Below are positions 1 to 56,386 of a stretch of 56,386 nt of DNA, piece after piece. Position numbers and translations under genes: made by a program. The stretch comes from an uncultured Flavobacteriales bacterium (GTDB taxonomy: Bacteria; Bacteroidota; Bacteroidia; Flavobacteriales_C; GCA-002722245). The notes under the pieces were generated by a model. It made no database searches. It was not told the origin of the DNA and saw only the letters and a program-made list of their open reading frames with translations. Where the stretch lies: contig CAJJCC010000028.1 in NCBI GenBank assembly GCA_905182585.1, positions 1 to 56,386 of the forward strand, written 5' to 3'. The first letter of the stretch is position 1; each line of letters opens with the position of its first letter.

Positions 1-49
1 TTCAGGTTGTATGGTATGAAAGAAAAAAGAGTGCCTCTCCTTTTTTAAG

Positions 50-390
50 AAATCATCTGTTGTTGTTGTTGTTCCCATATTCACGTCATCCAGAGCGCAG
101 CGTGGGATCTTTAAGTAATTGCTTAAAGTTTCGGCAGTCGTGCCTCCTTCTGAATGACGGTTTTGGTTGTTATGTCGTTTGGTTGTAATGAAAGAAAAAT
201 AGCACATCTCCTTTTTTGCATCCTCTTTTTTACGTCTCCTTTTTAATAAATCATCCGTTGCTGTTGTTGCCACCAATTTACGTCATCCAGATCGCAGCGT
301 TGGATCTTTAAGTAATTGCTTAAAGTTTCGGCAATGGTACCTCTTTCTGAATGACGGTTTTGGTTGTTGTTTCGTTTGAGTGTTATGAAA
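50..390. repeat. Degenerate tandem repeat (period about 197-198 nt), each unit carrying a REP-like palindromic element (84-159 and 281-356)
   Basis: AAATCATC at 50 and 248. CGTCATCCAGA..GCAGCGT.GGATCT...CTGAATGACG at 84-159 and 281-356. Identical central near-palindrome CTTTAAGTAATTGCTTAAAG at 109-128 and 306-325. Bases 1-49 resemble the unit tail (ATGAAAGAAAAA..CTCCTTTTTT), so the array probably continues left of the window. Confidence 0.85.
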
Positions 391-537
391 TTGTTTAATC
401 AGCGCTCCTTTTTGTATTGTGGTTGCAGATAATTAATACATTTTATTAAATGAACAGGAATCTTAAGGCGTAAATGATGAAAATTAAAATTTAAGCAGAG
501 GTCGTAACTGAATGCCGAGTTAATTTTTATAACTGAG

Positions 538-1101
538 TTATTTCTCGCTTTTAGAGTCGTCTCTTTTCTTATCTACTTCCGGATCCATTAACATTCCAGT
601 ACATAAGCAATGTTTACGTTCAGTTCGGGTAAGGATGTCATAATTAACGCAAGATTGGCACCCTTTCCAGAATGATTCATCATCTGTTAATTCACTAAAC
701 GTAACTGGGCGGTAACCGAGTGCTGAGTTAATTTTCATAACGGGTAGAGAAGTAGTTAACCCGAAAAGTTTTGCGTTGGGGAACTTGGATCGTGATAACT
801 CAAATGCCTTGTTTTTAATTTCTTTGGATAATCCTTTGCCTCGGTAATCTTCGTTTACAATTAACCCAGAGTTGGCAACGTACTTGTCATGTCCCCAGGA
901 TTCGATGTAACAAAAACCAGCAACAATTTCGCCGTCGAGTGCAATGATAGCTTTACCCTCTTGCATTTTTTGAACGATGTATTCGGGCTTACGCTTAGCG
1001 ATTCCAGTCCCTCTCTTTTGAGCAGCATCTTCAATCATGGTCACAATTTTATTTGCGTACTTTGTGTGATCTTCGTTTGCTACTTGTATATCGATTGCCA
1101 T
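538..1101 (-). CDS. argA: GNAT N-acyltransferase, Bacteroidota-type N-acylglutamate synthase (ArgA-like, BT3761-type family)
   Basis: RGTGIAKR N-terminal motif, VANSGLIV..YRGKG acyl-CoA loop, FGLTTS, C-terminal FWKGCQSC...CLCTGM. This family usually heads Bacteroidota arginine operons. Confidence 0.75.
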   Translation of the reverse strand: MAIDIQVANEDHTKYANKIVTMIEDAAQKRGTGIAKRKPEYIVQKMQEGKAIIALDGEIVAGFCYIESWGHDKYVANSGLIVNEDYRGKGLSKEIKNKAFELSRSKFPNAKLFGLTTSLPVMKINSALGYRPVTFSELTDDESFWKGCQSCVNYDILTRTERKHCLCTGMLMDPEVDKKRDDSKSEK

Positions 1102-1155
1102 TGTGTGCTGTTTAATTCTTGTTAATAGGTTGAATTGTTTTCGTTAAATACGAAT

Positions 1156-1233
1156 TTAGGCCCTTGATGGCCTGCGGTTTCTAATCCTATTAAGAATGCT
1201 TAACGCAATGATATGTTGAGACGCACTTTTCAT
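1156..1233 (-). CDS. Putative Arg-rich leader peptide MKSASQHIIALSILNRIRNRRPSRA (25 aa)
   Basis: ATG at 1233-1231, TAA at 1158-1156. Five Arg codons in the last 10 positions. Lies between the promoter box at 1244-1251 and the argA-like start at 1101. Confidence 0.65.
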   Translation of the reverse strand: MKSASQHIIALSILNRIRNRRPSRA

Positions 1234-1243
1234 TAGTGAAGTG

Positions 1244-1251
1244 CAAAAATA
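1244..1251 (-). promoter_or_regulatory. Bacteroidota primary-sigma -7 box (TATTTTTG) for the leader/argA transcript
   Basis: Exact TAnnTTTG match 10 nt upstream of the leader ATG. Confidence 0.65.
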
Positions 1252-1317
1252 CGGATTATTTTTAAAAGTTGTAAGGAGCTGTTTAAAACAGTTGGGAAAT
1301 ACATTGAAATAAAGAGC

Positions 1318-2064
1318 TTATCGGGTTAAAACGATGTAGTCGTTGAGGACTTTTTTTAGAAATTCGGTACGTTTTTTGGGTACTTTTTTAATGTCCAATT
1401 CGGCGCAAATTTTTTCGGCTAATTTTTGGAGTAATTTACGGTAATGATCGTTTGGATTAGATCGGGCTCGGTCGAGGGTGTTTTTAAGCAACAGCATATC
1501 TTCCTCGGTAAACTTAACAACGGCTTCGTATTTTGGTTTGTAGTTTTCTTGTGTTTGAATTTTCAATAAATCCTTAATCGACATTTGATTTCGAGGGTTG
1601 GTTTTAATCACACAAGTATCGCCAACTAAATCCCCAATTCGTTGGTTTTTTTCGTTACTCATAATGGTAATTACAGCAACACTTCCTGCAGACAGCATAA
1701 TATCAATCAACCTAAACATCCATCGCATTCCAAAATCACCAATGTGCATTTGCTGCCCGTCGGCGCGCACTACTTTTATTCCCATGGCTTTTTTGCCAAT
1801 TGATTGTCCGTTAAACAGCGACTCGGAAACCAAATGATAGCTCATAATGACAGGGAAAATTAGGAATACGAAGATTAAAAAAGGAATGGTGTTTTCACCA
1901 AATTCACCAATGAAATTTGTGGCGATTAATAACCAAAAAATCACAAAACAATAAACGGTAACAATTAAGCTGTCTAATAAAAAAGCGAGGAGCCTTTCCA
2001 TTATACCTGCTAATTCATAGTCGATAGTGACGTTTTGAGTCGTATTTATGCTAATTGATCGCAA
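1318..2064 (-). CDS. RDD family membrane protein
   Basis: ISINTTQNVTIDYELA, ERLLAFLLD, GQSIGKKAMGIKVV, NQRIGDLVGDT motifs. Start revised to TTG at 2064; the upstream 25 codons are not family-like. Confidence 0.85.
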   Translation of the reverse strand: MRSISINTTQNVTIDYELAGIMERLLAFLLDSLIVTVYCFVIFWLLIATNFIGEFGENTIPFLIFVFLIFPVIMSYHLVSESLFNGQSIGKKAMGIKVVRADGQQMHIGDFGMRWMFRLIDIMLSAGSVAVITIMSNEKNQRIGDLVGDTCVIKTNPRNQMSIKDLLKIQTQENYKPKYEAVVKFTEEDMLLLKNTLDRARSNPNDHYRKLLQKLAEKICAELDIKKVPKKRTEFLKKVLNDYIVLTR

Positions 2065-2150
2065 TGGATGACCAATATAGTAAGAAATATCACAAATAAT
2101 TTTGCATTGATGTGTATAAGTACCAATTTTGAGCTTCAATACTACAAGAG

Positions 2151-4043
2151 TTGAGGGAAACCACTTTTATACGTCAGAAAAAGAAAAGCTGGCAAAAGTT
2201 TGAAGAAATGCAGCGAAGACAAGGATCAGACCCTGATGAGTTGACACGTCTTTTTGTGGAAATTACTGATGACCTTAGCTATTCCCGTACTTTTTACGCC
2301 AAACGATCGGTAAGAGTTTATCTTAACTACCTAGCACAGCTTGTGTTTTTTAAGGTAAACAAGAACAAAAAAGTTAAAATAAAACAATTTTTTAGTTTTT
2401 GGACGACAGGTTTACCCATGGAATTTGCTCGAAGTTGGAAAGCGATGCTTTTTGCTGTATTGATCTTTTTTGGAGCGATGACCGTTGGAGTTGTATCCAC
2501 GATGAATGATATTGGATATGCCGAAGAAATTATGGGCGCGCAGTATATTAGGATGACCGAAGAGAATATAGCAAATGGCGATCCTATGGCGGTTTACCAT
2601 CAACACGGAAGTGCAGGGGAGTCCACTTTTATGCTTACACAAAACAATACTCGTGTTGCTGCATTAACCTATACATCGGGTATTTTGGCTGGTTTACCTC
2701 CCATTATTATTATGGTGAAAAATGGAATAATGATGGGGACGTTTCATTATTATTTGTATTCCAAAGATGTGCTCGTGGATTCGATGTGGGTGGTTTGGAT
2801 TCATGGTGTTTTAGAAATATCTGCGATTGTAATTGCCGGTGGTGCTGGTTTGGTATTGGGTGGTGGATTAATTTTTCCTGGAACTTTCACACGATTACAG
2901 TCTTTGAGAATAAGCGCTAAGCGAAGTTTTAAAATTGCATTAAGTACTCTTTTTATTTTAATTATATCCGGTTTTATTGAAGGAAGTGTTACCCGGTTTA
3001 CGCAAATGCCAATGGGGGTAAAGTATCTGTTGGTGTTGGGATCGTTGGCGTTTATTTGTTTTTACTTTATTGCCTATCCTATTTACTTATACAAGACCAA
3101 AATTCAAACGGGGAAATTTGTTTTTGAAGATAAGATTCCGCACAATCCAACGGGTAGAGTTGAGTTGGAAAAAGTAAGAGAAATAGGTGAAATGTTTAAT
3201 GATTCGTTAAATATTTTTCGGCAAATATTTCCGACGGTTGCAAAATGTTGGTTAGCGCTCTCCTTTCCAATTTTAATTGGTTTAATTGTGTTTCACTTTG
3301 GATTTGCTACTGAATTTAATAAAGAACTTCTTTGGTGGATTAGTATTACCGAATTTTTCACTGTAAATGAATCCATCTGGATTAACCTGAGTTTTTTTAT
3401 GGCTTTAATTATTCCGTTATTTCTCAGTGCCTATTATGCTTTGCAGCAGTATCGTAACAAATGTGCGTTTGGATTAATTGAGTTTTATACGTTTGCAGTG
3501 AAGGGGATTTTAAAGGTATGGCCACTGTTATTGTTTTTGGTGCTTTGTATTTTAGTTGCGCATCCTTTACTTCTTGTGGCGTTCATGGTTTTATGTCCTT
3601 TTATATTTCAGTTTAGTTATTTGGGATTTTATAAAAAAGACACTTACAAAAACAGTTTAAACGACGGTAAAAAGCTGGTGTTTAAATCGTGGTTTGGATC
3701 GGTTGGCTTTTTTATGATTCAAATGACCATTCCGCTATTGTTAATGCTGGCGGCATACTTTTTATTTGGTGAACAAGGCATGGGAATAACCGATTTTGTT
3801 GTTGAATTTATTTTAGAGCATATTTCTCCTTTTGTAAACGACATCGCACCGTTTGCTAACGCCCTTAATTTTGGATTGTATTATATTATTTTTTCAATTG
3901 TACTCACATTTGTAATTGTTGGAATGGCGATTCAATTCCACTCGGTAAGAGAGCGGATAGAGGCGCACAGTTTATATAATAGATTACAAGATTTTGGTAC
4001 AAAACACAACCTTTTCGAACAAATAGATGAAGGTGAATATTAA
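2151..4043 (+). CDS. Stage II sporulation protein M (SpoIIM/DUF95) family membrane protein with an extra C-terminal multi-TM domain
   Basis: MRETTFIRQ start, TDDLSYSRTFY, GDPMAVY, NG..MG, WIHGVLEISAIVIAGGAG, FIEGSVT motifs, followed by about 300 more hydrophobic residues. Confidence 0.85.
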   Translation: MRETTFIRQKKKSWQKFEEMQRRQGSDPDELTRLFVEITDDLSYSRTFYAKRSVRVYLNYLAQLVFFKVNKNKKVKIKQFFSFWTTGLPMEFARSWKAMLFAVLIFFGAMTVGVVSTMNDIGYAEEIMGAQYIRMTEENIANGDPMAVYHQHGSAGESTFMLTQNNTRVAALTYTSGILAGLPPIIIMVKNGIMMGTFHYYLYSKDVLVDSMWVVWIHGVLEISAIVIAGGAGLVLGGGLIFPGTFTRLQSLRISAKRSFKIALSTLFILIISGFIEGSVTRFTQMPMGVKYLLVLGSLAFICFYFIAYPIYLYKTKIQTGKFVFEDKIPHNPTGRVELEKVREIGEMFNDSLNIFRQIFPTVAKCWLALSFPILIGLIVFHFGFATEFNKELLWWISITEFFTVNESIWINLSFFMALIIPLFLSAYYALQQYRNKCAFGLIEFYTFAVKGILKVWPLLLFLVLCILVAHPLLLVAFMVLCPFIFQFSYLGFYKKDTYKNSLNDGKKLVFKSWFGSVGFFMIQMTIPLLLMLAAYFLFGEQGMGITDFVVEFILEHISPFVNDIAPFANALNFGLYYIIFSIVLTFVIVGMAIQFHSVRERIEAHSLYNRLQDFGTKHNLFEQIDEGEY

Positions 4044-5022
4044 GTTCATATTCTCTGTTTTTTTAGCGATGATCATTAATATATCATTTGCGCAAAAGGA
4101 GCATGTTCTCCCCGTGGAAGTGGATACGGAGGAAGTATTTGCTGAAGAGGTTGAAATCGAACGAAAAAGGTTTAATCAATCGGACTACGATAGTTTAAAA
4201 AATGCAGTAGACCTTATTGAAGTGATGGAAGAAAAGCGACTTAAGGCAGATAGTTCCACTTTTGGAGAGGGCTATGGGGTTGAAAAAGGGGATTCTTACA
4301 CAATTTACAACTATGATTCGATTTCTGGAACCGGAATTTATAGTGAACGGCAAAGAGGAAGCGGTGGTGTTAATGCTGGTGACGGAGTGCTTCCGGAGAA
4401 CAGACAAAATGGTGGGCATAAGGAGTTTCAAAGAAGACATAATAATGATCGGAGAAGAAACTCTAGAAAAGATGTTCAGCGTGAGTATTTAAAAAATAAG
4501 GAAGACTTACATAAAGATAATCCGAGGGAAGAATTTGAAAAGAAGGAAAGGGAAAGAAAACGAAATTCCGGAGGTGGCGCTGGTTTTTTCAAGCTTGTAC
4601 TCATCATTTTGATTGGCGGTATTTTAGCCTTTGCTGTTTATATGTTGTTTTTAAAAACCCCAATGGAAGGGGAGAGTCATAAAATATTATATGATCAGGA
4701 ATTAAATCCGGAAAGTATTAAGTTGACAGAATTGGAACTTAAAATTAAGGCGTCGAAAAAGGCGAATGATTTTAGAGGAGCTACCCGTTTATACTTTGCT
4801 TGGGTAATTAAGGAGTTGTCTGATAGGGACTTTATTGACTGGCGAAAACGTAAAACGAATTCTAATTATTTACTGGAAGTGTCGGATAAGCCGTTTCACA
4901 AAGCTTTTGAGTTGGCTGTGAAAAATTACGAGTTTATTTGGTACGGTAAGTATGAAATTGGCAAGACCGATTTTGAGTTGATTGAGAAAGAGTTTTTGAA
5001 TTTAATTAATAGGATAAAGTAA
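4027..5022 (+). CDS. DUF4129-domain membrane protein
   Basis: Signal peptide, one TM segment, C-terminal DFRGATRLYF...IDWRKRKTNSNY...YEFIWYG pattern, and position in the MoxR cluster. Confidence 0.75.
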   Translation: MKVNIKFIFSVFLAMIINISFAQKEHVLPVEVDTEEVFAEEVEIERKRFNQSDYDSLKNAVDLIEVMEEKRLKADSSTFGEGYGVEKGDSYTIYNYDSISGTGIYSERQRGSGGVNAGDGVLPENRQNGGHKEFQRRHNNDRRRNSRKDVQREYLKNKEDLHKDNPREEFEKKERERKRNSGGGAGFFKLVLIILIGGILAFAVYMLFLKTPMEGESHKILYDQELNPESIKLTELELKIKASKKANDFRGATRLYFAWVIKELSDRDFIDWRKRKTNSNYLLEVSDKPFHKAFELAVKNYEFIWYGKYEIGKTDFELIEKEFLNLINRIK

Positions 5023-5055
5023 AATTAGGTTAATCCATTTGTAAAAGGGAAGGAC

Positions 5056-6375
5056 TTGAGTAAAGGTAATATGAACGATTCAATGAAATACATAATCATC
5101 GCACTTTTGGTTTTGGGACTAGGTGGAGTGCTGTATTTTATTGGAGACGAAAGTGATGATGCTGATGGAAATAAGGTAGAGGCTATTGATTGGAATAAAA
5201 CTTACAACCATGATAGTAAACATCCTTACGGAACATTTTTTATGCGTAAAATCCTTGAAGTAGGGTTGGATGGGCATGAGGTGATTAATATTGATGTTGC
5301 GGTACAGGACTATTTTAAATACGATTCGTTACAGCTTGAAGAGACTAACATTACTTACATGTTTATTGGTAAGTCGTTGAATTTATACGATTATGAAGTG
5401 GATAGTTTATTACAGTTTGCAGCGGCAGGAAACCAATTATTTATAGCTGCCGAGAACCTTCCTGTAAACCTATTAAAAGCCTTGTTTGATAATTACAATG
5501 CCTACGATTATTTCTCTTATGTGGAAGATACTTCTGTTGCGTTAACCTATGAAAATTTAGCTTTTAATACTGAGTTTTTGTTGAATAATGAAATTAAGAA
5601 CAACCTGAAAAGGCAACGATGGAGAAACATCAATTACGGGGTAGATTATAATCACGGAGGGGAGGTGTTAGGAAAAGCTGGTAACCGACCGTGTTATTTG
5701 AAATTTAAGTACGGAGCAGGAACTGTTTTATTGCACACCATTCCACAAGCGTTTACCAATAGAGTTTTAAGTTTGGATGAGGGAAGGAATTATACCGAAA
5801 AGGCTATTTCGTTTTTCCCTAAGAGTACAATTTTGTGGGATAATTATACGAAGTACGTTTATGACGATGGTTTAATGACTTTGGATTATGGTGATAAAAC
5901 ACACTCGAATAGATCGGGAGGAATGTTGGGAGATTTTAAATCATTACATTTTTTACTTAAAAACAAAGCGCTGCGTTGGGGCTATGGCATTATTCTAATG
6001 GGAATGCTTTTGTATTTGATTTTTAAAGGAAAACGGGAACAAAAGATTATACCAACTATGGAATTAAATCATAATTCGTCTCTAGAGTTTACAGAAACGC
6101 TTGCGCGACTTTATTTAAAGCAAAATCAACACAACAAATTAATTGTGCATTTGGAGACGATTTTTAAAAATAAGATTCGAACAAGGTATTATATTCAGTA
6201 CTCGGATGGCCCCTTATTTATTGAACGATTATCCAAAAAATCTGGAGTTGATCAGGAAGAGATTAAGGCTTTATTGAATTTTTTAAAAGGAGGTTCAAAC
6301 ATCACAGAAGTATCGGATGAGTACTTGGTGAATTTGTATAAAAAATTAAATGACTTTTATAAAAAAGCAAAATAA
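5056..6375 (+). CDS. DUF4350-domain membrane protein (start may be ATG near 5071 or 5083)
   Basis: IDWNKTY..DSKHPYGT, GTVLLHTIPQAFTN, GKREQKIIP, NSSLEFTETLARLY motifs; cluster context. Confidence 0.75.
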   Translation: MSKGNMNDSMKYIIIALLVLGLGGVLYFIGDESDDADGNKVEAIDWNKTYNHDSKHPYGTFFMRKILEVGLDGHEVINIDVAVQDYFKYDSLQLEETNITYMFIGKSLNLYDYEVDSLLQFAAAGNQLFIAAENLPVNLLKALFDNYNAYDYFSYVEDTSVALTYENLAFNTEFLLNNEIKNNLKRQRWRNINYGVDYNHGGEVLGKAGNRPCYLKFKYGAGTVLLHTIPQAFTNRVLSLDEGRNYTEKAISFFPKSTILWDNYTKYVYDDGLMTLDYGDKTHSNRSGGMLGDFKSLHFLLKNKALRWGYGIILMGMLLYLIFKGKREQKIIPTMELNHNSSLEFTETLARLYLKQNQHNKLIVHLETIFKNKIRTRYYIQYSDGPLFIERLSKKSGVDQEEIKALLNFLKGGSNITEVSDEYLVNLYKKLNDFYKKAK

Positions 6376-6377
6376 TT

Positions 6378-7487
6378 ATGGAATCAAACGAAAATAATCC
6401 AGCTGAAAATTTAGACGTAAACAAGCCTCAAGAAGTTGTTGCATCAGAAGCTTCAAAGGAGACTACTCCGGAAATTTCAAGCGAAAGCACAATTGAAGTT
6501 GTTGAAGTAACGGAAAAATTTATACCAGAATCACGATTGAAGTTGCAGAAGTTTCAGGATAAGGTGGCGGCTGTAAAAACCGAAACTCAAAAGATGGTAA
6601 TTGGTCAGCATGAGTTAGTTGATCAAATTATTTTAGCAATTTTTGCTGGTGGTCATGTACTGTTGGAGGGCGTGCCAGGGATTGCTAAAACATTAACGGC
6701 AAAAGTGATTTCGAAAACACTTTCTGTTGCTTATTCAAGAATTCAGTTTACACCAGATTTAATGCCATCTGATGTATTAGGAACCTCTGTTTTTAATGTT
6801 AAAACATCAGAATTCACATATAAGAAAGGACCTATATTTTCTAATATTGTATTGATTGATGAGATTAATAGATCGCCTGCTAAAACGCAAGCTGCTTTGT
6901 TTGAGGTAATGGAAGAGCGACAGATTACAAACGACGGACAAACCTTTAAAATGGAACCTCCATTTTTTATCATTGCTACCCAAAACCCAATTGAGCAAGA
7001 AGGAACTTACCGTTTGCCAGAAGCGCAATTGGATCGTTTCCTTTTTAGAATTAAACTAGAATATCCTTCGATTAAAGATGAGATTAAAATTCTTCACCGT
7101 TTTAAACACTCTATTAAAGAGGTGAGTTTTGCGGATGTTAATCCGGTATTAACTGCTGCTGATATTGAAGAATTTCAAGGTTTGATTGAAAGTGTTAAAA
7201 TTGAAGATCAATTGATTGAATATATTGCGAAAATTGTTGCTGAAACGCGTAATCACGCGATGTTATATTTAGGGGCTTCGCCAAGAGCAAGCTTATCTAT
7301 TTTAAAAGCGGCTAAAACAATTGCAGCAATTAGAGGCCGTGATTTTGTAACGCCGGATGATATTCAGTATGTGTCGGATCCGGTTATGAATCACAGAATT
7401 ATTTTAACGCCAGAAGCTGAAATGGAAGGGGTGTCGGCTGAGGATGTAATTGCTGAGATTGTACAAAAAATTGAAGTGCCAAGATAA
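6378..7487 (+). CDS. moxR: MoxR family AAA+ ATPase
   Basis: GHVLLEGVPGIAKT Walker A, RIQFTPDLMPSD, LIDEINR Walker B, ATQNPIEQEGTYRLPEAQLDRF, GASPRA. Confidence 0.95.
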   Translation: MESNENNPAENLDVNKPQEVVASEASKETTPEISSESTIEVVEVTEKFIPESRLKLQKFQDKVAAVKTETQKMVIGQHELVDQIILAIFAGGHVLLEGVPGIAKTLTAKVISKTLSVAYSRIQFTPDLMPSDVLGTSVFNVKTSEFTYKKGPIFSNIVLIDEINRSPAKTQAALFEVMEERQITNDGQTFKMEPPFFIIATQNPIEQEGTYRLPEAQLDRFLFRIKLEYPSIKDEIKILHRFKHSIKEVSFADVNPVLTAADIEEFQGLIESVKIEDQLIEYIAKIVAETRNHAMLYLGASPRASLSILKAAKTIAAIRGRDFVTPDDIQYVSDPVMNHRIILTPEAEMEGVSAEDVIAEIVQKIEVPR

Positions 7488-7534
7488 ACCCTAAATTAAG
7501 TATTTGAACATTTAAAAGCAATATTAACGGGCGT

Positions 7535-8875
7535 TTGAAAAAAAATAATTTCATATCAAATTTGTACTTAACCAACTGGTTTTTTCTATTGTTAGCGATA
7601 GCTTCTTTGATTTTCATCGTGAGCTTTTTGTTTGATCCGTTGTTCTTTTTTGCACAGTTATTTTTAGCTTTTGTAGTTTGTTACTTGTTGCTTGATATTT
7701 TGATCGTTTACAGTAGCTCTACAAAATTAGAAGCCAAGCGAGAGCTGAAAGAGCAACTGAATTTGGGCGATGATAATCACGTGAAGATTTATATTCAGAA
7801 TCATCATAATTTACCGGCGATATTGAAGGTAATTGATGAGATTCCTTATCAATTTCAAATTAGAGATTTTTCTCGATTTCTCACCTTAAATCCAGGGGAA
7901 AGCAGAACGCTGGATTATTACGTTAAACCTGTAAAAAGGGGAGCTTATAAGTTTGGATCGTTGAATGTGTTTGTAGGTTCTTTTTTAAGAATGGCACAAC
8001 GAAGGGTTAAATTTTCGCAGGATTTTGAAGCGAAGGCTTATCCATCAGTTCGATTAATGCGTGAGTTTGAACTAAAAGTGTTTACGCATTCGAACCTTTC
8101 TCAAGGGGTTAAAAAAGTTAGACGATTAGGGAATAATCAAGAGTTTGAACAAATCAAACCTTATGTTCAGGGAGATGATTTTAGAAAAGTAAATTGGAAA
8201 GCTACAAGTAGGAAAGGGGAGTTGATGGTAAATCAATACCAAGATGAGCGTTCGCAAAGTATTTATTCGATTGTAGATAAAAGTAGAGCGATGAAGATGC
8301 CGTTTAATGACATGACGCTTTTAGACCATAGTATTAATTCAACTTTGGTAATTTCTAACATTGCGCTTAGAAAGGATGATAAAGTTGGTTTATTGACGTT
8401 TTCGGATAAGTTGGGAGTTCACGTGAAGGCAGAGAAATTAGGTGGGCAGTTGAGGAAACTAATGGAAAACCTTTATCGTCAGAAAACAAGATACAATGAA
8501 GCGAATTTTGAAATGCTTTATTACGGTGTTCGTCAAAACATAAAGGGAAGAAGTTTAGTGTTTTTATATACCAATTTCGAAACGATGTACGCAATGGAAC
8601 GTGCGCTTCCTATGTTACGTAAAATAGGGAAATTACATTTATTGGTTGTGGTTTTCTTTGAAAATACTGGTTTGATTGAACGCGCAGAAAGTAAGGCTTT
8701 AACAATAGAAGATATTTACACGCAAACAATGGCTCAAAAAGCGGTAATTGAGAAACAAACAATTGCGGCTGAGTTAGAGAAGTATGGAATAAATACGATT
8801 TTGACTACTCCTGAAAAATTAAATGTGGATACGATTAATAAGTATTTAGAGTTGAAATCAAGAGGGGCAATTTAG
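7535..8875 (+). CDS. DUF58 (vWA-like) protein, MoxR partner
   Basis: EFEQIKPYVQGDDFRKVNWKATSR...VNQYQDERSQ motif; N-terminal TM pair; directly follows moxR. Confidence 0.9.
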   Translation: MKKNNFISNLYLTNWFFLLLAIASLIFIVSFLFDPLFFFAQLFLAFVVCYLLLDILIVYSSSTKLEAKRELKEQLNLGDDNHVKIYIQNHHNLPAILKVIDEIPYQFQIRDFSRFLTLNPGESRTLDYYVKPVKRGAYKFGSLNVFVGSFLRMAQRRVKFSQDFEAKAYPSVRLMREFELKVFTHSNLSQGVKKVRRLGNNQEFEQIKPYVQGDDFRKVNWKATSRKGELMVNQYQDERSQSIYSIVDKSRAMKMPFNDMTLLDHSINSTLVISNIALRKDDKVGLLTFSDKLGVHVKAEKLGGQLRKLMENLYRQKTRYNEANFEMLYYGVRQNIKGRSLVFLYTNFETMYAMERALPMLRKIGKLHLLVVVFFENTGLIERAESKALTIEDIYTQTMAQKAVIEKQTIAAELEKYGINTILTTPEKLNVDTINKYLELKSRGAI

Positions 8876-9036
8876 GTTTTTTGTCTTAATATATTAAGAT
8901 ACTTTCTTAGTTAATTTTAAAATATATAATATTTTTAATTAGAATTCATTACGCTCCCTTTTTAATTGATTTTTGTAAAAGCTTACCGTCAATACTATAA
9001 ATATTAAATTTTTTGATGGATTATCGTTTACAATAA

Positions 9037-9885
9037 TTAATTCATTTTTTTTAATTGGAGCTTGCGTAGCGCTTTTTGGAGTTTGAAACTATAAAGGTAA
9101 TTATCTCTGTTATTTTTATTTTCTTCAGCAATAAATACTTCACCAAATGAATTTATACAAACACCTTCTTTTCGGCTCTTTTTGAAGGTTAAAATTTGTA
9201 TTGACGCTACCGGTTGGAAATAGTTTTTAATGACGTATAAGGCCTTTTTTGACAGCAATAGAAGGTTTTCACCATCGGTTGTTAAAGTTGCCGATGTTAT
9301 CCAGCCGTTTGTTAATATAGAATCTTTTAAAACTGCGGTATAGTTTCCGGGAGCAGCTGGGATTTTGTAGATTTTTGTTTGTTTAGATTTTGATCTGTTT
9401 TTGGAAAAAAAGTGTAAAGAATGGTTTGTCCAAATCATAGATTCGCAATCGAAATCTAATTTACCTCCTGCAGGCGAAAAGCTGCTTTGATTTTCATACT
9501 TAAAGTTAATGACTTGAGGTGTTATGGTATCGTATGAAAGTTGTTCGTACGGAAGAATGTAAATTTTTAAATCAACTCTTTTATTTTCATTGTTTCCGAA
9601 GTCACCTATGTATATATTTCCCTGATCATCTTTTGTTAAATCTTCCCAATCGATGTTTCCTCCTCTAACATAGATCGAATGGATAATACTTCCTGTGTGA
9701 TCCAACTTGTAAATTATGGGGTCATTTCCACTATCGTTAATCAACCAGAAATCATTGTTTAAACTAATAATCCCTGAAGCTTCGGGTAACTCTGAAGGTA
9801 TTTGGAAAGTTTGTCGCAAGTTTACTTGTGCTCTTGTAAGTACCGAAATCATAATGAATAATATGAGGCTTATTTCCTTTTTCAT
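9037..9885 (-). CDS. Secreted beta-propeller-like protein (SdiA-regulated/phytase-like type), function unknown
   Basis: Signal peptide; EASG..NDSGN, DWED..YIGDFGNN, FDCES motifs typical of a widespread Bacteroidota family. Confidence 0.65.
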   Translation of the reverse strand: MKKEISLILFIMISVLTRAQVNLRQTFQIPSELPEASGIISLNNDFWLINDSGNDPIIYKLDHTGSIIHSIYVRGGNIDWEDLTKDDQGNIYIGDFGNNENKRVDLKIYILPYEQLSYDTITPQVINFKYENQSSFSPAGGKLDFDCESMIWTNHSLHFFSKNRSKSKQTKIYKIPAAPGNYTAVLKDSILTNGWITSATLTTDGENLLLLSKKALYVIKNYFQPVASIQILTFKKSRKEGVCINSFGEVFIAEENKNNRDNYLYSFKLQKALRKLQLKKMN

Positions 9886-10163
9886 TTTATGATTAATTTA
9901 TTTGAAAGTTTAAATTTAGCGCCATCAATTTGTATAATATACAATCCTTGGTTTAAAAAAGGGAATTTGAAGAGTAGTTTTTTATAACCACTATTGCTTC
10001 AGTTTAGGATGAAGGTGCTATTATTACTAGGTGGAGACGGAAATACTTCTAGTTGATTCGTAAAATCAGTTAAGCGATCAAAACAGGCAGATATGTGCGC
10101 ATCTGAATCAAGCCCGATGTATAAATTTTCGATGCAATAAATGAAATCGGTCTTATGTATAAT
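9882..10163 (-). pseudogene. Remnant of a T9SS type-A C-terminal-domain cargo gene
   Basis: One frame reads ...NQLEVFPSPPSNNSTFILN*SNSGYKKLLFKFPFLNQGLYIIQIDGAKFKLSNKLIIK*. Internal TGA at 10001-9999. The final TGA overlaps the ATG at 9885 (ATGA). Confidence 0.65.
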
Positions 10164-10190
10164 TCAGTATTTAAATTCAATTTTTTTTGC

Positions 10191-10218
10191 AATAACTCTT
10201 TATAAGAGTTATTTTTTT
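10191..10218 (+). terminator. Perfect 10-bp inverted repeat followed by a T tract (terminator-like or operator)
   Basis: AATAACTCTT-TAT-AAGAGTTATT then TTTTT. AT-rich stem, no + strand gene directly upstream. Confidence 0.35.
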
Positions 10219-10716
10219 ATTAAAGTAAACTCCACCCCAAGTGCGGTCGCTGAGGATTTACTAACGTTTTTATGTCATTATAAAGTACTGTTTCCCTAAG
10301 TATTAAAACCCCCGATCATGTTAGGAGGCATAAGTTAGAGTGTTTGATTTTTCTGAATATTGTATCGTTCTTATGAAAACGTGTTGTGCACTAAATCTTT
10401 ATGGCTATTGATGATATATCATTTGGAATGATATATTTTAGAGTAATTGAGGAGCATGTTCAAGTATTTCCCTCTTAATTTAGAATATTAGGGCTTTTCC
10501 TATAAAAGCGTTGAATTTTCTGTAAAAGTGGTATTAGCAAAAACACCTTATCTGAGCTGAAGTATTTAATTCTATAAATTAACTCAGATTCTCATTTGTA
10601 CGATTTAAAACTAAATTGATGTGTTTTTGATGATTGTTTTTCACCTCTTTTAGTGATTGCGATTGGCTTAACAAAAACTCAACTTTGTTTCGGACAGTAA
10701 ACTTTAAAAAGTTAAG

Positions 10717-11034
10717 ATGAGTTGTAAATATCAAAAAATTTCTTCTAACGAGGTTGGAAGCGTTATTAGTTGTACAGGTTGTGATGAATTAATTATAGGA
10801 ATTGAAACGGTTATGCTAAAACTATCAGTAGCAAATTCGAAGTGTTTTATGAAATTATTAAAAGCGTCTGCCTTAAAGGCTCATAAAAATAAAAACGATA
10901 AGATTTTGTTGGAAACACAATTCGACAATTTGTTTATCACGTTTAATTATCGGGAACTCCAAAAGAGTATTGAGCTATTAGAGTTTGCTTTTTTAAGAAT
11001 GGAAATTAATTCACTTTTACAAGTTAGAATTTAA
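10717..11034 (+). CDS. Small Cys-containing hypothetical protein (DUF6686-like)
   Basis: 105 aa, N-terminal Cys plus CTGC motif, ATG with A-rich leader. Family name is from recalled resemblance only. Confidence 0.55.
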   Translation: MSCKYQKISSNEVGSVISCTGCDELIIGIETVMLKLSVANSKCFMKLLKASALKAHKNKNDKILLETQFDNLFITFNYRELQKSIELLEFAFLRMEINSLLQVRI

Positions 11035-14000
11035 GTCCCATTACAAGAACATCATCAACTTGTTCGTGTTTTCCCATCCATTCTTTTAAACGGTCGTCAA
11101 GAACTGCTTTTTGATCCATCATGTTTGCATCTGAGGAACCAATTAACATATCTTTCATTACTCTAGTTTTGAATTTCTTGTTTTTAGGTCCACCAAACTG
11201 ATCAGGATAGCCATCTGAAAACATATAGAAATTATCACCTTCTTGGTAATTAATCGTCGTTAACTCAAAATCCTTAACGGGAACGTCTTTGAACCCAATC
11301 GACATTTTAGTTGCTTTGTACTCCGTTAATTCGTTGTCTCTGATTAAGTAGAGTGGACGATAAGCCCCAGCAAATTCTATCGTCTTCTCTTCTGTACAAA
11401 TGGTGATTAAGCTAATATCCATTCCATCATTTGTTTCAGATTCACTGTTTTCAAAAGCAGTTAAAATACCTTGATCTAGTAAATTTAATATAGTTGCAGG
11501 ATTAGTGATTTTGTTTCCTCCAACAATTTCATTTAACAGTGCAATCCCAATCATACTTGTTAATGCTCCAGGAACACCATGCCCAGTACAATCGGCACAA
11601 GCAATTACAAACTTAGTTTCTACTTTACGATACCAATAAAAATCTCCAGAAACAATGTCCCGGGGAAGATGATAAATAAATGAATTTGGAAAAACATCTT
11701 TTAATTCTTGAACGGTAGGGAATGAAGCTTTTTGGATTGTTAATGCATAACGAATACTTGAATTTAAATCGTTGTTTTTTTGTTCGACCTCCTTGTTGAT
11801 CGAAATCATTTCAAGGTTTACTAATTTTAATTCTTTGTTTTTATCACCTACTTCTTGAGTTCTCTCTTTAACCTTCTCTTCTAATAGCTCTCGTTCTGCC
11901 TTTAGTGTTCCTTCTCTTCGTTTAATGAACGCTACTATGGATACTACAATGACGAGAATAACAACTATTATAAACCAAATTTCTTGCCAAAACGGTGGAG
12001 ATACAATGAAGCAGAATGTAGAAGGGGTTTCCTCGTTACAAATATCATCCTTATTACAGGCATAGACTTCAAATGTATATTCGCCAGGAGGTAATTTGGT
12101 GTATTTAGCCTTTAATGAATTTTCAGATGTTAACTTTTTATCTTCATAGCCTTTTAAGTACCAGAAGTATTGAGTGCTTTTAGGGTTGTCGTGGTTTATG
12201 CCAACAAACTCTATAGTAATGGAAGAAGAGTCATAGGGGAGAACTAGGTTTTTAGGCATTCCATTCCAAGGTTCAATATTATAATTTCGTTTTCTCCAAT
12301 CCGTTTTTTCATTGTTAAATTTTAAGCCAGTAAAATAAGTTTGTGGTTCAATGTCACTTGAGTGATCAACACTTCTGTCATGCTTAATTGCTCCTTTGTT
12401 TGTTCCAAACCATAAGTTTCCATCAAAATCTTCACAAACAGCATTACCGTTAATTTCCCCTCCAATTATTCCGTCTGATTTCCCAAAGTGTTTTATTTCC
12501 GAAATATATTCTCCCGTTTGTCGGGTGATTTGAGGAGGGTTGAAACTTATACGATCTAATCCTTTGTCGGATCCCGCCCATAATTGATTGTCCTCATCAA
12601 AAATTAGCATTTTAATGTTATTTGAACTTAATCGGGAATTGTTCATATCAAATGTGATATACGTATTGTGGCTTTCGTCGAATTTTGTAATTCCTTTTTT
12701 AGTTCCGATGAAGATATTTCCTCTAGGCCCTTTAACCATACAGTTTACAAAATTGGATGCGATTAAATCATCTTCTTCTGTTAAATATCCAAACTCAATT
12801 CCGTTAAACCAGTTAATCCCTCCGCCTTGAGTTCCAATCCAAAGCTTTCCGCTCTTATCTTGAACAATGGATGAGATTCTACCTTGATTCATCCCGTCTA
12901 TCATACGGTAGAACTTGAATTTCCCATCAATTAATTTTCCTAAGCCACCTTCAGTCCCAACCCAAATATTGTTTTCGTTATCTTCAAAAACACAAGTGAC
13001 TGGGTTAACAACTCCATCAGCAATAGAGTATACTTTTTCAATTTCTCCGTCTACAATCTTAGCAAGTCCAATTAAGGTTCCAACCCAAATATTTTCATCT
13101 TTGTCTTCATATACTGTAGTTGTGTAGTCAACCGGTAATCCAGATTTTTTATTGTAAATCTTAAAGGAGTCAATTCCATTATATCGAATTAATCCTCCTC
13201 TTGTTGCAAACCAATAATTATCTTCTGAATCTTGTAGAATACCGTTAATTTTTTCATTTTCCAAGCCTTCTTTCTCTCCGAAATAAGTAAATGAAATTCC
13301 TTTGAATTTGTTAATTCCTCCTCCTTTGGTTCCAACCCAAATGTTATCGTTTTTGTCTTCAAGTATACTGAGGACAATATCTTCACTTAAACCTTTGTCT
13401 GTATTATAAATCTTATATTCAAAAGTATTAATGTTTAATCGGACAACACCATTTCTGGAAGTTCCAATCCACATATTATTATTTTTGTCTTCTTCTAATG
13501 TTAATGCTGCGTCGATCGGAAAACCATTTTTCTTATTATAATTTTTAAAGCGTTCGCCATTAAATTGACTCAACCCTGAGGAGGTTGCTAGCCAAATATC
13601 TCCATTTACATCTTCATGTAAATCATAAATATTACGACCTTCTAAGCCGTCTTTTTTACTGTAGGTTTTTAAGTTTCCGTTAAATATTTCAGCTAAACCT
13701 TGATTCGTTGCTACATAGATTTTAGCATCGGGGGTTTCAATTACTTTATTTACGGATACATTGCTTGAGCCACCAAAATCGATGTTATAAGGAACAAATT
13801 CAGCTTTTTCTTTAGCGAAATTATCAAGCATGCAAAGTCCACCATATTGTGTTCCAATCCATAATCGGCCAAACGCATCTTCACACACTGATTTAATAAT
13901 GTTGTTCGGAAGTCCGTCTTCCTGAGTATAGGTTCTAAAGTCTTTGCCATCATAAACGGTAAGGCCTTTATGCGTTCCAATCCAAATATGTCCTTTTACA

Positions 14001-14251
14001 TCTTCGTAAAGACTGTAAATTATGTTTGAAGGAAGTCCTGATTCGGAATTAATATATTCGAAGTTAACACCATTATAAATGGTTATTCCTTGTTGAGTTG
14101 CCATCCAGATAGCACCTCTTTTATCTTGAATTAAATCGTGAACATCATTTTGAGAAAGTCCGTCTTCTACCGTTAGGTTAAGGAAGTGGTAACTCTGGCC
14201 AATTGTGGCAAGGCTAATAAATAGTAGGACAAGTAGTGATAATTTTCTCAT
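11024..14251 (-). CDS. Membrane sensor phosphatase: Reg_prop beta-propellers + Y_Y_Y + TM + coiled coil + SpoIIE/PP2C domain
   Basis: Repeated ED..G.IWIGT..GL blades, YTKLPPGEYTFEV, PPFWQ-TM, then PRDIVSGDFYW, ADCTGHGVPGA, DGMDI, FSDGYPDQFGG, QVDDV. Confidence 0.92.
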   Translation of the reverse strand: MRKLSLLVLLFISLATIGQSYHFLNLTVEDGLSQNDVHDLIQDKRGAIWMATQQGITIYNGVNFEYINSESGLPSNIIYSLYEDVKGHIWIGTHKGLTVYDGKDFRTYTQEDGLPNNIIKSVCEDAFGRLWIGTQYGGLCMLDNFAKEKAEFVPYNIDFGGSSNVSVNKVIETPDAKIYVATNQGLAEIFNGNLKTYSKKDGLEGRNIYDLHEDVNGDIWLATSSGLSQFNGERFKNYNKKNGFPIDAALTLEEDKNNNMWIGTSRNGVVRLNINTFEYKIYNTDKGLSEDIVLSILEDKNDNIWVGTKGGGINKFKGISFTYFGEKEGLENEKINGILQDSEDNYWFATRGGLIRYNGIDSFKIYNKKSGLPVDYTTTVYEDKDENIWVGTLIGLAKIVDGEIEKVYSIADGVVNPVTCVFEDNENNIWVGTEGGLGKLIDGKFKFYRMIDGMNQGRISSIVQDKSGKLWIGTQGGGINWFNGIEFGYLTEEDDLIASNFVNCMVKGPRGNIFIGTKKGITKFDESHNTYITFDMNNSRLSSNNIKMLIFDEDNQLWAGSDKGLDRISFNPPQITRQTGEYISEIKHFGKSDGIIGGEINGNAVCEDFDGNLWFGTNKGAIKHDRSVDHSSDIEPQTYFTGLKFNNEKTDWRKRNYNIEPWNGMPKNLVLPYDSSSITIEFVGINHDNPKSTQYFWYLKGYEDKKLTSENSLKAKYTKLPPGEYTFEVYACNKDDICNEETPSTFCFIVSPPFWQEIWFIIVVILVIVVSIVAFIKRREGTLKAERELLEEKVKERTQEVGDKNKELKLVNLEMISINKEVEQKNNDLNSSIRYALTIQKASFPTVQELKDVFPNSFIYHLPRDIVSGDFYWYRKVETKFVIACADCTGHGVPGALTSMIGIALLNEIVGGNKITNPATILNLLDQGILTAFENSESETNDGMDISLITICTEEKTIEFAGAYRPLYLIRDNELTEYKATKMSIGFKDVPVKDFELTTINYQEGDNFYMFSDGYPDQFGGPKNKKFKTRVMKDMLIGSSDANMMDQKAVLDDRLKEWMGKHEQVDDVLVMGLKF

Positions 14252-14326
14252 TTCCGAATAATCCTTCCTGTTACGACAGAATCGATAATTTGTTCCTTTA
14301 AAAGTAACAAGTTTACGTTAGGTATA

Positions 14327-14362
14327 AAATAAAAGAGGTATCATAGGATACCTCTTTTATTT
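14327..14362 (-). terminator. Intrinsic terminator after gltA (bidirectional-type)
   Basis: AAATAAAAGAGGTATC-ATAG-GATACCTCTTTTATTT, a perfect 16-bp inverted repeat 18 nt past the stop. Confidence 0.85.
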
Positions 14363-14380
14363 CTCGAATTAAACCTTATT

Positions 14381-15667
14381 TTATCTTTTCTCAGCAGCAA
14401 CAAATGATCTTTCCTTTTCTCCTATATAAATTTGGCGAGGACGACCAATTGGCTCTTTGTTTCCGATCATTTCTTTCCATTGTGCAATCCATCCTGGAAG
14501 TCTTCCTAATGCGAACATTACAGTAAACATTTCAGTTGGTATCCCTAATGCTTTGTAGATGATTCCTGAGTAGAAATCAACGTTAGGATATAAGTTTCTT
14601 GCTTTGAAGTATTCGTCATTTAAAGCAACTTCTTCAAGTTGTTTAGCAATTTCAATTAAAGGATCATTAATTCCTAATTTTGATAATACATCATCAGCAG
14701 CTTTTTTAATGATTTTAGCTCTTGGGTCGAAGTTTTTATAAACTCTATGCCCAAATCCCATTAACCTAAATGGATCATTTTTATCTTTTGCTTTGTTTAT
14801 CCAATCCTCTAATGGAGAACCATCTGCATGAATAGATTCTAACATTTCAATTACAGCTTGGTTAGCACCACCATGAAGAGGACCCCATAATGCAATAACT
14901 CCTGCAGAGATTGATGAGTATAAATTGGCGTGAGATGAACCAACGATTCTTACAGTAGATGCAGAACAGTTTTGCTCATGATCAGCGTGTAAGATTAACA
15001 ACTTATTTAATGCGTCAGAAACAACAGGATCGATTTTGTAATCTTCTGATGGTAAACTGAACATCATATTTAAGAAGTTGTCTCCGTAACTTAACTCATT
15101 CTTAGGGTAAACAACTGGATGACCAACGAAGTTCTTGTAGGCCCAAGCAGCAATTGTTGGTAATTTAGCTAATAATCTGAAAATTGTTAATTCAATTTCC
15201 TCTTCAGTTCTATTCGGATTTTGTGAATCTGGGTAGAATGTAGAAAGGGAACATAATAATGAAGCAACGATACCCATTGGGTGTGCCTTTGAAGGATAAG
15301 CTTCAAAGAATCGCTTCATGTCTTCATGAATTAATGTATGATTAGTAATTTCACCTTCAAACTCGCTTAATTGAGCTGTAGTTGGTAATTCACCGTTTAT
15401 TAATAAGTAAGAAACTTCCATGAAAGAAGCTTTTTCAGCTAACTCTTCAATTGAGTAACCCCTATATCTTAAAATTCCGTTTTCACCATCAAGGTAAGTA
15501 ACTGCACTTTTTGTAGCACCAGTATTTTTAAATCCTGAATCAAGAGTAATTGCACCAGACAATGCTCTTAATTTTGTGATATCAATTCCTTTTTCGTCTT
15601 CTGTTCCTGTAATAACTGGTAGTTCGTATGATTTCCCGCTAATCTTTACCTCTGCGAATTCTTCCAT
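14381..15667 (-). CDS. gltA: Citrate synthase (type II)
   Basis: TYLDGENGILRYRGY, ILHADHEQNCS, GPLHGGAN, GFGHRVYKNFDPRA, YPNVDFYSG. Confidence 0.97.
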   Translation of the reverse strand: MEEFAEVKISGKSYELPVITGTEDEKGIDITKLRALSGAITLDSGFKNTGATKSAVTYLDGENGILRYRGYSIEELAEKASFMEVSYLLINGELPTTAQLSEFEGEITNHTLIHEDMKRFFEAYPSKAHPMGIVASLLCSLSTFYPDSQNPNRTEEEIELTIFRLLAKLPTIAAWAYKNFVGHPVVYPKNELSYGDNFLNMMFSLPSEDYKIDPVVSDALNKLLILHADHEQNCSASTVRIVGSSHANLYSSISAGVIALWGPLHGGANQAVIEMLESIHADGSPLEDWINKAKDKNDPFRLMGFGHRVYKNFDPRAKIIKKAADDVLSKLGINDPLIEIAKQLEEVALNDEYFKARNLYPNVDFYSGIIYKALGIPTEMFTVMFALGRLPGWIAQWKEMIGNKEPIGRPRQIYIGEKERSFVAAEKR

Positions 15668-15807
15668 GGATATGTTTTTTTTGGATTTAACAATTGTGCA
15701 TCATAAATATAGTAAAGAAAACGCGCTCATTGAAGACATTGAATAAAAAAATTGCACGAATTTATAACTTTTATAAATTCTTTTCGTACAAATCCGCGAA
15801 AGGCGTT

Positions 15808-16347
15808 ATGAAGAACATTAATTCACAGTTTGCTTACGAGACACATCAGCTTATGGAAGGCGGAGACGTTAGGCTATCCTTTTCTGGAGAATTCTCACCA
15901 GACTTGATTACCGTATTACTTTTAATGGCCAAAAGCAATATTGGTGATAAATCAGTTATGAAAAAGGTTTACAACGTAATGATTGAGTGTTTGGAGAATT
16001 TAACAAAGCATTCCTTAAAAATAGAAGGCGATCAGTTCCCTGCTATGTTTTTATTAGGAAAAGATGACGACTATTATTATTTGGCTACAGGAAATAAGAT
16101 AGCGAGTAATGGAGTTAAAGGATTGGAAAACAAGCTAATAAAAATTAATTCTTTAGATAAAAAGGGATTGATGGTTTGGTATAATGAAATATTAACTTCG
16201 GATACAAGCTTCTCTTCTAAAGGTGGAGCTGGATTAGGTATTATTGATATGGCGTTGAAAAGTGGAAATAAATTTGAATATAGTTTTAATCAAATTGATG
16301 ATTCTAATTCGTTTTTTACATTGAAAGTTAAAGTAGAACAGGAGTAA
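15808..16347 (+). CDS. siaB: SiaB family protein kinase (DUF6272, GHKL/SpoIIAB-like)
   Basis: KKVYNVMIECLENLTKH, ATGN, KGGAGLGIIDMALKSG, FFTLKV motifs. Start revised to ATG 15808. Followed by a SiaC-like gene. Confidence 0.85.
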   Translation: MKNINSQFAYETHQLMEGGDVRLSFSGEFSPDLITVLLLMAKSNIGDKSVMKKVYNVMIECLENLTKHSLKIEGDQFPAMFLLGKDDDYYYLATGNKIASNGVKGLENKLIKINSLDKKGLMVWYNEILTSDTSFSSKGGAGLGIIDMALKSGNKFEYSFNQIDDSNSFFTLKVKVEQE

Positions 16348-16348
16348 G

Positions 16349-16730
16349 ATGGAGTCACTTAGAATTAAAAAAGGAGATACTACTCCCAAGTTAGATTTTG
16401 ATCTTGATAAAATGGAATTTTCACTTGAAGGTGAAAGTCGTTCAGAAGACGTTCTTACTTTTTACGAACCAATTATCAAGTGGCTAGACAACTTTAAAGA
16501 ATGGTTCTTCCAAAAAATTGGAGTTTCAATTTAAATTCGAATATTATAACTCATCGTCTGCTAAATTCATGTTTAGCATCTTTAAAAGATTAAAGGAAAT
16601 GCAAGTCAAAGGACTTGAAATCACGATGTTTTGGTTTTATGATGTTTCGGATGAAGATTTATTATAATATGGAGAAGAGTATGAAAAAGTACTAGGTTTT
16701 AAATTCGAATATATTGCATTACAGGATTAG
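16349..16730 (+). pseudogene. siaC: SiaC (DUF1987) family phosphoprotein, disrupted by a frameshift and a nonsense codon
   Basis: Frame 1 gives TPKLDF..SLEGESRSED..FYEPIIKWL. The +1 frame from about 16497 gives FKFEYYNSSSAKF...WFYDVSDEDLL*YGEEYEKVLGFKFEYI, with TAA at 16665-16667 and the natural TAG at 16728-16730. Confidence 0.85.
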
Positions 16731-17680
16731 TTCGCAATCCAATACTCTATTTTATCCGCTAAAACATTACTTAATTTAAAATGAGATTCGTACGTCCAAC
16801 CAGCTATATGGGGACTGAAAATTACATTTTCAGCTTTGCCTAAATACCGAAGAGCCTCTGACGATTCAATATCAGGAACAGTTTCAAAGGATACGGATTC
16901 ATATTCAAGTACATCTAAACAAGCACCAATAATTTTTTTGGATTTTAATCCATTAACAAGATCCGTTGTGTTTACATTAAATCCACGCGCGGTATTAATC
17001 AAAATAAATGCTTTTTTAAACGACTGTATAAATTGATGATTGACTAAATATTTATTGTCGGTGTGATAATTTGTATGGATACTAAGTATATCTGCTTTAG
17101 CGTAAATTTCTTCTAAAGTTGCCTCTTTAACAAATTCATCAGAGAAATTTGTTTTGAATTTATCATACGCTAATACTGTAACATCAAATCCTTTTAACCG
17201 TTGGGCAAAAGCGTTTGCCATTACACCATACCCCATAAGTGCAATTGTTTTCCCTTTTAATTCAAAACCTCTGTTTTCTGCTCTTATCCACACGCCTTCG
17301 CGCACTTGTTGATCTACTCTTTTCAGATGGTTGTTGAGCATAAGTAACATACCCATTGCGTGTTCTGCTACAGCGTCTCTATTTCCTTCTGGAGAACTGA
17401 ATACATGAATGTTGTTTTTTGAACAAAAATCTAAATCTATATTTTCTAATCCCGAACCAGCTCGTGCAATGAATTTTAAATTCCTGCATTTACTTAGTAT
17501 TTCAGCAGTTAATTTAATTTTTGATCGTATAACGATACCTTCATATTGATCAAGTAGTGGGCTTATGTCGTTTGCGTTGAGATGGGTTTTATCATGGCAT
17601 TCCCAATTCATTTTGATTAGTCGTTCAAATAAGATTTGATGAACGGAATCAACAAAAATCACTCGGCCCAAAGGTGTCAT
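16727..17680 (-). CDS. D-isomer-specific 2-hydroxyacid dehydrogenase (phosphoglycerate dehydrogenase-like)
   Basis: IARAGSGLENID, EGNRDAVAEH, GYGVMA, INTARG, LDVLEYE, SPHIAG motifs. Confidence 0.9.
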   Translation of the reverse strand: MTPLGRVIFVDSVHQILFERLIKMNWECHDKTHLNANDISPLLDQYEGIVIRSKIKLTAEILSKCRNLKFIARAGSGLENIDLDFCSKNNIHVFSSPEGNRDAVAEHAMGMLLMLNNHLKRVDQQVREGVWIRAENRGFELKGKTIALMGYGVMANAFAQRLKGFDVTVLAYDKFKTNFSDEFVKEATLEEIYAKADILSIHTNYHTDNKYLVNHQFIQSFKKAFILINTARGFNVNTTDLVNGLKSKKIIGACLDVLEYESVSFETVPDIESSEALRYLGKAENVIFSPHIAGWTYESHFKLSNVLADKIEYWIAN

Positions 17681-19026
17681 CCTACTAGTTCTTTACAGAT
17701 ATAAAAATATATAAATAGTCCAAAAATATCATTTGCAGTTGTGATAAAAGGCCCAGTAGCCAGGGCGGGATCTATCTTTATTTTATGAAAAGCAAGCGGG
17801 ATCCAAGTTCCAAATATAGCAGCGAAAATGATAACGCATACTAGAGAGATACTAATTGCTAGGCTAAAATCAAGACTTAGGTCCATAGCTAGGTTTACAG
17901 TCAGAAGTATTACTCCACAAAGTAATCCGTTTACAATACCAACACCAAATTCCTTCATTAGTTTTGCGGCAATTGAGCCTGAAAGGGTTTGATTAGCAAT
18001 ACCCTGAACAACGATAGCAGAGGATTGAATTCCTACGTTCCCACCCATTGCTACTATTAATGGTATAAATGCCATTAAAGCGGGATTTGCATCTTGATCG
18101 AAAATCCCAATTACTTTTGCTCCTAAAATCCCACCAATCATTCCAACCAATAGCCAAGGGAATCTTGCCCGAGTAAGTTGCCATACCGTATCGGATGATT
18201 CTACATCTTCAGAAATCCCAGAAAGCATTTGATAATCTTTCTCTGCTTCCTCAACAATGACATCAACTACATCATCAATTGTAATTCGACCTAGAAGCTG
18301 GTTTATTTCATTAATTACAGGGAGGACAACTAAATCGTATTTGTCCATTATTCTAGAGACTTCCTTGCGGTCTACATCCGATTTAACGGATATAATATCA
18401 GTTTTGGAAATGTCTCGAATCATAGTTTGAGGCGAGCTCAATATTAATTTCTTAAGTGAAGTAATACCAATCAATTTTTCATATTCATCCACAACATAAA
18501 CAGTGTGCACTTCTTCTATTTCTTCGGCTTGTTTTCTTAATTCAACGACACATTCACTAACATTCCAATGGTCTTTAACCTTTACAAGCTCTTTAGCCAT
18601 TAATCCACCAGCTGAATCTTCATCGTAGGTTAAAAGATCAAGGATGTCCTGTGCGTGTTCTGTATTCTTAATTGCTTTTATAACATTGGACTGTTTCTCC
18701 AATGGTAACTCGGCTATTAAATCGGCAGCATCATCCGAATCCATTTTGTTTACAACAGACTCTGCAATTTCAACTGCGGGTAAAAGTTCTAGTAATTTAC
18801 CTCTTTCTTCAGGACCTATTTCTGCTACAACATCGGATCGGACGTCCTCGCTAAGAAGACGAATTAATGCAACTGCATATTCTTCAGGAACATTACTAAT
18901 AACTTCGGCGATATCAGCCACATGCATGGGCTGAAGCTTGGCAATTATTTGCTCAATCTTGCCGTTATCTAGGCGTTTTGGTAGCTTTTCGATAAATAGT
19001 TTTATGAAGTCTTGCTGTCTTCCCAC
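17677..19026 (-). CDS. mgtE: Magnesium transporter MgtE
   Basis: MgtE-N plus CBS pair (SAGGLM, LGRITIDD), ARFPWLL, MGGNVGIQS, IDPALATGPFITT.NDIFG; GTG start. Confidence 0.95.
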   Translation of the reverse strand: MGRQQDFIKLFIEKLPKRLDNGKIEQIIAKLQPMHVADIAEVISNVPEEYAVALIRLLSEDVRSDVVAEIGPEERGKLLELLPAVEIAESVVNKMDSDDAADLIAELPLEKQSNVIKAIKNTEHAQDILDLLTYDEDSAGGLMAKELVKVKDHWNVSECVVELRKQAEEIEEVHTVYVVDEYEKLIGITSLKKLILSSPQTMIRDISKTDIISVKSDVDRKEVSRIMDKYDLVVLPVINEINQLLGRITIDDVVDVIVEEAEKDYQMLSGISEDVESSDTVWQLTRARFPWLLVGMIGGILGAKVIGIFDQDANPALMAFIPLIVAMGGNVGIQSSAIVVQGIANQTLSGSIAAKLMKEFGVGIVNGLLCGVILLTVNLAMDLSLDFSLAISISLVCVIIFAAIFGTWIPLAFHKIKIDPALATGPFITTANDIFGLFIYFYICKELVG

Positions 19027-19031
19027 AGGTA

Positions 19032-19039
19032 CAAAAGTA
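19032..19039 (-). promoter_or_regulatory. -7 promoter box TACTTTTG for mgtE (near-leaderless)
   Basis: Exact TAnnTTTG match 5 nt from the GTG start. Confidence 0.6.
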
Positions 19040-19063
19040 AGGTTTTGAAAAGGTTATTAAAAT

Positions 19064-19097
19064 AAAAAAGCAGTTTGATCGGAATCAAACTGCTTTT
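19064..19097 (-). terminator. Intrinsic terminator after the 19115-20098 gene
   Basis: AAAAGCAGTTTGAT-CGGA-ATCAAACTGCTTTT; U tract on the minus strand. Confidence 0.85.
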
Positions 19098-19114
19098 AAT
19101 AATTTAATTAAAGC

Positions 19115-20098
19115 TTATTTTAAAGAAAAAGTTTCTACTAAAATCATGTCAGTTTCAGAGTAAACCTGAACCTTGTAATTTCCTTCCTCAAATTCTTTTC
19201 CACCAACTTTTTCTCCATAAAGAATAACGTCGGTAGTTTCGTTTTGATAATTAATTGTTTCTTTTGCAGTATATAACAGTTTTTCATTTTTGTATTGGAA
19301 TTCACTTCCACCATCTGAAATAACTCTGTCATTAGGATCAAAAACTCTTAAATATAAGTTTAAGTTTCCAGCAGCTGCCAATTCGTTTTTACCAATTGTA
19401 AAAGCAATTCTGATTTTATCAGCTCTTCTAGCTCTGTTTGTAGATTTTTCTTCTCCGTTTCTTCTTAACTTGATTCCTTCTGCGATCTTTTCAAAGGTTT
19501 GTAAACGTTTTCCAAGTTTAACCTTTCCTTCTAATGATTGGTTTACATCAGATAACTCAGCGTTGGATTTATTTGCTCCATTTAAATCAACACCTAATTT
19601 TGTGTTCTCCTGTTTTAACCTAGCGTTTTCAGAAATTAAAGCTTGATTTTTAGCCTTTAATTTAGAAACTTCAGATCTTAATAAGTACACATCCGTTTTT
19701 AGTTTAGCATATAAAGCTTTAAACTGCGAGAAATTTTTAGCTTGACCATCAGTCTCTGCTAGTAATTGTTGGATTTGATCTCTTAATTTATTAATTGAAG
19801 CTTCTTTTTCAATTTTGTAAGCTTGAATTTCTGCAATTCCTTCACCTAATAAGTTTGAGTCTAAACCTTGTATATCGATGGATTTTAATAGTTGTTCAGC
19901 TTTATTAATATCGCGAGTTAATCTTTTAAATCGGTCTTCTGCAGAAGTAGACTTTCTTTGTAAAGTGTCTATTTCATCTGCTTTGTCGACAAAAGCGACT
20001 TTTGCTAAAAATCCAGCAGAACCGGTTAAAATACCAATAGAAACCAGTAAAAATATTACAAGTTTTTTTCCCTTACTTTTCTTTTGTTGCTCGCTCAT
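19115..20098 (-). CDS. Hypothetical membrane-anchored coiled-coil protein with beta-rich C-terminal domain
   Basis: N-terminal basic residues plus TM, long heptad region, C-terminal RARRADKIRIAF...LYLRVFDP...GNYKVQVY. TATATTTG box at 20126-20133 upstream. Confidence 0.7.
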   Translation of the reverse strand: MSEQQKKSKGKKLVIFLLVSIGILTGSAGFLAKVAFVDKADEIDTLQRKSTSAEDRFKRLTRDINKAEQLLKSIDIQGLDSNLLGEGIAEIQAYKIEKEASINKLRDQIQQLLAETDGQAKNFSQFKALYAKLKTDVYLLRSEVSKLKAKNQALISENARLKQENTKLGVDLNGANKSNAELSDVNQSLEGKVKLGKRLQTFEKIAEGIKLRRNGEEKSTNRARRADKIRIAFTIGKNELAAAGNLNLYLRVFDPNDRVISDGGSEFQYKNEKLLYTAKETINYQNETTDVILYGEKVGGKEFEEGNYKVQVYSETDMILVETFSLK

Positions 20099-20168
20099 AA
20101 TTCTCTTCGAATTCTAATTTACGAGCAAATATACTTTATTTTTGGTTATTTTTTAATTTCTGTCATTT

Positions 20169-20855
20169 TTGAATTTTTTTAGTAAACTACTTTCTCTTTT
20201 TTATCCTTTAAATTGTTTGTGCTGTAAAAGCAGTTTACACAAAGGGGAAACGCACTTTTGTATGAGCTGTGAAGCCAACTTTTCGGAAAATATTGAACCG
20301 TTAAATAACAAAAGCAGTATTGCTCAATTGTTTTGGGGTAAAGCGAATGTGACCTTTTCTGGCGCACCTTTCAATTTTTTAAAACAAGAAAAGTTACAGC
20401 AGATTATTCATGAATTTAAATATGGAGGAAACTCCAATTTAGCTAAATACATGGGTGGTTATTTAGGTGTGAAAATTAAAGGTGTTAGCGAATTGGCAGA
20501 TGTTGATTGTGTTAGTTTTGTTCCAATGCATCCTAAGAAAATTAAAAAACGTGGATATAATCAAGCTGAAGAATTAGCTTTTGGCGTGGCCAAGAAATTA
20601 AATGTGCAAAATCAATGTGTGTTAAAACGGTTGGTGGAGTCGGCTTCTCAAACGGAGAAAGGAGTATACGAGCGTTATGAAAATATGGATGCTAATTTCA
20701 CAGCGTTACACGGATTTGAAGGAAAGCACATTTTATTAGTAGATGATGTTTTAACAACAGGAGCGACTTTGATTGCTTGTATTAATGCAATTAAGGAAAA
20801 GTATGATGTTAAAGTTAGTATTGTTTGTTTAGCCTTTAGAGCAGTTGAGCGTTAG
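20169..20855 (+). CDS. comF: ComF family phosphoribosyltransferase-domain protein
   Basis: CLCC/CMSC zinc ribbon, IHEFKY, VPMH...RGYNQ, LLVDDVLTTGATL. Confidence 0.88.
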   Translation: MNFFSKLLSLFYPLNCLCCKSSLHKGETHFCMSCEANFSENIEPLNNKSSIAQLFWGKANVTFSGAPFNFLKQEKLQQIIHEFKYGGNSNLAKYMGGYLGVKIKGVSELADVDCVSFVPMHPKKIKKRGYNQAEELAFGVAKKLNVQNQCVLKRLVESASQTEKGVYERYENMDANFTALHGFEGKHILLVDDVLTTGATLIACINAIKEKYDVKVSIVCLAFRAVER

Positions 20856-21232
20856 AATCCGCACTTTTCCTTACCTTTTACAAAAAGGAAAAATATTAAG
20901 GCTAAAACCATTCCTACTAAATCTGCCAAGATATCATAAAGATCAAAATTTCTTCTTGGTATTACATAATGCTGTAGCAACTCAGTTGTGATCGTTAATG
21001 CAGTGGCAATTACGATTACATATTTAACGGCATCATAATGTAGTTTTGGGAATTGGCTCTGTTTTGCAAATCCAACCATTGCGCTAAATGAGAAGCAAAA
21101 AAAGAAAAGAATGTGAATTGCCTTGTCTAGGTTTTGGGTAGCAATATCTGGGAGATTACTTCCGGGTAATAAACAACCCAGAAGTATTAACCCCAAAAAA
21201 AATAAAGTGAAAGTGTTATGCTTTAAAAACAT
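20852..21232 (-). CDS. VanZ-like membrane protein
   Basis: DKAIH, TELLQ..IPRRNFDLYDILADLVG motifs; four TM segments. Confidence 0.8.
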   Translation of the reverse strand: MFLKHNTFTLFFLGLILLGCLLPGSNLPDIATQNLDKAIHILFFFCFSFSAMVGFAKQSQFPKLHYDAVKYVIVIATALTITTELLQHYVIPRRNFDLYDILADLVGMVLALIFFLFVKGKEKCGF

Positions 21233-22980
21233 TATGCTTTGAGCTTAATGTTTAATTCGTTTAATTGATCATTGTCAATAGGAGCAGGAGAGTTAATCAT
21301 AACGTCTCTTCCGGAGTTGTTTTTTGGAAAGGCAATGAAGTCTCTAATACTATCTTGTCCACCTAGCATGGCACAAAAACGATCAAATCCAAACGCTAAT
21401 CCACCATGGGGAGGAGCTCCAAATTCAAACGCGTTCATTAGGAATCCAAATTGTTCTTTTGCTTCATTTTCGGTAAAGCCTAAAAGATCAAACATTCTTT
21501 TTTGAAGTTGCTTGTCAAAAATTCTAATCGAACCTCCACCTAACTCCACACCATTCATGCAAAGATCATAGGCATTTGCTCTAACTTCTCCAGGAGCAGA
21601 ATCCATTAACTGGAAATCTTCTTCTTTTGGAGATGTGAAAGGATGATGCATGGCATGGAATCTTTCTGACTCTTCATCCCACTCTAATAATGGAAAATCT
21701 ACAACCCATAAAGGTTTGAATACTTTAGGATTTCTTAAACCAAGTTCGTTACCCATATGTAAACGAAGTTCGTTCATTTGACTTCTTACTTTGTTTGTGT
21801 CTCCAGCAAGTACTAATAATAAATCTCCAGGTTTAGCATTGGCTTTATCTGCCCATGCTTTTAATCCTTCTTGGTCGAAGAATTTATCTACAGATGATTT
21901 AAAAGTTCCGTCTTCATTACATTTAACGTATACAACTCCGTTAGCTCCAACTTGTGGACGTCTAACAAAATCGGTAATTTTGTCTAATGACTTTCTTGTA
22001 TAAGTAGCGGCGTCTTCAACGTTTATTCCTAAAACTAATTCAACATCGTCAAATACTTTGAATCCTTTGTTTTGAGCAACATTATTTAACTCTACGAATT
22101 CCATTCCAAATCTAATATCTGGTTTGTCACTTCCGTAAAGTCTCATTGCTTCAGCGTAGGTCATTCTAGGGAATGCTGATAATTCTACACCCAATACCGA
22201 TTTGAATAAATGAGTTGCTAATCCTTCAAACGTTTGCATAACGTCTTCCTGAGAGACAAACGACATTTCACAGTCAATTTGTGTGAATTCTGGCTGACGA
22301 TCGGCTCTTAAATCCTCATCTCTAAAACATTTTACAATTTGATAATACTTATCTATTCCACCAACCATTAATAGTTGCTTAAATGTTTGAGGAGATTGAG
22401 GTAATGCGTAAAATTCACCTTGGTTCATTCTTGAGGGAACAACAAAATCTCGAGCTCCTTCAGGAGTAGATTTGATTAAATAAGGCGTTTCAACTTCAAG
22501 AAAATCTTGTTGATCTAAATACTTTCTAGTTTCAATCGAAACTTTGTTTCTTAGTTCAAGATTTCTTCTAACTGGACTTCTTCGAATGTCTAAATAACGA
22601 TATTTCATTCTTAACTCTTCACCACCATCTGTTTCATCTTCAATAGTAAAGGGAGGAGTTAATGCTTCGTTTAAAACAGTAATTGTATCAATTTTTATTT
22701 CAATTGCACCTGTTTCGATTTTATTGGTTTTGGATAATCGCTCGATAACCTCACCTGTTGCCGTGATTACATATTCACGACCTAGTTTTTTAGCTGTTTC
22801 CATTGCTTCTCTCGAAGAAACCTCATCTTCCAACGCAAGTTGAGTAATTCCGTATCGATCACGAAGGTCAACCCAAATCATTCCACCTTTATTTCTAACT
22901 TTCTGAACCCAACCACTTAACGTAATTTGTTCATGAACGTTTTCTAATCTTAATTCTCCGCAGTTGTGTGACCTATACAT
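21232..22980 (-). CDS. aspS: Aspartate--tRNA ligase
   Basis: [65 protein letters not shown] box at 23004-23011. Confidence 0.98.
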
Positions 22981-23110
22981 AATCGTAAATTGAAATTACC
23001 ATACAAAAGTAGACAAATTCGCTTGTTCCTCACTAGCTAAAAGTAATAAGGAAGAGAATAATATTAAACTTTTTAATTCGGTAGATATAAAAAGGACTCT
23101 TTTCTTGTTC

Positions 23111-23118
23111 TATCTTTG
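23111..23118 (+). promoter_or_regulatory. -7 promoter box TATCTTTG for tadA (likely leaderless mRNA)
   Basis: Exact TAnnTTTG match 4 nt before ATG 23123. Confidence 0.6.
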
Positions 23119-23122
23119 AATT

Positions 23123-23575
23123 ATGAGCTTATCTGTTTTTAGTGATGATCATTTTATGAAACTGGCAATTCAAGAAGCGCAAAAAGCTTTTGATGCTGAT
23201 GAAGTGCCTGTTGGAGCGGTAATTGTTTGTGATAATCAAATTATTGCTAAAGCTCATAATTTAACAGAAACCTTAAATGATGTTACCGCTCATGCAGAAA
23301 TGCAGGCGTTTACAATGGCTGCAAATTATTTAGGAGGTAAGTTTTTAGATCAGTGCACTTTGTATGTAACATTGGAGCCTTGTACGATGTGTGCAGGAGC
23401 AAGTTATTGGACACGTTTAAAACGTATTGTGATAGGAGCTTCTGATGAATCTAGAGGTTTTAGAAGTTTTAACGAAAACATGTTGCATCCTAAGACGGTT
23501 ACGGAATGGGGGTTGATGGAAGAAGCTTCTTCTCGGTTACTAAAAGAATTTTTTCAAAAAAAGAGAGCAATATAA
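23123..23575 (+). CDS. tadA: tRNA-specific adenosine deaminase
   Basis: EVPVGAV, AHAE, TLEPCTMC zinc-deaminase motifs; C-terminal FFQKKR. Confidence 0.88.
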   Translation: MSLSVFSDDHFMKLAIQEAQKAFDADEVPVGAVIVCDNQIIAKAHNLTETLNDVTAHAEMQAFTMAANYLGGKFLDQCTLYVTLEPCTMCAGASYWTRLKRIVIGASDESRGFRSFNENMLHPKTVTEWGLMEEASSRLLKEFFQKKRAI

Positions 23576-23587
23576 TTCATAATTGCT

Positions 23588-23631
23588 AAAGTGACAAACC
23601 CTAATGTGGTAATATTAGAGTTCGTTACTTT
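23588..23631. terminator. Imperfect 20-bp hairpin between convergent genes
   Basis: AAAGTGACAAACCCTAATGT-GGTA-ATATTAGAGTTCGTTACTTT. Confidence 0.5.
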
Positions 23632-23644
23632 TAAGATGTGCTTT

Positions 23645-24490
23645 TTATCCAAGCATTTTTAATTGTTGTACTTCAGTTGCAGATAGTTCTCTGTATTCAC
23701 TTCTTGTTAGTTTCTTTTTTGTTATTCCAGCAAATGAAACTCGATCTAGTTTAATTATTTTATAGCCTAATTCTCCAAATATCTTTTCAAGAGCATTCCC
23801 TTTATTATTGAAAATTTCGATTCCAATATTATTACGAGAACCTTTTAAATATGAAACTGCTTCTGCTTTTACCCAAGTTCCCGTGGCCATTCTAAAACCT
23901 TCTGTAATTTTATCAGAGTCTTCTTGAGACAGAGGTTTATCAATCTCTAATTGATAAATCTTTTGAAATTCATGTTTTGGATTTGTTAATTTTAAACACA
24001 AATCATGATCGTTCGATAAAATCATAATCCCTGTAGAGTGTCTATCTAACTTTCCAATAGGTGTTAAAATATATCTACAAGCTTTAGCTAATAACCTTCC
24101 GACAGTACGGTCCTTTAACGGATTGTCGGTTGCTGAACTAAAGTTTTTGGGTTTGTTAATTGCGAAATAAAATAAGTCTCCATGGGAAAGGGTGTCACCT
24201 TCATATTTAACAACATCGGTAGGTTGTACTTTGTAACCCATTTCTGTGATTATACGACCATTTACGGTGATAGCACCAATGGTGATTAATTCATCAGCAT
24301 CTCTACGTGAACAAACTCCAGCGTGAGCAATGTATTTGTTTAAACGGGTTGAACCGTCACCTATATTGGCTTCTTTCGAGTCTAATCTTTTTCTCGGCCC
24401 TCCACCTCGTCTTGTATCTTTTCCAAATCTTACCGCAGCTGGTTCAAAATTTCTTTTCTTACTTCCTCCGGTTTTCTTTTTATTCGCCAT
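23645..24490 (-). CDS. RsuA/RluB/RluF-family pseudouridine synthase with S4 domain
   Basis: RLNKYIAHAGVCSRRDAD S4 domain, NKP, PIGKLDRHSTG catalytic-Asp motif, KLDRVSFAG. Start revised to ATG 24490, 7 nt from the TATCTTTG box at 24498-24505. Confidence 0.88.
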   Translation of the reverse strand: MANKKKTGGSKKRNFEPAAVRFGKDTRRGGGPRKRLDSKEANIGDGSTRLNKYIAHAGVCSRRDADELITIGAITVNGRIITEMGYKVQPTDVVKYEGDTLSHGDLFYFAINKPKNFSSATDNPLKDRTVGRLLAKACRYILTPIGKLDRHSTGIMILSNDHDLCLKLTNPKHEFQKIYQLEIDKPLSQEDSDKITEGFRMATGTWVKAEAVSYLKGSRNNIGIEIFNNKGNALEKIFGELGYKIIKLDRVSFAGITKKKLTRSEYRELSATEVQQLKMLG

Positions 24491-24532
24491 AACTCTGCAA
24501 AGATAGTGCTTATTAACAATAGGACACAAAAC

Positions 24533-24567
24533 AAAAAAAGTGATTGGAATATCCTCCAATCACTTTT
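24533..24567 (-). terminator. Intrinsic terminator after the beta-barrel gene
   Basis: AAAAGTGATTGGA-ATATCC-TCCAATCACTTTT; U7 tract on the minus strand. Confidence 0.85.
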
Positions 24568-24587
24568 AAGAAAAAATTATTTTACGC

Positions 24588-25223
24588 CTAAAAGGCGTAT
24601 CCAAAATTCAACACAAATGGAACTTTAAATCCTTGGTAACCTTTGATCTCTTCGATTCCTAAATCTGCTCCTTCACCATTGAAATCCCATTTTTTAGCTT
24701 GATAACCAAAACCTGTAAATACATCAAAGGAGAAACCACCTTTTGATATGAATTGGTAACCCAATGCAGCACTTACAATTTGATTGGTGGCTATTATGTA
24801 ATCATCTGAATCTTCTTTTGAAGATAGTTTTGACATGGAATAACTAAAGTGAGGACCTATGTAAAAGCCTTTTGGTGCAGTTCCTGATACATAGTACTTA
24901 TATAACCCTTGAATTTTAACACCTCTATTACTTACAAGGTCTCTTACTTGATTACCTTCTTCATCTTCAATACTTCCAAGAGCAGACCAACCTAAATACC
25001 CTCCAGCTAACATACCAGCATGGTGTCCTTGTCCGTATTCAACGGCTAATCTTGGTAACTCCGCTGTTAATGGAATAACAGGTCCTAGCCATATACCACT
25101 CCCGAGTGATGACATTGGGTTTGTTTTAATAACAAAATTTTTTTGTTCGTCTTGAGCTTTACTTTGATTACTGAAGAGTAAAAATGATGAAGCAAGCAAA
25201 ATTGATAATGTAATTTTTTTCAT
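24588..25223 (-). CDS. Outer-membrane beta-barrel protein (DUF3575-like)
   Basis: Signal peptide MKKITLSILL..AQ, IKTNP, KGFYIGP, LGYQF, terminal FGYAF BAM signal. Start revised to ATG 25223. Confidence 0.75.
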   Translation of the reverse strand: MKKITLSILLASSFLLFSNQSKAQDEQKNFVIKTNPMSSLGSGIWLGPVIPLTAELPRLAVEYGQGHHAGMLAGGYLGWSALGSIEDEEGNQVRDLVSNRGVKIQGLYKYYVSGTAPKGFYIGPHFSYSMSKLSSKEDSDDYIIATNQIVSAALGYQFISKGGFSFDVFTGFGYQAKKWDFNGEGADLGIEEIKGYQGFKVPFVLNFGYAF

Positions 25224-25267
25224 AATAAATTTAGTTTTGCAATGTCTTAACATTTCTTATGCCAAAA

Positions 25268-26188
25268 TTATTTTAAGAATTCGATATTTCGTTTTAACCC
25301 TTTTAATTTTGTTCTGCTAATTGCACTTTTCGAAAATACTTTTTTATAGGTTATTTCAGATATGTTTACCCAATCTTTCTTTGTCATGAATAATAAATCA
25401 GGATGTGGATCGAAAAGTGGTTGGTTGTGTGGACTCGAAAATTTATTCCAAGGGCAAACATCTTGACAAATATCACAACCAAACATCCAATCGTCAAACT
25501 TTCCTTTTACGTCATTTGGAATAGCATCCTTAAGTTCAATTGTGAAGTAAGAAATACATTTTGATCCATCTACAACCATCGGTTCAGTAATTGCATCGGT
25601 AGGACATTCATCTATGCAGGCCGTACAAGTTCCGCAATGATCAGTAGTGATATTATCAACAGGTAATTCCAAATCAAGAATTAATTGAGCTACAAAGTAA
25701 AAACTACCGGATTGTTTATTAATTAAGTTTCCATTTTTACCAATCCAACCTAATCCACTTTTTTTGGCCCAAGCTCTTTCTAAAATTGGAGCGGAATCAA
25801 TAAAACCTCTTCCTGCTACAGCACCTATTTCTGTATTAATAAAATCTTGGAGTTGGTTTAGTTTTTTTCGAATTACTAAATGATAATCTGTTCCGTAAGC
25901 ATATTTAGAGAGCTTATAACTATCTGAGTTTTGTGTTTCGGAAGGGTAATAATTAATTAAAAATGAAACAACCGTTTTGGCATCATTAATTAATAAACGA
26001 GGATCTAATCGTTTATCGAAATGATTCTCCATATATTTCATTTCACCGTGGCTATTATTGTTCAGCCATTGTTCTAATCTTGGAGCGTCCTCTTCTAAAA
26101 AATCAGCTTTGGAAAAACCAACGAAATCAAAACCCAATCGCTGAGCTTCATTTTTGATGATTGCTTTATTTTTTTCAGCTAAACTCAA
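25268..26188 (-). CDS. queG: Epoxyqueuosine reductase
   Basis: [55 protein letters not shown]. Confidence 0.95.
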
Positions 26189-27510
26189 AACTGCATGTAA
26201 ATAAAATCAGTTCCAGCGTTGAAGTTTCCGAATAGGAAAATACCTAGCGTGATAATAACAATGTAAAAGACTGAAGCTTTTTCCAATCTGCTAACGAATT
26301 CTAATCGTTTTTCAAACAAAAAGAAAAGTAGTACTAGACTACCGAGTAGTAATAGTCTGAATTGTTGTTCTAAATAACCACCATTACCTAAAATAGCGAT
26401 AACGTCCGAGGTCCAAATAAAACTCCAATTCTCTGCGGAAAAAATTTGTTTTAAATAGTGGAGTGAGTTCCCCCAGTATTTGGCGTTAAAAAATAAATTG
26501 GCAAAACTAACTAACGATATGGTTAAAGTCCAACCTAGGAAATTGGGGAGTTTTATGTTTTTACGTTTCCCTAAGTATTCAATAATCAGATACAATGCAT
26601 TTAATCCACCCCAAATAACAAATCCTATGTGTTTCCCGTGCCATATACCACTAAGTAAGAACGTGATGAATATTCCGAAAACTGCCGCTTTAACAGGTGA
26701 CTTTCGCCACTTGAAAGTGAAGTAGTAAAAGAAGTTTTGCGTAAACCAATCGATTAATGAGATGTGTGTTTTTCGCCAATACTCAGAAATTGATTTTGAA
26801 CGGATGGGTAGTTTAAAGTTTTCCTTGAGTTTTATGTTGAATAACCTTGCGACACCTAAAGCAATATCTGTGTAAGCACTGAAATTTAAATACATTTCGA
26901 GTGTAAAAACAAAGCAAGAAATAATGATTGTAATTGCTTTAAAATCGGATTCAGGATGCTCGAATACGGTATTACTAATTGTAGATAAATGATCAGCAAG
27001 TACTAATTTTTTAAACAATCCAAACAGAACTCTATTGATTCCGTAATAGATGTTAGATGAGTTTAAGACCTGATCGGGATTTAAGGCTTTAATTTCCTTC
27101 GGTAATAAAATCGGACCTGATATGAATTTTGCGAAAAAAGCATTTCCAAAAAGTAGGTCTCTAAATTTAAAACCCTGAGGTTTACTTCGTACGGAAAGTA
27201 ATAAAACTCCAATGTTTTGTAATCCATAATAAGATAAACCTAGTTTGAAAAGAAGTATGTTTTCTAAAAAGTAATTAGCCAGTATTAGAACGCCTAATTG
27301 TAGCGATATACCCAGCCAAGCTTTTCGTTTTGAAAATTGACAGTAATAAGTAATAAATGTTAGCGTGATTAATACAAGTCCAGCAACTGGACTCATCATC
27401 CATATAAATGCTAAAGAAATACAGGTTAGAACATCTTTTGGAGAAAAGGTGGATTTGTAAAAAGCTGTAAGACCAATTGCAAATAACATTATGTAGACTA
27501 ACCATTCCAA
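26185..27510 (-). CDS. MBOAT family O-acyltransferase (DltB/AlgI-like)
   Basis: [48 protein letters not shown] catalytic His, terminal FIYMQF. Confidence 0.9.
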
Positions 27511-27542
27511 GTATTCAAAGTTAAGGAAAGAAGTTTTAGTAT

Positions 27543-27797
27543 TTAATTTGCTTTTTTATTGGCTATACTTTTAATTAGTTCCCCTACATTTTCAAAGTCC
27601 ATTACCTCATAAAAGTCAAATGTAATTTCAAATTCTTTTTCAATTTCTGCAATTAAGCTCATATGATTTAGGGAATCCCAACTTTCTATATCTTCTGTAG
27701 TGGTTGTTTTGGAGATAGCAAGTGCTTCGTTTTTAAAAAATGATTTAAAAACTTTCTCAAGTTGAATTGAAATGTTGTGGCTTAAGTGATCACTCAT
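27543..27797 (-). CDS. Acyl carrier protein (WDSL type)
   Basis: 84 aa acidic protein with phosphopantetheine motif WDSLNHMSLI..IEKEF. TATTTTTG box at 27823-27830 upstream. Confidence 0.9.
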   Translation of the reverse strand: MSDHLSHNISIQLEKVFKSFFKNEALAISKTTTTEDIESWDSLNHMSLIAEIEKEFEITFDFYEVMDFENVGELIKSIANKKAN

Positions 27798-27866
27798 TTG
27801 TTAAAAGAAGTTAATACAAATACAAAAATACAATTATGTGCGTTAATGAATACAAATAAGTTCTTT

Positions 27867-27978
27867 TATGAAAAAGGCACACATTTTTTCATAGTTATTT
27901 ATAGGTTTAGTTTTGGTTAATTAATCTGCTGTGTACAGATAAAGTTTAAATCCCGCCCCTAAGAAGCGGGATTTTTTG
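27867..27978 (+). ncRNA. Candidate small RNA / structured element ending in an intrinsic terminator
   Basis: Three hairpins (TATGAAAAA..TTTTTCATA; ATCTG..CAGAT; AAATCCCGC..GCGGGATTT plus T tract). No + strand gene upstream. The 5' end is uncertain. Confidence 0.4.
27948..27978 (+). terminator. GC-rich intrinsic terminator oriented for the + strand
   Basis: AAATCCCGC-CCCTAAGAA-GCGGGATTTTTTG. Confidence 0.7.
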
Positions 27979-28020
27979 TATTTAAATTTGAATGTTTTTG
28001 AGAATACTTATTTTCAGAAA

Positions 28021-28044
28021 TAATAGCAGCTTATGCTGCTATTA
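28021..28044 (-). terminator. Terminator hairpin after the T9SS cargo gene
   Basis: TAATAGCAGC-TTAT-GCTGCTATTA, a perfect inverted repeat 29 nt past the stop. Confidence 0.7.
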
Positions 28045-28073
28045 AAACGCTTTTTTATGCGGATGCTTGTATT

Positions 28074-30614
28074 TTAACGCGCTAAATGAATAAATCCATT
28101 TATAATTCTATCCTGTACACCTTCTAATCGATTTTCACTGAGGATACAACTGTAATAGTAAACTCCACTACTACAGTTGAGTTTTGTTAATTGATGTTTA
28201 CCATCCCAATTAATATCCAATTCATTTGTTTTAAACACCTGTCGTCCCCAACGATTATAAATTTCTAAATTAATTTCTTTTACATATTTGTAAGGAAACG
28301 GAGTTAGTATTTCATTTACTCCATCATCGTTTGGAGTGAAAATATTGGGTAAAGAATAATAAGGACAGTTGTCAAAGCAAATTTCTTCATTGTCTTCTGA
28401 TTGATTCCCTACCGAATCTGTAGCCATGAATTTATAACATCCCGCTACCTCAAACCGTCCATTATGAATAAAAGAGGTGTCTGTCCAAGGTGCTGTGATT
28501 TCGGCTAATATATTATACTCATCTTCTGGAAATCTTTTAAAGTAAATTGTAATGCTTGATAAATCGGCATTACAGTCTGATGTATCGCCTAACCAGTATA
28601 AACGATTTTCATCTGTATCGCAATCTGACTGCGAGAATACGGTTGGAACACAAGGAGGGATAATATCCTCAGGTGTTTCACATACTTGTTGTGAATTATT
28701 TAAAAGTATAGAATCGTAGTTTTCATAACCACCTATCGTCATAACTTTATAGCAGTATTCAGTTCCGTTTGTAAGGTTTTTGTCAGAGTACGAGTTGTTG
28801 AAGACAGTGTCGATAACCTCCCAAACACCCAATTGCGCCCTTAAAATCAGTGCAGTATCGTTTTGCCAAGGCGTTAAGTAATTCCATGAAAGTTCCACCG
28901 TTTGGTCTGCTGGTACTGCTGTGAGAAATACCGATGAGGCTGTTTCAGAGGATGAAAGTTCATTTTCTTGTCCAGTTATTTCTTCTAGAAGAGTTATGAG
29001 GTAATTATGCTGAATAGTAGTATTGATGCTTATATGAGAAAATGTTGTATCCGATAAATCATTTCCTATATAAATTAAAGAAGGGACACCATTGATGACT
29101 TCATAGAGTTTGTAAAACAAGTTTCCTGAAGCATTCAGGCTGTCAATATTAACTGGGTTTTTCCATCGAATAAAAATCTCTCCGGCATTTTCGGTTGTTG
29201 TAATAACATCAACATTTAACGGAATTGGACTGATTTCAATAGTTTGGCTACACGCCTCATCGCTAACAATACTTTCTGCTCCATCAGGGAAACAAGCAAC
29301 GACTCTGTAACAGTAAAGATTACCTTCAATTAAGTTTTGATCAAAAAAGTTAGTTGAGTTTCTACCTGAGATAGTGGTTATTAATTGGTAATCAGTTTCA
29401 CTTGGCATTCCTGTAACACAAGAGTCTGGTATTAAGCTAGTCGAGTTTATTTTTCGGTAAACTTTATATCCACTAACTTCGGTGCAAATGTTTCTTTTCC
29501 AATTTACACCTATACCATCAACAATTGCCTCTGTTGAAACTTCTTCTGTTTTTGGGCCTAAAATTTTGATGTTTAAAGTTTGGATATCTATAAGTTGCAC
29601 AACTTCATCATTATCTTGAGCTTTGAAATAAACCGGATAAGGGTTTTGTCTTACATGAGAACAACCTGTTATCCATTCAAATTCTCCAGATACCGAATCG
29701 ATACCAATGCTACTGTTGTCAAAAGTTGCCAAATCACCTTCAACCTCACTTAAAGGTCCCCCGGTTGCTGTTAAAGTAATCACATCCAATGAATCTGGAT
29801 CTTTGGCTTTTATAGTTAGCTTAATAGTCGTTCCTGCAACCACACAAAGATCTCTAATCGGATTCAAAATAGGTGGTTGATTGTTACAGCTTTTTACGCT
29901 TATTTGCATATCTCGAACCATTGATCCAATTAAAAAACCACCTCTATACTCATTGATAAGAATAGCGAAATTAAACTCACCTTCAAACGTTGGTTTATCC
30001 CATGTAACTGTTCCCGTTGTGTGATTAATTGTTAAACCAGCAGGGAATTCATATCCAGGTACAATTAGTCCACTTTCACCTCTTGGGTTAACTAATGAGT
30101 AAGCTAAACTATCTCCGTCCTCATCAAATGCTGATGGGTTATGTTGATATATAGCATCAACGCAAGCTTCATCAATAGGAGGGTTTAAAAGAACAGGAGA
30201 GCCATTGGTCCCTAAAAAAGGGTTAATTATAATTTGCGATTCGATGTAAAAAGGGACACTAACTGAGTTGGGGATATTGATTATCCCATTGTTTCTGTTG
30301 GGATCTTCTAAACTAACAGTATAAGTTCCAGGGCCGGGATAAGTATGAATACTTGTGTATTGATTTTTATTAATATCGGTAGAGATAAATTGAGGAAATC
30401 CAGGAGATCTTAACAAAGAATCTACAGCCCCGTCTCCCCAAGAAATCGTTAAAAAAGGACGATCGGCCTCTGTCTCAATTCGAGTGTAGGTTGTTAGGGT
30501 AATTTCAAACTGATTAATTCCAATTTGTTTGTACGATATTTCCCCAGCTCGATTGTGCGTGGCCGAAACCTTTAAAACAGTAAACATCAATAATATGGAA
30601 ATAAAAATCCTCAT
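28074..30614 (-). CDS. T9SS type-B (gliding-motility-associated C-terminal domain) secreted protein with Ig/FN3-like repeats
   Basis: Signal peptide plus ATHNRAGEISY; FN3-like YCYRVVA/YCYKV; C-terminal LPNIFTPNDDGVNE..IYNRWG..WDG..GVYYY..GFIHLAR. Confidence 0.9.
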   Translation of the reverse strand: MRIFISILLMFTVLKVSATHNRAGEISYKQIGINQFEITLTTYTRIETEADRPFLTISWGDGAVDSLLRSPGFPQFISTDINKNQYTSIHTYPGPGTYTVSLEDPNRNNGIINIPNSVSVPFYIESQIIINPFLGTNGSPVLLNPPIDEACVDAIYQHNPSAFDEDGDSLAYSLVNPRGESGLIVPGYEFPAGLTINHTTGTVTWDKPTFEGEFNFAILINEYRGGFLIGSMVRDMQISVKSCNNQPPILNPIRDLCVVAGTTIKLTIKAKDPDSLDVITLTATGGPLSEVEGDLATFDNSSIGIDSVSGEFEWITGCSHVRQNPYPVYFKAQDNDEVVQLIDIQTLNIKILGPKTEEVSTEAIVDGIGVNWKRNICTEVSGYKVYRKINSTSLIPDSCVTGMPSETDYQLITTISGRNSTNFFDQNLIEGNLYCYRVVACFPDGAESIVSDEACSQTIEISPIPLNVDVITTTENAGEIFIRWKNPVNIDSLNASGNLFYKLYEVINGVPSLIYIGNDLSDTTFSHISINTTIQHNYLITLLEEITGQENELSSSETASSVFLTAVPADQTVELSWNYLTPWQNDTALILRAQLGVWEVIDTVFNNSYSDKNLTNGTEYCYKVMTIGGYENYDSILLNNSQQVCETPEDIIPPCVPTVFSQSDCDTDENRLYWLGDTSDCNADLSSITIYFKRFPEDEYNILAEITAPWTDTSFIHNGRFEVAGCYKFMATDSVGNQSEDNEEICFDNCPYYSLPNIFTPNDDGVNEILTPFPYKYVKEINLEIYNRWGRQVFKTNELDINWDGKHQLTKLNCSSGVYYYSCILSENRLEGVQDRIINGFIHLAR

Positions 30615-30712
30615 GAATTTACAGCGAACACCGGTCGTTTTAAAAATTTAGTTTCTAAGTTATGTAATTCAAATGAAGCTTTTTGGGAATAGTTTGGTAA
30701 TTTCATTAAAAA

Positions 30713-32104
30713 ATGAAGAATATGGAGATTATTGTTTCAAAAAAGGAGAATAAAAGTGCCGGTAAAATCTTTTTGTATAGTGATATTAAAAGTTTAAAAT
30801 CAAAATGCACTAAAGAAGAATTCCAGTTTTTGAAAAATGAATCTTCATCTAATGATGTAGTTGAGTTTGGAAATTATGACACTCGTAAAGTAATTATCTC
30901 TTCTAAAAAGAAGGCAATTGAATTTTTTAGAAAAACGGCAGCGAATTTAAATTTACAAGGTGATTTCGATTTACTTTGTTTAGATGTATCTAAAACCAAA
31001 ACCATTGCATTTTTAGAAGGTGCGTTATTAAACGACTATTCGTTTTCAAAATATAAGTCTGATTATAATTCAGATTCTGCTTCGATAAATGTTGTTTCAA
31101 CTGAAATTAAAGCAACAGATTTAGAACAACTAGAAAACGTTATCAAAAGCGTTAATTCTGCTCGTGACTGGGTGAATGAGCCCGTTAATCAACTAACTAC
31201 AGATAATTATCTTTCTCAAATAAATCAATTAACCAAAATTGGAGTTGAGGTAGACGTATTTAGAAAATCTAAATTAGAATCCCTAAATATGGGTGGGATA
31301 TTAGGCGTAAATAAAGGTTCCAATGAAGAGCCTGCTCTAGCTAAATTAGAGTGGAAACCAAAAGGATATAACAACGATAAGCCAATAGTTTTAATTGGAA
31401 AAGGTATCCTGTTTGATACAGGAGGAATTAATATTAAAACAGGAAACTTCATGACAGACATGAAGGCTGATATGGGCGGTTCGGCTACTGTAGTAGCAAC
31501 AATAAAAGCAATCGCAAAAAATAAATTACCAATTCATGTAATTGTTTTAACGCCAATTACAGAAAACAGAATAAATGGAAATGAATTAGTTCCTGGTGAT
31601 GTTATCACAATGCACAGCGGAAAGACGGTTGAGGTTTTAAATACAGATGCTGAAGGGCGACTTGTTTTGGCTGATGCGTTAAGTTTTGCTAAAAAATTCA
31701 ATCCTGAATTAGTAATCGATGTAGCTACTTTAACAGGCTCGGCATTTAGATTAACGGGCCACAATGGCGCTGTTGTTATGGGGACAAGTGATAAAAATAT
31801 TCATCAGCTAAAAAAATCAAGTGAAACTACATTCGAAAGAATAATTGAGCTACCAATGTGGGAAGAGTTTGAGGATACATTAAAAAGTAACATTGCCGAT
31901 TTAAATAACTTAGGATCAGGGGAAGGACAAGCGGTTTGTGCAGGATTTTTCTTGAAAAATTTTGTTGATTACCCATGGATTCATTTGGATATTGCAGGAC
32001 CTGCTTTTATTCCTTCGGATAAGGATTATCATAAAAAAGGTGGGACAGGATTTGGTGTAAGGTTGCTGTATCAATTTTTAAAGGATAAATTTGACTTGAA
32101 TTAA
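30713..32104 (+). CDS. pepA: Leucyl aminopeptidase (M17)
   Basis: GKGILFDTGG, MKADMGG, NTDAEGRL, ATLTG, WIHLDIAG. Confidence 0.93.
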   Translation: MKNMEIIVSKKENKSAGKIFLYSDIKSLKSKCTKEEFQFLKNESSSNDVVEFGNYDTRKVIISSKKKAIEFFRKTAANLNLQGDFDLLCLDVSKTKTIAFLEGALLNDYSFSKYKSDYNSDSASINVVSTEIKATDLEQLENVIKSVNSARDWVNEPVNQLTTDNYLSQINQLTKIGVEVDVFRKSKLESLNMGGILGVNKGSNEEPALAKLEWKPKGYNNDKPIVLIGKGILFDTGGINIKTGNFMTDMKADMGGSATVVATIKAIAKNKLPIHVIVLTPITENRINGNELVPGDVITMHSGKTVEVLNTDAEGRLVLADALSFAKKFNPELVIDVATLTGSAFRLTGHNGAVVMGTSDKNIHQLKKSSETTFERIIELPMWEEFEDTLKSNIADLNNLGSGEGQAVCAGFFLKNFVDYPWIHLDIAGPAFIPSDKDYHKKGGTGFGVRLLYQFLKDKFDLN

Positions 32105-32112
32105 GACGAGAC

Positions 32113-33378
32113 ATGAGCGATAAATTAGATAAGATAAAAATAGGAATCACTCAAGGTGATGTTAACGGAGTTGGTTACGAAGTGATTTTAAAGGCATTCT
32201 CAGATAGTGGAATGCTTGACCTTTGTACGCCAGTTATATATGGATCAAAGAAGTATAGCAACGAGCATAAAAAAAATCTTAAAATGGATGAATTTTCATT
32301 TTTTGTTGTCAACAAAGCTGAAGATTCCAGAGATAATAAAGTGAATCTAATTGAATGTTGCGACGATAAAGTAGATTTAAACATTGGTGAAGCTACACTT
32401 GCTTCTGGAAAAGCGGCGTTCCAATCTTTGGATATTGCCGTTAACGATTTAATGGACGGAAAAATAGATGCTATTGTTACTGCACCAATAAATAAAAAAA
32501 ATATTCAAAGCGATAACTTCGACTTCCCCGGCCATACAGAGTTTTTAGGACAAAAAGATGGCGATACGAAAGGTTTAATGTTTATGATTTCCGAAAAATT
32601 AAAAGTAGGAGTCGTAACAGGGCATATTCCATTAAAAGAGGTAGCCTCGGCAATTTCTGAAGAGAGTATACTGAAGAAATTAAAAGTAATGAGCAATTCA
32701 TTGAAAATGGATTTTAGTATTTCTAAACCAAAAATTGCTGTGCTTGGTTTAAACCCTCATGCCGGTGATAATGGTTTACTTGGTGCTGAAGAGCAAGAAG
32801 TTATTAATGGAGCCGTTAAAAAGGCTGGGGATAATGGCGTTTTTGCTCACGGACCATTTCCTGCTGATGGATTTTTCGGGTCAGCTCAATATTTAAAATA
32901 CGATGGTGTTTTAGCAATGTATCATGATCAAGGTTTAATTCCTTTTAAAGCGTTAAGTTTTGGAGAAGGAGTGAATTTTACAGCTGGACTTTCATTTGTA
33001 AGAACATCTCCTGATCATGGGACTGGTTATGATATTGCTGGGGAAGACAAAGCAGATGCAGCATCGATGAGACAAGCGGTTTACACCGCGATTGATATTT
33101 GTAAAAACCGACGAATGAATAAGGGCTTGTTAGCAAATGCTTTAAAACCGGGTAAAGTAAAGGAGCCCTTTAAAAAAGGCAGACCTTCAAGTGATACAAG
33201 AAAGCCAAGAAGAGAGCCAAGAAAGGATACTCCAAGACCGACACCTAGACCTAAACCAGCAGTTGAACAAGAAGCTAAAGTTGATCTTGACCCTGAAGTG
33301 AAACCTACTGAAATAGTGAAGGAAATACCAAAAGAGGGACCGAAAGATATTGCGAACGAAACACCGAATGAAGAATAA
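32113..33378 (+). CDS. pdxA: 4-hydroxythreonine-4-phosphate dehydrogenase with low-complexity C-terminal tail
   Basis: GDVNGVG, TAPINK, FPGHTE, GLNPHAG, AMYHDQGL, RTSPDHGT. Confidence 0.93.
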   Translation: MSDKLDKIKIGITQGDVNGVGYEVILKAFSDSGMLDLCTPVIYGSKKYSNEHKKNLKMDEFSFFVVNKAEDSRDNKVNLIECCDDKVDLNIGEATLASGKAAFQSLDIAVNDLMDGKIDAIVTAPINKKNIQSDNFDFPGHTEFLGQKDGDTKGLMFMISEKLKVGVVTGHIPLKEVASAISEESILKKLKVMSNSLKMDFSISKPKIAVLGLNPHAGDNGLLGAEEQEVINGAVKKAGDNGVFAHGPFPADGFFGSAQYLKYDGVLAMYHDQGLIPFKALSFGEGVNFTAGLSFVRTSPDHGTGYDIAGEDKADAASMRQAVYTAIDICKNRRMNKGLLANALKPGKVKEPFKKGRPSSDTRKPRREPRKDTPRPTPRPKPAVEQEAKVDLDPEVKPTEIVKEIPKEGPKDIANETPNEE

Positions 33379-33444
33379 AATCATAAAGTTCTGCTTTGAT
33401 AAAACTTTATGTTGTAACTTTGTAGGCTCTTAATTTTTGGACAA

Positions 33445-33963
33445 ATGGAATTTGATAAATTTGTAATCGGTTTCGAGGCACTTGAGTTAGGTGAATACAA
33501 CTATAATTTTTTAGTTGACGATGCGTTCTTTAACGATTTAGAGTACGCTGAAATTCAAGGAGGGGAAGTGATTGTTGGTGCAGTTTTGAGGAAATCAGAA
33601 CGTTTAAGCCAAATGGAACTAAACTTTGAGGGAAAGGTTGCGGTGCCTTGTGATCGTTGTAGTGAGGACGTTACATTGCCAGTGAGCTTTACGGAGTCAC
33701 TGATTGTGAAAGTTGGAACTGAAGACAATGAAGACGAAGGCTTGTTAATACTTGATGAGAATGATATTGAGTTTGATATCAGACATTATTTATACGAAAG
33801 TATAAGCTTGAGTTTACCAACGAGAAGAATACATTCTGAAGATGGTGATGATAAAGGTTGTGACGAAGCAATTTTATCAATGCTGAATCAGGATTATGAA
33901 AAAGAAAATAACGACGAAGATAATATCGACCCAAGGTGGTCGGCATTGAAGAATTTAAAATAA
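33445..33963 (+). CDS. yceD: YceD/DUF177 family protein
   Basis: CDRC, terminal DPRWSALKNL; directly upstream of rpmF. TAACTTTG box at 33415-33422. Confidence 0.9.
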   Translation: MEFDKFVIGFEALELGEYNYNFLVDDAFFNDLEYAEIQGGEVIVGAVLRKSERLSQMELNFEGKVAVPCDRCSEDVTLPVSFTESLIVKVGTEDNEDEGLLILDENDIEFDIRHYLYESISLSLPTRRIHSEDGDDKGCDEAILSMLNQDYEKENNDEDNIDPRWSALKNLK

Positions 33964-33987
33964 GAATTTAATTAAAGTATACACAAA

Positions 33988-34173
33988 ATGGCGCATCCTA
34001 AACGAAAGATTAGTAAGACAAGAAGAGATAAGAGAAGAACGCATTATAAAGCGGTTGCTCCTACACTTTCAACTTGTTCAAATTGTGGTGCTACTACAGA
34101 ATATCACAGAGTATGTGGTGAATGTGGTTACTACAGAGGGAAACAAGCAATTGAGAAAACGGTTACAGCTTAG
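33988..34173 (+). CDS. rpmF: 50S ribosomal protein L32 (zinc-ribbon form)
   Basis: [35 protein letters not shown]. Confidence 0.97.
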
Positions 34174-34195
34174 TTTCTAATCCAAAAAGCTTAAT

Positions 34196-35131
34196 ATGCG
34201 GATTGGGATAGATATAATGGGTGGCGATTTCGCTCCCAAAACTACTACCGAAGGTGCTGTTTTAGCACAAAAAGAACTGCCAGGGGTTGAGTTAGTTCTT
34301 ATTGGCGACGAAACCAAAATTCTTCCTATTTTGGAAGAAAAGGGTGCTGATAAGAGTAAATTCTCTATTGTCAATACTACCGATTTTATCGGCATGAGTG
34401 AGCACCCTATTAAAGCATTTAAGAAGAAGCCTAAATCATCTATTGGTTTGGGCTTTAAGCTTTTATCTAATGGAGAAATCCAAGGTTTTGCCGGGGCTGG
34501 TAACACGGGAGCCATGATGATTGGTTCAATGTATACTGTTCAAACAATTCCAGGGATTATTCGGCCTTCTATTGCTTCGGTTTTACCGAAGGAAAATGGA
34601 GGTGTAAATCTTATTTTAGATGTTGGCGTAAATGCTGATTGTAAACCTGATGTTTTATATCAATTTGGTATTGTTGGATCATTATACGCTAAACACGTTC
34701 TTGGAATTGAAACGCCACGAGTTAGCTTGTTAAATATTGGAGAGGAACCTGAAAAGGGAAATTTACTTTCACTAGCAACTTATAACTTAATGAAAGATTC
34801 GAAAGACTTTAATTTTGTTGGTAATATAGAAGGAAGAGATATTTTTAATGACGGCTGTGATGTTGTTGTGTGCGACGGTTTTACAGGTAATGTAGTCATT
34901 AAAGAGGCCGAAGCTTTTTATCATTTGATGAAAAAAAGAGGTGTGCTAGATGATTATTTTAGTAGGTTTAACTATGAGATATATGGAGGAAGCCCTATAT
35001 TGGGGATTAATTCCAATGTTGTAGTTGGTCATGGTATCTCAAATGACGTTGCAATTAAGAATATGATTAAATTAGCGGCAGAAATTGCGAAAGCAAAACT
35101 GTCTAACAAGATAAAAGAAGCTTTTAAGTAA
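34196..35131 (+). CDS. plsX: Phosphate acyltransferase PlsX
   Basis: [41 protein letters not shown]. Confidence 0.95.
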
Positions 35132-35132
35132 T

Positions 35133-36128
35133 ATGAGTACTATAAACGCTGCAATAACTTGTGTTGGAGGTTACTTACCAGAGTATGTAATGACCAATGC
35201 AGAGTTAGAAAAAATTGTTGATACTACCGATGAGTGGATCACAACCAGAACTGGTATAAAGGAACGAAGAGTCCTTAAAGGTGAAGGAAAAGCAACCTCC
35301 GACATGGGGGCTGAAGTAGTTAAGCAAATCTGTGAAAAAAGAGGGATCGCTCCTGAGGAAATAGACTTAGTACTAGTAGCAACTGTTACACCTGATATGC
35401 CTTTCCCATCTACCGCAAATATTATTTGTGATAAAGTAGGTGCAACAAACGCATGGGGTTATGATTTAAGCGCTGCTTGTTCAGGGTTTTTATACGCTTT
35501 AGTTACAGGACAAAGATTTATCGAAAGTGGAGCTTATAAAAAAGTAGTAATCGTTGGTGCCGATAAAATGTCGAGCATAATTGATTATGAAGATAGAACA
35601 ACGTGCATTATCTTTGGAGATGGTGCAGGAGGCGTTTTATTAGAGCCTACTGAAGAAGAAGTTGGAATTGTTGATTCTGTTTTAAAAAGTGATGGTTCTG
35701 GAAGAGAATTCCTAAACATTAAAGCTGGTGGCTCACACAAACCTGCTAGTTTAGAAACGCTTAAAAACAAAGAACATTTTGTTTACCAAGAAGGTAAGTC
35801 GGTATTTAGATTTGCGGTTACAAATATGGCTGATGTTTCAGCTGAAATTTTAAAGCGTAATAATTTAACTGGTGAAGATGTTGATTGGTTGGTTCCGCAT
35901 CAAGCGAACTTAAGAATCATTGAGGCAACAAGAGCAAGAGTTGGTATTCCTAAAGAAAAAGTAATGATTAACATACAAAAGTATGGGAACACTACTGCTG
36001 GAACATTACCACTTTGTTTGTGGGATTGGGAAAAGAAATTAAAAAAAGGGGATAATTTAATATTAGCTGCTTTTGGTGGTGGATTCACATGGGGATCTAT
36101 TTATTTAAAATGGGCATATAACTCATAA
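35133..36128 (+). CDS. fabH: 3-oxoacyl-ACP synthase III
   Basis: [39 protein letters not shown]. Confidence 0.96.
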
Positions 36129-36157
36129 AAATTTTAAGAACGAAAAATCTTTTTGTT

Positions 36158-36661
36158 ATGAAAGTAAATGAAATTCAAGACTTAATTAAGTTCGTTTCAA
36201 AGTCTGGTGTTAGCGAGGTTAACTTAGAAACTAAAGAAGTTAAACTAACCATTAAAAATGATGGTGGTAAAAAAGGAAAAGGTGGTGAAGCACAACTTCT
36301 TCAAGTTCCTTTACAACAAATGATGCCACAGCAAATGCAAGCAGCTCCTATTGCAGCTCCAGTTACTGCAGCACCTGCGCCTGTTGTTGAACCAGCGGCA
36401 CCTGTTGATGACACTTCAAAATACATCGAAGTGAAATCTCCAATGATTGGTACTTTTTACCGTCGCCCTTCTCCAGATAAGAAAAACTTTGTTGAGGTTG
36501 GTTCTGAGATTAAAACAGGAGATGTTATTTGTATCATTGAAGCGATGAAGTTATTTAACGAAATCGAAGCAGAGGTTACAGGTAAAGTTGTTAAGATTTT
36601 TGTTGACGATTCAACTCCAGTTGAATATGATCAACTATTATTCTTAGTTGACCCTAGCTAA
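36158..36661 (+). CDS. accB: Acetyl-CoA carboxylase biotin carboxyl carrier protein
   Basis: Pro/Ala linker, SPMIGTFY, EAMK biotinylation site. Confidence 0.97.
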   Translation: MKVNEIQDLIKFVSKSGVSEVNLETKEVKLTIKNDGGKKGKGGEAQLLQVPLQQMMPQQMQAAPIAAPVTAAPAPVVEPAAPVDDTSKYIEVKSPMIGTFYRRPSPDKKNFVEVGSEIKTGDVICIIEAMKLFNEIEAEVTGKVVKIFVDDSTPVEYDQLLFLVDPS

Positions 36662-36700
36662 TCAAAAGGACTGATTAAATTATTTGTTTAAAAAATCATT

Positions 36701-36726
36701 TGTCAACCCTGAGCGGAGTCTAAGGA
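36701..36726 (+). repeat. Isolated REP-like half element between accB and accC
   Basis: TGTCAACCCTGAGCGGAGTCTAAGGA is a GC-rich island in an AT-rich spacer and shares the GTCA..C.GAGCG.AG pattern with the elements at 84 and 281. Confidence 0.5.
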
Positions 36727-36746
36727 TTCAGCCTAAAAATCTGATT

Positions 36747-38099
36747 ATGTTTAAGAAAATATTAATTGCCAACCGTGGTGAAATCGCTTTACGTATTATT
36801 CGTACTTGTAAAGAGATGGGAATTAAAACGGTTGCTGTATACTCTACAGCAGATAAAGATAGTTTACATGTAAGATTTGCAGATGAGGCAATCTGTATAG
36901 GACCACCTCCATCAAAAGAATCTTATTTAGATATTCCAAGAATTATATCAGCAGCAGAAATTACTAATGCTGATGCAATTCACCCAGGATATGGATTCCT
37001 TTCTGAGAATTCAAAGTTCTCAGGAATTTGTGCAGAAAATGGTATCAAGTTTATTGGTGCTACTCCTGATCAAATTGATGGAATGGGAAATAAAGCCCAA
37101 GCTAAAATCACAATGGAAAAAGCTGGTGTGCCTTGTGTGCCTGGTTCTAAAGGATTGATAACGGATTTAGATGATGCGAAGAAAACAGCAAAAAATATTG
37201 GTTATCCAGTAATGGTCAAAGCTTCTGCTGGTGGTGGAGGTAAAGGAATGAGAATGATTCCTTCTGAAGATCAATTGGAAGAGTTGTTAGATAGCGCTAA
37301 GCGTGAATCAGCAGCTTCCTTTGGAAATGATGACATGTACATGGAGAAGTTCATTGAAGAGCCTCGCCACATTGAAATTCAAATTATTGGAGATCAAACA
37401 GGAAATGCATGTCACCTATCAGAAAGAGATTGCTCTGTTCAAAGACGTCACCAAAAATTAGTTGAAGAAGTACCATCTCCTTTCATGACAAAGAAGTTAA
37501 GAGAGAAAATGGGTGAAGCAGCAATTAAGGCTTCTAAGGCTGTTAAGTACGAAGGTGCTGGTACAGTGGAATTCTTAGTGGATAAGCACAGAAACTTCTT
37601 TTTCATGGAAATGAACACACGTATTCAAGTTGAGCACTGTGTTACTGAAGAAGTTGTTGGATTTGATTTAATTAGAGAGCAAATTAAAGTTGCTGCTGGA
37701 TTTAAAATATCAGGGAAGAACTATTTACCTCAATTGCATGCAATCGAGTGTAGAATCAACGCTGAAGACCCTTTAAATAACTTCAGACCATCGCCCGGTA
37801 AAATTGTAAACTTCCACGCACCAGGTGGGCATGGAATCAGATTAGATACGCACGTTTATTCTGGTTATTCAATTCCCCCTAACTACGATTCAATGATCGC
37901 AAAGTTAATTTCTGTTGCTCAAACAAGAGAAGAAGCTATTGCAAAAATGAAAAGAGCGTTAGATGAGTTTATAATCGAAGGAATTAAAACAACCATCCCT
38001 TTTCATTTAAAATTAATGGAGGACCCAACTTTTATCACAACAGGAGTAACAACTAAGTTTTTAGAAGTTACAGAGTTTGATTACTCGGATATGAAGTAA
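36747..38099 (+). CDS. accC: Acetyl-CoA carboxylase biotin carboxylase subunit
   Basis: [14 protein letters not shown] start (revised to ATG 36747), [35 protein letters not shown]. Confidence 0.97.
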
Positions 38100-38117
38100 T
38101 TAGAATACTATTATATT

Positions 38118-38155
38118 AAAAGCGACGAATGAGGAATCATTCGTCGCTTTTTTTT
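38118..38155 (+). terminator. Intrinsic terminator of the fatty-acid operon
   Basis: AAAAGCGACGAATGA-GGAA-TCATTCGTCGCTTTT plus further Ts. Confidence 0.92.
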
Positions 38156-38578
38156 ACCTGAAATTTTTGCTTTTTATTAGGATTGTAAAACGTGTGAAAA
38201 TAACACTGGCGGTTAGAATACTCTTTATAATAAGGGCGGGTATAAAATTTCCAATATTCGAACGATGTCAATAATTACGATGAGGTCACTTATTGGGTTT
38301 TCTACAATCTGAAAAAATAGCCCGTAAAGTATTATAATACCTTCGTGCAGAATTCCAGGCATAATTAGGATAAGGGCTAATAATTAGAATTCAATATCAT
38401 ATGCTTGAGCCATGAAAAGAAGGGTGAAGTTTTGAAATAAAGGGAATAAACCACCAATGACAAAGTTGCTATATAAAAACATAGTTAACTTTCTTATTAT
38501 AATTAAAATGATTGAAATTTTGTGTGGTGGTAATAAAAAGTATAAATGTGAGAGAATTAAACTTGCAGCTATATATAG

Positions 38579-41500
38579 TTACAACGTAAACCGAATACTT
38601 ATTCCACCTTTAGAAGTCGAACTCGGGAATGAGCTTTCGATATAAGGATTATTGATCGTTTGGTCGTAGAAAGCTCTTGCTGTTACTTTTTCACTTACTT
38701 TATAATCTCCTGATACTTTTATTGAGGTGACTAAACCTCCACTTAAAGTTTGTCCTGATTCGTCTATTTGAAGTAAAGTTAGACTTGTACTTTTTAATGA
38801 AACATCCAATCTTAAGTTTAAATCTGATTTTAATTTTCGACCTTTGATTTCAACATTTGGAATGACCAAATCTTTAATGGTATAACCACCTCCCACTACG
38901 AAGTCCCATGTATTATTTTCTGTCACTGAAGACCCACCAATTGATAATCCTACAGTTCTTGCTTTTTTAACCTCTACTTTTGCAAGAATCGAATTTTTAA
39001 ATTTCATATCTACTTTTACTAGTGGACTAAAAGATTCAGTTATCGAAATTTTGAATGGCGTATAATCGATGTTTGATTCAAAGTCTCCTAAATCAGTTAG
39101 TTGACCGGTTCCATCAAATGTTAAATCGTTTCGTACATTATTCATACTCAACGTACTTTTATAGCTGTGAGATAAAGCAATAGATCTAAAATGCTTTTTA
39201 AAGAACGCTATGTTTTTAAGTCCATTATACGTAAACCTCCAATCTGGAATTGGAATAGATGGGAAGAAACCACTTGTAGAGCTTGGAGTGCTAAGGTTAG
39301 GTAATTTGATGTTTGCAGCGTTTTTACCTTGGTAGGCAGAAAGAAAAGAGTAGAGGAGTACTTCTTCTTGTTTTTGGCTATATCCTTCAGGGAACGAAGT
39401 AGAAGAGTTTGTTAGTCCACTCCAGTTAATATTTTGAGCAGCTAAACGATCTGCAATTACTTTTCGGTTGTTTAACATTTGCTTGTAAGCGCCTGATCCT
39501 TTGTGACGAGTGTTTTTAGTAAATGCAGTTCTAAAGGTGTTGGATGAGATGGAGAATTCTTGAACTTTCTGTCTTGAGTTTTCAGTATATCCTTTTGTTG
39601 TTGAATTGTCTATTTGGTAAAAGAAATTATCATTTGAAGTTAAACTACGTGTTCCGGTAAGGTTTACTCTAAATTGTTTGAAAGGTTCTAAGGTTGCTCT
39701 TGTATTTAAAGTTTGTTTATTCGTTTTTGCGACCTGTTGTGAAATAAGATGACTGTTGGTGTTAAACCAATTATTATCAATTCCTTTTTCCAAGATATCA
39801 GCTTGAGATCCAAATGCGAATTTGTAACCCGGTGCCATCTGACGACCAAGATCCATTCCCATAACTTGCGTTTCTCCCATAAACCCTGGAAGAAATGTAC
39901 CATTGTTTTCATTGTAATTAATGGATGCGTTCCTAACCATCATTAAAGCTCTTATGGTTGATTCAAGTACATCTTTGGATGTGATGTTTACTTTTTTGGT
40001 CTTGGTTGAATCAATAGTTGCTTTTTTCTTTCGTTTTCTGTTTAACTTTTTAAGATAATCGGACTTGTTGTACAAACTAACAAAGTTTAATTGAGCGCTT
40101 ATTTGTTTCGTGTTATTATTGGATACGCTATGCCCAATTGAATCTACAAAAGCAGGGTTAGTAGCTTGCCAATCGAATTTACCAGTGTATTTAGCATTCG
40201 AAGTAATCCAACTTGTTAATGGGAATTTATTAATTGGGATTCGATAATTAGCATTGAAATTTTGAGTGTATAAAGTATTTCGACCCAATGTTTGAATGTT
40301 TTTCCAAATTGAATCCTTTTCAGATTGCTCATCAATAGCTCCAAAAGGTTCATCAATAATAGCTTTATTACTAGCGTTATAGGATAATTTTAAGGTTTTA
40401 GTTAAATCCCATTTCATGGTATAGTCTCTATTGAAATACCAGTTTTTATTATAGGTAGGAGTAATTAGAAGATCAGCGTTCGAAACGTTTCTTATTTTAC
40501 GTTCGCTAAACATTCTTGTCATGTTGGTTTTAATTCCCACTTGTTTTGGAACATATTGAAAGTTGAAATCACGGTAAAGAGTAAGGTATTTGGACCGCTT
40601 TAACTTGGTCATTTTTTTACGATAATCAACCTTATCCTTTTTAAGGTCAGATATTTGAGTTTGAATTAACTTGGTTGCTTTTGCAGAATTTTTAATTGAA
40701 CGTAAAGCTTTTAATGAATCCTGTAATTGTTTTGTTTCAGCTGCAATTTTGGCAAGATGCTTTTTCTCTATTGAAACAATAAATGGTGTTTTTTTAAATG
40801 GTTTAATTGATTTTGGGCGGTGCGTAAAGTTGTAGTTTAGTCCACCGTTGTAATTTTTAACAAGATCAATTTCGGTGTTTACATCTTGTTTTTTGTTTTC
40901 GTTATAGGCAAATGTTGCATCTAGATTCGAAACGTCGTAAAAGTGCTTTTTCTTGGATCCTTTTTTAATTTTTTTAACGTTTGAGAAGTTTAAACTTTTA
41001 CTGGTTTGTTTCTCGGGAGTAACCTTGTTTAAGTATGATTTATAACCACCATTATCTAAATTCTTTATTTGAATATCAGTATCTAATGGATTATATTTTT
41101 GATCTTTTCTTATTTGATTATAACTCATGTAAACAGGAAGAGAAATACCATAATTTTCAGGAAAGAATTTACCTGCTTGAAAGTTACCTGTAGCATCAAT
41201 ATTGCGAACAGTTTCTCGTTGTCGTTCACTTACTTTCTGGTCAATAGCTCCCCAACCTGGGGTGCTGTATCCACCTGCTAAAGAGACGTTACCAAAATCG
41301 GCTAATTTCATGTTAACACTAGCTGTTGAAGCCCAACCACCAGTTTTATCAAAACCGGAAAGTCTTAATTCATTCACCCAAACTTCTGCACACCTAGAAT
41401 TTCCTGAGGTATTGTTATTTCGAACACCAATCATCATAGAGGTAATATTAGCCATACTTGGAGAACCTTTCACGTAGGCCATATTATCACCGTCGGCAAT

Positions 41501-44500
41501 TGAAAACCGATCTACGCTTGGTGCAGAAAGTTCATTTCTTTTCGCTTTTAATCCAGCAAACACAACTTCGTAATCAAAATCCATTCGATTGGCGGCGTCC
41601 CAAATGGCTTCTCGTTTTTGTTCATCACCAGATGGAAGAGTTGTTGGATCTGTAAATGTTAACGGGATTTCATATTCATAATAATTCTCTGTGTAATCTG
41701 AGCCCATTCTGATAAAGGCGGACATGTTCATGTCTTCTCTATTTGTTGCTGAATTATCGGCTTGTTCAGCATGAATGTCCATTTGTATTTTTTTGTATGA
41801 TAATAAATCTAAACTTACAGTTTTATACATTCCTCTTGCATCTCCGCCATCAAGATCACAAACCTGAATTTGCATTGCCTGCTCGTTTTCGTTTGCTTGA
41901 GATCCTAAGTTAAATTGACGTTGTGTATTAGGAGGTAACATGTAAGGGATAGGTTCTTTTTTAGAATCTTCTTCTAGGTTTACTGCTCCGACATTAAATA
42001 TTGGAGTTGTCCCAGGAAGGCTGTTCTCATCCGATAAATCATTTTCATATTTACGCCAATCACTTCTTATTAAGTCCAATGATGCAAACCTTAAAACAAC
42101 AGGAGCCTTCCAGCCTTTTAACATTAATCTAATAAAACGAATAGATTGAAAACCTTCAATATTTCCAACTATATTTTTGTCAGGATCTTTTATAGGAATA
42201 CGGAAGTTGTACCAATTTACTTTTTTGTTTGAGCCTGAAACTGTAACAGGCACTTTTTGCACTAGGTAATTACTTCCAATATCTTCTTGTTCAAGATCAA
42301 CGGGACGCATACTTAATTTGTATTCATAATAACTTTCACCTTCACTTAATGTATTATCCCTATTTAAATCCTCAATATCGGGGAGTGTTGTTGCTGTACT
42401 TACGTAATCCAATCCTGTACTTTCTTGTGTTGGTGAATTACCGTCTGTACCGTTGAAGTTTTTGTATCGCTCAATAATGTTTGCTTTACGACCATCTAAA
42501 TCAGTACTTCTGAAATATTCGTAATTATCAGCCGCAGGATCAATTCCAATATTACCAGGCAGAGTTCCATCAAAATAATCGATGTAGCTGCTAAATAATT
42601 TAAATTCATCTCTGTCACCCATTCCGTCAAAACCAACATCTTGCTGTTCACGAGCACTAGCGTCGTTATCAAATGCATTTACAAGATTAATTCGGTTAGA
42701 AACAAAACCCCAACTGGTTGTATCAACATCAACGTTTGGGTCATTAGGTGTAGGTAAACCGTTTTCAAATGCTTTTCTACCGTCTCTTAAAATATCCTCT
42801 GAGATATTTCCAATTTGAATATACATATCACCTCCATCATTAGTTCCGTCAAAAGCATCCTTATCTGAAATTGAAGACGGGTCTTCAGAGAACGGATCCA
42901 TAACCCAGAACTCTATAAATTCAATATTTTGACTCGCAAAATCAACGTAGTCGATTTTACGCATAATCCCACCCCAACGAGTTTCGGGACTAAATAACTC
43001 ACCTGTTGTTTTATCAATTCCTTGAGAAATTCCAGGTGTACCAGAGGTGTCATAATTATAAGGGCCTCTTTCATTGGGGAAGAATGCCAAATCTAATATT
43101 GGAAGCGTTGGTGGTACACCTACTGCTAAACTTTTTTGAGGATAAATTTCGTTTTGAAGAACTACTCTTTGGAATAAGTTTTCTTGGATAGCATCATTCC
43201 CTGCTATGTGGCTAGGCGTGTTTGCACCGTTGTCGTCACCAAAAATAGGATCAATATTATACCAAGCAAACTTTGCCCTGTTAAATCCGTAGGTAATATC
43301 GTTAATTAAATCACCTTCTGGCCACTTGGTATTTCCTTGCGGAGTAGAAGCAAGTGTCCAAGCAACTCTATTTCGAATATCGATTCCAGTTTGACCAGCT
43401 TCAAAATCATCAATGAAGGAAACCGCTTCACCATCGTTTTCGATAGCACTTGGCGAGCCCGGGATTAGCTGTGCAAATTCACCTTTTACTTCAATAGAAG
43501 ACTTTGCTTTGGTGTTAATAAATGGAATTTTATCCACTAATTTGGTTAAGTATTCCGATTCGGTTTTGTAATCAGAATTCACACCCCACATTGTGTTTTT
43601 AATTGGTTCTTCACCTTGATTCACTTTTTGGGTAAGTGGACGTTCTGTCAAATTCATAAACGTAGCACCAACGTGAAAGTCTTTATTGATTTCGTAATCT
43701 AGATGAGTTCCGAATAATGTTTTACTCATGATACTAAACATCGAGTTACTTTCAACATTAACTCTAATAGGTGTATTTGAATTTAAGATTGATTGATCCA
43801 ATATGGTTACTTGTCCCATGTTATAATCCACTCTAAAATCAGCACCTTCTGTTAATTTTCTTCCCCCAGCTGTAACAGTCACGGCTCCTTTTGGAATACT
43901 GAATGAGTTAAGGTTAATTACTGAGCTTTTGGATGAATATTGGGCATAAATTTGAAACCTATTATTGGTAGGGAATTCGTTTTTTGCCCTGAATTTACTC
44001 ACATGATATAATGAATCAAAAGCATACTGATCTGCTAATGCGTTATCATTTATTTCCTCTCTTAGTTTTTTTCCGAAAGGCTGAAGAACAGGGAAATAAA
44101 TTTTACCATTTTGAATTCGAATAGTTTGCCCGTCAATGATATCATATTTACCATCCGGTTGTAAATTCTGCATTTGATCAAGTCGATCTAAATCTAAAAT
44201 TTCTAACCATCTTTTATTCTTTACATTGACGTTAGCTGTTGAGGCGTTGAAATAATTTATGTCGTTATTCGTAGACGGGTCACGGTAGCGAATGTCAATT
44301 TCTAAAGTACTGGCATCAACTCCGTAAGTACCTAACGAATAAACGTTTTTCATCATTAAATCCCAAAGTGGAATGTTAACATTGTTTACTTGTGTAGATT
44401 TTAGTAATTTAAGAAATATTGATGATTGCACATCTGGAACTTCATCCGAAAATTCACCAACTTGAAAAACATCATTACTTCCTCTAACTGTATATTGAAA

Positions 44501-45841
44501 CGCTAATGCTAAAACTTCATCGTCTTCCATTTTTCTATTCAAAGAAATGTACCCTAATTGAGGGTGTATAAAATATTCAGCAGCATTTAATTTTCGAGCA
44601 TTTTCAATTTTATTAAAGTGTAATCCCGCTGAGTACTTATAATCACCATCTGTTCTAATTAATTCTCCAGATGCAGCAGTATATTGTCTTATATCTTCAT
44701 TATTAACAAGGTTTGGGTATAAATCATTGCTCGAATTATCAGGATAAACTTGACTTAAAGTGGGCGTTATAGTTGGGTCATAAGTAGTTCGTTCACCTAA
44801 ATCCATAAATCCAATAACATTTCTAGCTCCAGTATTCGCACTAATTCCAACATTGGTTACCCAAACTTCAACTTTTGTAATATTTACAGCCGAGTTGATG
44901 ATTGGCGGATTTGATAGGCCACTGTTGTAATTGTCCGCAAAATATTGAGAAAGGAAAAAGTGACGATTGTCTTCGTATTCATCTGCTTTAATAAAAACTT
45001 CTTTTGTTTGAACTCCACCGCTTAATTCGATAGTTTTCGATTCTGATTTTTGTTGAGATAAAACGGTAGCAACTCTTAGCTTTCCAAATTGCAACTCTGT
45101 TTTAATTCCAAATAAACTCTGACTTCCTTGTATAAGGGAAGAGTTAAGAGGCATGCTTACATTACCTAATTCAATATTTTTGATGATTTGATCCTCTTTT
45201 CCGCCAAATTGTAATTTCATTTGGTTTTCAAAATCGAATGAAGCTTCGGTATTATAATTTGTTCCTAATTGTAATTTATCTCCAATTTTCCCCGTAACGT
45301 TTAATTGAATTTTTTCATCAAAATCAAAACTGGTTACTCGTTGGCTTTGAACTCTAATAATTGGGTTTTCGGTTTTAGTAGAGGTAACACCAAAAATTAA
45401 TTCAGCAGATCCCTGAGGTTTTATTTCTATTTTATTACTTCCAAAAATAGATTCAAATGCGTTTCCAGGAATTCTAACATTATCTAAAATTCCGTTATCA
45501 GACGAACCACCAGAGTTTTCTTTTTTTTTTTGATTCCAGTATTCTTTTTCGGCTTGTTTGTTTTGATTTTCCCAGAAATCATCAAAATCTTGATTATCTG
45601 AAGGGCGGTATTCATTGTCACCTATGGTTTCAACAATTTTGTATTGATTGGTAACAGGATCGTAAACAACTTTAGTTTCAACGTTACTAGGATCTTTTAA
45701 ATCGATAGAAGGTGCATTGTCATCCTTTCCTAAATTAAAAGGAAGCTTCAACGAATCGGGAGCTTGAGCAAAACTTAATAGATTGCAAAATACTATCGAA
45801 AGAGCGAGGATATATTTATTAATGTTAATTTTTAAATTCAA
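38579..45841 (-). CDS. sprA: T9SS outer-membrane translocon SprA (Sov)
   Basis: 2420 aa; IFGSNKIEIKPQGSAEL, IELGNVSMPL..SLIQGSQSLFG, RWGGIMR, VWVNELR motifs; maeB-ruvA-sprA order. Confidence 0.96.
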   Translation of the reverse strand: MNLKININKYILALSIVFCNLLSFAQAPDSLKLPFNLGKDDNAPSIDLKDPSNVETKVVYDPVTNQYKIVETIGDNEYRPSDNQDFDDFWENQNKQAEKEYWNQKKKENSGGSSDNGILDNVRIPGNAFESIFGSNKIEIKPQGSAELIFGVTSTKTENPIIRVQSQRVTSFDFDEKIQLNVTGKIGDKLQLGTNYNTEASFDFENQMKLQFGGKEDQIIKNIELGNVSMPLNSSLIQGSQSLFGIKTELQFGKLRVATVLSQQKSESKTIELSGGVQTKEVFIKADEYEDNRHFFLSQYFADNYNSGLSNPPIINSAVNITKVEVWVTNVGISANTGARNVIGFMDLGERTTYDPTITPTLSQVYPDNSSNDLYPNLVNNEDIRQYTAASGELIRTDGDYKYSAGLHFNKIENARKLNAAEYFIHPQLGYISLNRKMEDDEVLALAFQYTVRGSNDVFQVGEFSDEVPDVQSSIFLKLLKSTQVNNVNIPLWDLMMKNVYSLGTYGVDASTLEIDIRYRDPSTNNDINYFNASTANVNVKNKRWLEILDLDRLDQMQNLQPDGKYDIIDGQTIRIQNGKIYFPVLQPFGKKLREEINDNALADQYAFDSLYHVSKFRAKNEFPTNNRFQIYAQYSSKSSVINLNSFSIPKGAVTVTAGGRKLTEGADFRVDYNMGQVTILDQSILNSNTPIRVNVESNSMFSIMSKTLFGTHLDYEINKDFHVGATFMNLTERPLTQKVNQGEEPIKNTMWGVNSDYKTESEYLTKLVDKIPFINTKAKSSIEVKGEFAQLIPGSPSAIENDGEAVSFIDDFEAGQTGIDIRNRVAWTLASTPQGNTKWPEGDLINDITYGFNRAKFAWYNIDPIFGDDNGANTPSHIAGNDAIQENLFQRVVLQNEIYPQKSLAVGVPPTLPILDLAFFPNERGPYNYDTSGTPGISQGIDKTTGELFSPETRWGGIMRKIDYVDFASQNIEFIEFWVMDPFSEDPSSISDKDAFDGTNDGGDMYIQIGNISEDILRDGRKAFENGLPTPNDPNVDVDTTSWGFVSNRINLVNAFDNDASAREQQDVGFDGMGDRDEFKLFSSYIDYFDGTLPGNIGIDPAADNYEYFRSTDLDGRKANIIERYKNFNGTDGNSPTQESTGLDYVSTATTLPDIEDLNRDNTLSEGESYYEYKLSMRPVDLEQEDIGSNYLVQKVPVTVSGSNKKVNWYNFRIPIKDPDKNIVGNIEGFQSIRFIRLMLKGWKAPVVLRFASLDLIRSDWRKYENDLSDENSLPGTTPIFNVGAVNLEEDSKKEPIPYMLPPNTQRQFNLGSQANENEQAMQIQVCDLDGGDARGMYKTVSLDLLSYKKIQMDIHAEQADNSATNREDMNMSAFIRMGSDYTENYYEYEIPLTFTDPTTLPSGDEQKREAIWDAANRMDFDYEVVFAGLKAKRNELSAPSVDRFSIADGDNMAYVKGSPSMANITSMMIGVRNNNTSGNSRCAEVWVNELRLSGFDKTGGWASTASVNMKLADFGNVSLAGGYSTPGWGAIDQKVSERQRETVRNIDATGNFQAGKFFPENYGISLPVYMSYNQIRKDQKYNPLDTDIQIKNLDNGGYKSYLNKVTPEKQTSKSLNFSNVKKIKKGSKKKHFYDVSNLDATFAYNENKKQDVNTEIDLVKNYNGGLNYNFTHRPKSIKPFKKTPFIVSIEKKHLAKIAAETKQLQDSLKALRSIKNSAKATKLIQTQISDLKKDKVDYRKKMTKLKRSKYLTLYRDFNFQYVPKQVGIKTNMTRMFSERKIRNVSNADLLITPTYNKNWYFNRDYTMKWDLTKTLKLSYNASNKAIIDEPFGAIDEQSEKDSIWKNIQTLGRNTLYTQNFNANYRIPINKFPLTSWITSNAKYTGKFDWQATNPAFVDSIGHSVSNNNTKQISAQLNFVSLYNKSDYLKKLNRKRKKKATIDSTKTKKVNITSKDVLESTIRALMMVRNASINYNENNGTFLPGFMGETQVMGMDLGRQMAPGYKFAFGSQADILEKGIDNNWFNTNSHLISQQVAKTNKQTLNTRATLEPFKQFRVNLTGTRSLTSNDNFFYQIDNSTTKGYTENSRQKVQEFSISSNTFRTAFTKNTRHKGSGAYKQMLNNRKVIADRLAAQNINWSGLTNSSTSFPEGYSQKQEEVLLYSFLSAYQGKNAANIKLPNLSTPSSTSGFFPSIPIPDWRFTYNGLKNIAFFKKHFRSIALSHSYKSTLSMNNVRNDLTFDGTGQLTDLGDFESNIDYTPFKISITESFSPLVKVDMKFKNSILAKVEVKKARTVGLSIGGSSVTENNTWDFVVGGGYTIKDLVIPNVEIKGRKLKSDLNLRLDVSLKSTSLTLLQIDESGQTLSGGLVTSIKVSGDYKVSEKVTARAFYDQTINNPYIESSFPSSTSKGGISIRFTL

Positions 45842-45842
45842 G

Positions 45843-46427
45843 TTAAAGATTTTTCAATGCTTCTTTAATTAATCCTTCAACACCTAAGTCTGGTTGAGCT
45901 TTTAAAACGTTATTTAATACTTTATCCACCGAGTTTTTGGTAAATCCTAATGCCAATAGAGCAGATAACGACTCATCTCGTGCGCTATTGTTAGAAAATG
46001 TTAAAATATTTTGCTCAAGACCTTCAATCTTCCCCAATTTATCCTTTAAATCAACAATAATTCTTTGTGCAGATTTAGCGCCAATACCTTTAATACTCTT
46101 TAAGGTGTCAACATCACCAGTAACAATCGCAGCCGTGATTTCATCGGAACTTAAGCTAGACAGCATAACTCTAGCAGTACTCGCTCCAACGCCGCTAACT
46201 GATATTAATTTCCGGAAGATTTCACGTTCACTTTTTTCAGCAAAACCATACAATGTATGTGCATCTTCTTTGATGGATAAATGCGTGTAAAGCGTACAGT
46301 TTTCGTCGTTTGATATTTTGGAAAAAGTAACCAATGAAATATTTAAAAAATATCCAACACCGCCAGCTTCAATAACTGCATGAGTAGGTGATTTTTCAGT
46401 TAACCTTCCTTTAATATGATGAATCAT
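45843..46427 (-). CDS. ruvA: Holliday junction branch migration protein RuvA
   Basis: GVGY, EDAHTLYGF, LISVSGVG, IKGIGAKSAQRI, ALLALGF. Confidence 0.97.
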   Translation of the reverse strand: MIHHIKGRLTEKSPTHAVIEAGGVGYFLNISLVTFSKISNDENCTLYTHLSIKEDAHTLYGFAEKSEREIFRKLISVSGVGASTARVMLSSLSSDEITAAIVTGDVDTLKSIKGIGAKSAQRIIVDLKDKLGKIEGLEQNILTFSNNSARDESLSALLALGFTKNSVDKVLNNVLKAQPDLGVEGLIKEALKNL

Positions 46428-48703
46428 TACTTATCTTGTTTTACTTGTGCATCCACAACTGCTAAAGAAGTCATGTTTACGATTTCACGAACGCTCGCAC
46501 CTAATTGCATGATGTGAACAGATTTATTCATTCCTAATAAAACAGGTCCGATAACTTCAAGCTCACCCATTTCTTGCAATAATTTGTAAGAAATGTTCCC
46601 AGATGAAAGATTTGGGAATACTAAAGTATTCGCTCCTTTATCGCCTAGTTTTGAGAATGGGAATTGTTCGTTTAATAATTTAGGGTTTATGGCGAAATTT
46701 GCTTGAACATCACCATCAACAATGATTTCAGGATGGTTCTTATGTAAAATTTCAACAGCCTTCCTTACGACCTCTGGATTACCTCCGTCAACAGATCCGA
46801 AATTAGAATAACTTAACATTGCAATTCTTGGTTCGATATTAAATTCCTTTACAGCATTATGCGTTAATAGCGCTATATCTACCAAGTCTTCAGCTGAAGG
46901 GTTTTGATTAATTGTGGTATCAGCAAAGAAATAAGGTCCGTTGTTTTTTGTCAAAACAACATACATACCTGCAACTTTACCAATTGTTTTATCAACCCCA
47001 ATCGTTTGTAAAGAAGGACGAATAGAATCTTTATATTTTCGAGTAACTCCAGTAATTAAAGCATCAGCTTCACCACTTTCAACCATGATACTTCCAAAAT
47101 AATTACGGCTACGCATTATTTTTTCTGCTTCATATTCGGTTACACCTCTACGATTTCTTTTTTGAAATAAAATCGCACCGTATTTTTTTCTTCTAGCTTC
47201 TGCCTCGTCAGAGCGTGTATCAATAATTTCAATACCTTCAAGATCCAATTGATATTCTTCAATTAAATCAGCAATGTTTGTTTTATTTCCTAATAAAATT
47301 GGCTGACAAACACCTTCGTCATGCACTAATTGCGCAGCTTTTAATACTTTGTAGTTATCCGCTTCAGCAAAAACAACACGTTTAGGGTTTTGTTTAGCGC
47401 GTAGTGTAACTTGTTGCATCACAGTACTGTTGTAGCCCATTCTGCTAATTAAGTCTTGCTTGTATTTTTCCCAATCGGTAATTGGTTTTTTGGCAACACC
47501 CGATTCCATTGCCGCTTTAGCTACTGCAGGTGCAACAATCGAAATTAATCGTTGATCCGTTGGTTTAGGAATAATATATTCTTTTCCAAAAACTAAGTTT
47601 TTAAGGTTGTAAGCCTTACTTACTTCTTCTGGAACAGTTTCTTTCGTTAATGCAGCAATTGCCCTTACGGCAGCAATTTTCATTTCTTCGTTAATGGTTG
47701 TTGCCCTAACATCCATTGCACCTCTAAAAATGAATGGGAAACCAATAACGTTATTCACTTGGTTAGGATGATCGGATCGCCCAGTTGCCATGATAATATC
47801 TTTACGAGAAGCCATTGCTATTTCGTAAGCGATTTCTGGATTTGGATTTGCACAAGCAAATACAATAGGATCGGCTGCCATAGACTGAACCATTTCTCCA
47901 CTTAAAATATTACCTTTCGATAATCCTAAAAACACATCTGCTCCTTTGATTGCTTCGGATAAAGTTGAAGGTTCAACTTCGTTTGCAAAAAATGCTTTTT
48001 GTTTTGTTAAGTTCCCCCTCGACGGTTTAATAACCCCTTTAGAATCGAGCATCATAATGTTTTTCACATCAGCACCTAATGCAACGTAAAGTTTCGCACA
48101 GCTAACAGCTGAAGCTCCGGCTCCGTTTACTACAATTTTTATTTCGTTTATTTTTTTACCTACGATTTCCAATGCATTGATTAAACCTGCAGTTGTAATA
48201 ATTGCAGTACCATGCTGATCATCGTGCATGATTGGAATATCTAACTCGTCCTTTAATCTTCTTTCGATTTCAAAACACTCTGGAGCCTTAATATCTTCTA
48301 AATTAATTCCTCCGAAAGTAGGAGAAATAGCCTTTACAGTATCAATAAATCGATCAACATCAGTTGCGTCAACTTCGATGTCGAAACAATCTAAGTCTGC
48401 AAATATTTTAAACAAAAGTCCTTTTCCTTCCATTACTGGTTTAGAAGCTTCTGGTCCTATATTTCCTAATCCTAAAACCGCCGTTCCGTTTGAAATTACA
48501 GCAACTAAGTTTCCTTTTGCAGTGTATTTGTAAACATCTTCTTTATTCTCTGCAATTTCTAAACAAGGGTCAGCAACCCCTGGAGAATATGCTAATGATA
48601 AATCTCTTTGAGTACTGTATGGTTTGGTTGGAACTACCTCGATTTTCCCAGGTTTTCCTTGAGAATGGTAATCTAACGCATCTTGTTTTCTAAGTTTGGC
48701 CAT
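46427..48703 (-). CDS. maeB: NADP-dependent malic enzyme with phosphotransacetylase-like domain
   Basis: LSLAYSPGVA, KPVMEGK, INLEDI, HDDQHGT, ATGRSD.PNQVNN, C-terminal PTA-like domain. TACTTTTG box at 48757-48764. Confidence 0.96.
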   Translation of the reverse strand: MAKLRKQDALDYHSQGKPGKIEVVPTKPYSTQRDLSLAYSPGVADPCLEIAENKEDVYKYTAKGNLVAVISNGTAVLGLGNIGPEASKPVMEGKGLLFKIFADLDCFDIEVDATDVDRFIDTVKAISPTFGGINLEDIKAPECFEIERRLKDELDIPIMHDDQHGTAIITTAGLINALEIVGKKINEIKIVVNGAGASAVSCAKLYVALGADVKNIMMLDSKGVIKPSRGNLTKQKAFFANEVEPSTLSEAIKGADVFLGLSKGNILSGEMVQSMAADPIVFACANPNPEIAYEIAMASRKDIIMATGRSDHPNQVNNVIGFPFIFRGAMDVRATTINEEMKIAAVRAIAALTKETVPEEVSKAYNLKNLVFGKEYIIPKPTDQRLISIVAPAVAKAAMESGVAKKPITDWEKYKQDLISRMGYNSTVMQQVTLRAKQNPKRVVFAEADNYKVLKAAQLVHDEGVCQPILLGNKTNIADLIEEYQLDLEGIEIIDTRSDEAEARRKKYGAILFQKRNRRGVTEYEAEKIMRSRNYFGSIMVESGEADALITGVTRKYKDSIRPSLQTIGVDKTIGKVAGMYVVLTKNNGPYFFADTTINQNPSAEDLVDIALLTHNAVKEFNIEPRIAMLSYSNFGSVDGGNPEVVRKAVEILHKNHPEIIVDGDVQANFAINPKLLNEQFPFSKLGDKGANTLVFPNLSSGNISYKLLQEMGELEVIGPVLLGMNKSVHIMQLGASVREIVNMTSLAVVDAQVKQDK

Positions 48704-48842
48704 TTTTGTTGTTTAAAATGTGCTTGTATTGTTCCCTATAGGTGGGATAAATCGCACAAAAGTAAGTAATATTATTAAGAAAACAGCTCGTTTTTAGGGC
48801 TGAAAACAATACAAAATCTATTGATTTTCATATTTTGTACTT

Positions 48843-49532
48843 ATGAAAAAGATTGTGGTTTTATCAGGTGCTGGAATTAGTGCTGAAAGTGGGATTTCTA
48901 CCTTTAGAGACAGCAACGGTTTATGGGAGAATCACCGCATTGAAGATGTTGCTACACCAGAGGGTTGGGAGGCTAATCCAGAACTGGTTCTTGAGTTTTA
49001 TAATCAAAGAAGAAAACAGCTTTTTGAAGTTGAACCGAATGAAGGGCATAAAGCTTTGGTAAAGTTGGAAGATTTTTATGATGTTCAGATTGTAACGCAA
49101 AATGTGGATGATTTGCACGAAAGGGCTGGCTCATCAAATATTTTGCATTTACATGGCGAATTAAAAAAAGTAAGGAGTACGATTGATTACAACCTCGTTT
49201 ATGATTTGAGTCATTGGGAATTGAAATCCGGTGATAAATGTGAAAAAGGGAGCCAATTAAGGCCTCACATTGTATGGTTTGGGGAAGCGGTGCCAAGTAT
49301 TGTTCTTGCCGAAGAACATGTAAGAAAGGCAGATGTGTTAATTATTGTAGGAACATCTTTAAATGTTTACCCTGCAGCAGGTTTAGTTGATGTAATCAAA
49401 GAAGGTACTAAAGTTTATATTGTTGATCCCGCTGACGTACCAACAAATGGAGTGGAGAACATTACTGTAATAAAAGCAGGAGCGGGTGAAGGTTTAGCTG
49501 AGTTGGTAAATGAATTAACCAGCAGTAAGTAA
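48843..49532 (+). CDS. cobB: NAD-dependent protein deacylase (Sir2 family)
   Basis: GAGISAESGISTFR, TQNVDDLHERAG, LHG, RPHIVWFGE, GTSLNVYPAAG. Confidence 0.95.
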   Translation: MKKIVVLSGAGISAESGISTFRDSNGLWENHRIEDVATPEGWEANPELVLEFYNQRRKQLFEVEPNEGHKALVKLEDFYDVQIVTQNVDDLHERAGSSNILHLHGELKKVRSTIDYNLVYDLSHWELKSGDKCEKGSQLRPHIVWFGEAVPSIVLAEEHVRKADVLIIVGTSLNVYPAAGLVDVIKEGTKVYIVDPADVPTNGVENITVIKAGAGEGLAELVNELTSSK

Positions 49533-49843
49533 TACGGATTTTATTACGTTCTATTTTCCATTGTGGAGTTAATCCTTCCTTTCAGTAAATTGTCTTGTTT
49601 GTTTAGCGTTAATTCATATTTAAAAGTATCCCTATCCTCCAAATCAGAACGTGAAAAAATTTACTCTTTATCTTTGTTAATGTTATTTTTGAAAGTGTTC
49701 TTAACTCCTGGTTTAATGGTTTTACTACAGTATTCTTTAAATGTCATTCATCCAGTGAATTCTTGCGCGCTCCTTCAGTTATAGCCAAGTCATCTAAATC
49801 CATAAAATGAAATAACATTTTTAAAATATAAGCGTAATAGCTC

Positions 49844-50857
49844 ATGATGAGAAAATCTAAAATTCTTCTTATTTATACTGGTGGTACTATTGGAATGATG
49901 AAATCTGATGAAGAAAAGTATGTTCCGTTTTCGGTGGATAATTTATTGAAATATATTCCTCGGATTCATCAACTTCCTATTGATATTGCGATAGAATCGT
50001 TTGAAAAACCGTTAGATTCCTCGGCAATTGGTCCTGAGGGATGGTTGAAATTGGTAAGTATCATAAAATCTCGATACAACGAATTTGATGGTTTTGTGGT
50101 ACTTCATGGAACAGACACTATGGCTTATTCAGCAAGTGCATTGGGATTTTTATTAAACGGTTTAAATAAGGCTGTTGTTTTTACGGGATCTCAACTTCCG
50201 ATTAGTGAAGTTAGGAGTGATGCGCGCGATAACTTGATTACTGCTATTGAGATTTCTGCCTCCCAAAAAGTACCAGAGGTATCTATTTTATTCGACAACA
50301 ACCTTTACCGAGGTGTAAGGAGTACGAAAAAAAATGTCGAAAATTTTGATGCTTTTGATTCTCCTAATTTTCCTGTTTTAGCAACTGCAGGAGTGAATAT
50401 TAAATATAATTTAAACCAAGTTTTTAAGTCTGAAAAGGAAGTGTCTTTTTTTAAGAAAGTAAATCAAAATGTAGCTTCAATTAAATTGTTCCCAGGAATG
50501 AACTTTGAATTCTATATTCCAATGCTAGAGCAACCTGAATTGCAAGGGTTGGTTTTAGAAGTGTTTGGATCAGGCACGGTATCCTTTAATAAGGAGCAGT
50601 TTTTTTCTTTTTACAAAGCATTAAAACACGCTATAGAAAGAGGTGTGCTTGTGATGGCTATTTCTCAGTGCTTAAAAGGCGCGTTAGATATTAGCCGATA
50701 TGAAGCAAGTTCTATATTACTTGAGTTAAATGTAATCTCAGGGAGAGACTTAACACTTGAAGCCGCAGTTTCAAAAATGATGATTGGACTCGCTAATTTT
50801 GATGATACAAAATCAGTTAAAGATTATTTAATAAAGAATCAGTGTGGTGAGTTTTAA
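49844..50857 (+). CDS. ansA: L-asparaginase type I
   Basis: YTGGTIGM, DSS, HGTDTMAY, TGSQLP, SQC motifs; no signal peptide. Confidence 0.93.
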   Translation: MMRKSKILLIYTGGTIGMMKSDEEKYVPFSVDNLLKYIPRIHQLPIDIAIESFEKPLDSSAIGPEGWLKLVSIIKSRYNEFDGFVVLHGTDTMAYSASALGFLLNGLNKAVVFTGSQLPISEVRSDARDNLITAIEISASQKVPEVSILFDNNLYRGVRSTKKNVENFDAFDSPNFPVLATAGVNIKYNLNQVFKSEKEVSFFKKVNQNVASIKLFPGMNFEFYIPMLEQPELQGLVLEVFGSGTVSFNKEQFFSFYKALKHAIERGVLVMAISQCLKGALDISRYEASSILLELNVISGRDLTLEAAVSKMMIGLANFDDTKSVKDYLIKNQCGEF

Positions 50858-50939
50858 AGGTGCTTTAATAACTCAAATGGGAAATTCTTTTTCCTTTTTA
50901 ATCCAGGCCGATTAGTTTTCAATCAAATGTTTTTTTTGT

Positions 50940-50971
50940 AATTTTCATCGATTTCTAATCGGATGAAAATT
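50940..50971. terminator. Hairpin between convergent ansA and ATL genes
   Basis: AATTTTCATC-GATT-TCT-AATC-G-GATGAAAATT. Confidence 0.4.
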
Positions 50972-51051
50972 TCAATTATTCCGGTAGGAATTAAACTTTT
51001 TTTTCGTTGATTAGGCTTGTCTGTTTAATTCCTCAACAACATATAAAGCCA

Positions 51052-51405
51052 TTAGTAATCCAATTCTTTAGGGTCCCAAAAGATATTTTCGAAATCTTGA
51101 ATTTGATCATTGATAATTAAAACCCCTTCACTTTTTAATTTGTTTTCCATTTCGGTTGGCGTATTAAAATGATTTTTGCCGGTGAGAAGACCGTTCCGGT
51201 TAACTACACGATGTGCAGGGATAGTGCTTTTTAAACTATGTGAAGCATTCATAGCATAACCAACCATTCTGCTACTTTTTGCAGCACTTAAGTATTTTGC
51301 AATGGCTCCATACGAGGTTACCCTGCCAAAAGGTATTTGTGCCGCCACTTGAAAAACCTGTTTGAAAAAGTCGGGTTTGGAATCGTCATAATAATCCTTG
51401 TTCAT
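51052..51405 (-). CDS. Alkyltransferase-like (ATL/YbaZ, MGMT family) DNA-binding protein
   Basis: IPFGRVTSYGAIA, SRMVGYAM; PAHRVV where catalytic enzymes have PCHRV. Confidence 0.88.
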   Translation of the reverse strand: MNKDYYDDSKPDFFKQVFQVAAQIPFGRVTSYGAIAKYLSAAKSSRMVGYAMNASHSLKSTIPAHRVVNRNGLLTGKNHFNTPTEMENKLKSEGVLIINDQIQDFENIFWDPKELDY

Positions 51406-51475
51406 TAATGTTTATTTGAAATAAATTTCGAACAGTTATAATTTCAATATTATTAGTAAGGATTTTTATAAAAAC

Positions 51476-52177
51476 TTATGAAGTTAATTTATCTAAGAAA
51501 TACTCAATATATTTAATGGTTTTACCTTCCTCTAACCACATTTTCTCGTAAAACGTCTTTAGAGCTAATTCTTTACCTAATTTAGTTTCTGAGTTTTCAG
51601 GTGTGTATTTCACGTAAATATCATCACATTCGAAAGAAAGCTCAAGTCCTTCTTCTTTTATGACTTCTCTTGTGAATTCATAAAAGAAATCACTGTCTGT
51701 TTTCAACCTTAATTTCCCACCAGGTTTAAGTACTTGCTTATACCTCCCAAGGAAAAGTTTGTTTGTTAATCTTTTTCTTCGACGGTTTTTATTCGGTTGA
51801 GGGTCTGGAAAAGTAATCCAAAGTTCATCCACTTCACCTTCGGCAAAACAGTTGATAATAAAATCGATACGAGTTCTTAAAAAACCAACGTTTGTTAAGT
51901 CTTTCTCAATCGCTTTTGTAGCACCTTTCCAAATTCGATTTCCTTTAATATCAATCCCGATAAAGTTTCTGTCTGGATACATTTCTGCCATTCCAACAGT
52001 ATATTCACCGCCACCACAAGCTAGCTCAACAGTAAGAGGATTGTCGTTTTTAAAAAAGTCTTTATGCCATTTACCTTTTAGTGGAATAGAACCTAATCTG
52101 GCTTCATCCATACTTGGCTCAACACAGTTTGCATAATCAGCAAGCATTGCGAATTTTTCTAATTTCCCTTTACTCAT
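51476..52177 (-). CDS. trmB: tRNA (guanine-N7)-methyltransferase
   Basis: ELACGGGEY, FIGIDIKG.R, WITFPDP, LKTD, TFYE. Start revised to ATG 52177. Confidence 0.93.
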   Translation of the reverse strand: MSKGKLEKFAMLADYANCVEPSMDEARLGSIPLKGKWHKDFFKNDNPLTVELACGGGEYTVGMAEMYPDRNFIGIDIKGNRIWKGATKAIEKDLTNVGFLRTRIDFIINCFAEGEVDELWITFPDPQPNKNRRRKRLTNKLFLGRYKQVLKPGGKLRLKTDSDFFYEFTREVIKEEGLELSFECDDIYVKYTPENSETKLGKELALKTFYEKMWLEEGKTIKYIEYFLDKLTS

Positions 52178-52178
52178 A

Positions 52179-52868
52179 TTAAAAGTTTCGATTTGTTGGA
52201 CGAACAATTATTTGCTCAAAATTAGCGCCTTTTGATGAATTGATAACCATTTTAATTGTATTAACAATGTCAGCTGGTTGGACAAAGTCTTGTTTTGGAG
52301 CATCAATACCATCCCAAGATGAAGTATTTATTGATCCAGGAATTACTTCGGTAACCTTAACACCGTAGTCTTTCAATTCGTCGCAAAGTAATTTTGTATA
52401 ACCTTGAAGCGCAAATTTTGAAATAGTATAAGCTGCAATATCTTTTCTTGGTTGCTCAGTAACAATTGACCCGATATTTATTATCGACCCCGATTGTTGA
52501 TTTTTAAAATCATTTAAATAAGCCTGCGTAATGTTAAAGGTGGCTTTGAAATTTACGTTTAATAGTTTTTCAACCTGTTTAATTTTAGTGGTGCTTAATT
52601 CACCCACCTCAAATGAACCCACATTATTAATCAATACATCAACAGATTTGAAATCTTTTTTTAATTGAGTAATCAATTTTTCAATTTCTCGAGGAATTGA
52701 AAAATCACAACTATAAGTGGTTACATTTTCGTAAGCAAGTTCTGCTTTTGCTTTGTTCAGTCTATCTTGGTCTTTTGCTATTAAGGCAATTTTACCATTG
52801 AAAGATTTGGCCATTTCAGCAATCTCAAATCCTAATCCGCGACTTCCGCCTGTAATAATGAAATTCAT
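52179..52868 (-). CDS. SDR family oxidoreductase
   Basis: TGGSRGLG, LINNVG, NIGS, YTISK (YxxxK). Start revised to ATG 52868. Confidence 0.9.
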   Translation of the reverse strand: MNFIITGGSRGLGFEIAEMAKSFNGKIALIAKDQDRLNKAKAELAYENVTTYSCDFSIPREIEKLITQLKKDFKSVDVLINNVGSFEVGELSTTKIKQVEKLLNVNFKATFNITQAYLNDFKNQQSGSIINIGSIVTEQPRKDIAAYTISKFALQGYTKLLCDELKDYGVKVTEVIPGSINTSSWDGIDAPKQDFVQPADIVNTIKMVINSSKGANFEQIIVRPTNRNF

Positions 52869-52921
52869 AATTGTGTTTTCAAAAGAAAGAATAAAAATAT
52901 AAGTATAAATTTGAACTACCG

Positions 52922-53935
52922 TTGGAAGAGAAGAAAAAAATATTATTTGGAGTTTTAAATTGGGGCCTAGGTCACGCAACTAGAAGCTGGGAACTTATTA
53001 ATAAGTACGTCCTTGCAGGGCATGAGGTTGTTTTAGCGAGTGATGGAGTAGCTGCCGAATTTTTATCTGCTGAATTTCCTTTGTTAAAAATAATTAGTCT
53101 TCCAAGTTATAACATTAAGTATGGTAAAGGGGCAGGATTGGTACAAATGCTATTTAACGCACTAAGAACCAACCGCGCTGTTGTTGCAGAGAAAAAGTTT
53201 TTAGACGACTATTTAAGCAAAAATGAATTTGATTTAATTGTTAGTGATAACAGGTATGGACTTTTTAGTGACTCGGTTAAATCGATTATTATCACCCATC
53301 AATTAAACATCAAAGTACCATTTGGCAGTAAAGCTGTTAATTGGCAAAATCATAAATGGTTGAATAGATTTGACGAAGTATGGGTTCCTGATAAAAATGC
53401 AGAACTATCTGGAGAATTAACCCATCCAATTCCACATGGGATTAATAAACCAGTTAAGGAAATAGGCTTATTATCAAGATTTAAAAACTTAAATCAAACA
53501 AAAGGTCAGGAGATTGATGTGCTTGCTATTGTTTCAGGGCCAGAGCCTCAAAAGACAATTTTGGTAAAAAAACTTCAACAAATTTTTGAAGAATCACGTT
53601 ATAAAACGGTGATATACACTGGAGAAGTTAACTTGAGAAAAACAATCAAAAAAGGAAATCTAACCATTAAAAGTCATGCTGAAACAAACGATTTTTATAA
53701 AGATTTGTTAACGGCTGAAGTTGTTATTGGAAGGTCGGGATACAGTAGTTTGATGGATTATAGCGTAATGAAAAAGAACTTTATAACTATCCCAACTCCT
53801 GGGCAAGATGAACAATTATATTTAGCAAAGATGTTGTCAAAAAAAGGAATTCCTGTACTTTTACAAAGCGAATTAAGCAAAGAGAAAGTAGAGCAGGCGA
53901 TTCAAAAAGCACAACTTTACAATAGCACAAAATAG
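52922..53935 (+). CDS. GT-B glycosyltransferase (GT28-like C-terminal domain)
   Basis: LNWGLGHATR, SDNRYG, SGPEPQ, RSGYSSLMD, IPTPGQDEQ. TAAATTTG box at 52906-52913. Confidence 0.85.
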   Translation: MEEKKKILFGVLNWGLGHATRSWELINKYVLAGHEVVLASDGVAAEFLSAEFPLLKIISLPSYNIKYGKGAGLVQMLFNALRTNRAVVAEKKFLDDYLSKNEFDLIVSDNRYGLFSDSVKSIIITHQLNIKVPFGSKAVNWQNHKWLNRFDEVWVPDKNAELSGELTHPIPHGINKPVKEIGLLSRFKNLNQTKGQEIDVLAIVSGPEPQKTILVKKLQQIFEESRYKTVIYTGEVNLRKTIKKGNLTIKSHAETNDFYKDLLTAEVVIGRSGYSSLMDYSVMKKNFITIPTPGQDEQLYLAKMLSKKGIPVLLQSELSKEKVEQAIQKAQLYNSTK

Positions 53936-53936
53936 T

Positions 53937-54683
53937 ATGAAAAAGTTATTAGGAGAATATATAGGGACGCTATGTTTAACGTTTATTGGATGTAGTACTG
54001 TAGCTATTGCTGTTTTATACAGTTCGTTTTCGTCCATCGTACCCATTGCCTTAATTTGGGGTGCAGGAGTTACTTTAGCAATTTATATATCAAAGGGATA
54101 CTCAAGCGCACACCTTAATCCTGCTGTCTCTTTTGGGTTTTATGTGCTAAAAAGAATAAGTTTAAAAGAGCTTTTAAGTTATTTTGTGGTTCAGTTTTTA
54201 GGAGGATTGACAGCTGGTGTCTTTGTGTTTTTAACTTTTCGTGCAGATATTATTTTGTTTGATCTTCCCGGAGGAGAACTTAGCGTGGCTACTGCATCTA
54301 TTTTTGGAGAATTCTTTCCTAATCCAGGATATAAGGATTTAGAAGGGCAAGTATCTGTTTTAGAAGCATGTTTATTTGAAGCTGTTGGAACGTTTCTTTT
54401 AATGTTATCAATTCTAATTGTAACCACACTAAAAAGTACTCAGAAATTCGCGCCAATTTTAATTGGCTTATGTGTTGCAGGATTAATAATAATAATTGCT
54501 CCTTTTACACAATGTGGGATGAATCCAGCACGAGATTTTGGACCAAGAATCGCTGCTTATTTTCTACAATGGGGTGCTGTAGCTTTTCCTAAACCGTCGT
54601 TTAGCTTTTTTACCGTTTACATTTTATCTCCTGTTTTAGGTGCTGGCTTATCAGCCCTTATTTTTAAAGCCCTTAAAAAGTAA
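53937..54683 (+). CDS. glpF: MIP channel, aquaglyceroporin (GlpF-type)
   Basis: SAHLNPAVS and GMNPARDFGPR; NPARD is the glyceroporin signature. Confidence 0.85.
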   Translation: MKKLLGEYIGTLCLTFIGCSTVAIAVLYSSFSSIVPIALIWGAGVTLAIYISKGYSSAHLNPAVSFGFYVLKRISLKELLSYFVVQFLGGLTAGVFVFLTFRADIILFDLPGGELSVATASIFGEFFPNPGYKDLEGQVSVLEACLFEAVGTFLLMLSILIVTTLKSTQKFAPILIGLCVAGLIIIIAPFTQCGMNPARDFGPRIAAYFLQWGAVAFPKPSFSFFTVYILSPVLGAGLSALIFKALKK

Positions 54684-54744
54684 CCCTTCCGAAAAATCAG
54701 CTGTTTTATTTACTTGGTAACCAATGAGGTAGATCTACGTAATA

Positions 54745-55260
54745 TTGGGTAGTTTTAAAATAAATTGGTTGAAAATATCAAACATTACATATAGAATTAT
54801 CGTATTCTTTGCAATTACTGCTGGTGCATTGGCATTTGTATCTTATCTCGGGTCATCTGATTTCGCTAAGAAGTTTGAATTAATTACAGGCTCAAATTTT
54901 AGTAATAAAACGCCAGTTTTAGTTTTTTTAATTGGAGGTTTAGCAAATTTATATTTTGCAATATATCGTTTTTGGAGTTGTACAAACTCTCGCCTGAACC
55001 ATTACTACATAATGCTGTCCGCAGCTATGGTGATTATTTCTACATTTGTATTGATTATTTGGTTGCTCGATGTAAAATCACTTATTGAATTTGAGTTTTT
55101 AAGTATTAATTTCCCAACGAATGTTGACGTTGCAACAAGAAATGTAAGAAGTTCATTGGTAAGTAGTATAATCGCTATGTTTGCTGTGTTTTCGGCAATT
55201 GGAACAGTTGCTTGCGTGCTTTCCGTGGCACACTTTCGATACATATCTAAATCGGACTAG
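54745..55260 (+). CDS. Hypothetical 4-TM membrane protein
   Basis: 171 open codons with four hydrophobic segments; TTG start; no family recognised. Confidence 0.6.
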   Translation: MGSFKINWLKISNITYRIIVFFAITAGALAFVSYLGSSDFAKKFELITGSNFSNKTPVLVFLIGGLANLYFAIYRFWSCTNSRLNHYYIMLSAAMVIISTFVLIIWLLDVKSLIEFEFLSINFPTNVDVATRNVRSSLVSSIIAMFAVFSAIGTVACVLSVAHFRYISKSD

Positions 55261-55358
55261 TTCTTAAAAATCATCTTTTTCCCCAATTCTTGTTTAAAAC
55301 TGTTGAATAGAGTGGCGGAAATATCTTAGATTTGCTAGTTGAATCGAAATAATTCAAA

Positions 55359-56386
55359 ATGGACAAATTTACATTTGTAGGTAATGCAGACGTAAACGCA
55401 GTATCAGCGTTATACGAGCAGTTTCTTCAAGACCCAAATCAGGTAGACGAGACTTGGCAGCAGTTTTTTGCAGGTTTTGATTTTGCAAAAGAGAATTTTG
55501 ACAGCGATGTTCCAGAGAATGTTCTAAAAGAATTTAAAGTTCTTGAGTTAATCGGTGCCTACAGAAAATGTGGTCACTTGTTCACGGATACCAACCCAGT
55601 TAGAGAGCGACGTAAGTACTCTCCAACAATGGATATTGAAAACTTTGGTTTAGAAAAAACCGATTTAGAATCAGTATACCAAGCGGGATCTCAAATTGGA
55701 GTTGGAGCAGCAAAGTTAAAAGACATCATTGCACATCTTGAAGCGATTTACTGTGAAAGTATTGGGGTTGAGTATACTTACATTAGAAAGCCAGAGGAGG
55801 TAGAATGGTTAAGAGGGAAAATTGAATCTGGAAAAAACAGAACTCAGTTCTCTCTGCCACAAAAGCAACAAATCTTAAAAAAGCTGAATCAAGCGGTTGT
55901 TTTCGAACAATTTCTTGATAAGAAATATGTTGGCCAAAAACGGTTCTCTTTACAGGGTGCCGAGGTTTTAATTCCAGCGTTAGATTCTATCGTTGAAAAA
56001 GGAGCTGAACTGGGAGTTGACGAATTTATTTTCGGAATGGCGCACCGAGGAAGGTTAAATGTTTTAGCAAATATTTTTTACAAAACATATAAAGAAATTT
56101 TCGCTGAATTTGCGAGTAAGGATTTCGAAGATGAAGATCTTGGTTTTGACGGAGATGTTAAATATCATTTAGGATATACTTGTGACATCAAAACTGATGC
56201 AGGTAAAGATATTAAAATGACATTGGCTCCTAATCCTTCTCACTTAGAAGCGGTTGATCCAGTTGTTGGAGGTATTGCAAGAGCAAAACTAGATAAGGAA
56301 TACGGTAACGACGGAACGAAAGTTTGTCCAGTTATGATTCACGGTGATGCAGCAATTGCTGGTCAAGGAATCGTATATGAAGTAAT
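55359..56386 (+). CDS. sucA: 2-oxoglutarate dehydrogenase E1 (5' part, runs off the window; absent from the ORF track)
   Basis: ATG 55359 MDKFTFVGNADVNAVSALYEQFLQDP..W..FF; GQKRFSLQG, GMAHRGRLNVL, GDVKYHLG, NPSHLEAV, HGDAA.AGQG. TAGATTTG box at 55327-55334. Confidence 0.96.
   Translation, partial: MDKFTFVGNADVNAVSALYEQFLQDPNQVDETWQQFFAGFDFAKENFDSDVPENVLKEFKVLELIGAYRKCGHLFTDTNPVRERRKYSPTMDIENFGLEKTDLESVYQAGSQIGVGAAKLKDIIAHLEAIYCESIGVEYTYIRKPEEVEWLRGKIESGKNRTQFSLPQKQQILKKLNQAVVFEQFLDKKYVGQKRFSLQGAEVLIPALDSIVEKGAELGVDEFIFGMAHRGRLNVLANIFYKTYKEIFAEFASKDFEDEDLGFDGDVKYHLGYTCDIKTDAGKDIKMTLAPNPSHLEAVDPVVGGIARAKLDKEYGNDGTKVCPVMIHGDAAIAGQGIVYEV

Follow-up and report, generated by a model that had tools for sequence, protein, structure and literature searches.

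Upstream of an argA-like gene in an uncultured Flavobacteriales bacterium we identified a short arginine-rich leader ORF that is probably a ribosome-read sensor of arginine, controlling this first-step GNAT acetyltransferase gene in a lineage that lacks ArgR; this assessment concerns the sensor and does not extend to a downstream role of Rho. Many genera share the ORF, its cluster of arginine codons and its location, and the enrichment was shown to be specific both for arginine and for the sense strand. Our verdict is that the element represents a real and new form of leader-peptide control. Arginine biosynthesis is the textbook case of control by a repressor, ArgR, and to our knowledge arginine is absent from the classical list of amino-acid pathways controlled by attenuation. 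Within the freely accessible literature, no account of a leader peptide for arginine preceding arg genes in Bacteroidota came to light.

The analysed DNA (the window) is a stretch of 56,386 nucleotides corresponding to positions 1 to 56,386 of contig CAJJCC010000028.1, and all features described here lie on its minus strand. A promoter box of the TAnnTTTG (-7) type, TATTTTTG, at 1251-1244 is followed 10 nt later by the ATG (1233-1231) of a leader ORF of 25 codons, MKSASQHIIALSILNRIRNRRPSRA, which occupies 1233-1156 and ends with TAA at 1158-1156. The same box is found 5-10 nt ahead of the leader ATG in most of the relatives displayed. For F. johnsoniae, transcription is reported to start 4-5 nt past the TAnnTTTG element (PMC6847099), from which a 5' UTR of 5-6 nt would be expected here; the same source reports that the organism's group makes no use of Shine-Dalgarno sites. 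Five arginine codons (AGG 1188-1186, AGA 1182-1180, CGC 1176-1174, AGG 1173-1171 and AGG 1164-1162; cluster at 1188-1162) fall within the last 10 leader codons, as codons 16, 18, 20, 21 and 24, i.e. 1-9 codons ahead of the stop. A hairpin, AGGCC-ATCAAG-GGCCT (hairpin 1; 1173-1158), covers Arg codons 21 and 24, with arms at 1173-1169 (AGGCC) and 1162-1158 (GGCCT), the last base being the T of the stop codon. An A/C-rich, G-poor spacer of 54 nt (1155-1102; A 48%, C 20.4%, T 24%, G 7.4%) then leads to the ATG of the GNAT gene (1101-538; Pfam PF00583), the proposed regulated gene. The promoter box, the ORF with coordinates exact to the base, the arginine codons, the hairpin, the spacer and the lack of a U-tract terminator had all been named in the original prediction, and each was recovered when the sequence was read and its composition recounted. 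Given that arginine accounts for 3.3% of the codons in long ORFs of this genome, five within ten codons is rare; a lone short ORF of this kind could still be due to chance, and it is the conservation across relatives that decides against this.

Each of the 21 family genomes has a GNAT orthologue, and in 16 of them the Arg-rich leader is an open frame before it; the five genomes devoid of the leader include three of the same genus as the window. The frame is also kept in the metagenome relatives L183-L186, L191, L192 and L252. Leaders were counted by a fixed criterion (an ATG-initiated ORF of 10-60 codons with at least three Arg in its last 12 codons, at most 300 nt upstream of the GNAT gene), which was satisfied within the family by 13 of 21 loci on the sense strand versus 2 of 21 on the antisense strand, with a mean of 0.6 for shuffled sequences. 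Across the phylum (76 loci, 73 genera), the corresponding numbers were 40 sense and 4 antisense, versus a shuffle mean of 7.0 and maximum of 13, and a matching criterion for other amino acids at the same loci returned 12 for Leu and 5 for Ser. As related genomes are not independent, these counts overstate the support. The criterion was failed by 31 of the 71 sampled loci that lack ArgR, about six of which have a candidate that is shorter or does not begin with ATG. As anticipated by the original prediction, short ORFs whose Arg codons are terminal are conserved upstream of orthologues in records labelled Flavobacteriales, Cytophagales and Balneolales and in many further genera, and many of these leaders finish in Arg runs (e.g. 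PRRR-stop, RRRP-stop, RRRF-stop). Named records that carry the element include Dyadobacter sp. 32 (L105), Salegentibacter (L101), Autumnicola patrickiae (L080) and Splendidivirga corallicola (L095). Mean pairwise differences at leader codon positions 1, 2 and 3 were 0.25, 0.33 and 0.40, compared to 0.50 in the spacer. AGG at codon 16 is invariant in all eight aligned leaders of the window type, and among the 65 Arg codons of the 18 different leaders in the family 42 are AGG, versus 11% of the Arg codons in 718 long ORFs of the genome. The genome assembly yields only 17 tRNA genes. Between families the leaders vary widely in length (14-57 codons) and sequence, and their peptides have little in common beyond the terminal Arg clusters.

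The presence of the leader goes along with the absence of ArgR, both in the family and in the 76 loci, in agreement with the predicted correlation. The C-terminal domain of ArgR (PF02863) was matched in none of the 21 family genomes, 15 of which are at least 90% complete, nor in the window's own genome (74% complete), while a control search with the same domain matched 8 of 14 named control genomes, including Bacteroides thetaiotaomicron. Within a sample of 401 genomes, 167 had the GNAT gene and 164 had ArgR, with only six having both, i.e. 161 of the 167 GNAT-bearing genomes gave no ArgR match. Exactly five of the 76 fetched loci have ArgR; in all five, argR is the immediate upstream neighbour of the GNAT gene, and a leader is absent from each.

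The original picture of a leader heading the arg transcript needs one correction: in this genus the leader precedes the GNAT gene alone, and argG-argC-argD are separate. Contig C52 of this genome carries these three genes, preceded by a divergent menC-like gene; they have a promoter of their own and no leader, whereas in relatives the GNAT gene is directly followed by argG-argC-argD. In contigs from RNA libraries, leader codons 6-25 are contiguous with the spacer and the GNAT gene (X1, 304-1216; X4, 816-1216). None of the contigs of X1, X2, X4 and X5 spans 1217-2141, but since contigs can show neither a start nor an absence, neither a start site nor a silent upstream gene can be deduced from this gap. 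The X2 and X5 contigs end at 1184, adjoining a strain variant at 1185.

The output step of the sensor is not a classical intrinsic terminator. Two scans of 1102-1251 returned no hairpin-plus-U site, ruling out a canonical terminator in the leader. This absence is meaningful because the trp leader of the same genome (contig C27; MMLTNNNSWWWHAL, with promoter TATATTTG followed by 4 nt and the ATG) does have such an element, a 10-bp stem followed by a U10 terminator. Under lenient criteria a terminator was found in 33 of 68 leader loci, at varying places. To assess attenuation, we masked a ribosome footprint over every Arg codon and over the stop codon and recalculated how probable pairing then is in the first hairpin downstream of the ORF. 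Masking caused no general loss of the hairpin, and a classical 1:2/2:3/3:4 attenuator was rejected for the window; in most other loci, masking of the Arg codons likewise did not lower pairing of the post-stop hairpin. The description of the element as lacking a classical attenuator is therefore upheld for the window, where the terminator is absent and a ribosome on the Arg codons destabilises no downstream hairpin.

Hairpin 1 has a folding energy of -8.4 kcal/mol, modestly better than chance (z = -1.33 versus shuffles). It had been expected to covary; in the closest relatives it shows no covariation, with a single loop base differing, in L186. Comparable hairpins occur in many lineages: one arm contains the final Arg codons, and the stop falls in either the loop or the opposite arm. 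A 42-nt segment centred on the stop gave a mean z of -0.66, with z < -1 in 20 of 60 loci versus 6 of 60 for a control segment. For regulation by hairpin melting, as originally suggested, we identified no consequence, hairpin 1 being without covariation in the window type and the structure excess across lineages being only modest. A weak second hairpin, TTCGT-ATTTA-ACGAA (1154-1140; -1.3 kcal/mol), is predicted to pair with a probability of 0.46 in the free RNA and 0.61-0.83 once a ribosome occupies the Arg codons, and sits where other lineages have a much stronger, covarying hairpin 2. Searches of Rfam 15 returned only two chance lncRNA matches elsewhere for positions 1-2500 of the window (E up to 10) and no match for eight leader loci at the gathering threshold. 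Another hairpin, with a UAYGY loop, displayed double changes at 7 of 7 pairs among eight sequences; it occurs in only 10 of 68 loci and is absent from the window, and its covariation was rejected as evidence, the count being circular because the eight sequences had been picked for having a stem.

In the mechanism that we favour, the nearly leaderless 25-codon ORF would be translated, the mostly rare AGG cluster near its end would slow ribosomes when charged tRNA-Arg is short, and stalling on the Arg codons would raise expression of the GNAT gene. Provided that the sensor is real, three outputs can be considered. A stalled ribosome, together with a second one queued behind it, may cover the 5' RNA and thereby deny it to Rho, an option that falls somewhat short of an even chance. 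More tentatively, ribosomes held on the leader may keep the GNAT start region unpaired. A non-canonical terminator or a pause at hairpin 1 appears unlikely.

Rho loading and attenuation are compatible with the data. A ribosome that moved past the stop would leave approximately 130 nt of naked leader and G-poor spacer open to Rho. Of 555 54-mers taken from upstream of genes in this genome, 4.5% match or exceed the C-G skew of the spacer; C also exceeds G in the spacers of 56 of 67 leader loci, and the genome has a rho gene (628 bits versus a cut-off of 509 bits). Control of Rho attenuation by uORFs is described as established for tnaC, speFL and cruR (PMC12360218). On the other hand, the spacer is short at 54 nt, C does not outnumber G within the leader ORF (16 G and 15 C in 78 nt), the C-rich spacers of other lineages bear CACUCA-like repeats beside the start codon that may serve translation, and uncoupling from RNA polymerase would be larger, not smaller, while the ribosome is stalled.

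The alternative that survives best retains the same arginine sensor and gives it a translational output: leader codons 7-16 would pair with the spacer and the first GNAT codons, and stalled plus queued ribosomes would keep the GNAT start open, in the manner of ermC/cat or rbfL. We consider this rather unlikely as a whole. It draws on two complementarities, one between leader codons 7-10 (ATATCATTGC, 1214-1205) and GNAT codons 2-5 (GCAATCGATAT, 1098-1088; 10 bp with one bulge, predicted duplex energy -12.1 kcal/mol), the other between leader codons 12-16 (CATTCTTAATAGG, 1198-1186) and the spacer at 1129-1112 (CCTATTAACAAGAATTAA), the latter evident as inverted repeat I3 and in predicted folds. 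With a ribosome whose A site is at codon 10 (footprint on leader codons ~5-13), the calculated opening energy of the GNAT start drops from 6.6 to 2.0 kcal/mol. The pairings are kept in relatives with other sequences (AUUCUUUU with AAAAGAAUG in L003 and L005; CAUUCUU with AAGAAUG in L186), and in L003, L004, L005 and L186 an AGG-bearing stretch pairs with a CCU-bearing stretch of the spacer, again in different sequences; these pairings were compared by eye, as MAFFT could not align the spacer of the window-type leaders. Moreover, a ribosome on the first Arg codons lowers the opening energy of the start in L003, L005 and, partly, L007, and there is no terminator to account for control otherwise. 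In the window, however, a ribosome at any Arg codon leaves the GNAT start closed (5.9-7.6 kcal/mol versus 6.6 kcal/mol free). Unmasking of the start by a ribosome at the Arg codons was therefore rejected, and the proposal persists only in a form in which a second, queued ribosome would be required. Masking of the start is, furthermore, ordinary: shuffled leaders gave 4.27 +/- 1.75 kcal/mol with 5 of 40 reaching the native 6.6 kcal/mol, and among 150 genes the mean was 6.03 kcal/mol with 37% at or above 6.6 kcal/mol. Opening-energy profiles covered 54 of the 68 prepared loci (the 14 with RNAs longer than 300 nt were left out), and across these 54 the unmasking effect was largely confined to the window's family; in one large family the start is open at any ribosome position (1.5-3 kcal/mol).

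A more far-reaching version of the sensor is improbable in our view, namely that a family of nearly leaderless sensor ORFs controls arginine synthesis in those Bacteroidota that lost ArgR, without terminator and without Shine-Dalgarno pairing, the ribosome itself being the arginine sensor and the output running via Rho or another RNA element. His/Ile at residues 6-9, the terminal Arg-Arg-Pro and the stop inside a tetraloop would then do the sensing, and conserved hairpins with UAYGY or AGGUGAGUCC loops would be the candidate output elements. If true, attenuation of this kind would form a new class by its mechanism and would not simply repeat the codon counting of trpL.

Very unlikely is that the leader acts as an arrest peptide, whose conserved residues (His/Ile near residues 6-9 and Arg-Arg-Pro near the end) would work in the exit tunnel of a ribosome that senses free arginine or stalls by sequence, as compared with TnaC, SpeFL and the fungal arginine attenuator peptide. 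Features of the peptide other than Arg are indeed conserved, i.e. His or Ile at residues 5-9 and Arg-Pro. His is found at residues 5-9 in 17 of 47 leaders (2.1% of leader residues overall), mostly 8-9 residues before the first clustered Arg; Arg-Pro recurs as RRP and RRRP-stop; the leader of the Balneolaceae-labelled locus L041, MRYAKSHIIISLLSRSRYIRRPAVA, resembles that of the window beyond its Arg codons; and variation is greatest at third codon positions. This conservation appears to exceed what plain codon sensing needs, and we counted it against codon sensing. However, Arg-Pro can also be explained at the RNA level, where AGG-CCN and CGC-CCG make up an arm of hairpin 1; most of the leaders with His belong to a small number of related families; and leaders of different families diverge in length and sequence as described above. 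Stalling on free arginine would, in addition, have to lower and not raise downstream expression, and no such device was found. That the ORF is no regulator at all, being a frame that arose by chance in an unremarkable 5' UTR or encoding a small basic peptide with its own function, is extremely improbable. One ORF of 25 codons in AT-rich DNA would carry little weight by itself, hairpin 1 departs little from shuffles, 5 of 21 family genomes do without the leader, and we infer its translation. Such a reading is nevertheless at odds with the Arg-specific sense-strand excess (40 versus 4 antisense and 7 in shuffles), the fixed position between promoter box and first arg gene, the mutual exclusion with ArgR, the restriction of peptide similarity between families to the terminal Arg clusters, and the presence in this genome of a trp leader built in the same way.

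In over half of the 76 sampled loci, an Arg-rich leader ORF takes the place that argR has in other orders. If confirmed, the arginine sensor would supply a missing piece in our understanding of how the nitrogen-costly synthesis of arginine is regulated in a major environmental and host-associated phylum, and would provide a natural system for ribosome-based sensing in bacteria that initiate without Shine-Dalgarno pairing. As the classical terminator is absent in the window, the output would have to proceed via Rho, via masking of the start site or via something new. Annotation would also improve, since such ORFs are too short for gene finders.

Compared with known systems, the regulatory task proposed for the leader is the same as that of ArgR. 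In loci labelled Bacteroidales or Marinilabiliales, argR lies directly upstream of the GNAT gene, exactly in the place taken by the leader here; leader and ArgR are almost mutually exclusive in the 401-genome sample, and the family lacks the ArgR C-terminal domain. As in trpL and hisL, a short ORF directly precedes a biosynthetic gene, its cognate codons are enriched near the 3' end, and conservation is by position and not by peptide sequence; with the trp leader of its own genome it shares the build from promoter box to ATG. Unlike in classical attenuators, there is neither a hairpin-plus-U terminator nor a terminator/antiterminator alternative, and the Arg codons are interspersed (R-I-R-N-R-R-P-S-R) instead of forming a clean run. 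The fungal arginine attenuator peptide is likewise encoded by a uORF that couples arginine supply to a gene of the arginine pathway; it detects free arginine by means of a conserved nascent chain and prevents scanning. The poly-Cys uORFs of mycobacteria are leaderless, contain cognate codons and work without a classical terminator, but concern cysteine and not arginine. Neither of the two is homologous to the Arg leader described here. In Flavobacterium psychrophilum, leader-peptide attenuation elements are recorded for ilvE and hisG (PMC9723704). In common with tnaC, speFL and cruR, the presumed stall site lies a few codons from the end of the uORF, and the tract behind it is untranslated, poor in G and free of an intrinsic terminator (PMC12360218). 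These three sense a free ligand via the nascent peptide and stall at the stop codon, whereas the signal proposed here is the charging of tRNA-Arg at sense codons, and the role of Rho is putative. Arg-codon leaders outside arginine biosynthesis include rbfL of Staphylococcus aureus and the speF leader ORF of Salmonella, short leaders in which, as here, rare AGA/AGG codons occur and are reported to gauge arginine supply (PMC13009471 and PMC6386406, respectively). The rbfL ORF is described as overlapping the ribosome-binding site of its target, and stalling on it as repressing a biofilm regulator (PMC13009471); the leader analysed here, by contrast, stops 54 nt before its target, and stalling would be expected to induce a biosynthetic gene.

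The stop codon of a gene for an RDD-family membrane protein (2139-1318, minus strand; Pfam PF06271) heads the region. Downstream on the same strand, 10 nt separate a promoter box, TATTTTTG (1251-1244), from a 25-codon leader ORF (1233-1156) with the product MKSASQHIIALSILNRIRNRRPSRA, whose Arg codons 16, 18, 20, 21 and 24 read AGG, AGA, CGC, AGG and AGG. The last base of the hairpin AGGCC-ATCAAG-GGCCT (1173-1158; hairpin 1) is the first base of the leader stop codon, and a 54-nt spacer (1155-1102; 7.4% G, 20.4% C) leads to the gene of a 187-aa GNAT acetyltransferase (1101-538; Pfam PF00583). Two scans of leader and spacer found no hairpin-plus-U terminator. Re-reading of the coordinates showed the original prediction to be exact for box, ORF, Arg codons, hairpin, spacer and the lack of a U-tract terminator. 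For the 156-nt leader RNA the folding energy is -30.5 kcal/mol, versus -20.6 +/- 3.3 kcal/mol for shuffles (z = -2.96; 1 of 200 shuffles equally stable).

From family background and gene context, the GNAT protein is the putative N-acylglutamate synthase of the arginine pathway; its NCBIfam match is to an N-acetyltransferase model, with a score far under that model's cut-off. In relatives, argG, argC and an argD-type transaminase gene lie directly 3' of the GNAT orthologue, with order and gene sizes shared by five loci (L022-L026; named by NCBIfam matches from L022, the other four being matched by gene size and order). The window's own genome carries argG-argC-argD on a separate contig (C52, 2618-7219) beyond a divergent menC-like gene, as do other genomes of the genus. 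This menC-like gene (o-succinylbenzoate synthase / dipeptide epimerase family), on the opposite strand between GNAT and argG-argC-argD, is present on C52 and in L023, L024 and L026. On C52, argG has a separate TAnnTTTG box, TAACTTTG, its short 5' UTR contains a small hairpin, and no leader ORF precedes it. Given that argG-argC-argD stand elsewhere with their own box and no leader, the leader heads GNAT alone in the window's genus; in the sister genus g3 the whole set GNAT-argG-argC-argD follows it. Four cysteines of the GNAT protein (C148, C151, C165 and C167, within 148-167) are invariant among 13 aligned orthologues; this CxxC...CxC pattern lies at the C-terminal end, outside the reach of generic GNAT models, and is possibly an addition for metal binding or regulation.

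All 21 genomes of the window's family carry the GNAT orthologue, preceded in 16 of them, from four genera, by an open leader frame that has Arg codons near its end (for example MNGVSQHIIATNILLRIRMRRSSKA; MKGASQHIIKLVVLNRIRIRRPARV; MFLKTKHIANKLPSFTRPNRPSRRPHGGIC; MLNYTSISLSIISIIRPRPL). The leader is missing in three genomes of the window's genus and in both genomes of genus g5. In the three leaderless congeners (L019, L020 and L021, from genomes G002, G007 and G003), GNAT is merely 58-67% identical (59-66% by tblastn) and synteny of the RDD gene and GNAT is intact, with only about 110 nt between the two; in G002, an extra 275-aa ORF follows the GNAT gene. Further close relatives came from metagenome contigs, the most divergent of the window type being MKSVFQHIVAFSILNRVRNLRPSMA (L186). 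The 8 window-type leaders that were aligned all have AGG at codon 16, and mean pairwise differences at codon positions 1, 2 and 3 of this type are 0.25, 0.33 and 0.40, versus 0.50 in the alignable spacer.

Beyond the family, a scan of named genomes, covering the best 80 of 592 relatives, showed Arg-rich leaders in records with the labels Flavobacteriales, Flavobacteriaceae, Cytophagales families, Dyadobacter and Balneolaceae; among the same 80, in records with the labels Bacteroidales, Marinilabiliales and Paludibacter, the place directly upstream of GNAT is taken by the 3' end of argR instead. An even sample of the phylum contained the GNAT gene in 167 of 401 genomes. Upstream regions were taken from those of the 167 with listed coordinates, giving 76 loci; these stand for 73 of the 84 matching genera, with three loci from one genus and two from another. 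A leader was scored where a short ORF at most 300 nt upstream began with ATG, ran for 10-60 codons and had 3 or more Arg among the final 12. On the sense strand 40 of the 76 loci scored for Arg versus 4 on the antisense strand, with a mean of 7.0 and a maximum of 13 for dinucleotide-preserving shuffles scored by the Arg criterion, and 12 for Leu and 5 for Ser, which share the six-codon degeneracy of Arg and therefore served as controls; since related genomes are not independent, these tallies are counts, not probabilities. The corresponding family values were 13 sense and 2 antisense for Arg, a shuffle mean of 0.6, and 5 for Leu and 4 for Ser. The short ORF with terminal Arg codons predicted ahead of orthologues thus found support in family and phylum alike. 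Leaders often end in runs (PRRR*, RRRP*, RRRF*), and in about six of the 36 loci that miss the criterion, a candidate begins at a codon other than ATG or is shorter than 10 codons. The leader of L041, labelled Balneolaceae, a distant group of the phylum, is MRYAKSHIIISLLSRSRYIRRPAVA, equal by eye to the window peptide at ~12 of 21 aligned residues, with a GNAT 69% identical; this likeness suggests either transfer of GNAT plus leader or strong peptide constraint.

None of the 21 family genomes (at least 90% complete in 15 cases) gave a match to the ArgR C-terminal domain (PF02863); the same search was positive in 8 of 14 named control genomes, including Bacteroides thetaiotaomicron. In the phylum sample, 164 of 401 genomes carry the domain, and ArgR occurs together with GNAT in only 6 of the 167 GNAT-bearing genomes, one a weak match. 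Five of the 76 loci stem from ArgR-bearing genomes; they are exactly the five with argR directly upstream of GNAT, and none has a leader, versus 40 of the 71 loci from genomes without ArgR. The proposed link between leader and argR absence is thereby upheld.

In F. johnsoniae, transcription starts 4-5 nt past the -7 element (PMC6847099); by this rule the 5' UTR of the arg leader mRNA would be 5-6 nt. Contigs assembled from metatranscriptome libraries of one study (X1, 304-1216; X4, 816-1216) link leader codons 6-25, the spacer, GNAT and sequence beyond. They are compatible with a start upstream of 1216, while start, strand and a single transcript are not readable from such contigs and DNA carry-over is possible. 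A ~197-nt tandem repeat follows the GNAT stop (within 1-400; units ~79-276 and 276-390, 90% identity over 115 nt) and includes the perfect palindrome CTTTAAGTAATTGCTTAAAG; RNA-library contigs span it, with summed depth peaking at 75-148. Copies with 82-93% identity, and one 52-nt piece with 100%, occur on six other contigs of the genome (C14, C35, C26, C19, C12 and C48), several of them close to contig ends, so the repeat probably broke the assembly at the window. It might represent a family of small RNAs or a miniature mobile element; Rfam gave no match in 1-2500, repeat included.

That the leader is an arginine sensor, as the original prediction proposed, is supported; the modes by which it would act on GNAT expression are candidates. 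One output would be Rho-dependent. The C-G skew of the spacer is matched by just 4.5% of 555 gene-upstream 54-mers, C exceeds G in the spacers of 56 of 67 leader loci, and a rho gene is present. Termination by Rho gated by a uORF is of an established kind (PMC12360218). A stalled and a queued ribosome would leave ~45 nt of naked RNA exposed, versus ~130 nt once released. Alternatively, a ribosome on the leader might unmask the GNAT start, a reading favoured by complementarity of leader codons 7-10 with GNAT codons 2-5 and of leader codons 12-16 with spacer positions 1129-1112, and by a modelled opening cost that falls from 6.6 kcal/mol in free RNA to 2.0 kcal/mol with a ribosome at codon 10. 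However, a ribosome at the Arg codons leaves 5.9-7.6 kcal/mol, and masking of this degree is not unusual: the value for shuffled leaders is 4.27 +/- 1.75, 5 of 40 being at least as high as the native one, and 150 other genes average 6.03, 37% of them at or above 6.6 kcal/mol. The effect is mostly limited to the window's family (54 loci profiled), and start unmasking would survive only in a version where the stalled ribosome has another one waiting behind it. Classical alternative hairpins are not supported, as masking a ribosome footprint (-15 to +12 around the A site) at each Arg codon kept or raised the pairing probability of the post-stop hairpin (from 0.46 to 0.61-0.83 in the window, and at most other loci too).

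By lenient criteria for intrinsic termination, a hairpin with a U-rich tail occurs at varying places in 33 of 68 loci, some strong ones holding Arg codons in the 5' arm (L101, -19 kcal/mol with UUUUCUUUU; L142; L095), and none occurs in the window. Across lineages, the stop-centred 42 nt of the hairpin 1 region are somewhat more structured than shuffles (mean z -0.66, below -1 in 20 of 60 loci; first 42 nt of leaders as control, +0.15 and 6 of 60).

Several features go beyond what plain codon sensing explains. His, 2.1% of leader residues overall, occupies residues 5-9 in 17 of 47 leaders, usually with Ile next and the first clustered Arg mostly 8-9 residues later; at the DNA level, His-Ile is a CAYAT-like motif ~20-25 nt past the ATG. 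Arg-Pro also recurs; since AGG-CCN or CGC-CCG makes up one arm of hairpin 1, this recurrence at least partly reflects the RNA. About seven Flavobacteriaceae-type loci have two tandem Arg-rich leaders (L080, L087, L101, L122, L127, L134; also L117 and L153), the second being M-R-R-x-F-x-R-R-P/T-stop with its stop codon inside a GUAA loop. Hairpins in the leader-GNAT spacer are conserved as well: GGAAC-UUAGGUGAGUCC-GGUUCC, 3' of the second leader in the Flavobacteriaceae type, has a conserved loop, AGGUGAGUCC, and a variable stem (L080, L087, L101, L122, L127, L134, L135, L140, L142, L143 and L148). In Cytophagales-type loci (L034, L071, L081, L095, L102, L104, L105 and L129), a hairpin of 7 bp lies 12-28 nt past the leader stop and has the conserved 5-nt loop UAYGY (U-A/C-Y-G-Y); in it, 7 of 7 pairs are altered on both sides among the 8 sequences, a circular count as the set was pre-selected for the stem.

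In full-text literature searches outside the subscription journals, where an earlier description is possible, no arginine leader peptide ahead of arg genes turned up for Bacteroidota, and Rfam 15 has no family for the leaders tested (the window and leader loci including L080, L087 and L101). For F. psychrophilum, a transcriptome study reports leader-peptide attenuation for amino-acid operons, with ilvE and hisG elements named in a supplementary table file from which the word 'arginine' is absent (PMC9723704). In the accessible part of a 26-genome survey, the uORF motifs described include those for Cys and Phe, and none concerns arginine synthesis in Bacteroidota (PMC8632094). Within this literature scope, the arg leader would be a previously undescribed variant of leader-peptide control.

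A whole-genome scan for amino-acid-rich short ORFs gave one clear further case, MMLTNNNSWWWHAL, on the plus strand of contig C27, ~160 to 118 nt upstream of a trpE-like gene at 33648. Here TATATTTG is followed by 4 nt and the ATG, and the leader has a terminator of textbook type, AAGCUUGCAG-GUCA-CUGUAAGCUU, then U10. As the genome's own trp leader is near-leaderless with a canonical terminator, the missing terminator in the arg leader is informative. A Thr-rich short ORF, MTTTTSTLKF (5 Thr in 8 codons), which may be chance, lies on the minus strand of contig C20, 183 nt upstream of a 218-aa ORF at 7757 (MNILIHGLFF...VLKKGGVIIYPTDTVYAF) with a motif that we take to resemble threonylcarbamoyl-AMP synthase (TsaC/Sua5).

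Codon choice offers a second comparison. In the 718 long ORFs of the genome (33.7% G+C), Arg makes up 3.3% of codons, with shares of 50% for AGA, 11% for AGG and 3.8% for CGC, and AGG accounts for 42 of 65 Arg codons in 18 distinct family leaders, a preference that is in part also forced by pairing of AGG with CCU stretches. Such AGG richness is compatible with a rare codon that is sensitive to starvation, as demonstrated for rbfL of Staphylococcus aureus (PMC13009471).
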